DNA of 64,000 bases from Polyangia bacterium (GTDB lineage: Bacteria; Myxococcota_A; Polyangia; JAAYKL01): positions 1 through 64,000 of the forward strand of contig JBNKCR010000007.1 in NCBI GenBank assembly GCA_050287845.1, in the 5' to 3' direction. How positions within the stretch are numbered: position 1 is the stretch's first letter; the number at the start of each line of letters is the position of its first letter. The notes beneath the pieces were generated by a model that saw nothing but the letters and a program-made list of their open reading frames with translations, was not told the DNA's origin and did no database searches. A program made the translations under genes and the position numbers. Below are positions 1 to 64,000 of this stretch, piece after piece.

Positions 1-311
1 GAGCTGGGGTATTTTTCCTGTATCTTCACCACTTTTCCCTCAAATTGTCGCTTTACTGCACAAATACCGGGGTAATTCTTTTTGCACAGCTTTTAGAAAC
101 CGCTTAAACACAACGATTCAGAACACCTCGAATAGCTCATAGTTAAAATATTCCTGCACATTTCCTGAAGACAATGATTTGTCGGGTAAGTTTGGCCACC
201 TTCTTTGGGAGGGAAAGGTACACGTATGTTATGAATATTTCGCGCAATCTGATTTCTTTCAATTTGACGCGCCGTCTGTGAGCTCTGTTATTTTTACGAA
301 AGGAAGCAATA

Positions 312-1832
312 ATGCTTAGAATTCTTCTGTTCTTTTTTTGTACAATGCTATTGGGGGCAGTTGGCTGTTCTCAGGAATCCACCAACAATACAGCAACGGT
401 GACGGACGCTGACTCTGACTCTGATTCCGATACCGATACAGACACTGACTCTGACTCCGATACAGACTCTGACTCTGATTCCGATTCCGATACCGACACG
501 GACTCCGATTCCGATACCGACACGGACTCCGATTCCGATACCGACACGGACTCCGATTCCGATACCGACACGGATTCTGATTCCGATACCGACACGGACT
601 CCGATTCCGATACCGACACGGACTCCGATTCCGATACCGACACGGATTCCGATTCCGATACCGACACGGACTCCGATTCCGATACCGATACGGACTCCGA
701 TTCCGATACCGACACGGACTCTGATTCCGATACCGATACGACAGGAATGGAGCACACGGCAAGCGAGTTGGCGGCGTCCATGTATGCCGGCTGGAATGTG
801 GGTAATTCTCTTGAAGTGCCCGAGGGAGAAACCGCATGGGGGAATCCCCTGGTTTCGCAGTCATTAATCGATGCGGTGAACGAAGCGGGATTCAACACGG
901 TTCGTATTCCGTGCGCCTGGGATAGCCACATCGTGAATAATAAAATCGATCCGGCCTGGCTGGCGAGAGTGAAAGAGGTGGTCGACTATTGTTACAAAAA
1001 CGACATGTATGTGATTATCAACATCCACTGGGACGGGGGGTGGCTCGAAAATAATCCGACCTATGCGCAGCAGGATGCGGTAAATGCAAAGCAGGAAGAA
1101 TATTGGCAGCAAATCGCGGATTATTTTGCGGATTATGACGAACACCTGCTTTTTGCCGGCGCCAACGAGGTAAACCTTGACTGGGCTGAGCCTACCGCGG
1201 AAAATCTGGAGGTACAGGAATCCTATCTTCAAACCTTTGTTGACACGGTTCGTTCTACCGGCGGAAAAAATACCTACCGGACATTAATTGTTCAGTCCTA
1301 TTCGTGCAATGCCGAGTATGCACAGTCGATGAATCTTCCCTCTGACCCGACGAGCGACAGAATGATGGCGGAGGTTCATTCCTATGAGCCGTATCAATTT
1401 GGCCTGATGGAGGAAGATGCGGACTGGGGGAATATGTTCTATTTCTGGGGAGCGAATTATCATCAGTATGACACAACCGGAGGCACCAGAACGGCAACAT
1501 GGGGTGAAGAAGATTATATGGATACCTACTACCATGATCTGAAAACAAAATTTGTCGATTCCGGCGTACCGGTGATTCTCGGCGAATATGGCGCAATCCA
1601 CAGGGCAAACCTCGGTGACATCCAGAGTAACTACGAGGCATCCCGTGCATATTACTATGAATATGTAACAAAGGTGGCCAAAGACAACGGTGTGGTTCCG
1701 GTGGTCTGGGACAACGGATATACCGGTGAAAACGGATTTGCCATCTTTGATCGGAACAACGGTTCTGTACTGGACTCGGCGGTTCTCAAAGGAATAATGA
1801 AGGGCGCCGAAGCAGGGAAATATCCATTCTGA
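312..1832 (+). CDS. GH5 endoglucanase/cellulase family lipoprotein with Asp-Ser/Thr repeat linker
   Basis: Lipobox AVGC; about 110-aa DSDSDTDT linker; GH5 motifs [27 protein letters not shown] (acid/base), EVHSY, ILGEYG (nucleophile), WDNG; RBS-like AAGGA upstream. Confidence 0.92.
403..743 (+). repeat. Coding tandem repeat, 24-bp unit GACTCCGATTCCGATACCGACACG (DSDSDTDT), about 10 near-identical copies plus degenerate flanks
   Basis: Directly visible periodic sequence inside the GH5 gene. Confidence 0.95.
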
Positions 1833-2150
1833 GAGTACTTTCAGAGTGAGTGCCCCCACAAAACGCCGCGTGATCTGAGCGCATTCCATCCCCCTTTGGT
1901 CAATCTCCGGCATACGGTGCGCATATCTCTGCAGGGTGCAATTCAAATCCATGTGAGTCTGATTCTTAAAGACACTGTTTGAAAATCAGAAGGAAATCCA
2001 TTGCAATTCAAACAGGCTCCGATACCATCATCTCATCAGAACAGGACGCTTTTGATGCCAGTCGAACAGACATCAGCGAGCCATCGGCAAATCGGCCGAA
2101 ATGGTTTTCAGAATCGAAACTTGTCTGTTCCCTTGTTCACACCGGAGTAA

Positions 2151-4709
2151 TTGATGATGAAACGATTTTTTTACTGTGTTGCCCTGCTGCTTTTTGCGTT
2201 TGTGGGATGTTCGGATGAACCTCAGAAAAAAGAGGAGAATGCCGACTCAATCACATACGAACTTTTTGCGACGACCCATCTGATTGAAAACGGCGATGCT
2301 GCCGGCCTGCTCGGATACAGCGAGGATGGCACACTCACATTTTCTCTGGCGAGCGAAGAAGCTGAAAAACTGGTAGCCAATCACGTTATCATTATCGGTC
2401 CGTCTGCAAAGACGCCCCGCGGGCTGCTGAGGCAAATCAATTCAATTGAAATGACATCGGACGGATATTCTGTCAAAACAAGTCCATGTCCTATTCAGCG
2501 GGCGTTTAAATCGCTACATCTCTCCATGCAAAGGCCAGTGGAACTCGCTGCGTCCGACATCAATTGGGACGTGGCCCCAGGGACCGTTCTTTCACCTTCC
2601 AATGAAACGATTTCCTTCCTTCACAAGGGAGGGAAGTCGTTGGGTCCATACACCATTGACTATTATCCCTTCGATGGGGACAACGATCACTCGACTCCCG
2701 AGGATCAGGTGCACGTTGTTGCAAATATGCATGGAGAGCTGTTGTATGTTTTCGGAATAGATTTCGACTGGCCAGACAATATTGGTGATGTGCTCGGTGG
2801 CGATGTGCTGCCGGAAGTCACCGCCGGCTATTACGTCAGTGGTGGTGCCGGAGCATCATTTTCGATGGAAGGAACAGCGATCCGGGATTTTCATCGAAAA
2901 GACAAACTGGCTCATGCTGATCTGGGTGGCTTTGCCATTGGACCTTTGTATTTTCACGCCTCCCTGGACCTTTTGTCCGAGGTTACAGGGGCGGCCAAAA
3001 GCCGTTTTGAAATCAATTCAGGTGCGGAGTCTTCGTTTGAAGCGGGAGCTTTTTTCTCTTCGGACGATGGCGGACATCTGGTGCCCCCCACTTCAGAATC
3101 TGAAGCGTCGGTGTTGAGTGCAAAAGCTACCGAGACGGCAGCTATCAAGGTTTCCGTTGGGCCCAGAATAAAGCTGCTTCTGTATGATACACTCGGTCCA
3201 TACGCATCGGTGAATGCATTTTCCGAATTGTCGGCGGACTCCGAACGCGACCCATCGAAATGCTGGAACCTGAAACTCGGACTGGAAGGAGAAATCGGTA
3301 TTGAGCTGGCTTTGTTCGGAGAGACGCTATCGAATTGGGGAGAGTCGTTTTCTCTCATGGACAAGACCCTCGCGGAAGGGTCCTGTCTGAAGAATCCCGA
3401 CGCAGAAACACCGCCGGACATTTCAGAACCCGCTTTTGATTTCTGGTCTCTCCGACTGGCGCAAACTTCCGGGTCATGGGTGTATGAGGACAGATTGAAT
3501 CTGGTTCAGTCGATTGACAGCCATTGGCTTCTGAGTGGAAATCAGGTGAAAACGTTTTCGAAAATCACTGAAAACGGTGAGATACTGTATGCGAAGCGAT
3601 ACACTGACCAGAATGCCGTTATCCCGCTTCCCATGTCTGTGGTTGCGGCCATTCCAACCTCTGCGATTACGATAATGGCACTCACTTCGAATCCGATTGG
3701 CATCATGAATCTATCCAACGACGGCAGCCAGTTGTGGAACATGTTTCCGGTATTGGACACCCCGTCCACCAGAGGACTCACCTCAATTATCGAAGTTGCC
3801 GATGGGTTTGTGATCGGCGGTGCAGTGTACGATGAGGTGGCGCAGAACAATGATGCATGGATTTTCAAAATTGACAGAAACGGTGGTCTCCTGTGGTCGA
3901 AAAAAATTGGTTTCCCCGAATCTGAGGAGTGGATAACGTCACTGGTTGGCACGGATGACGGGTTTATGGCAATTGGCCGTAGCTTCGCTGTTTCTCAGGA
4001 ACCCGGAAATCAGCCTTTTATTGTCCGATTCAACCTTAGCGGAGAAATCATCTGGAAAAAAACAGTTGTGGGTTGTGATTCGACCAGTGGCCTCACGCTC
4101 AGTGACGCCATTCAATCCCATGACGGAGATTATATTCTGGGTGGTTCATTTGGCACAGGCACCACCAAAGCCGTTCTGATGAAAATTAAACCGGATGGTA
4201 CCGTTGGGTGGATAAACGGTTTCCAGAATGACACCATCGCGACCCTCGGACTGGATGTAAAAGATATTCTGCAGCTCACCGACGGCGGATATCTGCTGAG
4301 TGGCACTATCTGGACTTCCGGCAGCAGTGACTATCTGTTTGTGGCAAGAACCGATGCCGTTGGTCGACCGACCTGGGTGAAACGACTTGACGACAAGCAA
4401 ATCGACACTGCCGCAGGATGCGCGCTCACCGGCGAAGGTGGTGCAATGGTCGCCGGGTATTCCGGATTCAAAGCCAGTGCGACAGATACCTATTCGAGCA
4501 TCTGGCTGAGCAGAATCGGGGTGAAGGACGGCGTTCTTTCAATCCCGTCTATGCCGGAAGCAGTTGCAGACGAAGGGGTTGACAGTATCGATTCCCCATG
4601 TGTAACCGTTATTGATGCACCTTGGAGCCCGGAAGACTTTCCAGTGGTATTCACGCAAAAAGAGGTGGTGGAAGAAACCATCGAACCGATTATCAACCAA
4701 CTGCTCTGA
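2151..4709 (+). CDS. Large lipoprotein of unknown function with C-terminal beta-propeller-like repeats
   Basis: Lipobox FVGC; repeated W-x-K ... DGG/DGD-Y-I/L-L-x-G blades in the C-terminal half; GGAG RBS upstream. Confidence 0.75.
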   Translation: MMMKRFFYCVALLLFAFVGCSDEPQKKEENADSITYELFATTHLIENGDAAGLLGYSEDGTLTFSLASEEAEKLVANHVIIIGPSAKTPRGLLRQINSIEMTSDGYSVKTSPCPIQRAFKSLHLSMQRPVELAASDINWDVAPGTVLSPSNETISFLHKGGKSLGPYTIDYYPFDGDNDHSTPEDQVHVVANMHGELLYVFGIDFDWPDNIGDVLGGDVLPEVTAGYYVSGGAGASFSMEGTAIRDFHRKDKLAHADLGGFAIGPLYFHASLDLLSEVTGAAKSRFEINSGAESSFEAGAFFSSDDGGHLVPPTSESEASVLSAKATETAAIKVSVGPRIKLLLYDTLGPYASVNAFSELSADSERDPSKCWNLKLGLEGEIGIELALFGETLSNWGESFSLMDKTLAEGSCLKNPDAETPPDISEPAFDFWSLRLAQTSGSWVYEDRLNLVQSIDSHWLLSGNQVKTFSKITENGEILYAKRYTDQNAVIPLPMSVVAAIPTSAITIMALTSNPIGIMNLSNDGSQLWNMFPVLDTPSTRGLTSIIEVADGFVIGGAVYDEVAQNNDAWIFKIDRNGGLLWSKKIGFPESEEWITSLVGTDDGFMAIGRSFAVSQEPGNQPFIVRFNLSGEIIWKKTVVGCDSTSGLTLSDAIQSHDGDYILGGSFGTGTTKAVLMKIKPDGTVGWINGFQNDTIATLGLDVKDILQLTDGGYLLSGTIWTSGSSDYLFVARTDAVGRPTWVKRLDDKQIDTAAGCALTGEGGAMVAGYSGFKASATDTYSSIWLSRIGVKDGVLSIPSMPEAVADEGVDSIDSPCVTVIDAPWSPEDFPVVFTQKEVVEETIEPIINQLL

Positions 4710-5014
4710 ATTGGCTTCGCTTCAAGTGGCAGGGGGTTGCGTATGACCTACATCAGCTGGTCGGCAACTTCCTCCAGTTTGTCTGGCTCCCACATCACCG
4801 TTTGCTGCTGATTCATGTCAAAATATGTTTTCGTTTCATCGAACCCGTCCTTTTTACAACCGGCGTTTCTTTGCAACGGAAACTTGTCTCCCTTCATCCG
4901 AGGATGAAAAACCGCTCATTTCCCGGGATGAAAAAGAGGTTTTCATTTTAGCCGGTTGGGATAGTATTCCGGCGACGGATAAACACTACGGCTTCGACGC
5001 GGAAAGGGATTGTC

Positions 5015-6421
5015 ATGAAAACAGCCCATGACTATTTTCACAACTACCTCTTACAGAACATCGCGGATTCAGATGTGCTGCAACGGATGCGGAATGTCAT
5101 TGCGGAATTCTCCGCCAGAGCGCCCAAGATGATTGTCATGAAATGCATTGACGGCAGGGTTCACGGCAGCGCCGCCAAAGGGTATCCGCCCACTACGGTG
5201 GTCTTCGGACGTACCGATGGCAACAAGGTTTCTCTGGAACGCAGTAATTTCTGGTACTGGAACCGTATCGACCGGGTGGTGAAAAACGCCTATTTCAACA
5301 CACCGCAAACCCCGGCCATGTTCATTGCCTTCATGCACCATTCCGCATCCGGGCTGGGCTGCGCATCGCACAAATCCAACGATGCAGATGCGCTTAAATC
5401 CATTGAGATGCAGATGCGGGAAGTACGAAAACAATATTCCGCAGAAGAACTTTTTGTTCTGGGCGGAGATACGGAGACAGACACCATGTCGGAGGCACTT
5501 CTGTTCATGGATGGCACAAGACTGGACAGCGCCGAAATCATCTCCTACTGTAACCTGAAAAACCCCATCGACGTGTTTCACCGGGCGTTTGTGTCCAAAA
5601 AAATTGACGACATTGCCACCTGTCGCAATCTCGGACATGCAACTCCGGCTGAACTGCTCGAAGGCGACAACCCCGGATTTTTCGCCAATCTGGACATCTG
5701 CCTCAACATGCAGAATTACCTGCTGCGTACCATTACCACCAGCATCCGCCGCGACCGCAGCGAACTGTATCGCATTGTCCGACCGGACGTGCTGGACCTG
5801 ATCTTCAATACAATCCAGCATATTGAAATTCCCGAAAATCTCCTGGGACCCATCGTGTATCAGACCGTGTGGAATATCGCATACTCCCTGAATCATACCC
5901 GGCTGCTCCGCAACATGACCGAAGAGGGCCGTACCGCGCAAGTGGATCACGCGGAAGAGCTGGCGTGTTATGGCGACGGTTTCGAAACCCTGACCCGGAA
6001 CAAATCTGTCCTGGTGAAGACCGGTCGCGGCAACGACATCGACGCGCTTCAGGTGGCCAGAGCGGTGCTGGAGAAAAACCGCATCCGTTACCATCAGGAC
6101 CACAAGCTGCTGGTTCATATCAATGTGGAAGTGAACGGACAGATGATGCAATGGGAAGACTTCAATGTGAACGTGGGCGCCCGTATACTTACCATGCTGC
6201 GCAATGTGAGCGAAGTCTTCGGAGACGACGTGGCCATCCTGACATCGTACTCATATCGCAGCGAAAAGCGGTTTTATCCTGTCAAGATCTCCAGAGAAGA
6301 CCAGCGACTGGTCTATCCCGTGGACGTCATTGCCCCCATCAACTCCATCGCAAAATTCAGCAACCTGTTACTGCAGGCCGAAGAGGCGCTCTATCGGATG
6401 CGTTTCGCACAACAGAACTGA
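5015..6421 (+). CDS. CsoSCA-like (carboxysome-type beta class) carbonic anhydrase homolog
   Basis: CIDGR (CxDxR), HHSASGLGCASH (Zn His/Cys), LGGDTETD and DHAEELACYGDGFETLTRN resemble conserved CsoSCA blocks. Confidence 0.7.
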   Translation: MKTAHDYFHNYLLQNIADSDVLQRMRNVIAEFSARAPKMIVMKCIDGRVHGSAAKGYPPTTVVFGRTDGNKVSLERSNFWYWNRIDRVVKNAYFNTPQTPAMFIAFMHHSASGLGCASHKSNDADALKSIEMQMREVRKQYSAEELFVLGGDTETDTMSEALLFMDGTRLDSAEIISYCNLKNPIDVFHRAFVSKKIDDIATCRNLGHATPAELLEGDNPGFFANLDICLNMQNYLLRTITTSIRRDRSELYRIVRPDVLDLIFNTIQHIEIPENLLGPIVYQTVWNIAYSLNHTRLLRNMTEEGRTAQVDHAEELACYGDGFETLTRNKSVLVKTGRGNDIDALQVARAVLEKNRIRYHQDHKLLVHINVEVNGQMMQWEDFNVNVGARILTMLRNVSEVFGDDVAILTSYSYRSEKRFYPVKISREDQRLVYPVDVIAPINSIAKFSNLLLQAEEALYRMRFAQQN

Positions 6422-6504
6422 CAAGCCAACCGCTTTATTTTCTCAGTGCTGAGGGCGTCGGCGAAAGCCCAGCCAACCTCCCCGTGGTCGCACTTCGCGC
6501 GAAC

Positions 6505-6849
6505 CTACGGCGTGGCGACGGACACCAGTCGCACCTGCACCCTGACCTCAACCTCGTCATTCTGGGTCCTGGCGATAATCGTGGCATCACCGCTGGCCCG
6601 GGCGCTCAATCGACCCGAATCACTCACTTCCACAATGCCAGGGTCCTTTGACTCAAAGATCACGCCGTCTATGCGCACCTCCTGGCCCTCGAAATCGACA
6701 ATGTGGGCGGTAAGAATCGGGTGATCATCCGGCCGATTGATTTTCACCGTTTCCGGGGTCACGTTGAGTCTGAAGAGATCCCGTTCACAGCCCGAAAAAA
6801 GAACGAGAGAGGCAATGATGGCGATAGTCCCAAAAAAAATGCGTTTCAT
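6505..6849 (-). CDS. Small lipoprotein with Ig-like (Big_2-type) domain
   Basis: Start moved to ATG 6849 (GAGGA RBS); lipobox FSGC; FESKDPGIVEVSDSGRLSARASGDATIIA resembles Big_2. Confidence 0.75.
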   Translation of the reverse strand: MKRIFFGTIAIIASLVLFSGCERDLFRLNVTPETVKINRPDDHPILTAHIVDFEGQEVRIDGVIFESKDPGIVEVSDSGRLSARASGDATIIARTQNDEVEVRVQVRLVSVATP

Positions 6850-7210
6850 GACTATCCTCGCTTTCTCCACCGGCCGGTAAATCGCACCGGTGGACAATGG
6901 CAAATGTCGCAGAATCGGCATCCGCCGGTTTGATATGCATTTGCCGAACAGAGCAGCGACACAACATCGGGTGAGCGCGGTTACATATCGAGCGAACCAG
7001 CACGAGGCGGAACTGGCGGTAAGGCGCCAGGGGCGAGAGACCGAACGACGTCATACAATCGCGCAAATGAGTTTGCACCAAAAAGCGCCGCTGTTCGTCC
7101 ACACCCTCTCATTGTACAGCAGAAATCCCCGTGCAACCTGGAATTAGTACAAAATCATCAATTCCGGGTGTGAATTCCCAGGACGATAATTTTACGCCTG
7201 CAACAGGAAC

Positions 7211-7252
7211 AGGGCTGTCGGAGTGCCACAGAGGGCTGTCGGAGTGCCACAG
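7211..7252. repeat. 21-bp exact tandem duplication AGGGCTGTCGGAGTGCCACAG x2
   Basis: Visible directly, just downstream of the alkaline phosphatase stop codon. Confidence 0.9.
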
Positions 7253-7265
7253 CAGGCAATGCCGT

Positions 7266-9119
7266 CTACTCCGATTTCACCCCCAGAAAATGCGCCATGG
7301 CGGCGTATATATGGGTGTTGTCTATCATGGGCAGATTCGGATATTGCACATATTGATACGTTTCAAACAGCCGCTTCGCTCCCCCGGCAATTCCGGCGCC
7401 TTCCGCATATACTCGAACCGGTTCATTGGTGTGTCCGCCGCTGCCATAAGTCATCCGGGGGACCTCATCTTCCAACCGGGGCAGTTCCCCGGGGCCCAAT
7501 GGATTGGTTTCATCGTAACTGATATAGCCGTTGGCATGATCGGCGGTGACGACAATCAATGTGTTTTCGAGGGTGATGTTGTCACCATCCTCATTCACCC
7601 AGTCCACCGCCGACTGGACGGCTCGCTCAAAGTCCCAGGCAGAGCCAAGCATCCATTCGTAGTTGTTCGCGTGGTTGGCTTTATCAATGGTTCCCCCTTC
7701 CACCATCAGAAAGAAACCGTTGTCATTTTCAGACAACACCCTGACCGCCGCCATGGTCATCTCTGCCAGCGACGGTTCCTCGACAGGGGCGTCATTGAAT
7801 GCGGGACTGCCGGGAGAATCCAACGGAGACGGCATGGGAATCATGAACGTTCCGAACAACCCGAACAGGGGCAACTGCTGCGCCACCGCCTCCGATGCCG
7901 CACGCGCCAGACTGTCCCCACCGTCCTCGCCCCTGGCCCATTCCGTGAAGACCAGGGTCGTTGTGCTGTTCAGCCAATTGTATTCGGCTTCACTCAACGC
8001 GGTAAATGATCCGGATTTCTCCGGACTGCCTGCCGAAATCACCACATCAGGAGATGTTCTGAAAATAATTTCCCGGGCAATATCATGATAATTATTTCGA
8101 GATACGTTGTGCGAAACAAACGCGGCGGGAGTGGCATGGCTGAATGCCACGGTGCTGACAACCCCCACTTTCAAATCCATCTCCTGCGCCTGCTCGGCGA
8201 TGGTGGGAATCTGCCCATCCGGCCAATCATGTCGTTCCCACGAAATATTACCATGGGCTGTCTTCTGCCCGGTGGCCAGTGCTGTGGCAGCGGCCCCGGA
8301 ATCGGTCGCAGACTTTAGCAGATACGCCCGGGAATCATCGTCACCGCGATTCATTCTATCTCCGCCAATGGCCGGATTGTACCCCCATATCGGAATCACA
8401 TTTTCCGGATTGTACCCCGTATCTGCATCAGTATCATCTGAAGTATCGCCTTCCGTATCCGTTTCCTCCGACTGAGGAAAGTGTCTGTTATACGTATTCA
8501 CATCCCAGGTGGTCACGTAGTTCTCATAATCAAACTGATGAAATGAAAGACCATTATCTGTCCCGTAAAGATATCGGCTCAATCCGATTTCGCACTGATA
8601 CCCCATCCCATCACCGATAAACAGAATCACATGCCGCGGACCGTCGTAGTCTATTTCGGGGGGCGGTCTGGGCGCCGTGACCGATTCTGACGTATCTGAA
8701 GTGTCGGAATCGTCCGAACTATCCGTATCGGATTCGGAGGAAGTGTCCGGACATTCAACGGTCATGATACTGAATTTTTTCGATCGCCAACCGCACGACG
8801 AGCTGATGTACACATTGAATTCGGTGATCCCCGGTACACCGTCGTTAAAAAACTGCCATTGCCCTTCGTTTTCAGAGAGGGGTGCCAGCGTCCCGTTGGA
8901 CGATGTGATTGCATACTTCACTTCCGCCGTTTTATCCGCCATCGAAACACGAACCGGAACGGATTCCCCCGCACATACAAAGGGATGGGATGTGCCGGCA
9001 AAAGCAACATCCAACTGAGGACATGCTGCATCGCTTTCGGAAATTCCGGGAAATGAACACCCCGTGGCGGTCACCAGACAAATGGCACACACCGCTGGGC
9101 CAGACAGAAAAAATTTCAT
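7266..9119 (-). CDS. Alkaline phosphatase (PhoA family) lipoprotein
   Basis: ILFIGDGMG, TDSGAAATALATG (catalytic Ser), HATPAAF, MVEGGTIDKANHAN, VTADHAN, GGHT; lipobox ATGC; start moved to ATG 9119. Confidence 0.9.
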   Translation of the reverse strand: MKFFLSGPAVCAICLVTATGCSFPGISESDAACPQLDVAFAGTSHPFVCAGESVPVRVSMADKTAEVKYAITSSNGTLAPLSENEGQWQFFNDGVPGITEFNVYISSSCGWRSKKFSIMTVECPDTSSESDTDSSDDSDTSDTSESVTAPRPPPEIDYDGPRHVILFIGDGMGYQCEIGLSRYLYGTDNGLSFHQFDYENYVTTWDVNTYNRHFPQSEETDTEGDTSDDTDADTGYNPENVIPIWGYNPAIGGDRMNRGDDDSRAYLLKSATDSGAAATALATGQKTAHGNISWERHDWPDGQIPTIAEQAQEMDLKVGVVSTVAFSHATPAAFVSHNVSRNNYHDIAREIIFRTSPDVVISAGSPEKSGSFTALSEAEYNWLNSTTTLVFTEWARGEDGGDSLARAASEAVAQQLPLFGLFGTFMIPMPSPLDSPGSPAFNDAPVEEPSLAEMTMAAVRVLSENDNGFFLMVEGGTIDKANHANNYEWMLGSAWDFERAVQSAVDWVNEDGDNITLENTLIVVTADHANGYISYDETNPLGPGELPRLEDEVPRMTYGSGGHTNEPVRVYAEGAGIAGGAKRLFETYQYVQYPNLPMIDNTHIYAAMAHFLGVKSE

Positions 9120-9333
9120 CCTCCGCGCGTCCCTTTCCGTCTCGCGCCGATATACAGTACCCGTGTATTCCAGGATATCTACTGAAGAATATGCTGTAAG
9201 CGCGACAACATTCAACCAGTATAGCCATTTTTCTTCCGGAACTCAAAAGGGTTACGTCAAGCAACGAAAAGTCACCACCGCATACAGTGATTTCGACCAT
9301 TTCGCGCCCATACGTGCCGGAAGTCGCCTCCCC

Positions 9334-10599
9334 TCACACTGATTCCCCGCTCCCGAAGACCGGTGTGTTTTTCCTGTTCCCGCTGAACACCTCTTCCCAG
9401 TTCAGTTTTCCCGTCAGTTGCATCATCACCGCGAGTGTCAGTACCGCAAAGGTTGCGCCTATCATGCCACTGGTTCCCTTGAAGAAAAAGGAGAAGGAAA
9501 AAACCACCAGATAAATGAACTGGGCAACGGGGGCAATACCGAACGCGAATCCGGCGGGAGTAAATAGTCTCAGATACGATGCAGTCAACACTATCGATAC
9601 GACCGAAGCCACGGCGAAAGCCACGTAAATATTCATATGATCGCTGTAGTAGGAGAATATCAGGTGAAATGAGAAAAAAGCGGTAGCCAGAAAAAAGTAA
9701 TGCATCGGATGAATCGAAATCCCTTTCAATATGGAGACCATCATCACGATAAAGAAAAAGAACAGGAGCGGCACCGGCGCAAAAAATGTAATACGGGACA
9801 GTATTTCCCCGGGATTCAGACGGTTGGGAATCGTGATACCAATATCCTTTCCCGTCACCGCATTTTCCAGTTTCCAGCTGAGCGCCATCCCGGATTCTGT
9901 CACCGCGGTGTTGGTGGGCGACAGGGTGTTGTCCACCAGATCGTAGTTCTCAAAGTCTGTCTGCATCTGCACCACAAGGGAATGAATCTGACGAACCGCA
10001 TCGGAATCGGGAGAGAGCAGATAGCGGACATCACTCATCCCCGTTGTGTTGTAAGCCACCTCAAAAGTCACTTCCTCTCCGGGCGACGCCACTTCAACCG
10101 GCTCGTTTTTCAAAAATGCTGAAATATCTTTCCGGGGCCTGCCATTCACAGTGACACGGATGTTCCGGTAAATGGCGTTGTTGTTTCCAAAGGGCGAGAA
10201 GAGATGAACCGTTTCATTCTGATATTTCCGGGGAATGGGGAAAACATAGGTACCGTGGAATGCCGCCTTGAACGTGGGAAACCAGAGCGTCCCCTTTTTT
10301 CGCTGGTCCAATGCGATTTGAACATTCACCCGCTGGGTTCCCGGATCTATTTCCGAAACTTTCCGGTTGTAACGGGTCACATGAACGCCATTCTCGAGTA
10401 CTTCGTAAGGCGCCATCTCCACGTGTTCCATTCGGGGCGCTCGGATCACCAGCGAATCGCCGTACAACGAACGGACTTCCTGATGCAACTTTTCCCAGGA
10501 ACTCGTGGTGCGCTGCAAATTCACGCCTCCCAGAATCATCCAGGCGATAAATGTACACACAAAAATAAAAATCACTGCAATCAACCGTTTAATCGTCAT
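9334..10599 (-). CDS. CreD-like inner membrane protein
   Basis: One N-terminal TM, large soluble domain, about six C-terminal TMs with IHPMHY (CreD-type IHPxQY) motif. Confidence 0.7.
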   Translation of the reverse strand: MTIKRLIAVIFIFVCTFIAWMILGGVNLQRTTSSWEKLHQEVRSLYGDSLVIRAPRMEHVEMAPYEVLENGVHVTRYNRKVSEIDPGTQRVNVQIALDQRKKGTLWFPTFKAAFHGTYVFPIPRKYQNETVHLFSPFGNNNAIYRNIRVTVNGRPRKDISAFLKNEPVEVASPGEEVTFEVAYNTTGMSDVRYLLSPDSDAVRQIHSLVVQMQTDFENYDLVDNTLSPTNTAVTESGMALSWKLENAVTGKDIGITIPNRLNPGEILSRITFFAPVPLLFFFFIVMMVSILKGISIHPMHYFFLATAFFSFHLIFSYYSDHMNIYVAFAVASVVSIVLTASYLRLFTPAGFAFGIAPVAQFIYLVVFSFSFFFKGTSGMIGATFAVLTLAVMMQLTGKLNWEEVFSGNRKNTPVFGSGESV

Positions 10600-10914
10600 G
10601 CTATTCTCTCCTGAGTAAATCCTTTTGTTTCCAGGCTCTCAACGAAAAAAGTCCGTTTTTCATTCCAGAAAAAACGATGAGTCTCTTCAGCAACGCTATT
10701 GTGAGCCGTTTCTGGGGATGGTTTGGCTGGAACCGGGGTTGGCAGAACACCGAATCTGAAAATTCTGCATGGGGGATACTGAACAGATGTTTGCCCGAAA
10801 AAGTGAAGGATTCCAGTCACATCCCTAAAAAAGAGAGGTCAGGGGGGTGCTCGTCGCCAGATTCATTCGTCCAAAGCGGTTGAAGATTCCCTGTAATTTT
10901 AATACCATTGTAAC

Positions 10915-12963
10915 ATGCATGATGAGAATCCGTGTTTAACTCACATGTATTCTCAACCCAACACAGGATACTTTCCAGATGTGATGAAGTGTCCGAACAA
11001 CGGGATAGATTCCATGAGACAACAGACAGCATACGCAACACAATACGCTTCGGTACCGGCTACCGGCAGCAGCACGCAATCCCCCTCAGCAGACCAGGTA
11101 AACTGGCAGGCATATTATACATATGCCCAGCAACTCTATGATTCCGGACTTGTTGACCAGGCCAAAGAATACCATGCATATGCCCAGCAACTCTACGATG
11201 CGGAACAGATAAATGCACAGTCCACATCGACGGGTAAAGCGCAATCCCAATTCCAGACAGTGTCTCACACCCCGGCGGCATACCAGAGCGTTGCGCCCCA
11301 GACGCCGTCCGTGACCTCCTCAGCCAAATCCGAATCACCGAGCTCGTGGGAAACCCTCTACGAATACGCCCAGCAACTGTATGCGGCGGGGCAACAGACA
11401 GAAGCTCAGAAATACTGGCAACAGGCCCAGACACTATACGCCCGGGAATTTGGCCAGGCAGATACCGTGCAGCCATCCGCCAGCGCCACGCTGACGGAAC
11501 AGAAGCGTTCAACGGCATCGGTCTCCCCGCCACCAGTTCCCAAACCCACGAAGCCGCCGGCGCCGGCATCCGCTTCGGCTTCGTCCAGAACATCCACGTC
11601 CGGTTCCGCATGGCCATCCACATCCGGATCTTCCTGGCCGTCATCCACCGGTTCGTGGGGCACATCGGCATCCACATCGCAAACCTCATCCGCGAAAACG
11701 GCTGCCTCCACTTCCGCATGGCCGAGTGCCAATACTGCCTCCACCACTCCTTCGGTTGCTGCCTCCACTTCCGCACGGCCGAGTGCCAATACTGCTTCCA
11801 CCGCGCCTTCGGCTGCTGCCTCCACTTCCGCATGGCCGAGTGCCAATACTGCCTCCACCACTCCTTCAGCTGCCGCCTCCACTTCCGCATGGCCGAGTGC
11901 CAATACTGCCTCCACCACTCCTTCGGCTGCTGCCTCCACTTCCGCATGGCCGAGTGCCAATACAGATCAGACCGCCCACAAAAATTCAGTGTATGGCTAC
12001 ACCCCCGGCACAACATCAACGCAGAGTGCCACAGCAGGCGCATTCGGTGCAACCAGCTCGTGGGCTGATGACTACAGCGACTCATCGTTCGACGCGGTCC
12101 CGAAAAAACGACGTACCCGGAGCAGCAGAGGCATCAAGTTCTGGGCGTTAGTCAGTGCCGCAGCAACTCTGTTCATCTTCCTTTTCGGATACATCGGACT
12201 TCATGCCGTATATAAAGGGCAGCAGTTGCATCCGGACAGGGCAAAGAATGCCATATTGCAACCCATGGTGCGGGCACTGACCCCCACTTTCAAAAAAACC
12301 GATCAACTTTCTGCCGCAATGCAGCCCCTGTTATTCGAACTGAATATTCGGCGCACCAGACCGCAGAATTATTTGACCGAAGACGAAATTGAGAAACTTC
12401 AAAACGCTCTGGAGACTCCCGCGGCCAACGCGAGTGCTCCGGCCGTCAACATTGACCACGTTACAGCCGCGGCCGCGGCCGAGCCACTGCCACCAGCACC
12501 GGCGGCCGATGCGGTTGCCCCTTCCGCCGATACGCCCACCGCTGAAGCCACCAGTCCGGATGTTGCCACTGACGCCGGGGACGCTCCATCTGCGGATACA
12601 CCAGCAGCAGAAAACATCGGAGCAACCGGGAACGACGCGCAGAACAAAACGGCAACTGACGGCTCTACCGAACCTGCTGCCGCGGAAGAAGCACCGAGTG
12701 CGCTTCCAACCCGGCAGCCCGCGCCTCCCGCCCCTGTGGTATCAAAGCCGGTTCATCACTCGGCCAGTTCCACTTCCCGAAGCAGCAGAAGCGCTGTGGA
12801 CAGAAGAAGAGACCGTGGTGAAAAATCCCATTCGCGCTCCCGAAGCAACCACAGCGTGAGCCAGCAACGCAACTCGAATCAATCTGCACAACCCAGACCC
12901 AAAAAAAAGAAACGCAGCATCAGCACAGATCCCCTTGCGGGAATCAATCTGGACTCCCTGTAA
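10915..12963 (+). CDS. Hypothetical bitopic membrane protein with low-complexity repeats (true start may be ATG 11014)
   Basis: 682-aa ORF; two YAQQLY helical modules, Ser/Thr/Ala repeats, one TM (FWALVSAAATLFIFLFGYIGL), Pro/Ala-rich C-terminus. Confidence 0.75.
   Translation: MHDENPCLTHMYSQPNTGYFPDVMKCPNNGIDSMRQQTAYATQYASVPATGSSTQSPSADQVNWQAYYTYAQQLYDSGLVDQAKEYHAYAQQLYDAEQINAQSTSTGKAQSQFQTVSHTPAAYQSVAPQTPSVTSSAKSESPSSWETLYEYAQQLYAAGQQTEAQKYWQQAQTLYAREFGQADTVQPSASATLTEQKRSTASVSPPPVPKPTKPPAPASASASSRTSTSGSAWPSTSGSSWPSSTGSWGTSASTSQTSSAKTAASTSAWPSANTASTTPSVAASTSARPSANTASTAPSAAASTSAWPSANTASTTPSAAASTSAWPSANTASTTPSAAASTSAWPSANTDQTAHKNSVYGYTPGTTSTQSATAGAFGATSSWADDYSDSSFDAVPKKRRTRSSRGIKFWALVSAAATLFIFLFGYIGLHAVYKGQQLHPDRAKNAILQPMVRALTPTFKKTDQLSAAMQPLLFELNIRRTRPQNYLTEDEIEKLQNALETPAANASAPAVNIDHVTAAAAAEPLPPAPAADAVAPSADTPTAEATSPDVATDAGDAPSADTPAAENIGATGNDAQNKTATDGSTEPAAAEEAPSALPTRQPAPPAPVVSKPVHHSASSTSRSSRSAVDRRRDRGEKSHSRSRSNHSVSQQRNSNQSAQPRPKKKKRSISTDPLAGINLDSL
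11701..11963 (+). repeat. 57-bp coding tandem repeat (AASTSAWPSANTASTTPSA), about 4.6 copies
   Basis: Units start at 11701, 11758, 11815, 11872 and 11929. Confidence 0.95.
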
Positions 12964-13102
12964 GGGCCCTATTCCCCCAATCCCCCCTGTCAGTTGAAAA
13001 AAAACGCTGGAATAAACGCTTTTCCTTTTCCATTATCCGGCATACCAGGTATGCGGTAATAACCCGGCACGCCAAGCCGATATGTCGATGAAAGGACTCC
13101 CA

Positions 13103-15946
13103 GTGACACGTATCTCCATTCGCGGCGCCAGAACTCACAATCTGAAAAATATTGATCTGGATTTGCCAGGAAATCAGTTGGTGGTCATCACCGGTCCATC
13201 CGGTTCCGGAAAGTCTTCACTGGCCTTCGACACCCTGTTCGCCCAGGGGCAACGCAACTATGTGGAGAGCCTGTCCGTCAACGCCAGACAGTTCATTTCC
13301 CAGATGCCACGCCCCGATGTGGACACCATCTCCGGACTCACTCCCACCATCGCCATCGGACAACATCGCTCCGCCGGTTCTCCGCGATCCACCGTGGGAA
13401 CCGCCACCGAACTGCACGACTTTCTTCGGGTGCTGTTCGCCCGGGCGGGCACGCCCCACTGCCCAGAATGCCAGACCGTCATCCGGCCCAGGACGATCAC
13501 TCAAATGGCCAATGAACTGCAGACGACCTTCAGCGAAGGTGTCCGTTTCAGCATTCTCGCCCCGGTGGCCCGAAAACATACCGGCCCACTGCCTCCACTC
13601 CTCTCCCGTCTGGAGCGTGACGGATATGTGCGGGTACGTATCGATGGCGAGATGCACCACCTGAATGAACCACTCCACGTCAAAGCGAAAGGCCCCCACG
13701 ATGTGGACATAACCATTGACCGCCTGGTCATGAAGCCGGACATGGGAAATCGGCTGGCAGACAGCCTGGAACTGGCATTGAAGGAATCCGGGGGACTGGC
13801 CATTATCATTCCCGAAGAAGGTAAGGAACAGACGCTTACCGATCGATTGGCATGCGCCATCTGTGGCACATCCGCACCTGCCCTGAAACCGTCCGACTTT
13901 TCCTTCAATTCGCCCAACGGCGCCTGTCCGGCATGCGCCGGATTGGGAGTGGAGCTCTACTTCGATGAATACCGCATCGTGCCCGATCCCACCCTGTCCA
14001 TCAGAGACGGCGCCATCGCGCCCTGGAGCCGCCGCAACACGCCCTACTACCGACAACTGCTGGATGCGGTGACCACCCGATACGGCATTGACCCGTTCAA
14101 ACCGTGGAATCAACTCTCCAGGAAACACCGCGATATTCTCCTGAACGGCACACGGGACGAAATCGAATTTACGGTTGAAAAAGGAAAAGGCGTATCCAGC
14201 TATAAAAAAGCATTTGAAGGTATCCGAGCCAATCTCGAACGTCGGGCAGCGGAGTACGAAAAACGACAGCGGGAAAAAAGCGGATTTGCCGATTTTCTCT
14301 CCGACGAATTTGGACGCTATATGAGTAGCCGAACCTGCGAAAGCTGCCATGGCGCCCGATTGAAGCCGGAAAGCCTGGAGGTAAAAATCGGCAACCACAA
14401 CCTCGCCACCCTGTTGGACCTCTCCATCGAAGACCTCATTGCGTTTTTCGAAAATGTCACAATGGAAGAACGCCAGCAGAATATCGCCGCGCCCATCCTC
14501 AGAGAAATGCACACACGGTTATCCTTTCTGCACAAGGTGGGGCTCTCATACCTGCAGCTCAGTCGCGCCATGAATACCATCTCCGGCGGTGAAGCCCAGC
14601 GCATCCGCCTGGCCAATCAGCTGGGGTCGTCCCTGACCGGCGTCACCTACATTCTGGATGAGCCTTCCATCGGCCTGCATCCCCGGGACCATGATCGCCT
14701 GCTCGCCATTCTCGGAGAGCTCAAAGACCGGGGAAACTCTGTCATTGTGGTGGAACACGACCCGGATACCATGCGCGTCGCCGACTACCTGGTGGACATG
14801 GGCCCCGGAGCTGGCATAAAGGGAGGCGAAGTCATCGCCCACGGCACGCCGGCAGATGTTATGCGCACCGCCGCGTCCATTACCGGACGGTATCTCAGCG
14901 GCAACGCCCGCATTCGCCGGACCCAACAGCGGGTCATCGACTCGCAGGCGGGCGAAATCACTATCACCAACGCCACTACCCACAATCTGAAAAACGTATC
15001 CGTCACCATTCCCCTTGGCAAGCTGGTAGCGGTCACCGGGGTATCCGGCTCCGGGAAAAGCTCCCTCATCATGGATACCCTGCTCCCCGCCGCCAGACTC
15101 GCCCTGCGCGGAGAATCTTTCGCAGCGCTTCCGGAAGGAGGGGTCGTCAAAGGCGTTCGTCGGCATCTGAACCGGGTCATCGCCATCGATCAATCCCCCA
15201 TCGGCAAGTCGCCGCGATCCAATCCTGCCACTTTCACCGGGGTTCTGGGAGATATTCGGGACCTGTTTGCCACGCTGCCGGAGGCCCGACGGCGTGGATA
15301 CAAAAAAGGTCGCTTTTCATTCAATATCAGGGGCGGTCGATGTGAGGCATGCCAGGGCGACGGACAAATCCGGGTAGAAATGAACTTTCTGCCCGACGCG
15401 TTCATCACCTGTGAAGAGTGCGGTGGTAAAAGATACAACAGGGAAACCCTTGAGATTCTGTACAGGGGCAACAGCATCGCCGATATCCTGTCCCTCACCT
15501 GCACCGAAGCATATGACTTTCTCGAAAACCATCCAAAGATTCGCCAGAAACTGACGGCCCTTCGAGAGGTGGGATTGGGATACATCTCCCTCGGACAAAA
15601 TGCGGCCACCCTCTCCGGAGGAGAAGCCCAGCGGCTCAAATTGGCCCGTGAACTCTCGACCACGGCCACCGGTCGCACATTATACATCATGGATGAGCCC
15701 ACCACCGGTCTTCACTTCGAAGATATTCGCGCCCTGATTGAAATGCTCAACCGTCTGGTGGAAGGGGGCAATTCCATCGTGCTCATTGAACACAACGTGG
15801 ACGTGATGAAATGCGTCGACTGGATTGTCGACCTCGGTCCCGAAGGAGGTCAGGCCGGTGGGCAAATCGTCGCCCAGGGGACACCGGAGCAGATTTCCAA
15901 ATCAGGCACCGCCACCGGCACCGTCCTCAAACGCGCATTGGGATAA
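13103..15946 (+). CDS. uvrA: Excinuclease ABC subunit A
   Basis: GARTHNLKN, two Walker A motifs (GPSGSGKSS, GVSGSGKSS), zinc fingers, two SGGEAQR signatures; GTG 13103 follows AAGGA RBS (ORF track start 13082). Confidence 0.98.
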   Translation: MTRISIRGARTHNLKNIDLDLPGNQLVVITGPSGSGKSSLAFDTLFAQGQRNYVESLSVNARQFISQMPRPDVDTISGLTPTIAIGQHRSAGSPRSTVGTATELHDFLRVLFARAGTPHCPECQTVIRPRTITQMANELQTTFSEGVRFSILAPVARKHTGPLPPLLSRLERDGYVRVRIDGEMHHLNEPLHVKAKGPHDVDITIDRLVMKPDMGNRLADSLELALKESGGLAIIIPEEGKEQTLTDRLACAICGTSAPALKPSDFSFNSPNGACPACAGLGVELYFDEYRIVPDPTLSIRDGAIAPWSRRNTPYYRQLLDAVTTRYGIDPFKPWNQLSRKHRDILLNGTRDEIEFTVEKGKGVSSYKKAFEGIRANLERRAAEYEKRQREKSGFADFLSDEFGRYMSSRTCESCHGARLKPESLEVKIGNHNLATLLDLSIEDLIAFFENVTMEERQQNIAAPILREMHTRLSFLHKVGLSYLQLSRAMNTISGGEAQRIRLANQLGSSLTGVTYILDEPSIGLHPRDHDRLLAILGELKDRGNSVIVVEHDPDTMRVADYLVDMGPGAGIKGGEVIAHGTPADVMRTAASITGRYLSGNARIRRTQQRVIDSQAGEITITNATTHNLKNVSVTIPLGKLVAVTGVSGSGKSSLIMDTLLPAARLALRGESFAALPEGGVVKGVRRHLNRVIAIDQSPIGKSPRSNPATFTGVLGDIRDLFATLPEARRRGYKKGRFSFNIRGGRCEACQGDGQIRVEMNFLPDAFITCEECGGKRYNRETLEILYRGNSIADILSLTCTEAYDFLENHPKIRQKLTALREVGLGYISLGQNAATLSGGEAQRLKLARELSTTATGRTLYIMDEPTTGLHFEDIRALIEMLNRLVEGGNSIVLIEHNVDVMKCVDWIVDLGPEGGQAGGQIVAQGTPEQISKSGTATGTVLKRALG

Positions 15947-16009
15947 GAATCGCGCTGCCCCGGGCCGAGCTGGCGGTACGCATTTTTGGGATTGTGAGGA
16001 GTTGTCGAT

Positions 16010-16699
16010 TCAAAAGCTGGCGGTGGCGCCTTCGAATCCATAGTCGAGAAGTTCCAACCGGGCGGATTGGCTTACAGATTTCACGATGCCGCAGATGGGG
16101 ACTTCGGAGTGGGCATATGCCTCACTGGTAATATGCGTTCCCATATAGAACTCTGTCGTCAGGCGGTCGCACCCGGTGAAATGGCCCGCAATCACCGACA
16201 CATTTTCGTTGGCGTTCGTATCCCATTCCTGCCGAATCAGGGACAACATTCTTTTAAAAAAGGGCCGGGTCACTGTCAGCATCATCGAGTCGTACTCGAC
16301 GGGAGCACCGTCTTCATTCCTTTCAACCACACGTCTGATATCCATGCTTTTCAGATTTCGCAAGTCCCACTTCACCAGCATCCGGTATGCTGTCGAATAG
16401 TAGTAGCTCACCAGGCTGTACTCCAACCAGATGGCATCCCCCTCCGCGCCGACCACTTTGTAGGTCAACAACGACGGCTCCCCTTTTTCATCGATCACCC
16501 GATACCTGACCCATTGACCGGAAGCCGGCGGTTTCGCCTTTCCCTCACTCGGTGTGGTCACATTATGCCCGCCAGATACTGCTGCAACCTCAGCATCCAC
16601 CTGACTTTTCAACTGTGGATTCAACGTCGGGTGACCACAGGCGACCAATAGCAATCCCAATGCAGAAAGTATGATGATTGTGCAGGTTTCCTTTAACAT
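16010..16699 (-). CDS. Hypothetical lipoprotein
   Basis: Lipobox LVAC after hydrophobic stretch; start moved to ATG 16699 (GGAAGG RBS). Confidence 0.7.
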   Translation of the reverse strand: MLKETCTIIILSALGLLLVACGHPTLNPQLKSQVDAEVAAVSGGHNVTTPSEGKAKPPASGQWVRYRVIDEKGEPSLLTYKVVGAEGDAIWLEYSLVSYYYSTAYRMLVKWDLRNLKSMDIRRVVERNEDGAPVEYDSMMLTVTRPFFKRMLSLIRQEWDTNANENVSVIAGHFTGCDRLTTEFYMGTHITSEAYAHSEVPICGIVKSVSQSARLELLDYGFEGATASF

Positions 16700-16873
16700 T
16701 TTTTGCCTTCCTTTCGGCTGTTCCCTGTCTTCAGAGATGTTTTTAAGGGGCGCAGTACAGTGCCCGGTTACGCACCCCTGCTCGGCCACCAGCGGGTTAT
16801 GTTGCAAAAAAGTTGTCCTGCGTGTTTTTCACCGATATGGAACACCACTGAATTTCTGAAAGACTGGACGCTT

Positions 16874-17521
16874 CTACTCGCTCCGGGACGGTGCCGCGGA
16901 TGATGGGGTCTCGTTCTTTTCGGATGAATTGTTGTCCTTCCATCCCTCCCGCAACGATTCAAAGTACGAATCGAATTTTTCATGCACCAGACCGATGGTT
17001 TCTTTGGCGGTGTCCACAATTGTATCTTCCGATTCGAACTTTCGGGCTTCAATGAGGCCAATCGCCTCCGTTGCACCCCGATCGACCGAAGCCCGGAGCA
17101 CATGTTCAAAACTATCGATGAGCTCTTCTTCGCTCATGTCCCTGTGCTGGGACTTCCAAATCTCAAAGAGGCCAGTGGTTCCGCGGAATATCCGTTCGGC
17201 TGTTGCCTCCGGCGACCAGTCCCTGTCCGCGAGGGCCATGGGTTCAATCCCCGCCTCGTCCAGCATCTCCTTGACCTTCCGGCCCACTTCCTTTTCGAGA
17301 AGCTGATTCACGTCATCAACAGAAAGTCCAGCGGACAAATCCACCCGGTCGACCGAAGTCGCGTGCCCCGTGTGTTTTTTCTCCGCCGCCCGGTCTTTTC
17401 CCGATAGCGTGACACGATCAATAATCTGCCGGTCCCGCATTGCAGCCACCGAAGACGGTTTTGCCCTGGTGGCCTGCGCGTTGGCCGCATACACTTCTTT
17501 GGGGTTGAGACTGATTTGCAT
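16874..17521 (-). CDS. DUF5610-like hypothetical protein
   Basis: DWSPEATAERI ... VDRGATEA ... KET pattern resembles DUF5610; GGAGG RBS. Confidence 0.6.
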   Translation of the reverse strand: MQISLNPKEVYAANAQATRAKPSSVAAMRDRQIIDRVTLSGKDRAAEKKHTGHATSVDRVDLSAGLSVDDVNQLLEKEVGRKVKEMLDEAGIEPMALADRDWSPEATAERIFRGTTGLFEIWKSQHRDMSEEELIDSFEHVLRASVDRGATEAIGLIEARKFESEDTIVDTAKETIGLVHEKFDSYFESLREGWKDNNSSEKNETPSSAAPSRSE

Positions 17522-17790
17522 GACTGACCTCCCTGTCAGATATTGGCCCTACTCCGCACACACCCGGCCCCTCAATTATAATAACGGCTTTTCTGACGGA
17601 AAGTTGAGGGATGAATCCCCCCAACAATGGAAAGAAAGTGTCGCGTGGTCTCCTCACTGAATGTATTCGTTCCAGCGACAGAAAATTTAAGCCAATTTTC
17701 TCGTATCCCCCATTATTCCATTCATGCAGTGATGTTCCAAAGCTCGAAAATTGTATTTGGAGACAACCCGAAAAATGACGTAATCAGTGA

Positions 17791-18597
17791 TTATTTAAAG
17801 AAATCTGCCAGCAGTGCGATGGTTTTGTCGGGGCATTCTTCAATGGGCGAATGTCCGCAGTCCTCAATGATTTGAAGCGATGCCCGCTTTATTTTTCGAA
17901 CGGTTTCATTCCCCACATAAAAAGGTATCAGCGGGTCCTGTCTACCCCAGATCACCAGTGTATCCGCCTCTACATTTGTCAGACTTGCAATGACTGGCGA
18001 CGGATCCGCCGTGGCCCGGACAGCCCGAAGAATCACATCCCGGTTCCTGCTGAAACTGCGGTAATACCCGCGAATTCGCTCCGCGTTCAATTTGGTTGCA
18101 TCAAGAAATACATCATTCCTGAAATAGCTGAAGAACATCTTTTCGCCATACAGCACCTTGAAGATGAAATCTCCCAGCAGCGGGACCCGGGGGATACGCC
18201 CTTTCAGTGGCAACCGAAACCGGGCCGTCACCGAGTCGATGAGCGCCAGCTGCGCCACCCGCTCCGGCATCTGACCCGCCAGCATTGCTGCGACACCCCC
18301 CCCCATAGAGTGACCACACACATCAAATGTATTGAGCCCCAGCGCATCCACCACGGATTTGACCACGTCGGCATGTCCCTGCCAGGACGCGACAAATCCC
18401 CTCCCCACAGAAGATGCCCCGTGACCGGGAAAATCTATCGCGATTAATTGCCGACCGGTAAACAAGTCGTCAAACAATGGCAGGAACGTATCCATGGACG
18501 AAAAGAGACCATGTACGAGTAGCAGGGGATTGCCTGAACCGGCGATCTTCACCTGCACCGTGCCCTGGCTCGTTTCGATATTTTTTATCTCGGTCAT
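17791..18597 (-). CDS. Alpha/beta fold hydrolase
   Basis: LLVHG, DFPGHG, GHSMGG nucleophile elbow, WGRQD, GHSP. Confidence 0.93.
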   Translation of the reverse strand: MTEIKNIETSQGTVQVKIAGSGNPLLLVHGLFSSMDTFLPLFDDLFTGRQLIAIDFPGHGASSVGRGFVASWQGHADVVKSVVDALGLNTFDVCGHSMGGGVAAMLAGQMPERVAQLALIDSVTARFRLPLKGRIPRVPLLGDFIFKVLYGEKMFFSYFRNDVFLDATKLNAERIRGYYRSFSRNRDVILRAVRATADPSPVIASLTNVEADTLVIWGRQDPLIPFYVGNETVRKIKRASLQIIEDCGHSPIEECPDKTIALLADFFK

Positions 18598-18633
18598 TGC
18601 GCTTCAATCTAGCACGATTCGGGAAATAAAGGT

Positions 18634-19122
18634 ATGAAGCAAATCATGAAGGAAGCAAAATTCTCCATCGCAAATACTTCAGATACCGTCACCTTCGGAC
18701 AGAAACTGGCAACCCTTGTACATAGAGGCGATGTAATCGGTCTGTGTGGCGACCTGGGTGCCGGAAAGACCTTCCTGGCCCATGCATTGTGTCGCGCCAT
18801 TGGCGTGCCGGAATCTCAACCGGTCAACAGTCCGACATTTACCATCATAAATGAGTATGAATGTAATGGACTTCCCATTTATCACATGGACCTCTATCGG
18901 TTGGGGGCACCGGAAGAGCTCTACGATCTCGGATTGTGGGAATACTACGATGGCGACGGCATCTGTCTTGTGGAATGGTGTGATAAATTTGACGATTTAT
19001 GGCCCGAAGAGGCACTGATGCTGCGGTTGCATCTGGGAGATGGTGAGGTGCGGATCATCGACGCCAAAGGCCAGGGCAGAGGCGCGGAACTGGTGGACCT
19101 GCTGCGCAAGATTTATCAATAA
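18634..19122 (+). CDS. tsaE: tRNA threonylcarbamoyladenosine biosynthesis ATPase TsaE
   Basis: GDLGAGKT, SPTFTIINEY, HMDLYRL, VEW. Confidence 0.97.
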   Translation: MKQIMKEAKFSIANTSDTVTFGQKLATLVHRGDVIGLCGDLGAGKTFLAHALCRAIGVPESQPVNSPTFTIINEYECNGLPIYHMDLYRLGAPEELYDLGLWEYYDGDGICLVEWCDKFDDLWPEEALMLRLHLGDGEVRIIDAKGQGRGAELVDLLRKIYQ

Positions 19123-19268
19123 TTCCGTTCGTTTATCTGACAGAAGGGGATTCCATTCGGCATCGGGAAAATTTGTATTTAAAAGACACAGCGCATCACC
19201 GGACGCGAAAAGATATTTTGAAAATCACGCCACTTGTTTGTACGCTGAAAACCGGAGGCCCAATTAAA

Positions 19269-20015
19269 ATGTTCAGGAAATTCATGAAAACCAAAGTGTC
19301 CGACATCGCGGAGATCAGCGAACTGGGCTTGAAGATGTCGTGGAGTCCTACGCTGCAAATCCGGGATGCTGTGAGCTTTGAAGCACCTGCTGCCATCTCC
19401 AATGCCATATTTTCGGGCCGATGCGTCATCGGGTATCTCAGTTCCATCCGAAGGGGCTGCCACTTTTCCGGCACCGACATCGGACGGTATTGCAGCGTCG
19501 CGCCCAATGCCTTTGTGGGGGGCGGCGAACATCCCCTGGACTGGCTGAGCACCCATGGCTTTCAATACGCCAACGGCAGCATGTTCGGTGACGACGAAAA
19601 ATTTGTGTCCCTCGCCGGCCAGAAGCGGTTCACCCAGCCCAAAGGACGGGTTCAGATAGGACACGATGTATGGCTGGGCGAAGGGGTTCACATTTCGCGT
19701 GGGGTCAATATTGGCCACGGCGCAGCGGTGGCCGCCAGATCGGTGGTCACAGCGGACATTGCCCCCTACGCCATTGTCGCCGGCGTCCCGGCAAAACCGC
19801 TTCGTTTCCGCTTTACCGAGGAAATTATCGATTCACTTCTCCGACTGAAATGGTGGGACTACGATTTGGCGCCAGTGGCCAGGCGAATTGACTACAGCAA
19901 TATCCACAAAGCCATAGAAACCCTGGAAAATGCCATCGACACCCATAAAATCCATAAATTGAACACACGCCTTCAGACCCTCACCAGAAAAAACAAAGAA
20001 TTTATTGTATCGTAA
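19269..20015 (+). CDS. CatB/Vat-related hexapeptide-repeat O-acetyltransferase
   Basis: IGRYCSVA, HPLDWLST, IGHDVWLG, VAGVPAKPLRFRF, LKWWD; start moved to ATG 19269 (GGAGG RBS). Confidence 0.88.
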   Translation: MFRKFMKTKVSDIAEISELGLKMSWSPTLQIRDAVSFEAPAAISNAIFSGRCVIGYLSSIRRGCHFSGTDIGRYCSVAPNAFVGGGEHPLDWLSTHGFQYANGSMFGDDEKFVSLAGQKRFTQPKGRVQIGHDVWLGEGVHISRGVNIGHGAAVAARSVVTADIAPYAIVAGVPAKPLRFRFTEEIIDSLLRLKWWDYDLAPVARRIDYSNIHKAIETLENAIDTHKIHKLNTRLQTLTRKNKEFIVS

Positions 20016-20060
20016 AAACCGAATGGTCTCACTGCACTATAGACCACAAATGGACTGGGG

Positions 20061-21170
20061 CTATTTCAGCCGGACAATTCCCGCATGCAACAGCTTTCTC
20101 AACACCCGCAGGGTATCCAGTTCGCCCAGGGACGTGGAAACGACCAGCATACCCACATCCCATTTGCCATTCAGCCGGCCACCGAGAAAGATTTCTTTCT
20201 GGCTCAGGGGCATCTGACTCAGTTTTTCCCGATCGATGGTCAGCACCGGGGTGAGATGGGGCGGTATCTGCTGATACAGATATCGAAGATGTGCTTCCCG
20301 AAGCGAGCGCATCAATTCCCTGGCATCCGGATTTTCGGGCTCCAGACTTAAAATGGTGGCAAGAAGCTCCCGGGCTTCCTCAAATTGCTGTTCCGACAGA
20401 AGTACCCGTGCATTTTCCACGAGCTCCCGGATTGGGCCGAGGGCTTCGTGATTCTCATGTCCATCGTTTATCCGGTCGATCTCAATCTTCTTTTTCTGAT
20501 AGAGCCGATACAATTTTTCATACACCGTGTACCGTCCCAGTTCGAGCCGCATGCACAAATCGCCAATGGCAATGGGCCCCCCCATTTCGGTGATTGATTT
20601 ATGGACGAAATCGGAACTCTCTCCCACGGCGCGGACCACGGTCAGGTTGCTGGGAAACACTTCTTTAATCCGGTTCCATTCGTCCATGCGGCGCATCGTA
20701 TCCAGCAGTGCATTTTTTGTGGAAATGGGCTTTTCCAGACGCATGGTCTGATTCTGCCGGGTATCCGGGGCGTCATCGGCATTTCCGGAACGGAAATGAA
20801 AACTTCCATCCGAATTCAACAGCAGATCCAGTAAAATCTCCATGGCATATTCGCGCTCCGCACTTACCAGACCCTCATATGTCATCATCTCATTGGCCAC
20901 GGTCCTTGCCTTGAGCGATCCCATCTGGCTCCTGGGTTGCATGAGCAACTGCAACTGGTCTTCGGTGATCTTTCCATGTCGAAGCAAATAATGTCCCAAA
21001 TCCAGGCGAAGCGACTCACCGCTGATCCCCACTACATCACCCGAGTCAAACATCACGGTTGTTTCTTCCATATCCATGGTGACCACCAGGTGTCCAGTCG
21101 CTTTGCTCTCCATAATCCACTGGATGACGTCGGTCAGAGGCATCGTGTCAAAAGTTCCGAAAAGTGCCAC
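20061..21170 (-). CDS. DUF4388 (PatA_N-like) domain protein with TPR-like helix pair
   Basis: ALFGTFDTMPLTDVIQW ... TGHL; LGHYLLRHGKIT; GSFHF; MRRMDEW. Confidence 0.8.
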   Translation of the reverse strand: MALFGTFDTMPLTDVIQWIMESKATGHLVVTMDMEETTVMFDSGDVVGISGESLRLDLGHYLLRHGKITEDQLQLLMQPRSQMGSLKARTVANEMMTYEGLVSAEREYAMEILLDLLLNSDGSFHFRSGNADDAPDTRQNQTMRLEKPISTKNALLDTMRRMDEWNRIKEVFPSNLTVVRAVGESSDFVHKSITEMGGPIAIGDLCMRLELGRYTVYEKLYRLYQKKKIEIDRINDGHENHEALGPIRELVENARVLLSEQQFEEARELLATILSLEPENPDARELMRSLREAHLRYLYQQIPPHLTPVLTIDREKLSQMPLSQKEIFLGGRLNGKWDVGMLVVSTSLGELDTLRVLRKLLHAGIVRLK

Positions 21171-21186
21171 GTTTCAAGTCCTTTCC

Positions 21187-22593
21187 TCAAATTTCGAGAC
21201 AGCCGCTTCGGGCAAACACGCTGGATGCGGCCATCTCCAGCACGCCGAGTTCTGCCGCAAAATCCAGCACCGTATATCGTCCCCGTATCTCTCTGGCATA
21301 CAGGAATCCCCGCCGAAGATGGTCATCGGTCAAGCCCAACGCCCTGACGGTGATCGGGCATCCCGCCTTCTGCAGAACTTCCCGAATTCGCGCTGCCGGT
21401 TTCAGCATGCCCAGTGACTCCCAGATATATTTCCAGTTCGCAACAATAAACTCAAGTTCCCGGCGATAATCGTCATCATCAAATCTTTTCGCTGCAAACT
21501 CCGCCGCTGCCAGCTTCCCGAAGACCCCATGGCGTGCAGCGACGGTGTCCAGTTCCCTGGCTGCTGACAACCTCGCTGAAACCAATCGATCAATGTCCAT
21601 TGTCTCCGGCGAAAGCGCACCAAGGAATTCATAGAGTGCTGCACTCACCAGGGTGGCCACTCCCACCTGTGCACCGTGAAACCCTTCCACCCGTCCTTCC
21701 GCGGCAGCAGTCATATCCCAGTAATGACTGATGAGATGCTCTCCCCCCGAAGCGGGGCTCGACGAACCGGCCAGCTTCATGGAACAGCCACTGAGGAGCA
21801 GCGCTTCGGTGAGCACTCGAATGGCATCGACGTCCCGGGTTGCCAGACCATCCGCACAGGCAGCGGCTCTTGCTTCCGCCTCAGCAACCACAGCACCGGG
21901 CGCCGGGCAATACCAGCTCCCCCGCAACAGCGACGATAGTTTAAAGTCCGCGGTACTGACCGGCTTTGATTCCAAATCCCCAAGTCCCGCCTGAATCAGA
22001 TACAGCGGTGCGTCCACCAGGATATCAAGGTCTGCCACCACCGCAACCGGCTGATGGCAATCCACGGTAATTTTCAAACCGTCTTTCATGATTGCGGCAA
22101 TGGCGGATGTGTATCCATTCATCGAGGGCGCAGTAGCAACCACCAGATACGGAATGCCCAGCCGGTAGGACACAAGTTTTCCAAGATCATTGATGGTTCC
22201 GCTGCCCACCGCAACAATGAATTCGACATGCTGCAAATGTTGCTCGACATCGAGTACGGAATCGAAGGTGGCATGGGGGCGTCCCCCTTCCGCATCAGGA
22301 ACAACATACCGTGTCACCTCGAACCCGCCCGTTCGCAGGGAATCGCTCACGTCACGTCCCGCCAGGGCATCCGTGATAGCATCTGCAAGAACACCCATGC
22401 GTTTTCCCCGACTGAATCGCTGAACACACCGCAGCAAATCCCCAACGGCGCCGGGACGCAGGACAAATTGCTGTGTATCAATGGAATGCACCCGACCACA
22501 AGTGCACCGACCGGAGTATCCCGCCAACCCGTCCAGTTCAACCGGAATATCCGGAAAACCCTGTTCTGGTTTGCAATTATGATTATTTTTCAT
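21187..22593 (-). CDS. sn-glycerol-1-phosphate dehydrogenase (AraM/EgsA family)
   Basis: CTCGRVH N-terminus, VGSGTINDLGK, TAPSMNGYTS, AGLGD, SSPASGGEHLISHYW, HGAQVG; start 22593 (alternative 22647). Confidence 0.88.
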   Translation of the reverse strand: MKNNHNCKPEQGFPDIPVELDGLAGYSGRCTCGRVHSIDTQQFVLRPGAVGDLLRCVQRFSRGKRMGVLADAITDALAGRDVSDSLRTGGFEVTRYVVPDAEGGRPHATFDSVLDVEQHLQHVEFIVAVGSGTINDLGKLVSYRLGIPYLVVATAPSMNGYTSAIAAIMKDGLKITVDCHQPVAVVADLDILVDAPLYLIQAGLGDLESKPVSTADFKLSSLLRGSWYCPAPGAVVAEAEARAAACADGLATRDVDAIRVLTEALLLSGCSMKLAGSSSPASGGEHLISHYWDMTAAAEGRVEGFHGAQVGVATLVSAALYEFLGALSPETMDIDRLVSARLSAARELDTVAARHGVFGKLAAAEFAAKRFDDDDYRRELEFIVANWKYIWESLGMLKPAARIREVLQKAGCPITVRALGLTDDHLRRGFLYAREIRGRYTVLDFAAELGVLEMAASSVFARSGCLEI

Positions 22594-23033
22594 CGTATCA
22601 CCATTCCGTGCGTATCCGACCATGCAGTATTGCGGGTCGGCATTCATGAGGGCGCCCGCACGGGTGTCTTCTTGTTCTCTGACAGTATACCCGTGAAAAA
22701 CATAATTATATAGGTATGCTACGAGCTGGGTTACAATTTCATACCTCCCGGATCACGTGATGCGATTTCAGACGTTTTGGATTATCCTCATATTTCTATA
22801 TAGAGGTTGAATTTTTCAAACAGTAATTTGACACTCCGGTGACACCTGCTACGTTAAACACATCGCGCCCTGGCATATCCAAGTGCGAAAAGAGAAACCA
22901 GACGAACAGGAGCTGCAGGTGATTCCTGAAATGCGAAATGTATTTTTTTTATTACCAGCACAAAATTTCACACAGGAAACTATTCCCAGTGAATTTTCAT
23001 TCCCGCATCCGGTCTGTATGCCCTGGGGGCAAT

Positions 23034-23642
23034 ATGGCGATTCCCGGACGCCAGCAGATGACGAAAGCTGAACTTTTCATGAAGACAGGATTACTTTCAA
23101 ATTTCCACGCCGCTCTGTTGATGATTTGCACACTGGCACTTCCTCACCTGTCTCTGGCTCAGATACAACCCAAACTTCAGGCAGCAATTTTTGTCAAACT
23201 GCTCAATTATGATGCAGCTCTGGCAAAAAAATCGGCACAGAAAGTGATTTTTCATATCATTCTTGATGGAAAAACCAACTCCGGTGAATCCACGCTGACC
23301 ACAGAATTCAGCGTCATTTCCCGGCAGAAAGTCGCAGGGAAAAGCGTCCTGGTGGTATCAACCCGGCTGAGTACACTGGACGCGAATACCGACCCCAACG
23401 TCGCCAATGTGTATTATTTACCGGATGGCAGCGCCAGAACCACTCTGGACACCGTAGTCCGCAAGGCCACAGCCATGAAAATTCCCGTCCTTGCCGGCAA
23501 TGCCGAACTGGTTCAGAGTGGCGCCGCTGTGGGAATTACAGTGGCCAACGGGAAACCCAGGATTATCGTGAATCTCAAACAGAGCAGGGCAATGGGGATG
23601 AATCTTTCGTCTCAGCTGCTGAAACTTGTCAAAATTATCTGA
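23034..23642 (+). CDS. YfiR/HmsC family (DUF4154) periplasmic protein
   Basis: Signal peptide; LQAAIFVKLLNY; GAAVGI...NGKPRIIVNLKQSRAMGMNLSSQLLKL is a typical YfiR C-terminus; start uncertain (23034, 23058 or 23079). Confidence 0.8.
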   Translation: MAIPGRQQMTKAELFMKTGLLSNFHAALLMICTLALPHLSLAQIQPKLQAAIFVKLLNYDAALAKKSAQKVIFHIILDGKTNSGESTLTTEFSVISRQKVAGKSVLVVSTRLSTLDANTDPNVANVYYLPDGSARTTLDTVVRKATAMKIPVLAGNAELVQSGAAVGITVANGKPRIIVNLKQSRAMGMNLSSQLLKLVKII

Positions 23643-23645
23643 ACC

Positions 23646-24431
23646 ATGCGTACTGAAATTCCAGTACAGGTTCCCTTCACAAACTATTGTGATTCTGTGA
23701 AACAGGCGTTGGATGCCATCGGCGCAGCAGATGCTCTCCCAAAAAACAGATTGGTCATCCTGAAACCCAATCTGACCAACGACAGCCCGCCACCGGTAAC
23801 CACCCCCGTGGGTCTGGTGGAAGCGGTGTATCTGTATTGCAAAGCCCGCACATCAGCACCTATCTGCATTGGCGAAGGCTGCGGTTCGGGAAAGACAACG
23901 GATACCTTTGCACGAAATGGCTACACCCGGCTGGCCAGACGATACGGTATTGAACTCATCGACTTCAACAATGTACCAACAACCCGAATGGAAAACCCGG
24001 AGGCGTTGCAGCTCCACGAATTCTTTATGCCCACTGTCGCCATCGACGCCTTCATTGTCTCACTGCCGGTGCTTAAAGATCACTCGTTCACCACAACCAC
24101 CATCGCCATGAAAAATATGTTCGGTCTCGCCCCCGAGCGCATTTATGGCGGTTCGTGGAACAAATCCAGGCTACATTCGCCATCCACCCACCACTCCGTT
24201 GTCGACATCTGCCGATACAAAAAACCCGAACTGTGTGTGGTGGATGCCGTCACCGCCCTCACCGGTATGCACCTTGCCGGCACTCCAGAGCGGCTGAACA
24301 CCATTATTGCCGGGAGTGATGCGGTGGCCGTGGATGCCCTTGGCAGTCGACTGCTGGGCCACAATCCGGACACCATTGCCTATCTGCAACTGGCGAATGG
24401 AAAACTGGGTAACATTAACCCCACCTTCTGA
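23646..24431 (+). CDS. DUF362 domain protein
   Basis: VILKPN, IGEGCG, SLPVLKDH, AMKNMFG, DAVAVD. Confidence 0.88.
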   Translation: MRTEIPVQVPFTNYCDSVKQALDAIGAADALPKNRLVILKPNLTNDSPPPVTTPVGLVEAVYLYCKARTSAPICIGEGCGSGKTTDTFARNGYTRLARRYGIELIDFNNVPTTRMENPEALQLHEFFMPTVAIDAFIVSLPVLKDHSFTTTTIAMKNMFGLAPERIYGGSWNKSRLHSPSTHHSVVDICRYKKPELCVVDAVTALTGMHLAGTPERLNTIIAGSDAVAVDALGSRLLGHNPDTIAYLQLANGKLGNINPTF

Positions 24432-24522
24432 ATCTCCATTTCCCTGTCCGATACCGTTCCAGTTCCGCAGGACCCACGGTTTGAAGTTTTCTTCTTTGCC
24501 AACTTGTGGCATATCTCTGGCC

Positions 24523-26979
24523 ATGAGGAACGCCAACCGTCTGTGGCAAATCGCCTTTCTGGCAGCATCGAGTGCCTTCATCATTGAGTCCGTTGATTGT
24601 ATCACCGCCGGATGTGGACCGGGAACGCTGGTTCTGGCATTGCGGGCAAGCGCCATCAGTGCGCTCGCGGCAGGGCTGGCTGCATTTGCCGGGGCGTACA
24701 TGTTTCATAATAGAAACATAAAATTGCAGTTTGTGACTTCCCTCGTGCTGCTTGCTCCATTGGCCGTCACATCCGGGGTGCATGCCGCGTCAACTGCCAC
24801 ATTGAGCCGCATCCTTCCCGAGTCGTCTCAACTCTGGTTGCTTTCCGTTGTTTTTATGGTCTCTTACAGCAGCTATTTTCTGCTGCTGATCAGATGGCGA
24901 CAGAGCAGTCCGACACGCCTGATTTTTCGCGGCTTCACAGTGTTCGGTTGTCTGGTCACTGCCATCGGACTGTTTTCGCTGGCCGCCTGGCTCAAAAAAC
25001 TGCACTATCCTCTGGCCACTGCCGCTCTCTTTTTCTGCTGGTTGAATCTACAGATTGCGATGGAATCATTCATCCCATCGTTGTCAACTGCGGTGGCCCG
25101 TATCGGGGTGTGGGGATTTTTATCCCTTGGATTAATAATGACTTTCTGGCCGGTATCGCTGGAGGATACATTCATCGCATCAGACCAGGGCATTCTTGCC
25201 CGCGATCTGACGTCTCTGGGCAGATCCCATACGGTGGAAGAACTGGTTCAGCACACGCGTCCCCAGGTGCCGCGCCTACCGGAAACCCACTGGCCCACCA
25301 AAGAATCCCTGCCGCAACGGCCAGGCCAATCCGTTGTATTGATTTCAGTGGACGCCCTGCGGCCGGACCATCTCAGCTTCAACGGATACCGTCGGAATAC
25401 TTCTCCCAATATTGACGCCCTGCTCCGGCAGTCCATTGTTTTCGACGCCGCATACGCCGTGTCGCCGACCAGCTCATTTTCCATCCCCGCCATCCATACC
25501 GGGATGCTCATGGAGGAAAGGCTTAAAAGCGCCGCCCCCCTTCCACCGCTGCTGGCCTCCCGCCTGAGCAGCATGGGATACCGGACAATTGGCCTTTACC
25601 CCCAGAAAATTTTCTCGGTGGGTCCTGCCCTGATGCAACCCATCCGGGATCGGCAATTCGGATTTCAGCAGACCGAATTGCTTACCATGGACGCGCAAAA
25701 AGATGTGCAGACCGCATTGACTCATCTGCGACAGCATCCGCCGGGAACGCCGCTGTTCATGTGGATTCATTTTTACGATCCCCACTTGCCGTACACCTGT
25801 CATGACTCGCCATTCGGCAACGAAGCTGCGGACTGCTACGACGCGGAAATCTCCTGGTTGGATAGACACCTGCCCCCCCTGCTTCGGGAAATAGAAACCC
25901 GGCTGGACGATCCGATCGTTGTGTTTACCGCTGACCACGGCGAGGCATTCGGCGAACATGGACGCTTTTACCACTCCACTGACCTGTACGAGGAACAGAT
26001 ACGCGTTCCGCTGGCCTTCCGGGTGCCCGGCGTACCACCGCGTCGGGTCAAAACATCGGTTTCAAACAGCTTCATCTTCGATACCCTGCTCTCTCTGGTG
26101 GCCCCTGGAGAACCGATTTATCAGAACGATCTTCGTCCTTATATGCGGTCTGCCAAAAAAACGATGTCCGTGGTTTCAATGATGGGAGACAGACGATCAT
26201 TGGTGTTCGAAAATCACAAACTGATTTGCCAGAGGTGGCCCAGAGGCGCCTGCGCCCTGTTCAATCTGGCCTCTGACCCCGGTGAAAATGTGAACATGGC
26301 AGGACGCGACCTGCCCAGGATGGTTGAATTGCTCGGACTTTTGAAATCCTATTCCGAAAAGGAACTCGACCAACTGCGAACTACCGCGCCCGAAGCCATC
26401 ATTCTCGGCAGACTCAAGCGTTTTGAAGCCATCCCCGGTCTGAAGGAACTGGCACAGGACCCTTCTTCTCCCTTTGCGATTGAAGCGACCCGGCTGCTGG
26501 CATTGCTCAAGAATCGCAGTGTCGGGGAGACACTGGAAACGCTGATGACCTCCCGGATTCCCGAAGTCGCCGCATGGGCAGCAGTGGGCAGTTCGCTCGT
26601 GCATACATCGTTTGAACCTGAAATTCTGTATCCATTCCTCAATGACGACACCGACCTTGGGAACTGGAGTCGGATTGCCCTGGGCAGAAGTGGCAATCAC
26701 CGGGCGTTTGCGCCGTTATTGAAAATGCTGACCCATGATGAACCGGAACTCAGAGCACTGGCAGCACTGGCACTGGGGCGGCTTGGTGATCCCCACGCGG
26801 TTCCAGCGTTGATTTCATTACTGGACATCAAGCAGAGTCGATGGGCAGCCATTGAAGCACTGGGCGAACTGAAAGACAGAAGAGCGCTTCCGGTTCTGAC
26901 CACGCTGAAAGAAAACGAACCGGATATCAGTAATTTCCCCAGGTACGAACGCGCCATCGCACATATTGAGCAGAAGTGA
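24523..26979 (+). CDS. Multi-TM sulfatase-like hydrolase/transferase with C-terminal HEAT repeats
   Basis: About 7 TMs; VLISVDALRPDHL, WIHFYDPHLPY, TADHGEAFGEH, DPGE; HEAT repeats (RALAALALGRLGD, AIEALGELKD); start moved to ATG 24523. Confidence 0.85.
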   Translation: MRNANRLWQIAFLAASSAFIIESVDCITAGCGPGTLVLALRASAISALAAGLAAFAGAYMFHNRNIKLQFVTSLVLLAPLAVTSGVHAASTATLSRILPESSQLWLLSVVFMVSYSSYFLLLIRWRQSSPTRLIFRGFTVFGCLVTAIGLFSLAAWLKKLHYPLATAALFFCWLNLQIAMESFIPSLSTAVARIGVWGFLSLGLIMTFWPVSLEDTFIASDQGILARDLTSLGRSHTVEELVQHTRPQVPRLPETHWPTKESLPQRPGQSVVLISVDALRPDHLSFNGYRRNTSPNIDALLRQSIVFDAAYAVSPTSSFSIPAIHTGMLMEERLKSAAPLPPLLASRLSSMGYRTIGLYPQKIFSVGPALMQPIRDRQFGFQQTELLTMDAQKDVQTALTHLRQHPPGTPLFMWIHFYDPHLPYTCHDSPFGNEAADCYDAEISWLDRHLPPLLREIETRLDDPIVVFTADHGEAFGEHGRFYHSTDLYEEQIRVPLAFRVPGVPPRRVKTSVSNSFIFDTLLSLVAPGEPIYQNDLRPYMRSAKKTMSVVSMMGDRRSLVFENHKLICQRWPRGACALFNLASDPGENVNMAGRDLPRMVELLGLLKSYSEKELDQLRTTAPEAIILGRLKRFEAIPGLKELAQDPSSPFAIEATRLLALLKNRSVGETLETLMTSRIPEVAAWAAVGSSLVHTSFEPEILYPFLNDDTDLGNWSRIALGRSGNHRAFAPLLKMLTHDEPELRALAALALGRLGDPHAVPALISLLDIKQSRWAAIEALGELKDRRALPVLTTLKENEPDISNFPRYERAIAHIEQK

Positions 26980-27070
26980 TTTTTTATATGTGCCGCATTG
27001 AGCCTTCTTTAATTTCATGTCATAATTCAGGGAAATTTTTATACAGGCATCCGTAAAGACAGGTTCGTCC

Positions 27071-28687
27071 GTGCCGATAACCCGAATCAAGAGGTTCCAG
27101 TTGAAATTTCGCAACCTAATAAAATCACTGAAATTCAAAATGTTTCTGATTTCCAGTGTCGGCATCATCATGGTCAGCACAGTTTCCGTACTGCTTTTCA
27201 CTTATTTTTTCGTCACCAAATCGGAACAGGGACTGGCAGACAAGGCGGCTTCTCTGGCCAGGCTTCTTTCGGGAAACCTGGTTTCACCCCTTGATTTCGA
27301 ATCCATTCTCGGTGAAGCAGGTGAATCCGAAGAAGGTACAGCGATCCTGAAAACCGCAACAAAAGACAATGATTTCACGTATAGCGTGGTGTACCGGACT
27401 GACAAATCGGTTTTCGCGAAAGCCGGAAAGGTACCCGGGAATATTCGCAAATCTTTAAAGAAATTCAAGCAGATGTCCGGGGGGGCGAGCGTGCTCAACG
27501 AAGAGTTAATCCATGCAGCGCTACCCATTAAAAAAGATCAGAAATTATTGGGGACTCTGTATATCGGATTATCCAAAGAAACCCTGAAAGCCGGTACGGC
27601 AAGCATTGTAAAATTCACCGTTCTTTTCGCAACCGGCATATCGGCGATTTTCATCGCCGTCTTTTTCTTCACTATTTCCAGCACCACCATAAAGCCGATT
27701 CTGATTATCACCCGGTTGATGAAGCGGCTCGCCGGTGGAGATGTTCGCCCGCTGGGAAATGTATCACTGGGCACTGACACCACGGAAATCGTTGAAATGT
27801 ACCAGGCACTTGATTATGCGATTACCGCCATGAGAGAGAACCTGCAGTCCATTGCCTCCGTCGCCGATGCCCTCAATGAAACGTCTGACGACATTCTCTC
27901 CGGGTCAGCAGATCTGTCCGTGGCGGCCAATGAACAGGCAACCGCAGTGAATGAAACAACGGTAACCATTGAAGAAGTGGAAAAAACCGGACATCTGACC
28001 AGCGAAAATGCGAAAAACATTCAGTCGGTAGCGGATCGCACCCAGAAAATTTCCAATGAAGGATTAAGCGCCGTTGATATGACCCGGGCGCAGCTCGAAG
28101 ATGTTCAGACCCAGGTGGTCAATATTGTCGACAGTGCCAACCGCCTCAATGAAGAGCTGGAAGAAGTGGACCGGATCATCGCATCCGTGGCGGGGGTTAC
28201 CCAACAGTCCCATACGCTGTCCATCAACGCGTCCATCGAGGCCGTCAAGGCCGGTCAGAAAGGACGCGGTTTCGCGGTTGTTGCCAATCGAATCCGTGAC
28301 CTCTCCCAGCAGTCCAGGGAAGCGACGGAACACGTACGGGTCACGCTGACCGGGATTCAGCAGGCCATCGGCAGCATGCTCACTATTACCGGACAGGGGC
28401 TGGCGGCGGTTGAACGTGGCGTTGAGAGTATGGAGCGAACCGGTGAGGTCATTCAGCGACTTGGTGATTCCATCACCCGATCCACCGAAGCAGCCCGCAG
28501 CATCGCCCACAATACGTTTCAGCAGGCCACTGGTCTGGAACAGACCGCCCGGGCAATGAATGAAATCAATGATTCCACCCATAAGAATCTGAGCGGCATA
28601 GAAAAACTCCGACTGAGCGGTGAAGAACTGAAGGATCACGCAGTGGCGATGAAAGCCCTTGTGGATCTTTTTCAAATCACCGACTGA
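27071..28687 (+). CDS. Methyl-accepting chemotaxis protein with CHASE8-like periplasmic sensor and HAMP
   Basis: Two TMs, HAMP, signalling hairpin INASIEAVKAGQKGRGFAVVANRIRDLS; start may lie slightly downstream. Confidence 0.92.
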   Translation: MPITRIKRFQLKFRNLIKSLKFKMFLISSVGIIMVSTVSVLLFTYFFVTKSEQGLADKAASLARLLSGNLVSPLDFESILGEAGESEEGTAILKTATKDNDFTYSVVYRTDKSVFAKAGKVPGNIRKSLKKFKQMSGGASVLNEELIHAALPIKKDQKLLGTLYIGLSKETLKAGTASIVKFTVLFATGISAIFIAVFFFTISSTTIKPILIITRLMKRLAGGDVRPLGNVSLGTDTTEIVEMYQALDYAITAMRENLQSIASVADALNETSDDILSGSADLSVAANEQATAVNETTVTIEEVEKTGHLTSENAKNIQSVADRTQKISNEGLSAVDMTRAQLEDVQTQVVNIVDSANRLNEELEEVDRIIASVAGVTQQSHTLSINASIEAVKAGQKGRGFAVVANRIRDLSQQSREATEHVRVTLTGIQQAIGSMLTITGQGLAAVERGVESMERTGEVIQRLGDSITRSTEAARSIAHNTFQQATGLEQTARAMNEINDSTHKNLSGIEKLRLSGEELKDHAVAMKALVDLFQITD

Positions 28688-28830
28688 AAGCCTCCCCGCC
28701 AACTCAGCGTCCAGCCGTCCAGGTACCTTTTCAACGGAACGATTGCGATTTTACCCAATATCCTGTATTTGAACCGATACTGCTCAACCACTGTCCGGTT
28801 GTTCAGTCAGCATTCTGAAGGAGAACTATC

Positions 28831-30114
28831 ATGGGGAGTTTTATCGTTGAGGGGGGAATTCCATTAAACGGGGAATTAACCCCTTCCGGAAATAAAAATG
28901 AAGCACTACCTGTCCTGGCGGCATCGGTTCTGGCGACCTCTCCTTTGGAACTGAGCAATGTACCGCGCATCGGTGATATTCATACGATGATTCAAATCCT
29001 GACGGGACTCGGCATTGAGATTTCCAGCGACCGTGCGGAAACCCTGCATATCAATGCATCATCGCTGAACGATCAGGAACCGGACCAGAGTCTGTGCGAG
29101 AAAATTCGCGCCTCATTTCTTCTGGCCGGTCCGCTGCTTTCCAGACGGGGCCACATTACATTGCCCCGGCCGGGAGGGGACCGAATCGGTCGACGCCGAC
29201 TGGATACTCATATTCTTGCCCTCAAGCAATTGGGTGCGGATGTGGTCATCAGCAACTCCTATCATCTGACCGCTCCCAATGGTCTGAAAGGCGCTGAAAT
29301 TTTTCTCGACGAAGCCTCGGTGATGGCCACCGAAAACGCACTGATGGCGGCAGCTGCGGCAACCGGGGAATCGATGATTTACAACGCCGCATGCGAACCT
29401 CATGTTCAGGGGTTGTGCCACATGCTCAATGCAATGGGTGCCCGGATTTCCGGAATCGGCAGCAATGTGCTTCACATTCAGAGCGCGTCTTCCCTTACCG
29501 GATGCCACCATCGCATCATGAGTGATCATATCGAAATTGGCAGTTTCATCGGTCTGGCGGCGGTCACCGGCGGTGAAATCGCCATCAGAAATGTGGATGC
29601 CGAGCACCTGAGAATGATTCGACTGATGTTCAGACGACTGGGAGTGGAGACGGTACTGGAAGGGTCGACACTCACCGTGCCGCCCAATCAGAAAATGGAA
29701 GTCCGCCACGATCTGGATGGCGCCATTCCACGAATCGATGATGCACCCTGGCCGGGATTTCCCGCTGACCTGACATCCATTGCCGTTGTGACCGCCACCC
29801 AGTGCAACGGTACGGTGCTGATTCATGAAAAAATGTTTGAGAGCCGACTGTTTTTCACTGATGCACTGGTATCGATGGGGGCCCAGATAGTCCTTTGCGA
29901 TCCGCACCGGGTGGTCGTGAGCGGTCCTGCAGACCTATGGGGACAGGAACTGTCCAGTCCGGACATTCGGGCCGGCATGGCGCTGCTTATCGCTGCGCTG
30001 AAGGCAAAAGGGCGTTCGGTGATTCACAACATTCGCCAGATAGATCGAGGATATGAACGCATCGACTTGCGACTGAAAAAACTCGGCGCACGAGTGGAGC
30101 GGGTCCTGGTGTAA
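28831..30114 (+). CDS. murA: UDP-N-acetylglucosamine 1-carboxyvinyltransferase
   Basis: [32 protein letters not shown] (Asp at the usual catalytic Cys position), [23 protein letters not shown]. Confidence 0.96.
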
Positions 30115-30234
30115 GATTTTCGGGGAGGCGCCTATTGACAATGTGCCGCGCTGAGCGTAAGCAAAAAAGCCCGAACCCAACAAAAAATAACCATCGAAAA
30201 ATATTTCGTGAAACTTCTTGAGGAGAGAAAAACT

Positions 30235-31395
30235 ATGAACGAATTCCTATTTACTTCAGAATCTGTTTCTGAGGGACATCCGGACAAAGTATGTGATCAG
30301 ATTTCAGACGCCATCCTGGACGCCTGCCTCGTCGACGATCCCAACTCCCGCGTTGCAGTGGAAACCATGGTGAAAACCGGCATGGCTGTTATCGCCGGTG
30401 AAATTACCACCGAAACCTGGGTGGATATGCCGAAAATTGTTCGCGAAACAATCCGGAATATCGGATACAACCACTCATCAACGGGATTCGATGCGGATAC
30501 CTGTGCGGTGCTCACCGCCATCGAAAAGCAATCGCCTGACATTTCGCAGGGCGTCACCTCCGGCGAAGGACTTTATAAAGAGCAGGGCGCCGGAGATCAG
30601 GGAATGATGTTCGGTTATGCGTGCAATGAAACCAAAGAGCTGATGCCGTTGCCCATTTCTCTTGCCAACGATTTAATGAAAAATCTGTCCGTGCTTCGCA
30701 AAAAAGGCGTCGTGGATTTCCTGCGCCCGGACAGCAAATCGCAGGTGACCTGTAAATATGTGGACGGCAAACCGGTTGCCGTTGAAACAGTGGTTGTGTC
30801 TACCCAGCACGCCGAAAACGTTTCCCACAAGAAACTGACAAAATGGGTTAAAGATGAACTCATTATCCCAACAATTCCCGAAAAGTTCATCACCAAATCA
30901 ACCAAAATCTACGTGAATCCCACAGGGCGCTTTGTTTATGGTGGCCCCTATGCCGATGCCGGGCTCACCGGCCGAAAAATTATCGTGGACACCTACGGGG
31001 GAATGGGGGCTCACGGTGGCGGCGCTTTTTCGGGAAAAGACCCGTCGAAAGTGGATCGTTCCGCTGCATATTACGCCCGCTACCTTGCCAAAAACATCGT
31101 TGCAGCAAAACTGGCATCCAGATGTCAGGTGCAGTTGGCATACGCCATCGGTGTTGCACAGCCGGTTTCCGTTCTCGTGCAGACGTTTGGCACTGGTAAA
31201 GTGGACGAGGCGGAACTGGCCGCGTATCTCATGAAGAATTTTGACATGCGTCCCGCTGCAATTATCGAGCAACTTGATCTGCTCAAACCCGGATACATCG
31301 ATACCGCCGCCTATGGCCATTTCGGCAGAAAAGGCAAGCGCTTCACCTGGGAAAAAACCGATCGCGCCAACGAACTGAAAGCCGCACTGCTCTAG
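30235..31395 (+). CDS. metK: S-adenosylmethionine synthetase
   Basis: [58 protein letters not shown] before ATG 30235. Confidence 0.98.
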
Positions 31396-31606
31396 ACCGA
31401 ATCAATATTCCGAAGCCCTTCATCCATTCCCTTCTGCCCCCTTTTTTTCCCAGATGTCTGTTGCATTCCATTGAGCCCTCCAGTTTCCGGTAATGTTACG
31501 TGAAATCGTATGGTTCGATTCCATGAACATTTCTTTGCACATCTACGGTCGACGTCGTAAAATCCAAAAAAAGCGCTATATTTCGCGTACGCATAAGGGA
31601 GTCGAT

Positions 31607-34600
31607 ATGAACATTAATTGTCCAGGGTGTAACTTCGAATACAAGCTTGATGAACGCAGAATTCCAGCCTCCGGGCAGAAAATGCGGTGCCCGAAATGCA
31701 GCGCGTCCTTTAAGGTGACCAAAGAAGGCATCATCGCTGATACTGCATCTGCCGAACCACTGAGGAAAGCCTCCACCGGTATGCCACCTGTACTCGGGAA
31801 TTCGAAGTTCAACCCCGGCAAAAGCGGCGACATTGACGACCCATTTGGCGATACCAGTCCAACCTCTGGCTCGAACAGCGACAGCTGGGGAGATACATTC
31901 GACGAGCGCCCGGACATCGGCTCCCCGACGGATCCGTTTGGCGACCCTTTTGCGTCGGCCCGAAAAGAAAAAGGCAACCGCCCCGGCAACCCAGCCGCTT
32001 CTGAACTGCCCAGACCGCTGTCCAGCACCGACCTGCCCCAAATCGCGATGCCATCTGAATTGCCCAGGCCCATATTCATTTCGAATTTGCCGTCACCTGC
32101 CGATCAGATTGACATTCCGGACCGCCCTGCTGCAGGGATTTCAGAACCCGGTGCCGCCGATCCCTTTGGCGACATCGGCATCCCCGACGGAAATGATCCA
32201 TTCGGTGAACTGGACAATATTTCCATCGGCCCCGAGACAACTCATTCTTCGGAAAATGAACCGGTTCATGAGGATGCAGACATCCACATGGACGATCCAT
32301 TCGGCGCCATGCCAATATCTCCGTCAGTCCCACCTTCCCGACCATCCGTCGGGGAACCGGCAGACGATGCCCCCTCGTTCGCCCCTTCAGCCATTCCATC
32401 CATTGAACCGGATGATTTTGATATTCCCTCGCCAGCGGACCTGACCAGTATTCCGCCGGAACCAATCGCCTCTGCCAGACATTCCGTCTCCGTGAGCACA
32501 GGAAGCAGTCTGGATGATTTTGGCAACATCGATTTGCAGGGGGACATTACCGACAGTATTCCACCGGGAGCACGTCTGTCCGCTAATCCGACAGCTGGAA
32601 CCACCGATTTTGGACAGTTGGATCCGGAATTCGGACAGCAGGATGAGTCGGGGGAATTCGACGCGTTTCCGGTTCAGGAAGAAAATGACAATAGGCTGGC
32701 TGCTGCACCCGTGTCAGATGATTTGGATTTGGTGGACGCCCCGATTCGAAGTTCCCTCAATGAGGACGCATTTGGCGGCTTACCACAATCCACCGTCGCC
32801 GGTGACCGAACCAAAGAAAAAGCCGAACAGAAAGGAGCCGGCGCATTTGAGGGACGTCGCAGGTATGAGCGGCAGAGCCGAAAAACCAAAATTATCCTCA
32901 TGCTTATATTACTGCTGATTGCCATTGTCGGGGGCTCACTGCATTTTACCCCCTACGGTGTGTTTGGCGTGAATGCGCTGGTCTCGCTGATGCCGGACGC
33001 CACTGCGGATGAGCGGGTGAAACGCATTTTCGCAAGTACTGTGAACGCCCTCGACAAAGATACCTTTTATGATGTCAACAGAAGCATCACGGAACTGACG
33101 CAAGCCAGAGCGGAACTGGACCAGAATGAGGACCTGCGGATTATCGGTGTATATGTTCACAGCTGGCATCAGCTTCGATTCGGCATTTCCGACGCACAGA
33201 ACGCCCACGAAAAGGCAGCTGTATCCCTGCTTGGAAACATTAAACTGGCGGAGTCGCAGTCGCCGTACGCCGGCATTGCAACTTATACCAGGCAGATTCT
33301 CTCGGACAAAAATGATGTGGTCATCAAAGCGCTCTCCTCAAAACCCAACTTGTCCTCCAATGAAGCAGCGCTTCTCGTTATGGCCCATCTGAAACAGAAC
33401 AATCCGCAGGGCGCACTGGACGCAGTCCGCAAAGGAATTCGCAAGCGGGTCACCCCGAGATTCGAGTATCTGAAATCTATGGCCCTGTGGCGATTGAAAA
33501 AAATGGCAGAGTGCACAAAGACACTCACGTCGCTCATAAATTCGGAGCCAAATCACTTTGATGCGCGACTCCTCCTGGCCGAACTGATGGTGCGGGAAAA
33601 AGAAAAGGATTCGCAGAAGGTGACGGAGTTGCTGACCCCCATCCATGAGTCCGACGAACACCACGCCAACAGCGCACAGAAAGCTTTCGTGCATGCCCTG
33701 ATGGGAAAGATGCTGCTGCAGCGCCGAAAGCTTGACGAAGCTAAAAATGAATTCACCAAAGCCCGATCGCTGAATCCCAAAGATACCCTTATGCTGAACG
33801 GCATTGGAACACTGGCACTGATGAGCGGCGACTTACCCGGCGCGGCCACATCGTTCAGAGCAGCGATGCGGGAGGATCCGGACAATACGGAAGCCACGCT
33901 GGGGGCGGCAGCCACGTTGATTCAGCAGGGGAACGATGAGGAAGCCAAAGCGCTGGTTTCTCCCATCCTTCAGAACGATCCGGAGAACCCGGTCGCCCAT
34001 TATCTGTCCGGTGTTCTGGCCCAGGGAATTGAACAGTACGAACCGGCGCTGTCGGAGTACAAAAAAGCCATCGAGCTGGATAATGAGTACATCGAAGCCT
34101 ACGTGGCCATGGCCACGGTATATATGGCTCTGAAGCAGAACAGGGAAGCCATGAAAACCCTGGACGACGCAGCGAAGGCAGTGCCTGGCTCCGCACTTAT
34201 CAAACTGACCCTGGCCGATAGTCACGCGGAGAACCAGGATTACGCGTCCGCTGTTGTCAATTTGAACGAAGCGCTGGAAATAGAGCCGGACAACCCGATT
34301 ATTCACTTCAAGATGGCACAGATGTACCGAAAAATGGAAGAACTTGAAGATGCGCAGAATGCCCTCGACGAGGTTGCCCGTATTGACCCGGCGTACCCGG
34401 GCCTGTCGGTGGAGCAGGGCTATCTGATGGAACTTTCAGGAAAAATTTCCGATGCGCTGCGGACTTATGAAGCCGCTCTCAAAAAGAACCCGGATGATCT
34501 GTCTGCCAAAACCCGCGTGGCAGCGGCATCGATTTATCAGGGGAATCTCGATCGGGCCAAGGAACTGCTGGTGGATGTGCTGAATGAAAACGCAGATTCT

Positions 34601-35284
34601 CCGGATGGTAACTTCTATATGGGAGAAATATTCAGACTGGAGCGCAGCGGTCCGGATGCGGTCCCCTATCTGAAGCGGGCGACAGAGCTTGATCCGGCCA
34701 ATCCACTGTATTTTGTGCGCTATGGTGCTGTGCTCTTCATGATTCACGATATGGGCAAAGCGGTGCAACAGTTCGAAAAAGCCATGGCGCTCGATCCGAA
34801 TATGGCGGAAACCTATATTCGAATCGGCGAGCTGAAACTGCGTTCCGGCTCCATCAAGGCAGCCATAGAGCAATTCACCAGGGCACTGGAACTGAATCCG
34901 GAAATTGAAAACGCCAATATCTTTATCGGACAGGCGTACGAAGAAATGGCGGATCTGAAATCCGCGTCCACGTATTACCAGAAGGAAACAAAGCAGTTTC
35001 CGAATAATCCGGAGGGATACTATCGCCTTGGCAAAGTATTTCTTCAGACCAAAGGAAATCAGAGCGGCATCGCACCGTTGAGGACGGCGATTCGATTGGC
35101 CGAAGCCCGGAATCCCGCCCCCTATTGGTTGCCGGATGCACTGTACTACCTTGGAATTTCTCAAAAATCCACCAACGACCGTTCCGGCGCCATCGCTTCG
35201 TTCAGGAAATATTTGGAAATTGCGCCGGAAGATGCTATCGACCGCGCAGAGGTTAAGGCGTCACTCGATAGCTTGCTGTACTGA
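31607..35284 (+). CDS. MJ0042-type zinc-ribbon / acidic linker / TM / TPR-repeat protein
   Basis: CPGC...MRCPKC zinc ribbon at the N-terminus, long acidic Pro-rich linker, one TM, many TPRs; start ATG 31607 (AAGGGAG RBS). Confidence 0.88.
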   Translation: MNINCPGCNFEYKLDERRIPASGQKMRCPKCSASFKVTKEGIIADTASAEPLRKASTGMPPVLGNSKFNPGKSGDIDDPFGDTSPTSGSNSDSWGDTFDERPDIGSPTDPFGDPFASARKEKGNRPGNPAASELPRPLSSTDLPQIAMPSELPRPIFISNLPSPADQIDIPDRPAAGISEPGAADPFGDIGIPDGNDPFGELDNISIGPETTHSSENEPVHEDADIHMDDPFGAMPISPSVPPSRPSVGEPADDAPSFAPSAIPSIEPDDFDIPSPADLTSIPPEPIASARHSVSVSTGSSLDDFGNIDLQGDITDSIPPGARLSANPTAGTTDFGQLDPEFGQQDESGEFDAFPVQEENDNRLAAAPVSDDLDLVDAPIRSSLNEDAFGGLPQSTVAGDRTKEKAEQKGAGAFEGRRRYERQSRKTKIILMLILLLIAIVGGSLHFTPYGVFGVNALVSLMPDATADERVKRIFASTVNALDKDTFYDVNRSITELTQARAELDQNEDLRIIGVYVHSWHQLRFGISDAQNAHEKAAVSLLGNIKLAESQSPYAGIATYTRQILSDKNDVVIKALSSKPNLSSNEAALLVMAHLKQNNPQGALDAVRKGIRKRVTPRFEYLKSMALWRLKKMAECTKTLTSLINSEPNHFDARLLLAELMVREKEKDSQKVTELLTPIHESDEHHANSAQKAFVHALMGKMLLQRRKLDEAKNEFTKARSLNPKDTLMLNGIGTLALMSGDLPGAATSFRAAMREDPDNTEATLGAAATLIQQGNDEEAKALVSPILQNDPENPVAHYLSGVLAQGIEQYEPALSEYKKAIELDNEYIEAYVAMATVYMALKQNREAMKTLDDAAKAVPGSALIKLTLADSHAENQDYASAVVNLNEALEIEPDNPIIHFKMAQMYRKMEELEDAQNALDEVARIDPAYPGLSVEQGYLMELSGKISDALRTYEAALKKNPDDLSAKTRVAAASIYQGNLDRAKELLVDVLNENADSPDGNFYMGEIFRLERSGPDAVPYLKRATELDPANPLYFVRYGAVLFMIHDMGKAVQQFEKAMALDPNMAETYIRIGELKLRSGSIKAAIEQFTRALELNPEIENANIFIGQAYEEMADLKSASTYYQKETKQFPNNPEGYYRLGKVFLQTKGNQSGIAPLRTAIRLAEARNPAPYWLPDALYYLGISQKSTNDRSGAIASFRKYLEIAPEDAIDRAEVKASLDSLLY

Positions 35285-35330
35285 CGCATCGTATTTTTTT
35301 CGACAAATCGAAAATTATAAGGAAGCTGAC

Positions 35331-36095
35331 ATGAATACGGAAATGAAACTTCACCTTGCCCGATATATGAAGTATCTGGATGAAGAAAAAAATGTGCTGG
35401 TTGTCATCGGCAACCTGGAAGAAATCCTTATCAGTCAGCATCTGTATGAACAGCATCATGGTATCTCATCGGACAATAGCGACACCCTGAACCGATTGCT
35501 CAATGCCTGCGCACTGGCTGCCGCCAGTCTCTCTGAAAAAGAATCATGGGGCTGGACACTGACCCTCCCCGGTTCCGCCAACGGCTATTTTGTAGGTGTC
35601 GAACCGGAAGGCATGATTTGCGCGCGGACGAAATCCGCCGATTCGAGAATGGCCAAAGCGTACCTCCAGCGCCAGACCCGAAAGGGGCCACTGATGCAGA
35701 GTCATTTCGAACCGGCGACCGATTGTCCGGTAAAAACGATTACCCAGTACTTCAACGAAGTGGTTCAGACAGAAACCCGGATGGTTGTCAGCGACAGAAC
35801 CGGCATCCTGGTGCAGGCATTGCCCGATTCCCGATTTTCATCGTTGAAGGCACTGACTGACGACCAGGTGCACGATATGTACGTGGAGATGCAGCAAAAA
35901 GAAGAACTGAAGACCATGGAAGAGTATCTGGTTTTTTATGAGTGCCGCTGTGATGAGGAGATGATCTACAAAATGGTGGAGAATCTGCCCGACCACCAGA
36001 AAGACACCCTTTTTGAGGATCATCTCGTGATTGAGATTCAATGCCCCAGATGCGGCAGGCAATATACGGCGAGCAGGAACAATCGTCCCAACTGA
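35331..36095 (+). CDS. hslO: Hsp33 (HslO) family redox chaperone, divergent
   Basis: C-terminal ECRC...IEIQCPRCGRQY zinc motif; YFNEVVQTET and GILVQALP match Hsp33 blocks; AAGGA RBS. Confidence 0.72.
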   Translation: MNTEMKLHLARYMKYLDEEKNVLVVIGNLEEILISQHLYEQHHGISSDNSDTLNRLLNACALAAASLSEKESWGWTLTLPGSANGYFVGVEPEGMICARTKSADSRMAKAYLQRQTRKGPLMQSHFEPATDCPVKTITQYFNEVVQTETRMVVSDRTGILVQALPDSRFSSLKALTDDQVHDMYVEMQQKEELKTMEEYLVFYECRCDEEMIYKMVENLPDHQKDTLFEDHLVIEIQCPRCGRQYTASRNNRPN

Positions 36096-36118
36096 CCCAG
36101 CGGAACTGAAGGTGTCCA

Positions 36119-36964
36119 GTGCGAATCATGGAACACAACATCATACTTCATCCGGATTCAGACCGAACCCGCCCGTCTTCCTGCCTCCAGCCCTCAGACG
36201 CTGTTTTCAGAATTGCCCTTGCTGGCATTGGCGTGTGCATCGCCCTGATGGCTTCCCGCGTGAATGGAGCCGATACGCCCTCACCCATGGCGCAGGCCTT
36301 CCGAAGCGGTACCGGAAACGCCATTGATGTGACGCTGGAAACCGAGGAGAAAAACGGTACAACCGTTATGCGGGCAGCCGGTCTGACTCGGGAATGCTAT
36401 CTGTGTACCCATCAGATGCGACTGGCTTCGGCCCGGGATTTCGGTGTGACGGTGTTTGCGCATCTTCAGTCCACCGAAGCGGCAAAACTGCAGCTGAGCG
36501 GTTTTGCCGATACCCGCGTCACCTGGATAGATGGCATCGCTGTACCGGGCCATCTGTTGGAACTCCAGGTGATTCCCGGCCCCCACCTGGTGACGGTACA
36601 CCAGAATGGTGAGACTGGTATACTGAAACTGAACCTCGCAGCCGACGGCAGACAGACCCTGTCTCCAACGGATTTTCAATTCCCCCATTTCAGGTCCGGA
36701 CTGCGGAATGCGGGAATTCTGCTGGCAACCCTGGGCGTCATTGCCGCTGCATCGGGCGGCGTTTTATTATATTACGACGGTGGATGCGCAGCGAGCGTTT
36801 CGGCAGATGGGGAATGCAGTCCAACCCATGAGACCCTTGCGCCGGGAATTGTATTTTCCTCACTGGGCGCCGCCATGGTTGGCGTGGGGATTACCATGCT
36901 GATAAAGCGAAGCCGGCTGAAAAAAGAGGCGAAAAGGCAATTCACGGGGGGGCTGGCGAAATGA
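36119..36964 (+). CDS. Hypothetical membrane protein with PEGA-like domain
   Basis: RVTWIDG...LQVIPGPHLVTV (PEGA-like); two C-terminal hydrophobic Gly-rich helices. Confidence 0.55.
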   Translation: MRIMEHNIILHPDSDRTRPSSCLQPSDAVFRIALAGIGVCIALMASRVNGADTPSPMAQAFRSGTGNAIDVTLETEEKNGTTVMRAAGLTRECYLCTHQMRLASARDFGVTVFAHLQSTEAAKLQLSGFADTRVTWIDGIAVPGHLLELQVIPGPHLVTVHQNGETGILKLNLAADGRQTLSPTDFQFPHFRSGLRNAGILLATLGVIAAASGGVLLYYDGGCAASVSADGECSPTHETLAPGIVFSSLGAAMVGVGITMLIKRSRLKKEAKRQFTGGLAK

Positions 36965-38295
36965 CCCCTCCACTTTCACGATTCCTCCTGCAAGTGACTC
37001 TGATTCTTTTACTGGTGGAGATGTCCGTCACGGCCTTCGCCGGTCTACCCCCGCTGGTGATTGTAGCCCATGATCAACGGATTTCGAATGACACGCTCCG
37101 GACTGTTGAGAAGCGCATGTCTTCGATGTATCCGGAGATACCGCTGTATAAATTTCCGAACAATATTGTTTTCAGGAACGTGTCCGAAGAAACCCTCACC
37201 CAGTTCCGTCATTCCCTCAAAGTCGCGAAAGATTTATTTTATGACGGCGAATTCGATGCTTCCCTGAAGGCGCTGACACTCCTGCATGATCAGCTTGGGG
37301 GACACATGCCATCGACCACGTTCTCGCATACGTTGAGAGAACTGGACCGGGATACACTGCTCTATGCCGCCATGGCCGAAAGGGAACTGAATACCGGAGG
37401 CATTTATACCGAACACCTGAATACCGCTGCGGCCCGCTATGGATCAATCACTTTCAACAGCGGCGAGTTTCCTCCGTGGCTTCGCGCCGAATACCAGTTT
37501 GCCATTGAAAAGCACGCACCGAGGGAATATCGGGTTCAAGTGCCGACCGATAGTGGATGTCAGACCGAAATCGACGGTAAGGCAGCACCAGAGACAGACA
37601 ACAATGGTCGCGTGCCGATTCCCGCCGGTATGCACACCTTTCAGCTTCGCTGCCAATCCGGCCATCGAAGCTTCATGTCCTGGCTGGAAGTGGAGGCACA
37701 ATTGACGGAGTGGCATCCTGTGGATGTGGAGGGATACCATATCCGTACGACAGACCATTCCATTGTGCTGACGCCGGAGACCACTTTTCAAACGGAACCG
37801 GGACAGCTGGAAACCACCCTGCGTGAGATAATGCCGGTTCTGAACACAGATAAACTGCTGCTGCTGCAATTGGATACACCGGAAAACACCATCGGGCTGC
37901 TGGATGTGCACCGTGGCGTTCAATCCCGAATTTCTGCCGGCAGTGGTGTGTTGAATGACCGGCAAATCGGTTTTATTCTGGACAAGCTGCTGAATCGCTC
38001 CGATTCCACTCAGCCATCCGACGCGACGGGGATCACATCTCCTGTACGGCGTCGTTCCTGGATAAAACGGCCGATTCCGTGGATTCTGATTTCCAGCGGA
38101 GTCGCCCTGTTGACCACAGGACTGATTCTCGGTCAGAAATACGGCCGTCCCTCCCCCCAGGTCCCATGGGTGACCGCCATGCAAATCTCCGGTGCTGCCC
38201 TCACCGGGCTGGGCATCGGATTTTTCTTTGTGCCGGACTGGGAGATATCGAGAAGCGGGCACGCCCTCGGAATTCATGGGGCAGTATCGTTTTAA
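36961..38295 (+). CDS. Hypothetical exported/membrane protein
   Basis: Signal peptide, PEGA-like segment (EIDG...IPAGMHTF), C-terminal hydrophobic hairpin; ATGA overlap with the upstream gene. Confidence 0.65.
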   Translation: MTPPLSRFLLQVTLILLLVEMSVTAFAGLPPLVIVAHDQRISNDTLRTVEKRMSSMYPEIPLYKFPNNIVFRNVSEETLTQFRHSLKVAKDLFYDGEFDASLKALTLLHDQLGGHMPSTTFSHTLRELDRDTLLYAAMAERELNTGGIYTEHLNTAAARYGSITFNSGEFPPWLRAEYQFAIEKHAPREYRVQVPTDSGCQTEIDGKAAPETDNNGRVPIPAGMHTFQLRCQSGHRSFMSWLEVEAQLTEWHPVDVEGYHIRTTDHSIVLTPETTFQTEPGQLETTLREIMPVLNTDKLLLLQLDTPENTIGLLDVHRGVQSRISAGSGVLNDRQIGFILDKLLNRSDSTQPSDATGITSPVRRRSWIKRPIPWILISSGVALLTTGLILGQKYGRPSPQVPWVTAMQISGAALTGLGIGFFFVPDWEISRSGHALGIHGAVSF

Positions 38296-38480
38296 CCCCA
38301 CGCAATGATTCGGCCTTGCGGCATTCAGTTGGCCGTTGAATATTCATGGAATAATAATAGAATACATTGATTGTTCACCCGGGGATCAGTACGATGGCGT
38401 CGGCGCTGGTCACCAGTCCGGGGATATTGGGGGAAGAAAGTTGCCCGGTAAACAGGAATTAAAGGTTTTACAGGACCCGA

Positions 38481-39401
38481 ATGAAAAATATGACACAATA
38501 CCTCACTGCGTGTCTGATGATCGCTTCACTGGCAGCTGCCTGCGAAGTCACCAGAAGCGAAAATAACGCCGCGAAAGGTGGCGAAACAACCGATACCGGC
38601 GAAGTTGAACAGCTCGACGATTCGCTGGTAAATCTGTTTGGTTCATTGGAAAAGCAAGCCATCGAAGCGCTCGATGCGGAAGAGCTGGTGCGCGCCCGGC
38701 AACTGACGGAAAAGGGGCTGCACAGAACCCAGAAAGCGGGACGGAAGTACGAGTTATACGAAGCCCGGTTTTCTCTGCTCAAAGGTAAGTTGGAGCAAAT
38801 CAAGGGAAGTACCGGTGAGGCCCGACGTTTCTTCGGTGATGCGATGGCGGTTTTTCGGATTCGAAAAAATATCCCGGGGACGTTCGAAGTGCGGTTGGCC
38901 CAGGCGACGCTCGAAGAAGCCGGTGGCGATTTCGCCGCTGCCCAGCGGGAACTGGACGAAGCTGAAAAACTGCTTTCACAGATTGAATCCGCCAATCTGA
39001 AAGTGGAATTCACATTCAAGCAGGCCGAACTGTTTGCCAGTCAGATGAAACAAAAGGAAGCGGCCCGTCTGTTTCTCGACGCCGCCGAACAGTTTCACGC
39101 CAACAAGAACGCGTCCAGGGAGGCCGATGCGTATGTGGCGCTGGCAACATGCGAAGAAGCCCTTGAAAAGCCACAGGAATCTAAAAAAAGTCTGAACAAG
39201 GCATACAAAATATACCTGGCGGCCAAAGATAAGGAAGGCGCCGTGAAGGCATTGCACCGACTGGCGCAGTTTTCGGTGCGCGAAGAAAAATACAAAACCG
39301 CCAGAGAGCAATTCAAGCAGGTGGAAGCCCTCTATCTGCAACTGGGCAGGCAAAGCGACGCCACCAAGGTGAACCAACATATCGCTGCGTTACCGGAATA
39401 G
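38481..39401 (+). CDS. TPR-like helical lipoprotein
   Basis: Lipobox AAAC; Ala-rich helical repeats. Confidence 0.75.
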   Translation: MKNMTQYLTACLMIASLAAACEVTRSENNAAKGGETTDTGEVEQLDDSLVNLFGSLEKQAIEALDAEELVRARQLTEKGLHRTQKAGRKYELYEARFSLLKGKLEQIKGSTGEARRFFGDAMAVFRIRKNIPGTFEVRLAQATLEEAGGDFAAAQRELDEAEKLLSQIESANLKVEFTFKQAELFASQMKQKEAARLFLDAAEQFHANKNASREADAYVALATCEEALEKPQESKKSLNKAYKIYLAAKDKEGAVKALHRLAQFSVREEKYKTAREQFKQVEALYLQLGRQSDATKVNQHIAALPE

Positions 39402-39407
39402 ACCGTT

Positions 39408-41186
39408 TTGAAGCATTATTTTCTAACCCTGCTCTCAGCCATCGTTCTGTTTCTCGGAACCGTCGGCGCCACCATGGCCCGGACAGCCACCATCTCCACC
39501 TCTGAAATCAAACCCGGCATGAAAGGATACGGTCTCACGGTATTCAAAGGCACTATGCCGGAACGCTTTGATGTTGAAGTGGTGGACGTGGTGCCCAATT
39601 TCATGTTGCGCCAGAACATCATTCTCATCCGATGCAGTCACCCGGTTACCGACCAGGCGGGCGTCATTGGCGGCATGAGTGGTTCCCCCATTTACATCAA
39701 CGGAAAACTGGCCGGAGCGCTGGCGTATGGCTGGCGGTTCACCAAAGAAGCCCTGGCGGGTGTCACTCCCATTGAAAATATGTACGGCATTACCCGGCGT
39801 AAACAGCGGGGCGCCACCGTTCAGAATCCATTCCGCAGACTGGCATTGTTCAAAAACACGATTGAATATGCGACAAAGCAGTTCGAAGACACTTTTTTCA
39901 ATCGGCTGCAACACGACAATCGAAGCAATTTTGTCCCGGCCCGTACGCCCCTGTCCCTTTCGGGGTTCAATGGGGAATCGTGGCGGATGATTGAAGACGC
40001 CCTGAGCGCATTCGGGATGGAACCCATGCAGGGAGGAGGCGCAGGCAGCGAGAACGACGGTCCCGAAACCTTTGTGGAAGGGGGAGCCATTGGCGTCCAG
40101 ATGATTCGGGGAGATCTTTCGGCCACGGGCATCGGTACGGTCACCACCACATACAATGGTCAGGTGCTGGCGTTCGGCCACCCCATGTTCAACATGGGTG
40201 AAAGCTATCTGCCAGTAACGTCTGCCAGAATTCATACGGTGATCCCGTCTCTGGCCCGCTCCAACAAATTGGGCTCTCCGCTTCGGGAACTGGGCACCCT
40301 GGTACAGGACCGCATTTCCGGCATTTCGGCCCGAACCGACCTGCGCGCGGACATGATTCCGGTGAAGTTTCGAATCTCCGATAAACGGAGCGGAGTGCAG
40401 GAAACCTACAATATCCGCGTGGCCCAACGGGAGTGGCTCACCGCCCGACTGCTGCACTCGGCCATGGTGCAGTTTGTACAAACCGCCTGCTCGGATGTCA
40501 CGGATGTGTCCGCCGGCATTGATGCCAGAATTAAAGTGGCCGGTCGCCCGGTGCTGCACATTACCGATTCCGGGGTCACCCGAAAAGGACTGCAGGCGCT
40601 CATCGGCCGGTTCAGACCGGCGCAGGTAATCAACGCCATCCTGGGCAACGGGTTTGAAGATACCCGAATAGAATCGCTGGAGTTCGATGTAACCCTCGAA
40701 TATGGGTTGTCCTTTTCATATGTGCAGGGGATGTATCTCACGGCAGAGAACCCGTTGCCCGGCGAAATCGTGAACCTGCACATTCGCCTGGTGGACTACG
40801 GTGGCGAAGAACGAATCGTGGCGGTGCCGGTGGAGATTCCGCCGGATGCCACAAATCAGAAAATCAAAATCACTGCGGGGGGCGGCAGCGATATAGAACC
40901 TCCCCAGACGGTGCCGGAGAGTCTAGACGACCTGCTTGCCAATATTCAGCGTCTGTACCCGGTCAATGCGCTGATTGTGACTCTGGAGACCCCGGGCGAA
41001 AGCCTGAGCGTGCGGGGGCAGCTGCTCGAAGACTTACCGGCTTCCGCAGCGGCGGCACTTACCCCCCACTTGGGCGACGATACAACGCAGCACTATCGCA
41101 CCCGTAAAACATATATTATTCCCCAGGACACCATGGCCTCCGGGAAACATTCGATTCAGATAGAAACAGGAAGGCGGACCCAATGA
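39408..41186 (+). CDS. SpoIVB peptidase S55 domain protein
   Basis: KPGMKGYGLTVFKG, GVIGGMSGSPIYINGKLAGALAYG (catalytic Ser), GTVT, LAFGHP. Confidence 0.88.
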   Translation: MKHYFLTLLSAIVLFLGTVGATMARTATISTSEIKPGMKGYGLTVFKGTMPERFDVEVVDVVPNFMLRQNIILIRCSHPVTDQAGVIGGMSGSPIYINGKLAGALAYGWRFTKEALAGVTPIENMYGITRRKQRGATVQNPFRRLALFKNTIEYATKQFEDTFFNRLQHDNRSNFVPARTPLSLSGFNGESWRMIEDALSAFGMEPMQGGGAGSENDGPETFVEGGAIGVQMIRGDLSATGIGTVTTTYNGQVLAFGHPMFNMGESYLPVTSARIHTVIPSLARSNKLGSPLRELGTLVQDRISGISARTDLRADMIPVKFRISDKRSGVQETYNIRVAQREWLTARLLHSAMVQFVQTACSDVTDVSAGIDARIKVAGRPVLHITDSGVTRKGLQALIGRFRPAQVINAILGNGFEDTRIESLEFDVTLEYGLSFSYVQGMYLTAENPLPGEIVNLHIRLVDYGGEERIVAVPVEIPPDATNQKIKITAGGGSDIEPPQTVPESLDDLLANIQRLYPVNALIVTLETPGESLSVRGQLLEDLPASAAAALTPHLGDDTTQHYRTRKTYIIPQDTMASGKHSIQIETGRRTQ

Positions 41187-43309
41187 ACCTTTCCGTTCTC
41201 AAATACGCAATGGTATCTGCATTATTGCTCGCGCTCTCTGGGCCAACCATGGCCCGTGCGGGGGGAGAGCATATCTGGGAGTTGGCCGGACACGATGAAT
41301 TCGCCCGGGGTGAGCTACTGCAGACTATGTTGTCCGATAAAGGCGAAATCCGGCCTGGACTGGCGAACGAGAAAATTGACATCGACGCTGTGGGGCTCAT
41401 CTGGTCTGTGGTAAAAGCCGAGGACGGCACGCTGTACCTGGGGACTGCCTACGACGGTAAGATATACCGTGTAGATGGCAATCGGGCGCACCTCATTGCC
41501 ACCACTGACAGCCTTGTGGTCACCGACATGCTCATCGATTCCAAAGGGACGCTGCTGGCATCCACCATTCCCGGATCAACCGTGTGGCGCATTTCCCATC
41601 CGGAAAAAATTGACGTGGAGGTTCCGGTGAAGGCGACGCCGCATGTGACCCTGGCTGCCGAAGAAATGATATGGACCATCGCCCTAGATGCGAAAACACA
41701 GACCCTATACATGGGTACCGGGCCAGAAGGAAAAATCTGGTCCGCCGGAAAAGACGGAAAGCCCCATCTGCTGCTCGACACCGAAGAAAAGCATATATTG
41801 GATATTCTCCCCACAGAAGACGGCATTCTGGCCGGAACCAGCCCCGGCGCGTTGCTACTGAAAGTGACTGCACCGGGGGTCAGTTTCGCGTTGGCGGATT
41901 TTGACGGCACAGAAGTGAAAAGCATCGCCGCGCTGTCCGCAAACCAATTGGCAGTGGCGGTGAATGAATTTGTTCATCCGAGAACCACACCCGGCTCTGC
42001 ATCCAAAGCCCCCAAACAGCCGGCATCTGCAATGGATGCGAGCGCCAGAGCCAGCACCTCACCGAGCACTAAAACCAGTTCAAAAGATCACAGCTTTGTA
42101 TATCTCGTGGATGCAACCGGAGCATTTGAGCAGGTGCTTGAGCAGAAGGGAACCCACATCACCGAAATCGCTGTTGCCGAGAACAACACCATTTTTGCCG
42201 CCCTGGGAAATGAAGGAAAAATCGTTTCAATCGCCAGAGATCGTTCCGTTTCCGAAGTGGCCGATCTGGCGGAACGGGAAGTGATGTGCGTGCTCGCCGA
42301 CAGCACCCTTTCGTTCGCCGCCACAGGTGATGCCGGTGCGGCCTATCGTTTTTCGGATACCCACATCCAGCCGGTATATCTGACTCCCGTACTGGACTCA
42401 AAAGCCGTTTCTCACTTCGGAAAATTATCGTGGATGGCCAGCGGCCCACTTCGGGTCAAAGGTCGCAGTGGCAATACCATCACCCCCACCGACAACTGGA
42501 CCGACTGGAGTGCGCCCATCAAACGCGGTACTGCGCCGTCACTGGCGCCGGGCAGATATGTCCAATTCCGGATTGAATGGCTGGATGCCACCACCAGCCT
42601 GATGCAATTCGAACTGTTTTACACCCCCGGTAACCGTCGAGCCGTCATCACCCACTTTACACCGGATACGCCATTTGCCGACACCCGGGGCGCGTCCACC
42701 GGCGAAGCGGGAACCAGCGAACGCACGGTTCGTCTGCGCCCCAGTGGCACCAATTCAAAGGATTTGTCTCTCAACTGGTCGGTGGACAATCCCGATAAGG
42801 ACAAGCTCCGATACCGCCTGTATTACAAACCCGTTGGCGTCTCGCTCTGGCTTCCCATTTTTAAGGATGAGGAACCTTTCACCGGTACGTATTACAGCTT
42901 TAAAACCGATACGGTGCCGGAAGGGCTGTATCACTTTAAACTGATTGCCGACGATTCCATCGAGAATCCGGCAGGCAGCGTGCTGACTGACGAAATGATT
43001 TCGGTGCCTGTTCCCATCGACAACCATCCGCCAACGATTTCCGAATTGAAAGTCGATACCGCAACGAATCGGGTTTCCGGGAAAGCCAGCGACTCCTGGT
43101 CCCCTATCGCCGCCCTGGATTACGCGGTGGACGGCGGCAACTGGATGCCGGTGGCCGCCTCAGACGGCATGCTGGATGCCCCCACCGAATCGTTTTCATT
43201 TGCCATTGTGCCCGCCCTTTCCAGGGGAGGCCATGTGGTGGCGGTACGGGCGATGGATCGCAATGGCAATTACACCGTCCGCGAACGTCATGTGGAGGTT
43301 TCCCAATAA
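41183..43309 (+). CDS. Secreted beta-propeller / Fn3-like protein coupled to the S55 peptidase
   Basis: Signal peptide; LYLGT, LYMGTGPEGKI blades; RSGNT..P...WTDWS; DNPDKDKLRY; DNHPP; ATGA overlap with S55. Confidence 0.78.
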   Translation: MNLSVLKYAMVSALLLALSGPTMARAGGEHIWELAGHDEFARGELLQTMLSDKGEIRPGLANEKIDIDAVGLIWSVVKAEDGTLYLGTAYDGKIYRVDGNRAHLIATTDSLVVTDMLIDSKGTLLASTIPGSTVWRISHPEKIDVEVPVKATPHVTLAAEEMIWTIALDAKTQTLYMGTGPEGKIWSAGKDGKPHLLLDTEEKHILDILPTEDGILAGTSPGALLLKVTAPGVSFALADFDGTEVKSIAALSANQLAVAVNEFVHPRTTPGSASKAPKQPASAMDASARASTSPSTKTSSKDHSFVYLVDATGAFEQVLEQKGTHITEIAVAENNTIFAALGNEGKIVSIARDRSVSEVADLAEREVMCVLADSTLSFAATGDAGAAYRFSDTHIQPVYLTPVLDSKAVSHFGKLSWMASGPLRVKGRSGNTITPTDNWTDWSAPIKRGTAPSLAPGRYVQFRIEWLDATTSLMQFELFYTPGNRRAVITHFTPDTPFADTRGASTGEAGTSERTVRLRPSGTNSKDLSLNWSVDNPDKDKLRYRLYYKPVGVSLWLPIFKDEEPFTGTYYSFKTDTVPEGLYHFKLIADDSIENPAGSVLTDEMISVPVPIDNHPPTISELKVDTATNRVSGKASDSWSPIAALDYAVDGGNWMPVAASDGMLDAPTESFSFAIVPALSRGGHVVAVRAMDRNGNYTVRERHVEVSQ

Positions 43310-44163
43310 TGACGCCACTATCTGACCGATTAAAAAACAAAAAAGTGGCGGTGGCTTTTTCATCCGGATTTTTCGGATTCTATCACCACGCCGGCGTTCT
43401 GAAGGCGCTGCTTGAAGCAGGCGTTGTTCCCGTCCACGTTTGCGGTACCAGCGCCGGTGCCATCGTAGCAGCTCTGTATGGCGCAGGTCTGAACGGACCT
43501 GAAATCTGCGAAGCCCTGCTGAAGATTGAACGCCGGGATTTCTTTGACCTTCAGTTTCCTTTTTCCAAAAAAGGTTTCGGGTTTCTGGCCGGTGAAAAGC
43601 TGGGGGCCGCATTGGCAAGGCTGCTTCCGGTGCACAGTTTCGAAGCATGCCGCGTTCCCGTATCTGTTGGCGTTTACCGGGTGAAGGACGGCCGTTCGGT
43701 TCAGATTCGAAGCGGTTCGCTGATTCTGGGGGTTCGCGCGTCGTGCGCCGTGCCATACATGTTTCAGCCGGTAGAAATTGACGGCAACATATACTGGGAC
43801 GGCGGATTTCAGGAAAAAACCCCCCTTGGACATCTGGTGCACGAAGACGTGGACACCGTTTTTGTTTCCCACATGCCGCCCCGGGAACACCGCAACGGCA
43901 AGGTGCCCAAAGAAGGGCTGTTCTCCAATATTTCGTTTTTCGCGGATACGCCGCCGGAGGAACGACGGGAACGGGATCGCGCCGCCGTACGCATATTGAG
44001 AGAGCACGGAAAAAACGTGCAGGTCTTTTCGCCGGATCGTATCTGGCTGGGGCCGTATTCTCTTGACAGAGCCGAAGAAGCCATGGCGTTTGCATACGAG
44101 CGTGCCAAAGAGGCATTGGCATCCACCCACGAAATGCTTCCGGGCAGCGACGAGCTGAAATAA
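43309..44163 (+). CDS. Patatin-like phospholipase
   Basis: SSGFFG variant Gly-rich loop, GTSAG nucleophile, ASCAVP, DGG; TAATG overlap with the upstream gene. Confidence 0.9.
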   Translation: MTPLSDRLKNKKVAVAFSSGFFGFYHHAGVLKALLEAGVVPVHVCGTSAGAIVAALYGAGLNGPEICEALLKIERRDFFDLQFPFSKKGFGFLAGEKLGAALARLLPVHSFEACRVPVSVGVYRVKDGRSVQIRSGSLILGVRASCAVPYMFQPVEIDGNIYWDGGFQEKTPLGHLVHEDVDTVFVSHMPPREHRNGKVPKEGLFSNISFFADTPPEERRERDRAAVRILREHGKNVQVFSPDRIWLGPYSLDRAEEAMAFAYERAKEALASTHEMLPGSDELK

Positions 44164-44185
44164 CCCCTCACAAAGGAACTGCTTC

Positions 44186-44623
44186 ATGAGCAAATTCGTT
44201 CTCGACGAAAGACTGTGCGAAGATTGCATCTGGTTGATGCAATCGGAGAATATCCACATCCTGCTGATGAACAACTCCCTTGTGCCCTGGTTCATCCTGG
44301 TGCCGCAAACCTCTTCAATTGAGCTGCATCACCTGCCTGCTTCCCAGTTTGATAACCTGATGTCCACCCAACTGCTGCTCGCCAGATTCGTCGAATCCCA
44401 TTTTACCATCGATAAAATCAACATCGGCGCCATTGGGAATGTGGTCTCCCAACTCCACGTGCATGTCATCGGCCGATGCAGAGACGACCATTGCTGGCCC
44501 AACGTCATCTGGGGCAATCCCAAAAAAACGGCATATACTGAAGAACGCATCAGGGATATCCAGCAGATGCTGGTTGCCTTCTGCAAAGAGAACAATCAGG
44601 CGTCTGCGACAATCTCCCGGTAG
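44186..44623 (+). CDS. HIT family protein
   Basis: PWFILVP, KINIGAIGNVVSQLHVHVIGR, WPNVIWG. Confidence 0.92.
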   Translation: MSKFVLDERLCEDCIWLMQSENIHILLMNNSLVPWFILVPQTSSIELHHLPASQFDNLMSTQLLLARFVESHFTIDKINIGAIGNVVSQLHVHVIGRCRDDHCWPNVIWGNPKKTAYTEERIRDIQQMLVAFCKENNQASATISR

Positions 44624-46452
44624 GTTTCTGAAAATTCTTTTCGGGCGATACGGTAGATTTCCATTTTGTCAGGCAGAGGCAGCGTGGTGACCAGCATGTC
44701 GCCTTCGGCCACCACCTGGGCCTCTCCCCAGGGTGCCGAAATGTAGAACGCGTCTTCCTGCCCAAAGAGACTGAGCACACCACGGTCCACGGGGATGCCC
44801 CGCACTTTACCAACGGGTTTGTACATTCCCCAGCCTTCCTCCTGCGACGTCATCAATTCGTAGCGTTTGGCGAAGGTGGATTCGTTTACAATGTACAATT
44901 CCTTTGCTCCGGTCTGGTTCTGCACCACGTAATCGCCTGCCCTGGCGGTGTTCACCGTTTCTCTTCCAGATTCCACCACCGATGCCACCACTTCTTTCGG
45001 CATTGCCCGGCGCGCACGCACTTTAAGGAACTTTTCGTAATTCTTGCCGGTGGATTTCATCAGTTCAGAGACACTGGACACCACCGCTTTCTGAGAGATG
45101 CTGCAGTACGCTTTGAAATCATCGATAATCCGGATGAACGGCCCCCGTTTATCGGTCGGAACGGGTGAAACCAACATTTCGAACAGTTCAATGCACTGGG
45201 CATATTCCCAGTTGGCAAGGGTTTCCGGCGACGCTTTTTCCAGCAGCACACTGGCATCACGTTCGTTCTGTTGATGAAACGCCACCATCATTCGCGCGAT
45301 GGTGGTCCATCTGTCCACCCTGTTCAGCAGGCGTTTGCGTTCGGTAATCCGCAGAATATGAGTGGCGATGTCGGCTGCTCGCCCGACATCGGTGGCATCG
45401 TTTCTCTCGGCGTACAGGGCCAGCAGGTGGAGCGCACAGCGATACTCATTCAAATCCAGCAACATGCCCTCCTCATAGTGGGCAATGGCGGTATTGAGGG
45501 CGCGTTTTCGTTTGGGAAGGTTTTCGAGTTGCTGATACTCCTGTTTATGAAACATCCCCAGAAGACGACATCGCTCGCTGGTGCGACCAAACTCCTGATT
45601 GAGCATTTCAATCTGTGCAATGGCCTTCGCGGTTTCGCCCAATTTGCTTCTGGCCCACGATGTCTGTTCGATGAACCAGGGGCGCCTGGGGATATCCCCC
45701 GTCAAGGTGCTATAGAAATCCACCACAGCCCGCCATCCCAGCACATCTCTGACCAGCTCAAACAGCTCCCGTACACAATAGGCCGGAAGACTGGATACAT
45801 TGTGATTGGCCAGAATATCCCTGGCGGACTTTCTGGCCGACTCAATGTTGATGCTGATTTGATGTTTGCACGCGGCAAGGTCTGTCTGAAAGCGACGAAG
45901 CGCATCCCGGGTTTCCCGCAAGTCACTGCTCTCCCCCCGTGCCAGCGTTTTCCCGTCCAGCAATTCCCGCACCGGATTCTGCGCTATATCAAGGTGTATC
46001 AGCGCCTCCCGGATTTGCGCTCTCACATCGCTGTAGTTATCATTACGAACCGCCTCCCGGCTGAGGGAATAAGTGACCCGGCGTATCTGTTCCAGATCAA
46101 ACACGGGCCGCGCCCAGTCTGCAGCCAGCAGCAGACACCCTTTTCTGCTACCCCCATGCCGGAGTCCAATCTCGTAATACACATTGGCATTGGGAATTGA
46201 AATGTCGGAAAGCACAATGTCGGCAAGCATCAACTGGGCAACCATGTCCCGCACGATCAGCGACCCCTCCTGCTCGTCTGCCCGAACCGGAAGATACCCC
46301 TCGGCTTCCAGCGCCGGGCGATATCCCTGTTGCCAGAGTTGGTCAAAATCTATCTCCGACGGCGCCAGGACGTCGCCAGCCCCTGTTTTCTTTTTACCAA
46401 ACGGCATCACCACAAACGCGATTTTCAACGGCTGACCGACCTCATTCATCAC
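44596..46452 (-). CDS. DRHyd/NDT-like (DUF4071, ASK/MAP3K TRAF-binding-like) + TPR-S + tandem PGDYG-like domain protein
   Basis: AFVVMPFG...RAD...ADIVLSDISIPNANVYYEIGLRHG; TPR-S-like LLGMFHK...AIAHYEEG...DRW; two C-terminal Y-x-K/P...V-R...GD-Y/M...Y...F...Y repeats; GGGAG RBS. Confidence 0.75.
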   Translation of the reverse strand: MMNEVGQPLKIAFVVMPFGKKKTGAGDVLAPSEIDFDQLWQQGYRPALEAEGYLPVRADEQEGSLIVRDMVAQLMLADIVLSDISIPNANVYYEIGLRHGGSRKGCLLLAADWARPVFDLEQIRRVTYSLSREAVRNDNYSDVRAQIREALIHLDIAQNPVRELLDGKTLARGESSDLRETRDALRRFQTDLAACKHQISINIESARKSARDILANHNVSSLPAYCVRELFELVRDVLGWRAVVDFYSTLTGDIPRRPWFIEQTSWARSKLGETAKAIAQIEMLNQEFGRTSERCRLLGMFHKQEYQQLENLPKRKRALNTAIAHYEEGMLLDLNEYRCALHLLALYAERNDATDVGRAADIATHILRITERKRLLNRVDRWTTIARMMVAFHQQNERDASVLLEKASPETLANWEYAQCIELFEMLVSPVPTDKRGPFIRIIDDFKAYCSISQKAVVSSVSELMKSTGKNYEKFLKVRARRAMPKEVVASVVESGRETVNTARAGDYVVQNQTGAKELYIVNESTFAKRYELMTSQEEGWGMYKPVGKVRGIPVDRGVLSLFGQEDAFYISAPWGEAQVVAEGDMLVTTLPLPDKMEIYRIARKEFSETYREIVADA

Positions 46453-46476
46453 AACTTCTCCCTCTGTTATGCGTCG

Positions 46477-46504
46477 AATATATCACTCCCCGGGGGACCT
46501 TCAA
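46477..46504 (-). promoter_or_regulatory. Putative sigma70 promoter for the DRHyd-TPR-S gene
   Basis: Minus strand TTGAAG-N16-TATATT with extended -10 TG, about 25 bp upstream of the start codon. Confidence 0.5.
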
Positions 46505-46773
46505 CCGGTTTCTGAGAAGCAGCTGCCCAATGTACCGTGATCCCACCTGGTACAGCGCCCCGTAGGTTGGGGACCAGATCACGCAGGGCCAACCGCTGAG
46601 GGCAAGACGCGCTGACGAAGGACTGGCAGCGCCAATTCAAGGAGGCGCAACGCAGCCATCGGTGATTGGAACAAGTGAGATGGTCCCCAACTTATGGGAA
46701 GCTGTACTCGGCGATATGCCGGCGCATTGGCGAAAATCTGACCGAGAGCGGTGAGCACGGGTGGGGGTTCCCG
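46491..46773 (+). ncRNA. Unassigned structured RNA candidate (about 285 nt)
   Basis: Nested helices 46491-46506/46759-46773, 46527-46537/46720-46730, 46550-46556/46701-46707, 46559-46576/46681-46698 (18 bp with 2 G-U), tandem GA/GA, 46579-46582/46675-46678; G-U wobbles favour the + strand. Confidence 0.55.
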
Positions 46774-46807
46774 AATGGATGATACGATTTGAAAGGAAAG
46801 AATTCCG

Positions 46808-48625
46808 TCAGATGGACAACGTGGCGCCGGCGGTGGCGGAAACAATCTGCTTCACACATTCGGCGTCGTCCGGCTGATAGGAATAGTTGGGGTGTCCTGC
46901 GGGCGCTGCTCCGGTGGATTCCCAGTCATCGGCGTTGGCCAGTGTATCGTCTGAAACCGACCAGGTAATGCCCGCCCCCACATAATTGTCCCGCAGATCC
47001 CAGTATCCCGCGACATCGCTGTATCTGGACGTAATGGGATTTTCGCAATATTCAAAATAGTTCGCTTCCACCAGTGCAATGCCCCCCATGCGCACGTTGA
47101 TGCCGCTGCTCAGGATTTCATTGTAATAGTTGTTGAACAGATGCGTAAAACCGAACCGTTGCAGCGGCGTTCTGGAAACCACATTGCTGTACCAGTTGTG
47201 ATGAAATGTTACATACCGCTCGGTGGGGGCACCACTGCTGTCAGTGGCATCGTCATCGGTGTGTCCAATCAATCCTGTCTTCTGGTGATCGTGCAGGTGA
47301 TTCCACGAAATGGTAATATATCGCGCCCCTTTCTTTATATCGATGAGACCGTCAAACTCTGTATCCCCTGCACCGTCACAGTCGTCCCGGGTGGAACTGA
47401 ACAACTCATTATGATGAATCCATACATTCTCCACATCACCGTTGGTGCCATTGCCTTCCAGGGTAATCGCATCGGAATCGCCGCCCCCGGGCAAAAGACC
47501 CATTGTCATGTTACGAATGATTACGTTTTTGGCCCGGTTGACCTTGATACCAAAATTGGCACTGGACCCGGCCGTTCCCTCAAAGGTTACATTTTCCATT
47601 TCCTTAATCTGAAGAATACGGGCATCTTTTGAATGTTGCGCACAGACATCTGTAATCGAGGAAAAATCGAATTTTCCGTTATACCGAATCACCAGAGCCT
47701 CCCGGGAACCATTCTTGAAGGCATCCCTGTAGGCGGCCAGTGCCGATTCCGCCTGCTCAAAGCTACTCACTACTACGGGACTGGCATTGCCGCCGCCTGT
47801 GGTATTTTTTCCGTAGCCAGTAGGCCCCGTGGGTTCCGCGGGAACCGTGCAATCCGCCAGGGGATTGGTGTCCTCTTCACCGGTATCCGGCCCGGACCCC
47901 GTGTCGGTATCCGTATCGGTATCTCCATCATTGCCACAGGTGCCAGCGGCCACACCGGGGCCAGTCACACTCAGACTGTCTATATTGGCCAGACCAGCGT
48001 CCGCAGCAGCACTGAGTTCAATGAGATGTGTGCCTGCCTCCACGGTAAGCGTATGGGACATAATATCCCAGGTTGTCCATCCGCCGGTGGAACTGAAAGC
48101 AATGGTATTGGCAGGCGCCCCATCCAGCATCAGTACCGCGACCCGATTGCCCTCTTCGAGAGAATAGCGAAATGTCAGTTCAAGGTCTCCAGCGGTGCCC
48201 ACATCCACCGACCAGACGATCCCGGCCCCTGCCTCATTGTCTGCATTGATATATCCCGCCCCCTTATACCCGCTGTGTTCGGTCTCGATGTCACCTTTAA
48301 AATCGCACACATCCCCTTCTTCGAAAACCACACTCGATGCATTCGCGTTGCTACCCGTATCTGAATCCCCAGCGCTATCCGAGTCGGTGTCATTGTCCGT
48401 ATCCGTATCGGTATCGCTATCCGCGTCGCTATCCGTGTCCGTATCTGTATCCGTATCGATGTCCGTGTCCGTGTCCGTGTCCGTGTCCGTATCCGCATCC
48501 GTATCCGTATCCGTATCGGCGGTCCCGGTGCCCTCTGTATCGTCACCACCAGACGGCTCGTCGTCACAGGCGAAAAGAATCATTCCTGATATAAAAATCA
48601 GCAAAACAGAAATTCGGGGTCTCAT
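46808..48625 (-). CDS. Pectate lyase (PL1) lipoprotein with Asp-Thr linker and CBM35/CBM6-like module
   Basis: Lipobox LFAC; DTDT linker; EHSGYKGAGYIN...TGGWTTW...NIDSL CBM; TTGGG, NVIIRN, VWIHHN, DGLID, TISWN, TFHHN, SRTPLQR, NNYY. Confidence 0.92.
   Translation of the reverse strand: MRPRISVLLIFISGMILFACDDEPSGGDDTEGTGTADTDTDTDADTDTDTDTDTDIDTDTDTDTDSDADSDTDTDTDNDTDSDSAGDSDTGSNANASSVVFEEGDVCDFKGDIETEHSGYKGAGYINADNEAGAGIVWSVDVGTAGDLELTFRYSLEEGNRVAVLMLDGAPANTIAFSSTGGWTTWDIMSHTLTVEAGTHLIELSAAADAGLANIDSLSVTGPGVAAGTCGNDGDTDTDTDTGSGPDTGEEDTNPLADCTVPAEPTGPTGYGKNTTGGGNASPVVVSSFEQAESALAAYRDAFKNGSREALVIRYNGKFDFSSITDVCAQHSKDARILQIKEMENVTFEGTAGSSANFGIKVNRAKNVIIRNMTMGLLPGGGDSDAITLEGNGTNGDVENVWIHHNELFSSTRDDCDGAGDTEFDGLIDIKKGARYITISWNHLHDHQKTGLIGHTDDDATDSSGAPTERYVTFHHNWYSNVVSRTPLQRFGFTHLFNNYYNEILSSGINVRMGGIALVEANYFEYCENPITSRYSDVAGYWDLRDNYVGAGITWSVSDDTLANADDWESTGAAPAGHPNYSYQPDDAECVKQIVSATAGATLSI
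48366..48543 (-). repeat. 6-bp-period Asp-Thr/Ser coding repeat in the pectate lyase linker
   Basis: (GAYACG)n-type run on the minus strand. Confidence 0.9.
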
Positions 48626-48811
48626 GCATACACCTCTGGTTTAAAGTTTCCTATTTGAAGTCGTTCCCGCGTATTCCCAATCAGGGACAATTAAATGGCC
48701 CAATGGTCAGACCACTTTTGTTTGTATTTCCGCAGTAAATCATATTCTTCGGCTTTTCATCGAAGAATATGTTCATCAACCTATCTGTGTCTTTCAGAAA
48801 CCCAAAACGGA

Positions 48812-48825
48812 TGTAAACGCTAACG
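48812..48825. promoter_or_regulatory. Possible LacI-family operator upstream of the pectate lyase
   Basis: TGTAAACGCTAACG, a near-palindrome with central CG, in the divergent intergenic region. Confidence 0.35.
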
Positions 48826-49003
48826 TTGCAAAAAATGATGAATTGAAACGGGAGGGGTGAAGCACTGGTTCTATACAATCATATGGCCAGGTTTCACACA
48901 TGGACAATTGCGATTCAGGCGGGTTCTGTGGTACTGCCCCTCCAAACCGATAACCGCATTTCCGGCAACCTGCGGAATGCGCCCCGAGCGGAGCGGAAAA
49001 CCT

Positions 49004-49513
49004 ATGGCGATGATAAAGGAAATCAACGGATGGATTCCTCAGATAGACCCGACTGCATTTGTGGCTGACAACGCCGTGATCACCGGAGAAGTGAAGATTG
49101 CCGCCAATGCCGGCATCTGGTACGGCGTCATTATACGCGGAGATATGGGACTCATTGACATCGGCGCGGGCAGCAATATCCAGGATGGCACCGTGATTCA
49201 CTGCACCCGGGAACACTCTGTCACCCGGGTGGGCAAAGACGTCACCGTTGGCCATCGAGCCGTGCTCCACGGCTGTACACTCGAAGACTGTTGTCTCATC
49301 GGCATGGGCGCCATTGTCATGGATAACGCGGTGGTAAAGAAACACACCATCGTGGCTGCCGGCGCCGTAGTGCTCGAAAACCAAATCCTTGAAAGCGGCT
49401 ACATCTACGCGGGCACACCAGCGAAGAAAATCAAACCCCTCTCACATGAACAGGTTGACGGACTACAGGCCCACGCCCATCACTACGTGGAGCTGCTGGA
49501 CTGGTACCGGTAG
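49004..49513 (+). CDS. Gamma carbonic anhydrase family protein (YrdA/PaaY-like)
   Basis: IIRGD, SNIQDGTVIH, VTVGHRAVLHGC, IGMGAIV, AGTPAK; start moved to ATG 49004. Confidence 0.93.
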   Translation: MAMIKEINGWIPQIDPTAFVADNAVITGEVKIAANAGIWYGVIIRGDMGLIDIGAGSNIQDGTVIHCTREHSVTRVGKDVTVGHRAVLHGCTLEDCCLIGMGAIVMDNAVVKKHTIVAAGAVVLENQILESGYIYAGTPAKKIKPLSHEQVDGLQAHAHHYVELLDWYR

Positions 49514-49523
49514 CCCCCGACCC

Positions 49524-50612
49524 CTATGCTCCGGCTGCCACTGGCGGATAATCCACGTATCCTTCGGGGCCCGGCGTGTAAAACAAATCAAAGTTCGGCT
49601 GATTGAGGCCGGCCTTTTCCCGAAACGCTGTGACCAGATTCGGATTGGCGATAAACGGACGGCCAAAGGCCACCAGGTCGCCGCGATGCCGCTGCAAATC
49701 CATTTCAGCCCGTTCCGCATCGTACCCCCCGGACAGAATGAAAGTGTTCGCGAACTTGTCGCGCATTGCCGCAACCAGCTCCCGATTGGGCGCCGGCGCG
49801 CCGAGACTGCTATGGTCCACCACATGGATATATGCAATCCCCGTCGCCGACAGTTTCTCCGTGAGATACAGATACAGCGCATCCATTTCACCATCCGGAC
49901 GCATGTCATTGAACGCGCCATACGGAGAGAGTCGGATTCCGGTACGTTCCTTTCCAATCCGCGACACAACGGCGGACACTACGGCAAGGGCAAACCGCGC
50001 TCTGTTCTCCACACTACCACCCCATTTATCTGTCCGCTGATTCGACGCCGTATTTAAAAATTGATCAATCAGATAGCCGTTGGCGCCGTGCAGCTCCACG
50101 CCATCCATGCCCGCATTTTCCACCGCATTGGCCGCGGCATCAGCGAACTCCGCAACCACTTTTTCAATATCCGCTTCGGTCATCTCCTCTGGAACCGGGT
50201 GGGATTTCGGCCCTTCCTTGTCCGTGTACATCTCGCCGGCAACTGCTACCGGCGATGGTGCCTTCACTGTGAGTCCCGCCGGCAGATTAAGCGGATGTGC
50301 AACGCGCCCCGTGTGCATGAGCTGCACAAAGATTTTCGAATCTGCGCCATGCACCACGTCTGTCACTTTTTTCCATCCGGCCACCTGTGCATCCGAAAAT
50401 ATACCGGGAATTCTGGGATATCCCAGCCCCCCCGGCGATGGCGATGTGCCTTCGGTAATGATCAACGCCGCTTCCGCTCGTTGTCTGTAGTATTCCGCAA
50501 CCAGATCACCCGGCACATTATCAATACACCGGCTCCGGGTCATGGGGGCCATAACAATTCGATTCTTTAACGATATTGGGCCCATACGATATGATGATAA
50601 TAATTTATCCAT
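49524..50612 (-). CDS. Alkene reductase / old yellow enzyme (NemA-like)
   Basis: MAPMTRSR, QLMHTGR, ELHGANGYLIDQFL, RTDKWGGS, FGRPFIANP. Confidence 0.94.
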   Translation of the reverse strand: MDKLLSSYRMGPISLKNRIVMAPMTRSRCIDNVPGDLVAEYYRQRAEAALIITEGTSPSPGGLGYPRIPGIFSDAQVAGWKKVTDVVHGADSKIFVQLMHTGRVAHPLNLPAGLTVKAPSPVAVAGEMYTDKEGPKSHPVPEEMTEADIEKVVAEFADAAANAVENAGMDGVELHGANGYLIDQFLNTASNQRTDKWGGSVENRARFALAVVSAVVSRIGKERTGIRLSPYGAFNDMRPDGEMDALYLYLTEKLSATGIAYIHVVDHSSLGAPAPNRELVAAMRDKFANTFILSGGYDAERAEMDLQRHRGDLVAFGRPFIANPNLVTAFREKAGLNQPNFDLFYTPGPEGYVDYPPVAAGA

Positions 50613-50812
50613 TGAAATTCCCTCCTTGACGCCATCCTTGCGACGCTGGTTTCAATCTAACAACTGGTATTCAGATGTCAAATTACCAGATTGCTACCAT
50701 CCAGCGCCCCCCCCGGTCCCGCCCGAATTCACCTGATATGACGACATGACCCCCCAATGCGCGTCGTCCATCCTTGACATTCCAACGCTGCACCGGCAGT
50801 CTGTTTGGCCGG

Positions 50813-52078
50813 ATGACCCATGGCACACCTGAGCATATTGCCCTGAAAAAACCGGAACTGCTTGCCCCGGCCGGTGAGTTCGCGGCGTTGCAGGCAGCGA
50901 TTCAAAGCAGGTGTGACGCAGTGTATTTCGGCGTGGGCGAATTGAACATGCGCCAGGTCGCCAACAATTTTCATCTGACCGACATCACGGAAATTCATCG
51001 GCGCTGTGAGGACGCCGGTATCCGGGCCTATCTCACACTGAATACCATTGTCTTTCCGGGGGAGCTGCACACGGTTCAACGAATTCTCGATGCGGCACAC
51101 GGCAGGGTGGATGCGGTGATATGTCACGATTGGTCTGTCATTGACGAATGCGGCCAACGTGGAATTCCCATTCACATTTCCACTCAGGCATCGGTTAGCA
51201 ATCCGGCAGCGGCCAAACGATATGCCGGGTTCGGGGCGGCCCGGGTAGTACCCGCCCGGGAATGCACCCTTGAAGAATTGCGCCTTATCAGAGATGGTTC
51301 CGGCATTGAACTGGAAGTGTTTGTCCACGGGGCCATGTGCGTGAGCGTCTCGGGGCGCTGTTTCATCTCCGACCTGGTATGCGGGAAATCGGGAAACCGC
51401 GGCGAATGCACCCAGAACTGCCGAAGAGAATATCAGATTCAGGATGTGGAAGACGGTCACGAATTCGTGCTCGGCAATCGCTATGTAATGTCTGCCAGAG
51501 ACCTGTGCACGCTGCCGTTTATCGAACAACTCTGTGATGCAGGTATCGATGCATTCAAAATAGAAGGTCGGGGCCGCAACCCGGAATACGTGCGGACCGT
51601 TGTGGCCGCTTATCGCAACGCCATTGATGCCTGGTCTGAAGGCAATCTTGATGATGCGCTGAAACAGAAGCTTGTCGAGGATGTGCGTAGAGTGTACAAT
51701 CGCTCTTTTTCAGAGGGGTTTTATTTTGGCAGACCCGTTGGCGATTTCACTGATGCCAATGGCAGCCGTGCCACCCACAGAAAGGAATTCGTGGGGCGGG
51801 TTGTCAATTACTACCGACAGATTGAAGTGGTTGAAGTGGAAGTACTCGACCACCCATTCAGCACCGAAACGCCCCTGTTGATTATCGGTGAAACCACCGG
51901 AGTAGTGATGGTATTACCAACAGGCATCCGACAGGAGAACAACAATGTCAATACGGTTACCAGAGGCGTTGTCACTTTCCGGGTACCACAACGGGTGCGC
52001 ATCGGAGACAAAGTGTATCGTCATTGTAAGGTTCGAACTCAATCCAATCTGACCCTGCCCAATCGGGTTCACCCTTGA
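50813..52078 (+). CDS. U32 family peptidase (TrhP/RlhA-like)
   Basis: PELLAPAG, HISTQAS, ARE, EVFVHGAMCVSVSGRC, NRGECTQNCR, KIEGR; start moved to ATG 50813. Confidence 0.92.
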   Translation: MTHGTPEHIALKKPELLAPAGEFAALQAAIQSRCDAVYFGVGELNMRQVANNFHLTDITEIHRRCEDAGIRAYLTLNTIVFPGELHTVQRILDAAHGRVDAVICHDWSVIDECGQRGIPIHISTQASVSNPAAAKRYAGFGAARVVPARECTLEELRLIRDGSGIELEVFVHGAMCVSVSGRCFISDLVCGKSGNRGECTQNCRREYQIQDVEDGHEFVLGNRYVMSARDLCTLPFIEQLCDAGIDAFKIEGRGRNPEYVRTVVAAYRNAIDAWSEGNLDDALKQKLVEDVRRVYNRSFSEGFYFGRPVGDFTDANGSRATHRKEFVGRVVNYYRQIEVVEVEVLDHPFSTETPLLIIGETTGVVMVLPTGIRQENNNVNTVTRGVVTFRVPQRVRIGDKVYRHCKVRTQSNLTLPNRVHP

Positions 52079-52669
52079 ACAATTCATCGTCGCCAGCCAT
52101 TTTCGTCACAGATGTCACACTTTCCACAAAGTGACACTGTTATAACACTCCAATCGTACACAAAAAATTGGAGTCGGAGCTGACATATCATTCCTGGCGT
52201 CGGTGGTTCGCTTTTGTTTTCGTAATGTTCTTTTTTTTATTCGACGATGACTTTTTGATTGTATTTTGCCTTGCACAGTGACACGATACATCCATCGCAT
52301 AATTTTTTGTTTTCCAATTCCTGATACATCCGTCACTCGACCGGACCGTTCATTCTGGTTCAGTCCAACATGTATTCCGGCCGAGAACATTTGCAGCCAG
52401 GAATCAAAAAAAATAGACGGAACCGTTATTTTTACAGGACAGAATTCCGGGAAAGGAGGTGCTATTCATACGAATTATTTATCCTGAAACCAGTTGTACG
52501 AATTAAATGAAAAGGGGGGATTTCACATGTTCTTTAAACCGACACATTTACAGCAATACAATATATTTCAGAATGCTATGCACACTGTTCCTCAATCATA
52601 TATTTTCACCTTCGAGCGGCCCCCGAAAAAATTGCCCGGAAAGAATTAACCAATTACAGGAGCTTCAGA

Positions 52670-54646
52670 ATGAAATTTTTCAGATTGAAAAAATTGGGAA
52701 TCACCATGGCATCATTGCTTGGTTTTTCCGCATTGTCCGGCAGCGTGCTTGCACAGGATATGGAATTTACGAAGTCACAGAGACTGAATGATAGATTCGC
52801 CATTGAACCCGTGAATGCCAACATCGAATCAATTACCGGTCTCACGGAGTTGACCGACGCTGAATATGATCGAATCGACAGTCTTCCTGTCTGGGAAAAA
52901 AGTGCGGATGCGTACATCGGTCCTATGGAAACGCCGGAGCTTCCACCCCGTTCGGTGGACAATTCGACCCAACCCTATTTCCGCCCGATTTTCAATCAAT
53001 CCGGCGGAAGCTGCGGCCAGGCGAGTGGAATTGGCTATAACTTCACTTACGAAATGAACTACGTTCGAAATTCAGATGCCTCTATCACGGACAATCAGTA
53101 TCCTTCTCATTACACATGGAACTTTCTGAATGCCGGTTCCGGCGCAGGTTCCTGGTATTTTGATGGCTGGGACATTATCAAGGCCAATGGTTGCCCCAAT
53201 GTGACGGAATGGGGTGGAATGGCCGTCAGCAGTACCAAATGGATGACCGGTTACGACGACTATTTTTCGGGCATGAATAACCGGGTAGTCGACTATCAGC
53301 GAATTAATTCGGTAAACACCACTGGTGGGCTGGATAATCTCAAGCAATGGATTTACGACCGGGGTGATGCCTCCGCTGTTGGCGGTCTCGCCAATTTTGC
53401 GGCGTATATCTCCAACAGTGACTATGTTACTCTGGAAGCGGGAACCCCTGATGAAGGTAAAACCATGTTGGTGCAATGGGGAGACTCCGGGTATCACGCC
53501 ATGACTATCGTGGGTTACAACGATGACGTTCGGTATGACTTCAATAATGACGGATACTATACCAATAATGTCGATATTAACGGCGACGGCGTGGTCAACA
53601 TGTCCGACTGGGAAATCGGGGCGTTGATCTTTGCCAACAGTTGGGGAACATCATATGGTGACAATGGATTCGCGTACATGGCATACAAGGCCATTGCCGA
53701 TCTCGACAAACGGGGGCAGCCTGCTCTCACATGGAACGCCGTTCATATTTTGAACACCAAAGCGTCTCACGCGGTCACCGGTGCACTCAAGGTCAATATC
53801 ACCCACCCCGATCGAAATGATTTGAATGTCATAGCAGTTGTGGAGCAAAATGGCAGCACCTATACCAAAGCCTATTACGGAGCCTTTGCCAACGCTGGCG
53901 GAGACTGGCCCATGCAAGGTTCCACTGGTCCGGACAATATCGAAGTTGGTCTGGACGTTTCTGATTTACTCGCTCAAATCGATTTGAACCAATGCGCACA
54001 CATCAGTCTGAAAATCACCGAAACCGACAACGATACAGCGTCAGACGGTATGGTCACTTCTCTTTCACTGATGGACTATACCAGCGGCGCGACTGAAATC
54101 GTTAGCCCCGACACCAACGTTTCCATCACCGATAATGGCACCACCGTTGTCACCGTAGATCGCAATTGCGACGTTATTCCACCGACTGGAGACATTCGCA
54201 TTGAATACATGACATACAAGCCAATGGTTCAGACCAATTCGCCATCTGTAAACATTCGAATCGAGAACGTCGGGGATACTACACTCAACCTCGCGGACAT
54301 CGAAGCCGAATACCATTACACCACAGAATCCACCGGTCAGGTTGAGGAAGGACAAATCTACTACGCCGCTCACATCCCCTCCTGGCAATACATCGGAAAC
54401 TACGTGAATGCCGATGTTGAAATTGTCGGCGGCGAGGGTATCCTTGTCATCTCCTTCGATGCCGAAGCGGGAACTATCGCCCCCGGAGAAATTGTGGAAG
54501 TCAAGTCCGCCTTCCATATGATTGACTGGCAGAATTACAACCAGACCAACGACTATTCCTTTGGCATGGTTACATCTTACCAGGAATGGACCACCATTGG
54601 CGGATTCATCAATGGCGCTCTCGTCTGGGGAACGGTACCTTTCTAA
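52670..54646 (+). CDS. Secreted papain-like (C1A) cysteine peptidase with C-terminal CBM3
   Basis: Signal peptide; QSGGSC (Gln/Cys), YHAMTIVGYND (His), ANSWG (Asn); CBM3 from about 54185 (IENVGDTTLNL...YHYT...DWQNYNQTNDYSF...LVWG). Confidence 0.85.
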   Translation: MKFFRLKKLGITMASLLGFSALSGSVLAQDMEFTKSQRLNDRFAIEPVNANIESITGLTELTDAEYDRIDSLPVWEKSADAYIGPMETPELPPRSVDNSTQPYFRPIFNQSGGSCGQASGIGYNFTYEMNYVRNSDASITDNQYPSHYTWNFLNAGSGAGSWYFDGWDIIKANGCPNVTEWGGMAVSSTKWMTGYDDYFSGMNNRVVDYQRINSVNTTGGLDNLKQWIYDRGDASAVGGLANFAAYISNSDYVTLEAGTPDEGKTMLVQWGDSGYHAMTIVGYNDDVRYDFNNDGYYTNNVDINGDGVVNMSDWEIGALIFANSWGTSYGDNGFAYMAYKAIADLDKRGQPALTWNAVHILNTKASHAVTGALKVNITHPDRNDLNVIAVVEQNGSTYTKAYYGAFANAGGDWPMQGSTGPDNIEVGLDVSDLLAQIDLNQCAHISLKITETDNDTASDGMVTSLSLMDYTSGATEIVSPDTNVSITDNGTTVVTVDRNCDVIPPTGDIRIEYMTYKPMVQTNSPSVNIRIENVGDTTLNLADIEAEYHYTTESTGQVEEGQIYYAAHIPSWQYIGNYVNADVEIVGGEGILVISFDAEAGTIAPGEIVEVKSAFHMIDWQNYNQTNDYSFGMVTSYQEWTTIGGFINGALVWGTVPF

Positions 54647-54895
54647 CCTATTGACCCGCACTCCAATCCCTTTTCTGAATTTTATCTCCTGCGCATTGCG
54701 TGATGATTTTCTGTAGTGGTCTCCACACAACATTAAATGATGTTCTGCAAAAAAAACTTGGGAATATTCCTGACGTCGCATAAACTGAAGAAACAGGAAA
54801 TCAATTCAGTTCAATATCAAATTTCAGACTGCTTCCGGCAAATACGTCGGGCCTATGTTCGGATGCCTGTGACATTAATCAGACGGAGGTTATCC

Positions 54896-55918
54896 ATGAA
54901 AATCAAAGAGAATCAACTGTTTCCCTATGCCCTTCTGGGACTGGTCATGATGCTGACAGTGGGATGCACCGATTCCAACGACAACACTGCAAATAACGAT
55001 TCCGAAAACAGCTCTTCTTCAGATACTGTCAACGACACGGAATCGACCAACACGGATGATACCGGGACGAACACGGAAAACGACACGGGCCCGGACTCGC
55101 AAACCGGCTCGGAAACATCGTCGGACACGGATTCTCCCACCGACAATGAATCGGAGTCGGACTCCCATTCGGAAACAGACACGGATACCGCCTCCGATTC
55201 AGCCACTGGTTCAGACTCTGATCCTTTCCCGGACACCGATACCATTACGGATTCAACGGAAGAAACAGACTCCGGTACCCACACCGATTCTGAAACCTCT
55301 TCAGACACAGCCGCTGACACAGGCACCGATACTGGGTCGGATTCAGTGACCGATACAGAATCGGATACCGACAACCCGAATCCATGGGGATTCACTGTTT
55401 CAAACCCCAGCACCCATACTCTGCATTGTGACGATCCTGCAAATATATTCGATGGAGAAATTGAAGTATCCGATCGTCACTGGCTCTGTACTTTCAAAGA
55501 GGGAAGCACAGAGGGCGTCCTGTTTATTCAGGCCATTCCCGAAACCTGCGTTGTCATGATGAGCCCCCTGATAGAGTACAGCATCGGTGTGGCTGAAATT
55601 TCAATCGATGGCAACCTGTTTCAGCTCGACGATGTGGCCTATGATTCCGGGGGAAACCATCTCAACGATTCTCTTGGATTTACCTACAGTAACCGCAAGT
55701 ATCACTACGAGCATTCGTCCTATGGTGTGGGGTATCGCAGTTGCCAGAATATGGACTGCGCAAATGTCAGCAATCTGAACGACGATGTTGTGGAAAACGG
55801 TTGTACCTGCGATCGCACCCGTCCCATCGTGTGCGTAAAACAGGCAGCTGACGGCAGCTTCCCTCCCCTGGTCGACACCTTCAAAGTCTGCGAGACCGAC
55901 CCGGATTGCGGCGATTGA
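54896..55918 (+). CDS. Lipoprotein with Asp/Ser/Thr-rich stalk and Cys-rich C-terminal domain of unknown function
   Basis: GGAGG RBS before ATG 54896; lipobox TVGC; about 135-aa acidic linker; about 180-aa domain with about 10 Cys. Confidence 0.8.
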   Translation: MKIKENQLFPYALLGLVMMLTVGCTDSNDNTANNDSENSSSSDTVNDTESTNTDDTGTNTENDTGPDSQTGSETSSDTDSPTDNESESDSHSETDTDTASDSATGSDSDPFPDTDTITDSTEETDSGTHTDSETSSDTAADTGTDTGSDSVTDTESDTDNPNPWGFTVSNPSTHTLHCDDPANIFDGEIEVSDRHWLCTFKEGSTEGVLFIQAIPETCVVMMSPLIEYSIGVAEISIDGNLFQLDDVAYDSGGNHLNDSLGFTYSNRKYHYEHSSYGVGYRSCQNMDCANVSNLNDDVVENGCTCDRTRPIVCVKQAADGSFPPLVDTFKVCETDPDCGD

Positions 55919-55928
55919 CGACTCTCAT

Positions 55929-57155
55929 TCACTTCAATGCAACGCTTCGATAGGTTTCTCTGAATTCATCAAATGCTGCCCTCGTTCTGGGACGACCGCT
56001 TTGAACGGCATCCCCAACCACCGATGAGGTGCCAGCTATAAAATCATGCAGATTGTCGTTCAGGATATTTTTCAGACGTCGATTGTCCTCGCGGCCCGGC
56101 GTGAACACCAGCTCGTTCAGTTCAAGAAAAGACGCGAAGTCCATGCATTTTTCCTCATATGCAATGCAAATGGCGGCCACACCCGTCATCAGCGCAGCAC
56201 CGAACGCGTGGAGGCGATAGGTGATACACAGATCCGCGTCGCGCAAAGCATCTATCCTTCCGGCCGACAAATCCACTATGTCAATCGAACGATGAAAGTA
56301 GTTGGATAGCTGGGTTGAAACCCAGGGGGCGTAAACGTTCCACGTGGTGTAGAACCGAACATCAATGTGCCCCTTCTTTTCCAGCAAGGCCAGTTCTTGC
56401 AATACCATATGACGCAACCGCAGACTGTCTGCGTCTTCCAGCACACCGAAGGAAAGATCCAGCCAGATACTCAGTTTCTTCCGGGGGGACTTTTCCGATA
56501 TGGGATTGTAATGGTCGAGCAGACACGGGTCTCCCACCATCCGCAGCTTCGGGAGGTCAAGGGCGTCAAGTTGTTTGAGGGACAACGGCCCACGAACCCC
56601 GAGAAACGCAAATTCCGCCAGCAGCTTCTGCCATTGTGCCAGATGGTCTCCCCAACGCGCCACATTGCCAACTCCGGTGCCAAAGCAGACGCATGGCAGT
56701 CCGGCACTCACCGCCGTTCGAACCTCTGAATACAGCGCCGGCTTCTGATTGATAAGGGTCCCGCCCCCCAGCACGCATAAATCAAAATTGCCTTCCGGTG
56801 CGGCGCGGCACCACAGGCTTGCCATGTCCAACGAATCCACAAAATTCACATCCGGCATCTCTTTTCCGAGCACCTGAAACATCCATCGGTCACCAAAATT
56901 GGCATCCTTTCCGAACCCCACATACATGGCCCGGATGCATTCATCCGTTTTCTGCGATGGGTTCACGCCAATGCCGGGGCGCGTATCGAGCATGGGCATC
57001 GCCCCGAAACGGGTCAGCAGCTCCCGATATCTGGTAAGGGCGGAATTCAGACGATGATCAAAAACGTAGAATCCCGGCGTGAATATCGATGACACCAAAT
57101 GCCCCTGTTCAACATCCACTACGATTATTCTGTCATCCATTTTTACAGACTCCAT
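55929..57155 (-). CDS. Polysaccharide pyruvyl transferase family protein
   Basis: ANFGD, VLGGGTLI, FGTGVG, GVRGPLS, GDP, RLHA, YEEKC. Confidence 0.85.
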   Translation of the reverse strand: MESVKMDDRIIVVDVEQGHLVSSIFTPGFYVFDHRLNSALTRYRELLTRFGAMPMLDTRPGIGVNPSQKTDECIRAMYVGFGKDANFGDRWMFQVLGKEMPDVNFVDSLDMASLWCRAAPEGNFDLCVLGGGTLINQKPALYSEVRTAVSAGLPCVCFGTGVGNVARWGDHLAQWQKLLAEFAFLGVRGPLSLKQLDALDLPKLRMVGDPCLLDHYNPISEKSPRKKLSIWLDLSFGVLEDADSLRLRHMVLQELALLEKKGHIDVRFYTTWNVYAPWVSTQLSNYFHRSIDIVDLSAGRIDALRDADLCITYRLHAFGAALMTGVAAICIAYEEKCMDFASFLELNELVFTPGREDNRRLKNILNDNLHDFIAGTSSVVGDAVQSGRPRTRAAFDEFRETYRSVALK

Positions 57156-57240
57156 ACGGTAGGTGTGAAATGATGTGTAGTATACCCCGGGAAAGTCCGG
57201 GAGCCCGCTCGCTTCGCCTTTTTTGCAGATGCGCAGTTTT

Positions 57241-59175
57241 CTACCTGGGATTCCAGGTCACATGGAGCATCACATCGGGCGCATATCGGTTCGGGCGATG
57301 GGCAGCACGGAGCGACGCCACCAGACAACGGCAGCTGGTGGCAAACTCCAATTCATATATCAATGCAGAAAGAGCGATCCCCGGATACAGGCTGAACTGC
57401 GCATCGACTCGCAGCTGAATGCGCTCTGAAAACGCGAAGTGCAGCTGCGGCATAAGAACGCTATACGCGCGTTCCACATAGTCACTTTTCAGAAGCCAAA
57501 GGTTGATGGGAGCCGCGCCAATAGCCACTTCGGGCCTGGCGCCCCGCGCACCGTAAAAGCACGCGGCGGCAAAGCCCAGCGCATCCTCCCGTCCCACATC
57601 CACTGTCAGTTTCGCGGTGTTCAGCTTTCTGGTCCGCACATTACTGGAAGCGCCCATTAAGACTGACACCCACTTTTTCTCCACAGCGCCGAAAAGAGAA
57701 ATGTACCAGCTGCTTTCTTCATTCTCGCTGCCATCGTCAACCCGTCTCCATTGCAGCAATGGCAGCAGGGTAAAATCCGGACTTCCGAGATGCACGCCGA
57801 ATCTGTTTTCGAGGGACAGGTCCATCTGAAATCCGGTGGTTCGGGCATCAACTGCGTCGAGAATCACCGATGGCCGCACTCCGTATTGAAACGGCGCCAT
57901 TCGAAACGCAATCCCCGGTGTCATCACGTGCACTGTACGGCGCCCACTTTTCATCAGGGGCAAACTGGCTGTCACCAACATCGACGGCAACAGTCGGGAG
58001 CTTCCCCTTCCGGTTTCATCGACCTGACGACGCTCCGCCAGTGCGCCCAGTTCAACAGTTACCAATGTGTACAGAATGGTCAGGGGAACTTTCAGTGCAG
58101 GGGCAAGCGACAGTCGCGTCTGGTCGGTGATCGCATCCTCCCAATCAAACACAAATCTATCCAGCGTTGCGGAAAAAGATGGTTCCACATATACCCTGCT
58201 CAAATTTGTCGGATACAAATCAGCACCCAGATGCAGCTGACCCACATGCATCATCCGGCCATCGTCCACAAACGGCTGCGAATATCTCAGCTGATTCTCA
58301 AACGCCCCGATATCATTTGTCACGCCCAACCGAAACCGGCTATTCGTTCCATTCACCGCCCGTTGGCGGGGGTCAAACAGCAACAGATCGATCATTTTTC
58401 TGTCCGACACCATGTGGCTATCCACTGCAACTACCGCTCCGCCGGGATACGCGGTTCCTCTGGATTGAACCGCCACCATATTCCGGGAATGATATCGCAG
58501 CTGACTCAATTCTCCCCAGCCGCGACGTCCGGCCACTGTAAGCGAACTGTCCATCCCCGTGGGCAACCGCGCCGCAGCGCGGGCGGTCAGGCGGCGTTCC
58601 CCGGCAAGAGGCATATACACCCCGGATCCGACTCTCAGCCCGGATACGGTGGACCACCCCACATCGGGGGCCAACAACCCGGAACGACGATTGGAAACCA
58701 GTTTTAACCCCGGCAGGCCAAACACGTTTGTATCGCCGATCCGAATTCTGGGTGACGACAGCACCATTTCATCACTTTGCACCCGCATCGTTTCGGCCAC
58801 CACCGAGATACCGGACAGGTCATGGGGACATGGAATGAGTGCGATCTGACGAAGGTGACAACGGACACCGTTGCAATTGGCGGCTTCACCTGACAGTCGA
58901 AGCATTCCATCCGGCCAGGTTACCGATACTCTGAAATGGTTCAGAGTCAACCGGTATGGCGCCGCGTGAAATCTCGCATTCTGCGCTGTAAAATGAAGTT
59001 CCCCAGGGATATTTTTCCCCGCACCATCCATGGGAACTGCGTAATCTGCAGGTAGAAATGAATATCCCGGATGGTCCGCTGCCAGAGCCCCTTTTGCAAT
59101 CAGCATGCCTGTAAGACTCAGGACAATAACCATTTTCTTGAAATGAATCCGTCGCACGCCGAGGTCATACCACAA
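57241..59175 (-). CDS. LptD-like outer membrane beta-barrel protein
   Basis: Signal peptide; PCPH...SVVAETMRV and RRSGLLAPDVGWSTVSG resemble LptD N-terminal motifs; alternating beta-strand pattern. Confidence 0.55.
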   Translation of the reverse strand: MWYDLGVRRIHFKKMVIVLSLTGMLIAKGALAADHPGYSFLPADYAVPMDGAGKNIPGELHFTAQNARFHAAPYRLTLNHFRVSVTWPDGMLRLSGEAANCNGVRCHLRQIALIPCPHDLSGISVVAETMRVQSDEMVLSSPRIRIGDTNVFGLPGLKLVSNRRSGLLAPDVGWSTVSGLRVGSGVYMPLAGERRLTARAAARLPTGMDSSLTVAGRRGWGELSQLRYHSRNMVAVQSRGTAYPGGAVVAVDSHMVSDRKMIDLLLFDPRQRAVNGTNSRFRLGVTNDIGAFENQLRYSQPFVDDGRMMHVGQLHLGADLYPTNLSRVYVEPSFSATLDRFVFDWEDAITDQTRLSLAPALKVPLTILYTLVTVELGALAERRQVDETGRGSSRLLPSMLVTASLPLMKSGRRTVHVMTPGIAFRMAPFQYGVRPSVILDAVDARTTGFQMDLSLENRFGVHLGSPDFTLLPLLQWRRVDDGSENEESSWYISLFGAVEKKWVSVLMGASSNVRTRKLNTAKLTVDVGREDALGFAAACFYGARGARPEVAIGAAPINLWLLKSDYVERAYSVLMPQLHFAFSERIQLRVDAQFSLYPGIALSALIYELEFATSCRCLVASLRAAHRPNRYAPDVMLHVTWNPR

Positions 59176-59379
59176 TGACCTTCAATGGGATACGCGGAAT
59201 GTGACAGTCAAATGGCCGAATCGGTCCAGATATAATGAAAAATTCGCAACAACAAATTCATCCCTGGCCCTCCGGAAATATGTTACATACACTGATGATT
59301 AAAGCTTACGGCATAGTCAACGAAGGACCGAAACGCCACACGAAGACGACCACGCTCAGGGAAACCGGAGAAAAGGCAA

Positions 59380-60780
59380 ATGATGCGACTACATGCAACA
59401 ATAATTTCAATATTGATAGGAGGTCTGATGATTTCTGTCAGCTCCTGTTCGACGAACGACAATTCAAGCACTTCGGCACCGGATTCTGATGTCGATTCCG
59501 ATTCAGATTCCGATGCCGATTCAGACTCAGATACAGACAGTGACTCGGATACAGACAGTGACTCAGATACAGACAGTGACTCGGATACAGACAGCGACTC
59601 GGATACAGATGCCGATTCCGATTCAGACACGGACACGGACTCAGATACAGACACGGACGGTGACACGGATACGGATACGGACAGCGACACGGACACCGAA
59701 GCGTTCAACTATCATCTGGATGCGCCGAATCCCTGCTATAATACATTTTATGCGGAAGGATGCTCGTGGGATGACCCGAATTCCACCTGTGGGGGGCAAT
59801 GTGCGGTGGCCAACTCCTGTTCTCCACCGGAGGATGCAAGCAAAGCTGATTTGCCTAAAACCTTCATCTGTCCGCGTTTCATGTTGTTCAGCGCTGAGAT
59901 GATGCAAGCCGCCAAAGATGATGCAACCACATACAACTGGAGCAGCGAACCGGAACCGCCATTTTACTACGGCATTGTTGGTCACGATGCGGACATCAAT
60001 GGGCTGGATGAAAATACCAGCAGTTGTTGCCAGTGTTATCAACTGGTCTTCGAAACGCCGGAACCCAGCTCACCACAGCCGCCAGAACTTCCCTATCCAA
60101 AGCCACTGGTGGTCCAGAGTTTCAATACCGCCGCCGGCGGCGGACAAAAATTCGACCTGTTCATGGGGGCTGGGGGATACGGTGCATTCAACGCATGCTA
60201 CAAAGACCCGGAGTTTGTCAACACCTCTACTTTCGGCGAATTCATGTATGATGAATTTCCGTATCAGAACCCCGGCTCCGGCGGTATTTCATTCCTGCGA
60301 TATCAGGATGAATGCCTTGGTTCTTCATGGCCGCCAACCGCCGATGCTTTAGCGTCTGATGCCTGCAGGGAACGGATTGAAGAATTGTGCAATCAGGCCT
60401 ATTCAAGCGCTTCTGACGCCATGACAGAAACAACCCGAAATTCGTGCATCAGAAGCAATAGGCTGGAATCCCTTTATCATCAGAACTGGAAAGTGCGGGC
60501 GAAACGGGTTCGATGTCCGGAGAATCTCACCCGGGTAACTGGCTGCAGATTGATTGAAGACGATTTACCCTTACCGGATCCAACGATTCAAACGCCGGCC
60601 GACGCAGAAGCGGACGGTACATATACCGCCAAAGACCAGTATGGTACCACCACCATGCAGGATTGTTGCAAACCCACCTGTGCATGGATCGATTGGGTGG
60701 GCGGGTACGATCTGCCAGTGGACGGCGAATGGAATTCCTTTTACTCCTGCGATAAAGACGGTGTGCCCATCACCCAGTAA
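59380..60780 (+). CDS. GH45-like endoglucanase lipoprotein, circularly permuted, on an Asp-Ser/Thr stalk
   Basis: Lipobox [54 protein letters not shown], then [14 protein letters not shown] near the C-terminus. Confidence 0.82.
59482..59697 (+). repeat. Asp-Ser/Thr coding repeat (18-bp DSDSDT-type units)
   Basis: GACAGTGACTCRGATACA-type units visible. Confidence 0.9.
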
Positions 60781-60840
60781 CAGACCATCGCACATCCCTT
60801 CCCGTGCATGTAAACGCCACACACATATTCACCTGAAAAA

Positions 60841-62256
60841 TCAGAACTGAAAGTAAATAAACGGCGCGACATCTGTCTGGGCCAATTGTTCAGATGCGAC
60901 AATCAGCAAAATCACAACCGATGCCTGAATGTATGATGGCAACCTGTCAAACCCGTGTTTCGCCGTCTCCATCCAGTTTGCGGGCACCCAGTGAATCGCC
61001 AGCGCTCCTGCCAGAACCCCTACCGCCGGCAAGGCCAGGTTTGTGATACCTAAGCCTCCTGTTGCGATTCCCTCAAAAATTCCGATTGCGGTCGAAAAGT
61101 CAGCAGCGCGGAAAAATATCCACGCGGCACACACCACATGAAAAGTAAGCACTGTCGATAATAATTTTGCCATAAAAGGCGACAGATGGGTCTTTATTCC
61201 CGAACGCTGCGCCACTCTTGTCAAAACCAATGTCAGCCCATGAATCGCCCCCCAGAAAACAAAAGTCAACGCGGCACCATGCCACAGGCCACCAATCAGC
61301 ATCGTCGCCATCAGGTTGAAGTACGTTCTGGCCGCACCACTCTTTGATCCCCCCATGGGAATGTACAGATAGTCACGAAGCCATGTGGAAAGTGAAATAT
61401 GCCAGCGTTGCCAGAAATCCCTGAGATTCGTCGCGGTATACGGTGCATTGAAGTTAATGGGAATTTCAAATCCCAAAAGTGCTGCGGACCCGATGGCGAT
61501 ATCGGAGTATGCGGAAAAATCCGCATAGATCTGAAATGCATATCCATATACGGCTGCCAGAATTTCCAGACTGCTGTACATCTGCGGATTGGAAAAAACC
61601 GGATCGACCAGATGCGCACCGATATAATCCGCAATGACCACTTTTTTCACCAGACCAAAACCAATGAGAAAAATGGCGCGACTTCCTTCTTCGGCGGATA
61701 CACGCGGAACCATCCAGAACTGAGGCAGCAACTTTTTGGCCCTCACAATGGGACCTGCCACCAGTTGGGGAAAAAACGACACAAAAAGCAGATACTGAAA
61801 ATACCATTTCGCCGGTGTAAGCTCTTTTTTGTAAATATCAATGGTGTAGCTCAGCGACTGAAATGTGTAGAAAGAAATTCCCACCGGCAACAGCACGTTC
61901 AGATGCCACGGCTCAAGGGATAGACCAAACACCGCCGCCAGCGCTGCGAATTCACGCGAAAAAAAGTTGAAATATTTGAATACACACAGAATTCCCAGGT
62001 TCACAAAAATGCTCAGGGCAAGAAGCGTCCTGCGCCCATTCGCACTGTTACTTTTATGAATGGCACCGCCAACAAAATAGTCAAGAGAAGACGAGAACGC
62101 AATGAGACCCAGATAAACAGGATTCCAACTGGCGTAGAAAACATAACTGACGACCAGTAAAAATAGGATTCTGACGCGCTGGTGATTGCCCAGAAGCCAC
62201 GCACCACCGAATGCTATCAAAAACAGGATGCCGTACTGGATTGAGTTAAACGCCAT
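60841..62256 (-). CDS. MBOAT family O-acyltransferase (AlgI/PatA-like)
   Basis: LPVGISFYTFQ, FFPQLVAGPI, QIYADFSAYSD, FWQRWHISLSTWLRDYLYIP, GLWHGA, PFIYFQF; start moved to ATG 62256. Confidence 0.95.
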   Translation of the reverse strand: MAFNSIQYGILFLIAFGGAWLLGNHQRVRILFLLVVSYVFYASWNPVYLGLIAFSSSLDYFVGGAIHKSNSANGRRTLLALSIFVNLGILCVFKYFNFFSREFAALAAVFGLSLEPWHLNVLLPVGISFYTFQSLSYTIDIYKKELTPAKWYFQYLLFVSFFPQLVAGPIVRAKKLLPQFWMVPRVSAEEGSRAIFLIGFGLVKKVVIADYIGAHLVDPVFSNPQMYSSLEILAAVYGYAFQIYADFSAYSDIAIGSAALLGFEIPINFNAPYTATNLRDFWQRWHISLSTWLRDYLYIPMGGSKSGAARTYFNLMATMLIGGLWHGAALTFVFWGAIHGLTLVLTRVAQRSGIKTHLSPFMAKLLSTVLTFHVVCAAWIFFRAADFSTAIGIFEGIATGGLGITNLALPAVGVLAGALAIHWVPANWMETAKHGFDRLPSYIQASVVILLIVASEQLAQTDVAPFIYFQF

Positions 62257-62905
62257 TGCCCCTCTCCGGGTGAACAGAACGCCCATTGAGCCATTTCCAA
62301 ATCTGCTTCGCCCAGATGGTGGATTGTCGCTTATCCAGATGAAATACCTTACTTTGTCGGATTTCAAATTCGATTTCTCTGGAGTCAAGGAAAACACAGG
62401 GTTTGGATGCAGCCTGAAGCATATCGTAGAAACCATTTTTGTCTTCAATCAATGGAGGCGGCGCCACCCAGTAACACTCACGTGGTGCAATTCTTTCAGC
62501 CACACGTCGGACGTATCCGGAATATTGCGATGGATCATCTGCACGGCTGATATTGGTTCCAAGATTGACAATCACCACGTGGGGTGCTGTTTTCTGAAGC
62601 ACACGTCGGAGCTTTCCCGAACGCAGCCAGGAGCGGCTACTCGATCCTTTCCACGCATAAACGCTGTAGGTGGCTCCGGCCTGCTTGAATTTTCTTTTCA
62701 GGGTTCCTTTAAGACCCCAGTTTTCAAGATGGGAATCTCCGATATGAAGGACGCGAACATCATGCCAATCACGCGCCGACTTTGCCGAAGAAGCGACATC
62801 GTGGACAGATTTTGCGGGAAGGGCAACTGCGATGGCGCCGGCACATATCAACGTGGCGAGCAAGATAGTGTATCTCAAAATTTTCACACTCTCCATAAAC
62901 ATCAA
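62246..62905 (-). CDS. SGNH/GDSL hydrolase-like protein (PatB/AlgJ-type partner of the MBOAT)
   Basis: IGDSH (block I), KGSS, VNLGTN (block III), VFH (block V); overlaps the MBOAT start; start uncertain. Confidence 0.75.
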   Translation of the reverse strand: MMFMESVKILRYTILLATLICAGAIAVALPAKSVHDVASSAKSARDWHDVRVLHIGDSHLENWGLKGTLKRKFKQAGATYSVYAWKGSSSRSWLRSGKLRRVLQKTAPHVVIVNLGTNISRADDPSQYSGYVRRVAERIAPRECYWVAPPPLIEDKNGFYDMLQAASKPCVFLDSREIEFEIRQSKVFHLDKRQSTIWAKQIWKWLNGRSVHPERGNGV

Positions 62906-63040
62906 AGCGGCCCATTTGCCAAGATCAGAAGTTCGGAAAATGGGCCCCTTTTTATATCAATATAACAAATAATAAAGACATTTTTTCCATATTTATATAT
63001 AATTACAATTGGGGAGGCGGAAAGGTTTTGTTGAAAAATG

Positions 63041-63069
63041 TTGTCTCCTGTAAGCAAGAGTGGTATAAA
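63041..63069 (+). promoter_or_regulatory. Putative sigma70 promoter
   Basis: TTGTCT-N17-TATAAA with extended -10 TG, 7 nt before ATG 63077. Confidence 0.4.
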
Positions 63070-63076
63070 TACTTAC

Positions 63077-64000
63077 ATGGAAGCACTTTATCACACTTTA
63101 TTGCCGAGTTATATTGAGCGACGCCTGGAGATGGTGTTGTTGATGGGGTTAAGCGCTTTCATGCTGTCGTGTCCAAATGTGGAAAAGGTCCATCCCAAAG
63201 GCACAGACAGCGCAAACGATTTTCTTTCCATCGCGGATTCTCCCGGCGATGACGACGATTCCGGTGCAGATGTGGGGCCCGCAGGACTGATGGATGATCC
63301 CCGAGTGGGTATCGAAGTACCTCTCACCGGAAACGATCCCATGATAGGGTTTTATGAATCGTTGAGTTCACTGGAATCCGGAGAGCGGAAAAAAGTCCAT
63401 GTCCTCCACTATGGGGATTCTCATACTGCCGCGGATTTCCTGACGACCACTATTCGTAGAGCACTGCAGCACCGATTTGGTGACGGCGGGCGCGGATTTA
63501 TTCTGCTAGGTAAACCCTGGCGTTCCTATCGTCCCAAAGATATTGAAGTTTCCGCCACCGGTGATTGGCAGGCAGAGAGAATCCTGATTGCCGCCGATCC
63601 GGCCGAACTGGATGGATTTTATGGGCTTGCAGGGATTACCACCGCCACATCAACGCCGTTTGCCCGCTCATTTGTTCAGACCAACCGGGATAGCGGTTTT
63701 GGCAAAGAAGCGTCACTGTTTGAATTGTTCTATATGGTACAGCCCAAAGGGGGCAAGTTGAAAGTCTTCGTGGATGGCAAACAGAAAGGCACTGTATCCA
63801 CTGATGGCGACAGAAAGCGAAGTGGCTTTTTTAAGGTGAAAGTCAATGAGGGTGCACATGAATTTGAAGTTCGCACTGTCGGTGACGGTGAAGTACGACT
63901 GTTCGGTGCCGCGGTGGAAGCGGAACGGGGACTGGTTTACGACGCCCTCGGTGTGAATGGCGGCTTCTTTTATACCCCCCATCGATGGAACGAAACAGCG
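63077..64000 (+). CDS. GDSL/SGNH family lipoprotein (Ape1/PatB-like), partial and running off the window end
   Basis: Not in the ORF track because it has no stop in the window; my translation gives lipobox MLSC, VLHYGDSHTAAD, RFGDGGRGF, GLVYDALGVNG. Confidence 0.85.
   Translation, partial: MEALYHTLLPSYIERRLEMVLLMGLSAFMLSCPNVEKVHPKGTDSANDFLSIADSPGDDDDSGADVGPAGLMDDPRVGIEVPLTGNDPMIGFYESLSSLESGERKKVHVLHYGDSHTAADFLTTTIRRALQHRFGDGGRGFILLGKPWRSYRPKDIEVSATGDWQAERILIAADPAELDGFYGLAGITTATSTPFARSFVQTNRDSGFGKEASLFELFYMVQPKGGKLKVFVDGKQKGTVSTDGDRKRSGFFKVKVNEGAHEFEVRTVGDGEVRLFGAAVEAERGLVYDALGVNGGFFYTPHRWNETA

Follow-up and report, generated by a model that had tools for sequence, protein, structure and literature searches.

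ERIC (also called IRU or RU-1) is a 127-bp enterobacterial MITE that is non-coding and forms a rod, and we take it to be the same element as MITEEc1. In the part of bioRxiv 2024.01.18.576219 that was available, MITEEc1 is named as IS630-class, and a census found 97.4% of MITEs to be conserved only within genera. For RUP of Streptococcus pneumoniae, mobilization by IS630-Spn1 through matching ends has been proposed, and RUP and the Correia/NEMIS MITEs give long stem-loop transcripts, use TA targets, and are genus restricted; no cross-phylum core is reported for them in the available part of that source (PMC2229807). The REP/RAYT and TIR/TIRYT systems are also small palindromic repeats near gene ends (available part of PMC3733652). 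A further candidate relative is Pcar_R2001-R2021 of Pelobacter carbinolicus (PMC3543383 Additional file 2, available in part), which is given there as alignments with no mechanism stated. By eye, it resembles the element described below in being a dispersed rod-like repeat and in having a purine-rich hairpin enclosed by a CAAGG…GACGC bracket.

The locus compared here lies in a 64,000-nt window (contig JBNKCR010000007.1, positions 1 to 64,000 of the forward strand, assembly GCA_050287845.1); coordinates refer to this window, and the genome it comes from (G000) is called the window genome. Positions 46550 to 46707 are a copy of a repeated 158-bp MITE that sits between unrelated genes and was probably moved in trans by an IS630 transposase (Table 1). 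Judged against the available parts of PMC2229807, PMC10969869, PMC3184786, and PMC2267715, the element behaves like RUP, Correia, and ERIC. It is short, non-coding, and intergenic with 27-bp imperfect terminal repeats, which are among the features by which MITEs are recognized. The window genome holds five full copies that are 92.5 to 100% identical by BLAST, together with several partial or worn copies and one 33-bp miniature; the miniatures found to lack the core are single copies. All full copies end at the same bases, their flanks are unrelated (12 to 25 identical of 59/66 positions), and the other full copies adjoin unrelated genes, mostly at 3' ends when open reading frames (ORFs) are read by eye.

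Some copies are flanked by a short target duplication, and an empty site was identified. Perfect 3-bp TNA duplications flank three of the five full copies, one copy has TTA/TAA, and the window copy has CTG/TCG; reading by eye, perfect duplications were found in 9 of 21 GTAC-ended elements, and the remaining imperfect ones could reflect mutation, recombination between copies, or mis-assembly. One contig of sequencing run X3 passes directly from 46544 to 46706 apart from one other letter, skipping 46545 to 46705 for a net 160 bp missing and no GTAC left. This empty allele is a single contig at depth 5.8, with the joint present in one of four sequencing runs examined. The X3 strain differs at 34 of 543 bases of the neighboring gene (about 94% identical) and keeps the TPR-S gene, and the empty allele indicates that the two flanks are truly adjacent in it. 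A TA duplication with GTAC as part of the target was ruled out, since the empty allele has no GTAC.

Table 1. Features of the MITE locus and its neighbors in window coordinates
Feature	Position	Strand	Evidence or comment
TPR-S/PGDYG-like protein, 618 aa (neighbor)	44596..46452	-	Pfam TPR-S, E 1.2e-10; bystander
Sigma-70-like promoter match for TPR-S gene	46477..46504	-	About 45 bp outside MITE; consensus match only
Host flank with previously proposed outer helices	46491..46546		In empty allele; not common to other copies
Left target triplet CTG	46547..46549	+	Differs from right triplet in window copy
MITE, family A of window genome, 158 bp, end-to-end rod fold	46550..46707	+	Copies, empty allele, z -10.2
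Left terminal inverted repeat, IS630-type	46550..46576	+	22/27 and 21/27 identical to IS630 ends in G035 and G050 (counted by eye)
Conserved core, about 54 nt: AAG/AAC loops, stacked tandem G·A, apical hairpin	46602..46655	+	Alignment A1, pair counts, model R1
Right terminal inverted repeat, imperfect	46681..46707	-	Differences give G·U pairs on + strand
Right target triplet TCG	46708..46710	+	Kept in empty allele
Host flank outside element	46711..46773		In empty allele; not common to other copies
CBM6/35 and pectate lyase (neighbor)	46808..48625	-	MITE 100 bp past its stop

The TPR-S gene beside the insertion is a bystander. Its product had been described from sequence as DRHyd-TPR-S-PGDYG; the TPR-S assignment holds, the PGDYG match lies below the Pfam cut-off, and no DRHyd family match and no NCBIfam or PADLOC match to the protein appeared in these scans. 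For its N-terminal domain, searches of Pfam, NCBIfam, and PADLOC all came back without a match. A 54%-identical orthologue occurs in one of three congeners (G003), in a different gene context. The promoter that had been placed over the 5' end of the element exists as a sigma-70-like match (1 found versus 0.4 expected by chance) but lies about 45 bp outside the MITE. Elsewhere in the window, the proteins at 48195 to 48560 and 54925 to 55413 are secreted and contain long linkers of Asp-Thr/Ser repeats, a type common across the window genome.

Of special interest for mobility is whether autonomous elements share the ends of the MITE. The 27-bp end was present in four of five genomes searched, with 110 occurrences in one of them (G054). 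In G035, window-type ends bound a 1,269-bp element with TTA/TTA flanks whose ORF matches NF033545 (IS630) at 168 bits, and in G050 a window-type end closes a similar ORF at 172 bits (cut-off, 100 bits). A transposase of this type was not found in the window genome (best tblastn E value, 0.75; assembly 96% complete in 159 contigs). The canonical IS630 target duplication is TA. The target of this IS630 partner is instead 3 bp, not the TA duplication of an IS630-type MITE, and tandem junctions between MITEs likewise carry 3-nt spacers. Window-type ends in G054 also bound 195- and 258-bp MITEs (L052, L055, L065, and L074), with G·A-rich centers that are related but rearranged and that model R1 matches only in part.

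Other families in the window genome join the same kind of center to other ends. Family B has the same core, and its ends match those of an ISAzo13 element at 18 of 20 positions by eye (NF033519, 368 bits). That element (G000:C119:30168-31362, L089) has TTA/TTA flanks, and its ORF stops at 303 aa with the rest in another frame. For family C, no autonomous partner was found in the window genome, and an end match on C46 was discarded as a lone repeat beside an unrelated gene. Families B and C occur in tandem with a 3-nt spacer at G000:C129:69400-69730 and C54:1-300; tandem MITEs likely stack because each end recreates a C-TNA-G target. The terminal repeats of families A and B thus match IS630 and ISAzo13, respectively, yet the MITEs encode nothing and the autonomous elements are without the core. 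Model R1 detected no full core inside the three autonomous elements searched, and as these move without it, the core is not needed for transposition.

The core is widespread. In the window copy, the model R1 match spans 46590 to 46667, and relatives match mainly at 46598 to 46661; the repeats that hold these matches are equally long but have different ends. The strict core pattern returned at least 120 loci. The 80 titled records among the matches listed come from Myxococcota, Gemmatimonadota, Pseudomonadota, Actinomycetota, Planctomycetota, Elusimicrobiota, Omnitrophota, and Acidobacteriota, some of these phylum names being our assignments from class names, and at least eight phyla carry MITEs with the core, in about 29 end types. 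Terminal repeats could be called by script in 100 of the 120 matches listed, and many of the 20 without them are cut by contig ends. Using model R1, 35 cores in at least three families were counted in the window genome, and cores were present in 37 of 121 genomes sampled from its phylum. A search of viral contigs with the strict core pattern gave no matches. Four loci (L278, L280, L287, and L290) have a core without clear terminal repeats, two of them with tandem partial repeats, and long Gemmatimonadota forms (L130, L159, and L182) carry a 3'-arm insertion with a TTGACA hexamer, a possible promoter.

ERIC and the window element are both rod-forming, with an inner CAAGGC…CAACGC bracket and a tandem G·A below an apical hairpin; three Escherichia coli K-12 copies with the bracket resemble, by eye, the ERIC consensus of Table 1a in the available part of PMC2759123. 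They differ in length (127 versus 158 bp), in the longer interior of the window element, and in their borders, where ERIC has terminal TA and the window element has a TNA target of 3 bp. The bracket pattern was not found above control (4 versus 8 matches). Of the three ERIC copies, one reached 15.5 bits (E 0.13) with model R1, short of the similarity sought, and the other two gave no match; since the model barely scores them, the element is not classed as ERIC. The two have a common plan and are possibly homologous.

Published catalogs gave no closer counterpart. Motifs Desulfotalea-1, Solibacter-1, Nitrosococcus-1, Rhodopirellula-1, and Soil-1, as far as they are given in the available part of PMC2864571, look unrelated, and four core words searched in the supplement of that paper gave two chance matches, although gapped alignments can hide matches. 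The core had no match in the Geobacter bemidjiensis supplements searched, which excluded files 13 to 15. No published description of a shared core was found in a search that left out the supplements of PMC11109978 and PMC5737381, which may hold the motif. A cross-phylum family with a selected single-strand core is apparently undescribed.

Alignment of core-bearing elements was used to evaluate the structure of the center. Alignment A1 holds 42 of 47 non-redundant rows (L104, L105, L129, L164, and L212, most of odd length, were left out). Across these rows, 86.6% of cells in 16 named pairs are paired versus 72.9% after shuffling, two-sided changes occur in 12 of the 16 pairs, none of 500 shuffles reaches the observed pairing, and all slid controls are lower. 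Three tandem G·A pairs are separated by single C-G pairs, which flip to G-C in two rows, and the outer tandem G·A becomes Watson-Crick in 6 of 42 rows, the window copy among them. The search pattern itself partly fixes the conservation of the letters inside it; the apical and flanking stems lie outside this pattern. In the window copy, the 7-bp GUACAGC helix, 2x2 loop, 18-bp helix, tandem GA/GA, and UCAC/GUGA reported in the preliminary description are all present, with a helix pair probability of 1.0. The apical hairpin GCGCUG/CAGCGC of that description, by comparison, is absent from the minimum-energy fold and is incompatible with the fold that covariation supports.

Mismatches between the arms show which strand is folded. 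In 54 elements, the arms differ by 201 G·U versus 75 A·C and by 216 A·G versus 44 C·U, and RNA folding favors the core strand over its complement in 53 of 54 (mean, 15 kcal/mol), as DNA folding does in 49 of 54 (mean, 6 kcal/mol); these pair and strand counts overstate independence, because elements and rows are related. From the G·U excess over A·C and the covariation of the core, it follows that selection acts on the folded + strand, as the preliminary description had proposed from the arm differences in one copy. One strand of the center is thus selected to fold, either as RNA or as single-stranded DNA.

The position of the core within the element is also fixed, at about 53 nt. Measured from the 5' end of the strand that carries it, the core starts at 45 to 63 nt in 96 of the 100 bounded elements among the matches listed, with a mode of 53 to 56 nt that includes a few target bases, whereas the 3' arm is longer than 100 nt in 34 of the 100. 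All six long elements with a second core, which represent about two families, have it on the opposite strand, 53 to 54 nt from that strand's 5' end. The fixed 5' spacing could come from common descent. Copies number one or two per closed chromosome, too few to reveal a replichore orientation bias. An HUH enzyme reading a single-stranded hairpin, as in REP/RAYT (available part of PMC3733652), would suit the spacing rule. The window family nevertheless differs from REP/RAYT in lacking a GTAG/CGTC tag and in having ends that match DDE-type insertion sequences, and an unsystematic search linked no tyrosine transposase to it.

These observations are consistent with the following mechanism. An IS630-family transposase would bind the 27-bp ends, and the element would insert at C-TNA-G-like sites, often stop codons, with 3 bp duplicated. 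The folded single strand, either DNA or element-borne RNA, would then be bound by a candidate factor that may raise the element's own copying or let the element take on new IS ends. We found no factor binding the core, and give somewhat under an even chance to the reading that the folded strand is bound in this way to the benefit of copying or end exchange of the element, not of the neighboring gene. A wider version is speculative and, in our estimate, rather unlikely to hold in full: a cross-phylum MITE superfamily, possibly including ERIC, would be built on a tandem-G·A single-strand motif, with a factor reading the motif about five helical turns from the 5' end of the strand; this would allow the motif to gain and swap ends of different IS families (IS630, ISAzo13, and others), spreading as a transposase parasite.

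A possible alternative, to which we assign a substantial minority of our confidence, is that the core acts in host transcripts, where the rod in read-through mRNA would set the decay or termination of the upstream gene in the manner of ERIC. The advantage of the core strand is clearer for RNA than for DNA folding, as counted above, and gene 3' ends make up 31 of 42 called flanks in the window genome. Yersinia ERIC is described as altering mRNA stability via RNase E in an orientation-dependent way (available parts of PMC2229807 and PMC10969869). A full copy is also present in one 219-nt contig of an RNA library, but this contig has depth 2, is strandless, comes from another locus, and is possibly DNA. 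Against such a role, the folded strand has no preferred orientation relative to mRNA: no clear sense bias was seen in co-directional contexts of the window genome (3 sense versus 2 antisense) or elsewhere (12 sense versus 17 antisense), numbers that are small and based on crude ORF calls. An mRNA role also leaves the fixed 5' spacing and the opposite-strand second cores unexplained.

Inheritance or other causes together make an improbable account of the core, and the specific version in which it has no present function is less probable still. One ancestral MITE would have spread horizontally while its ends were replaced by recombination with IS ends. The similar element length (157 to 160 bp) and layout across families favor such descent, and retrieval by pattern inflates the apparent conservation. 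However, the arms have become fully different, the ends of 117 loci among the matches listed falling into 29 clusters, yet compensatory changes occur outside the pattern, and the mismatch spectrum is strand biased.

The preliminary description had instead taken 46491 to 46773 as a single unit of about 285 nt, a standalone noncoding RNA with a switch that partners the adjacent TPR-S conflict protein. This 283-nt stretch folds at -145.8 kcal/mol, with a z score against shuffles of -8.2 on the + strand and -3.2 on the - strand. Its folding significance comes from the 158-nt center; the flanks joined without the center have a z score of -1.6, and 15 of 300 shuffles fold as well. The outer helices do add slightly more energy than random flanks (3.3% of 300 GC-matched random flanks equal it), but because this gain is near the random-flank level (p about 0.03 to 0.05), they are borderline to chance, and they are located in host flanks. 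The alternative pairing of 46542-49 with 46758-65, offered as a switch or pseudoknot, does exist as 8 bp but has an ensemble probability of 0, and 66% of 1,000 flank shuffles yield a helix at least that long. Absence from known RNA families was borne out: Rfam 15 covariance models at E values up to 10 gave no family matching the element and two chance hits, both outside it. Interruption of a 6S RNA (RF00013) by the MITE was rejected, as a profile of 27 6S sequences gave no match with or without the core. Two divergent 6S RNA genes, both intact, are present in the window genome (C19:7893-8064, L021; C148:99135-99323, L022), and two 6S matches also occur in 10 of 40 relatives searched. The flanks as a separate conserved hairpin were likewise set aside, none of three metagenome pattern matches being homologous.

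Despite the overall z score, the small excess in flank energy, and the persistence of the flanks in the related strain, the single-RNA reading is largely refuted and very improbable: the center is missing at the site in a strain that keeps the TPR-S gene, T replaces G at three positions of the terminal helix in that strain (the pairing partners are not visible), the flanks have a single weak match (E 0.0055) across 60 other genomes and only chance matches in metagenomes, the switch pairing has no weight in the ensemble, and the orthologous TPR-S gene in G003, the only one among three congeners, has neither element nor flanks upstream. Dispersed copies with target-site duplications, which the same description had listed as evidence against itself, were what the window genome contained. 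Co-occurrence of the element with TPR-S genes was not seen at the other four full copies, in the related strain, or in the congeners. The partner reading is therefore not supported.

The insertion at this locus is an ordinary MITE; the family is less so. Its core crosses at least eight phyla while the ends change, in contrast to the genus-bound MITEs of the census. Such elements pass folding and covariation filters, a caution for noncoding RNA screens. The idea of a factor bound to the folded core can be tested directly through the IS630 partner and the spacing rule. If the core has such a partner, this would explain why some MITEs, perhaps including ERIC, keep an elaborate strand-specific structure that is unnecessary for transposases.
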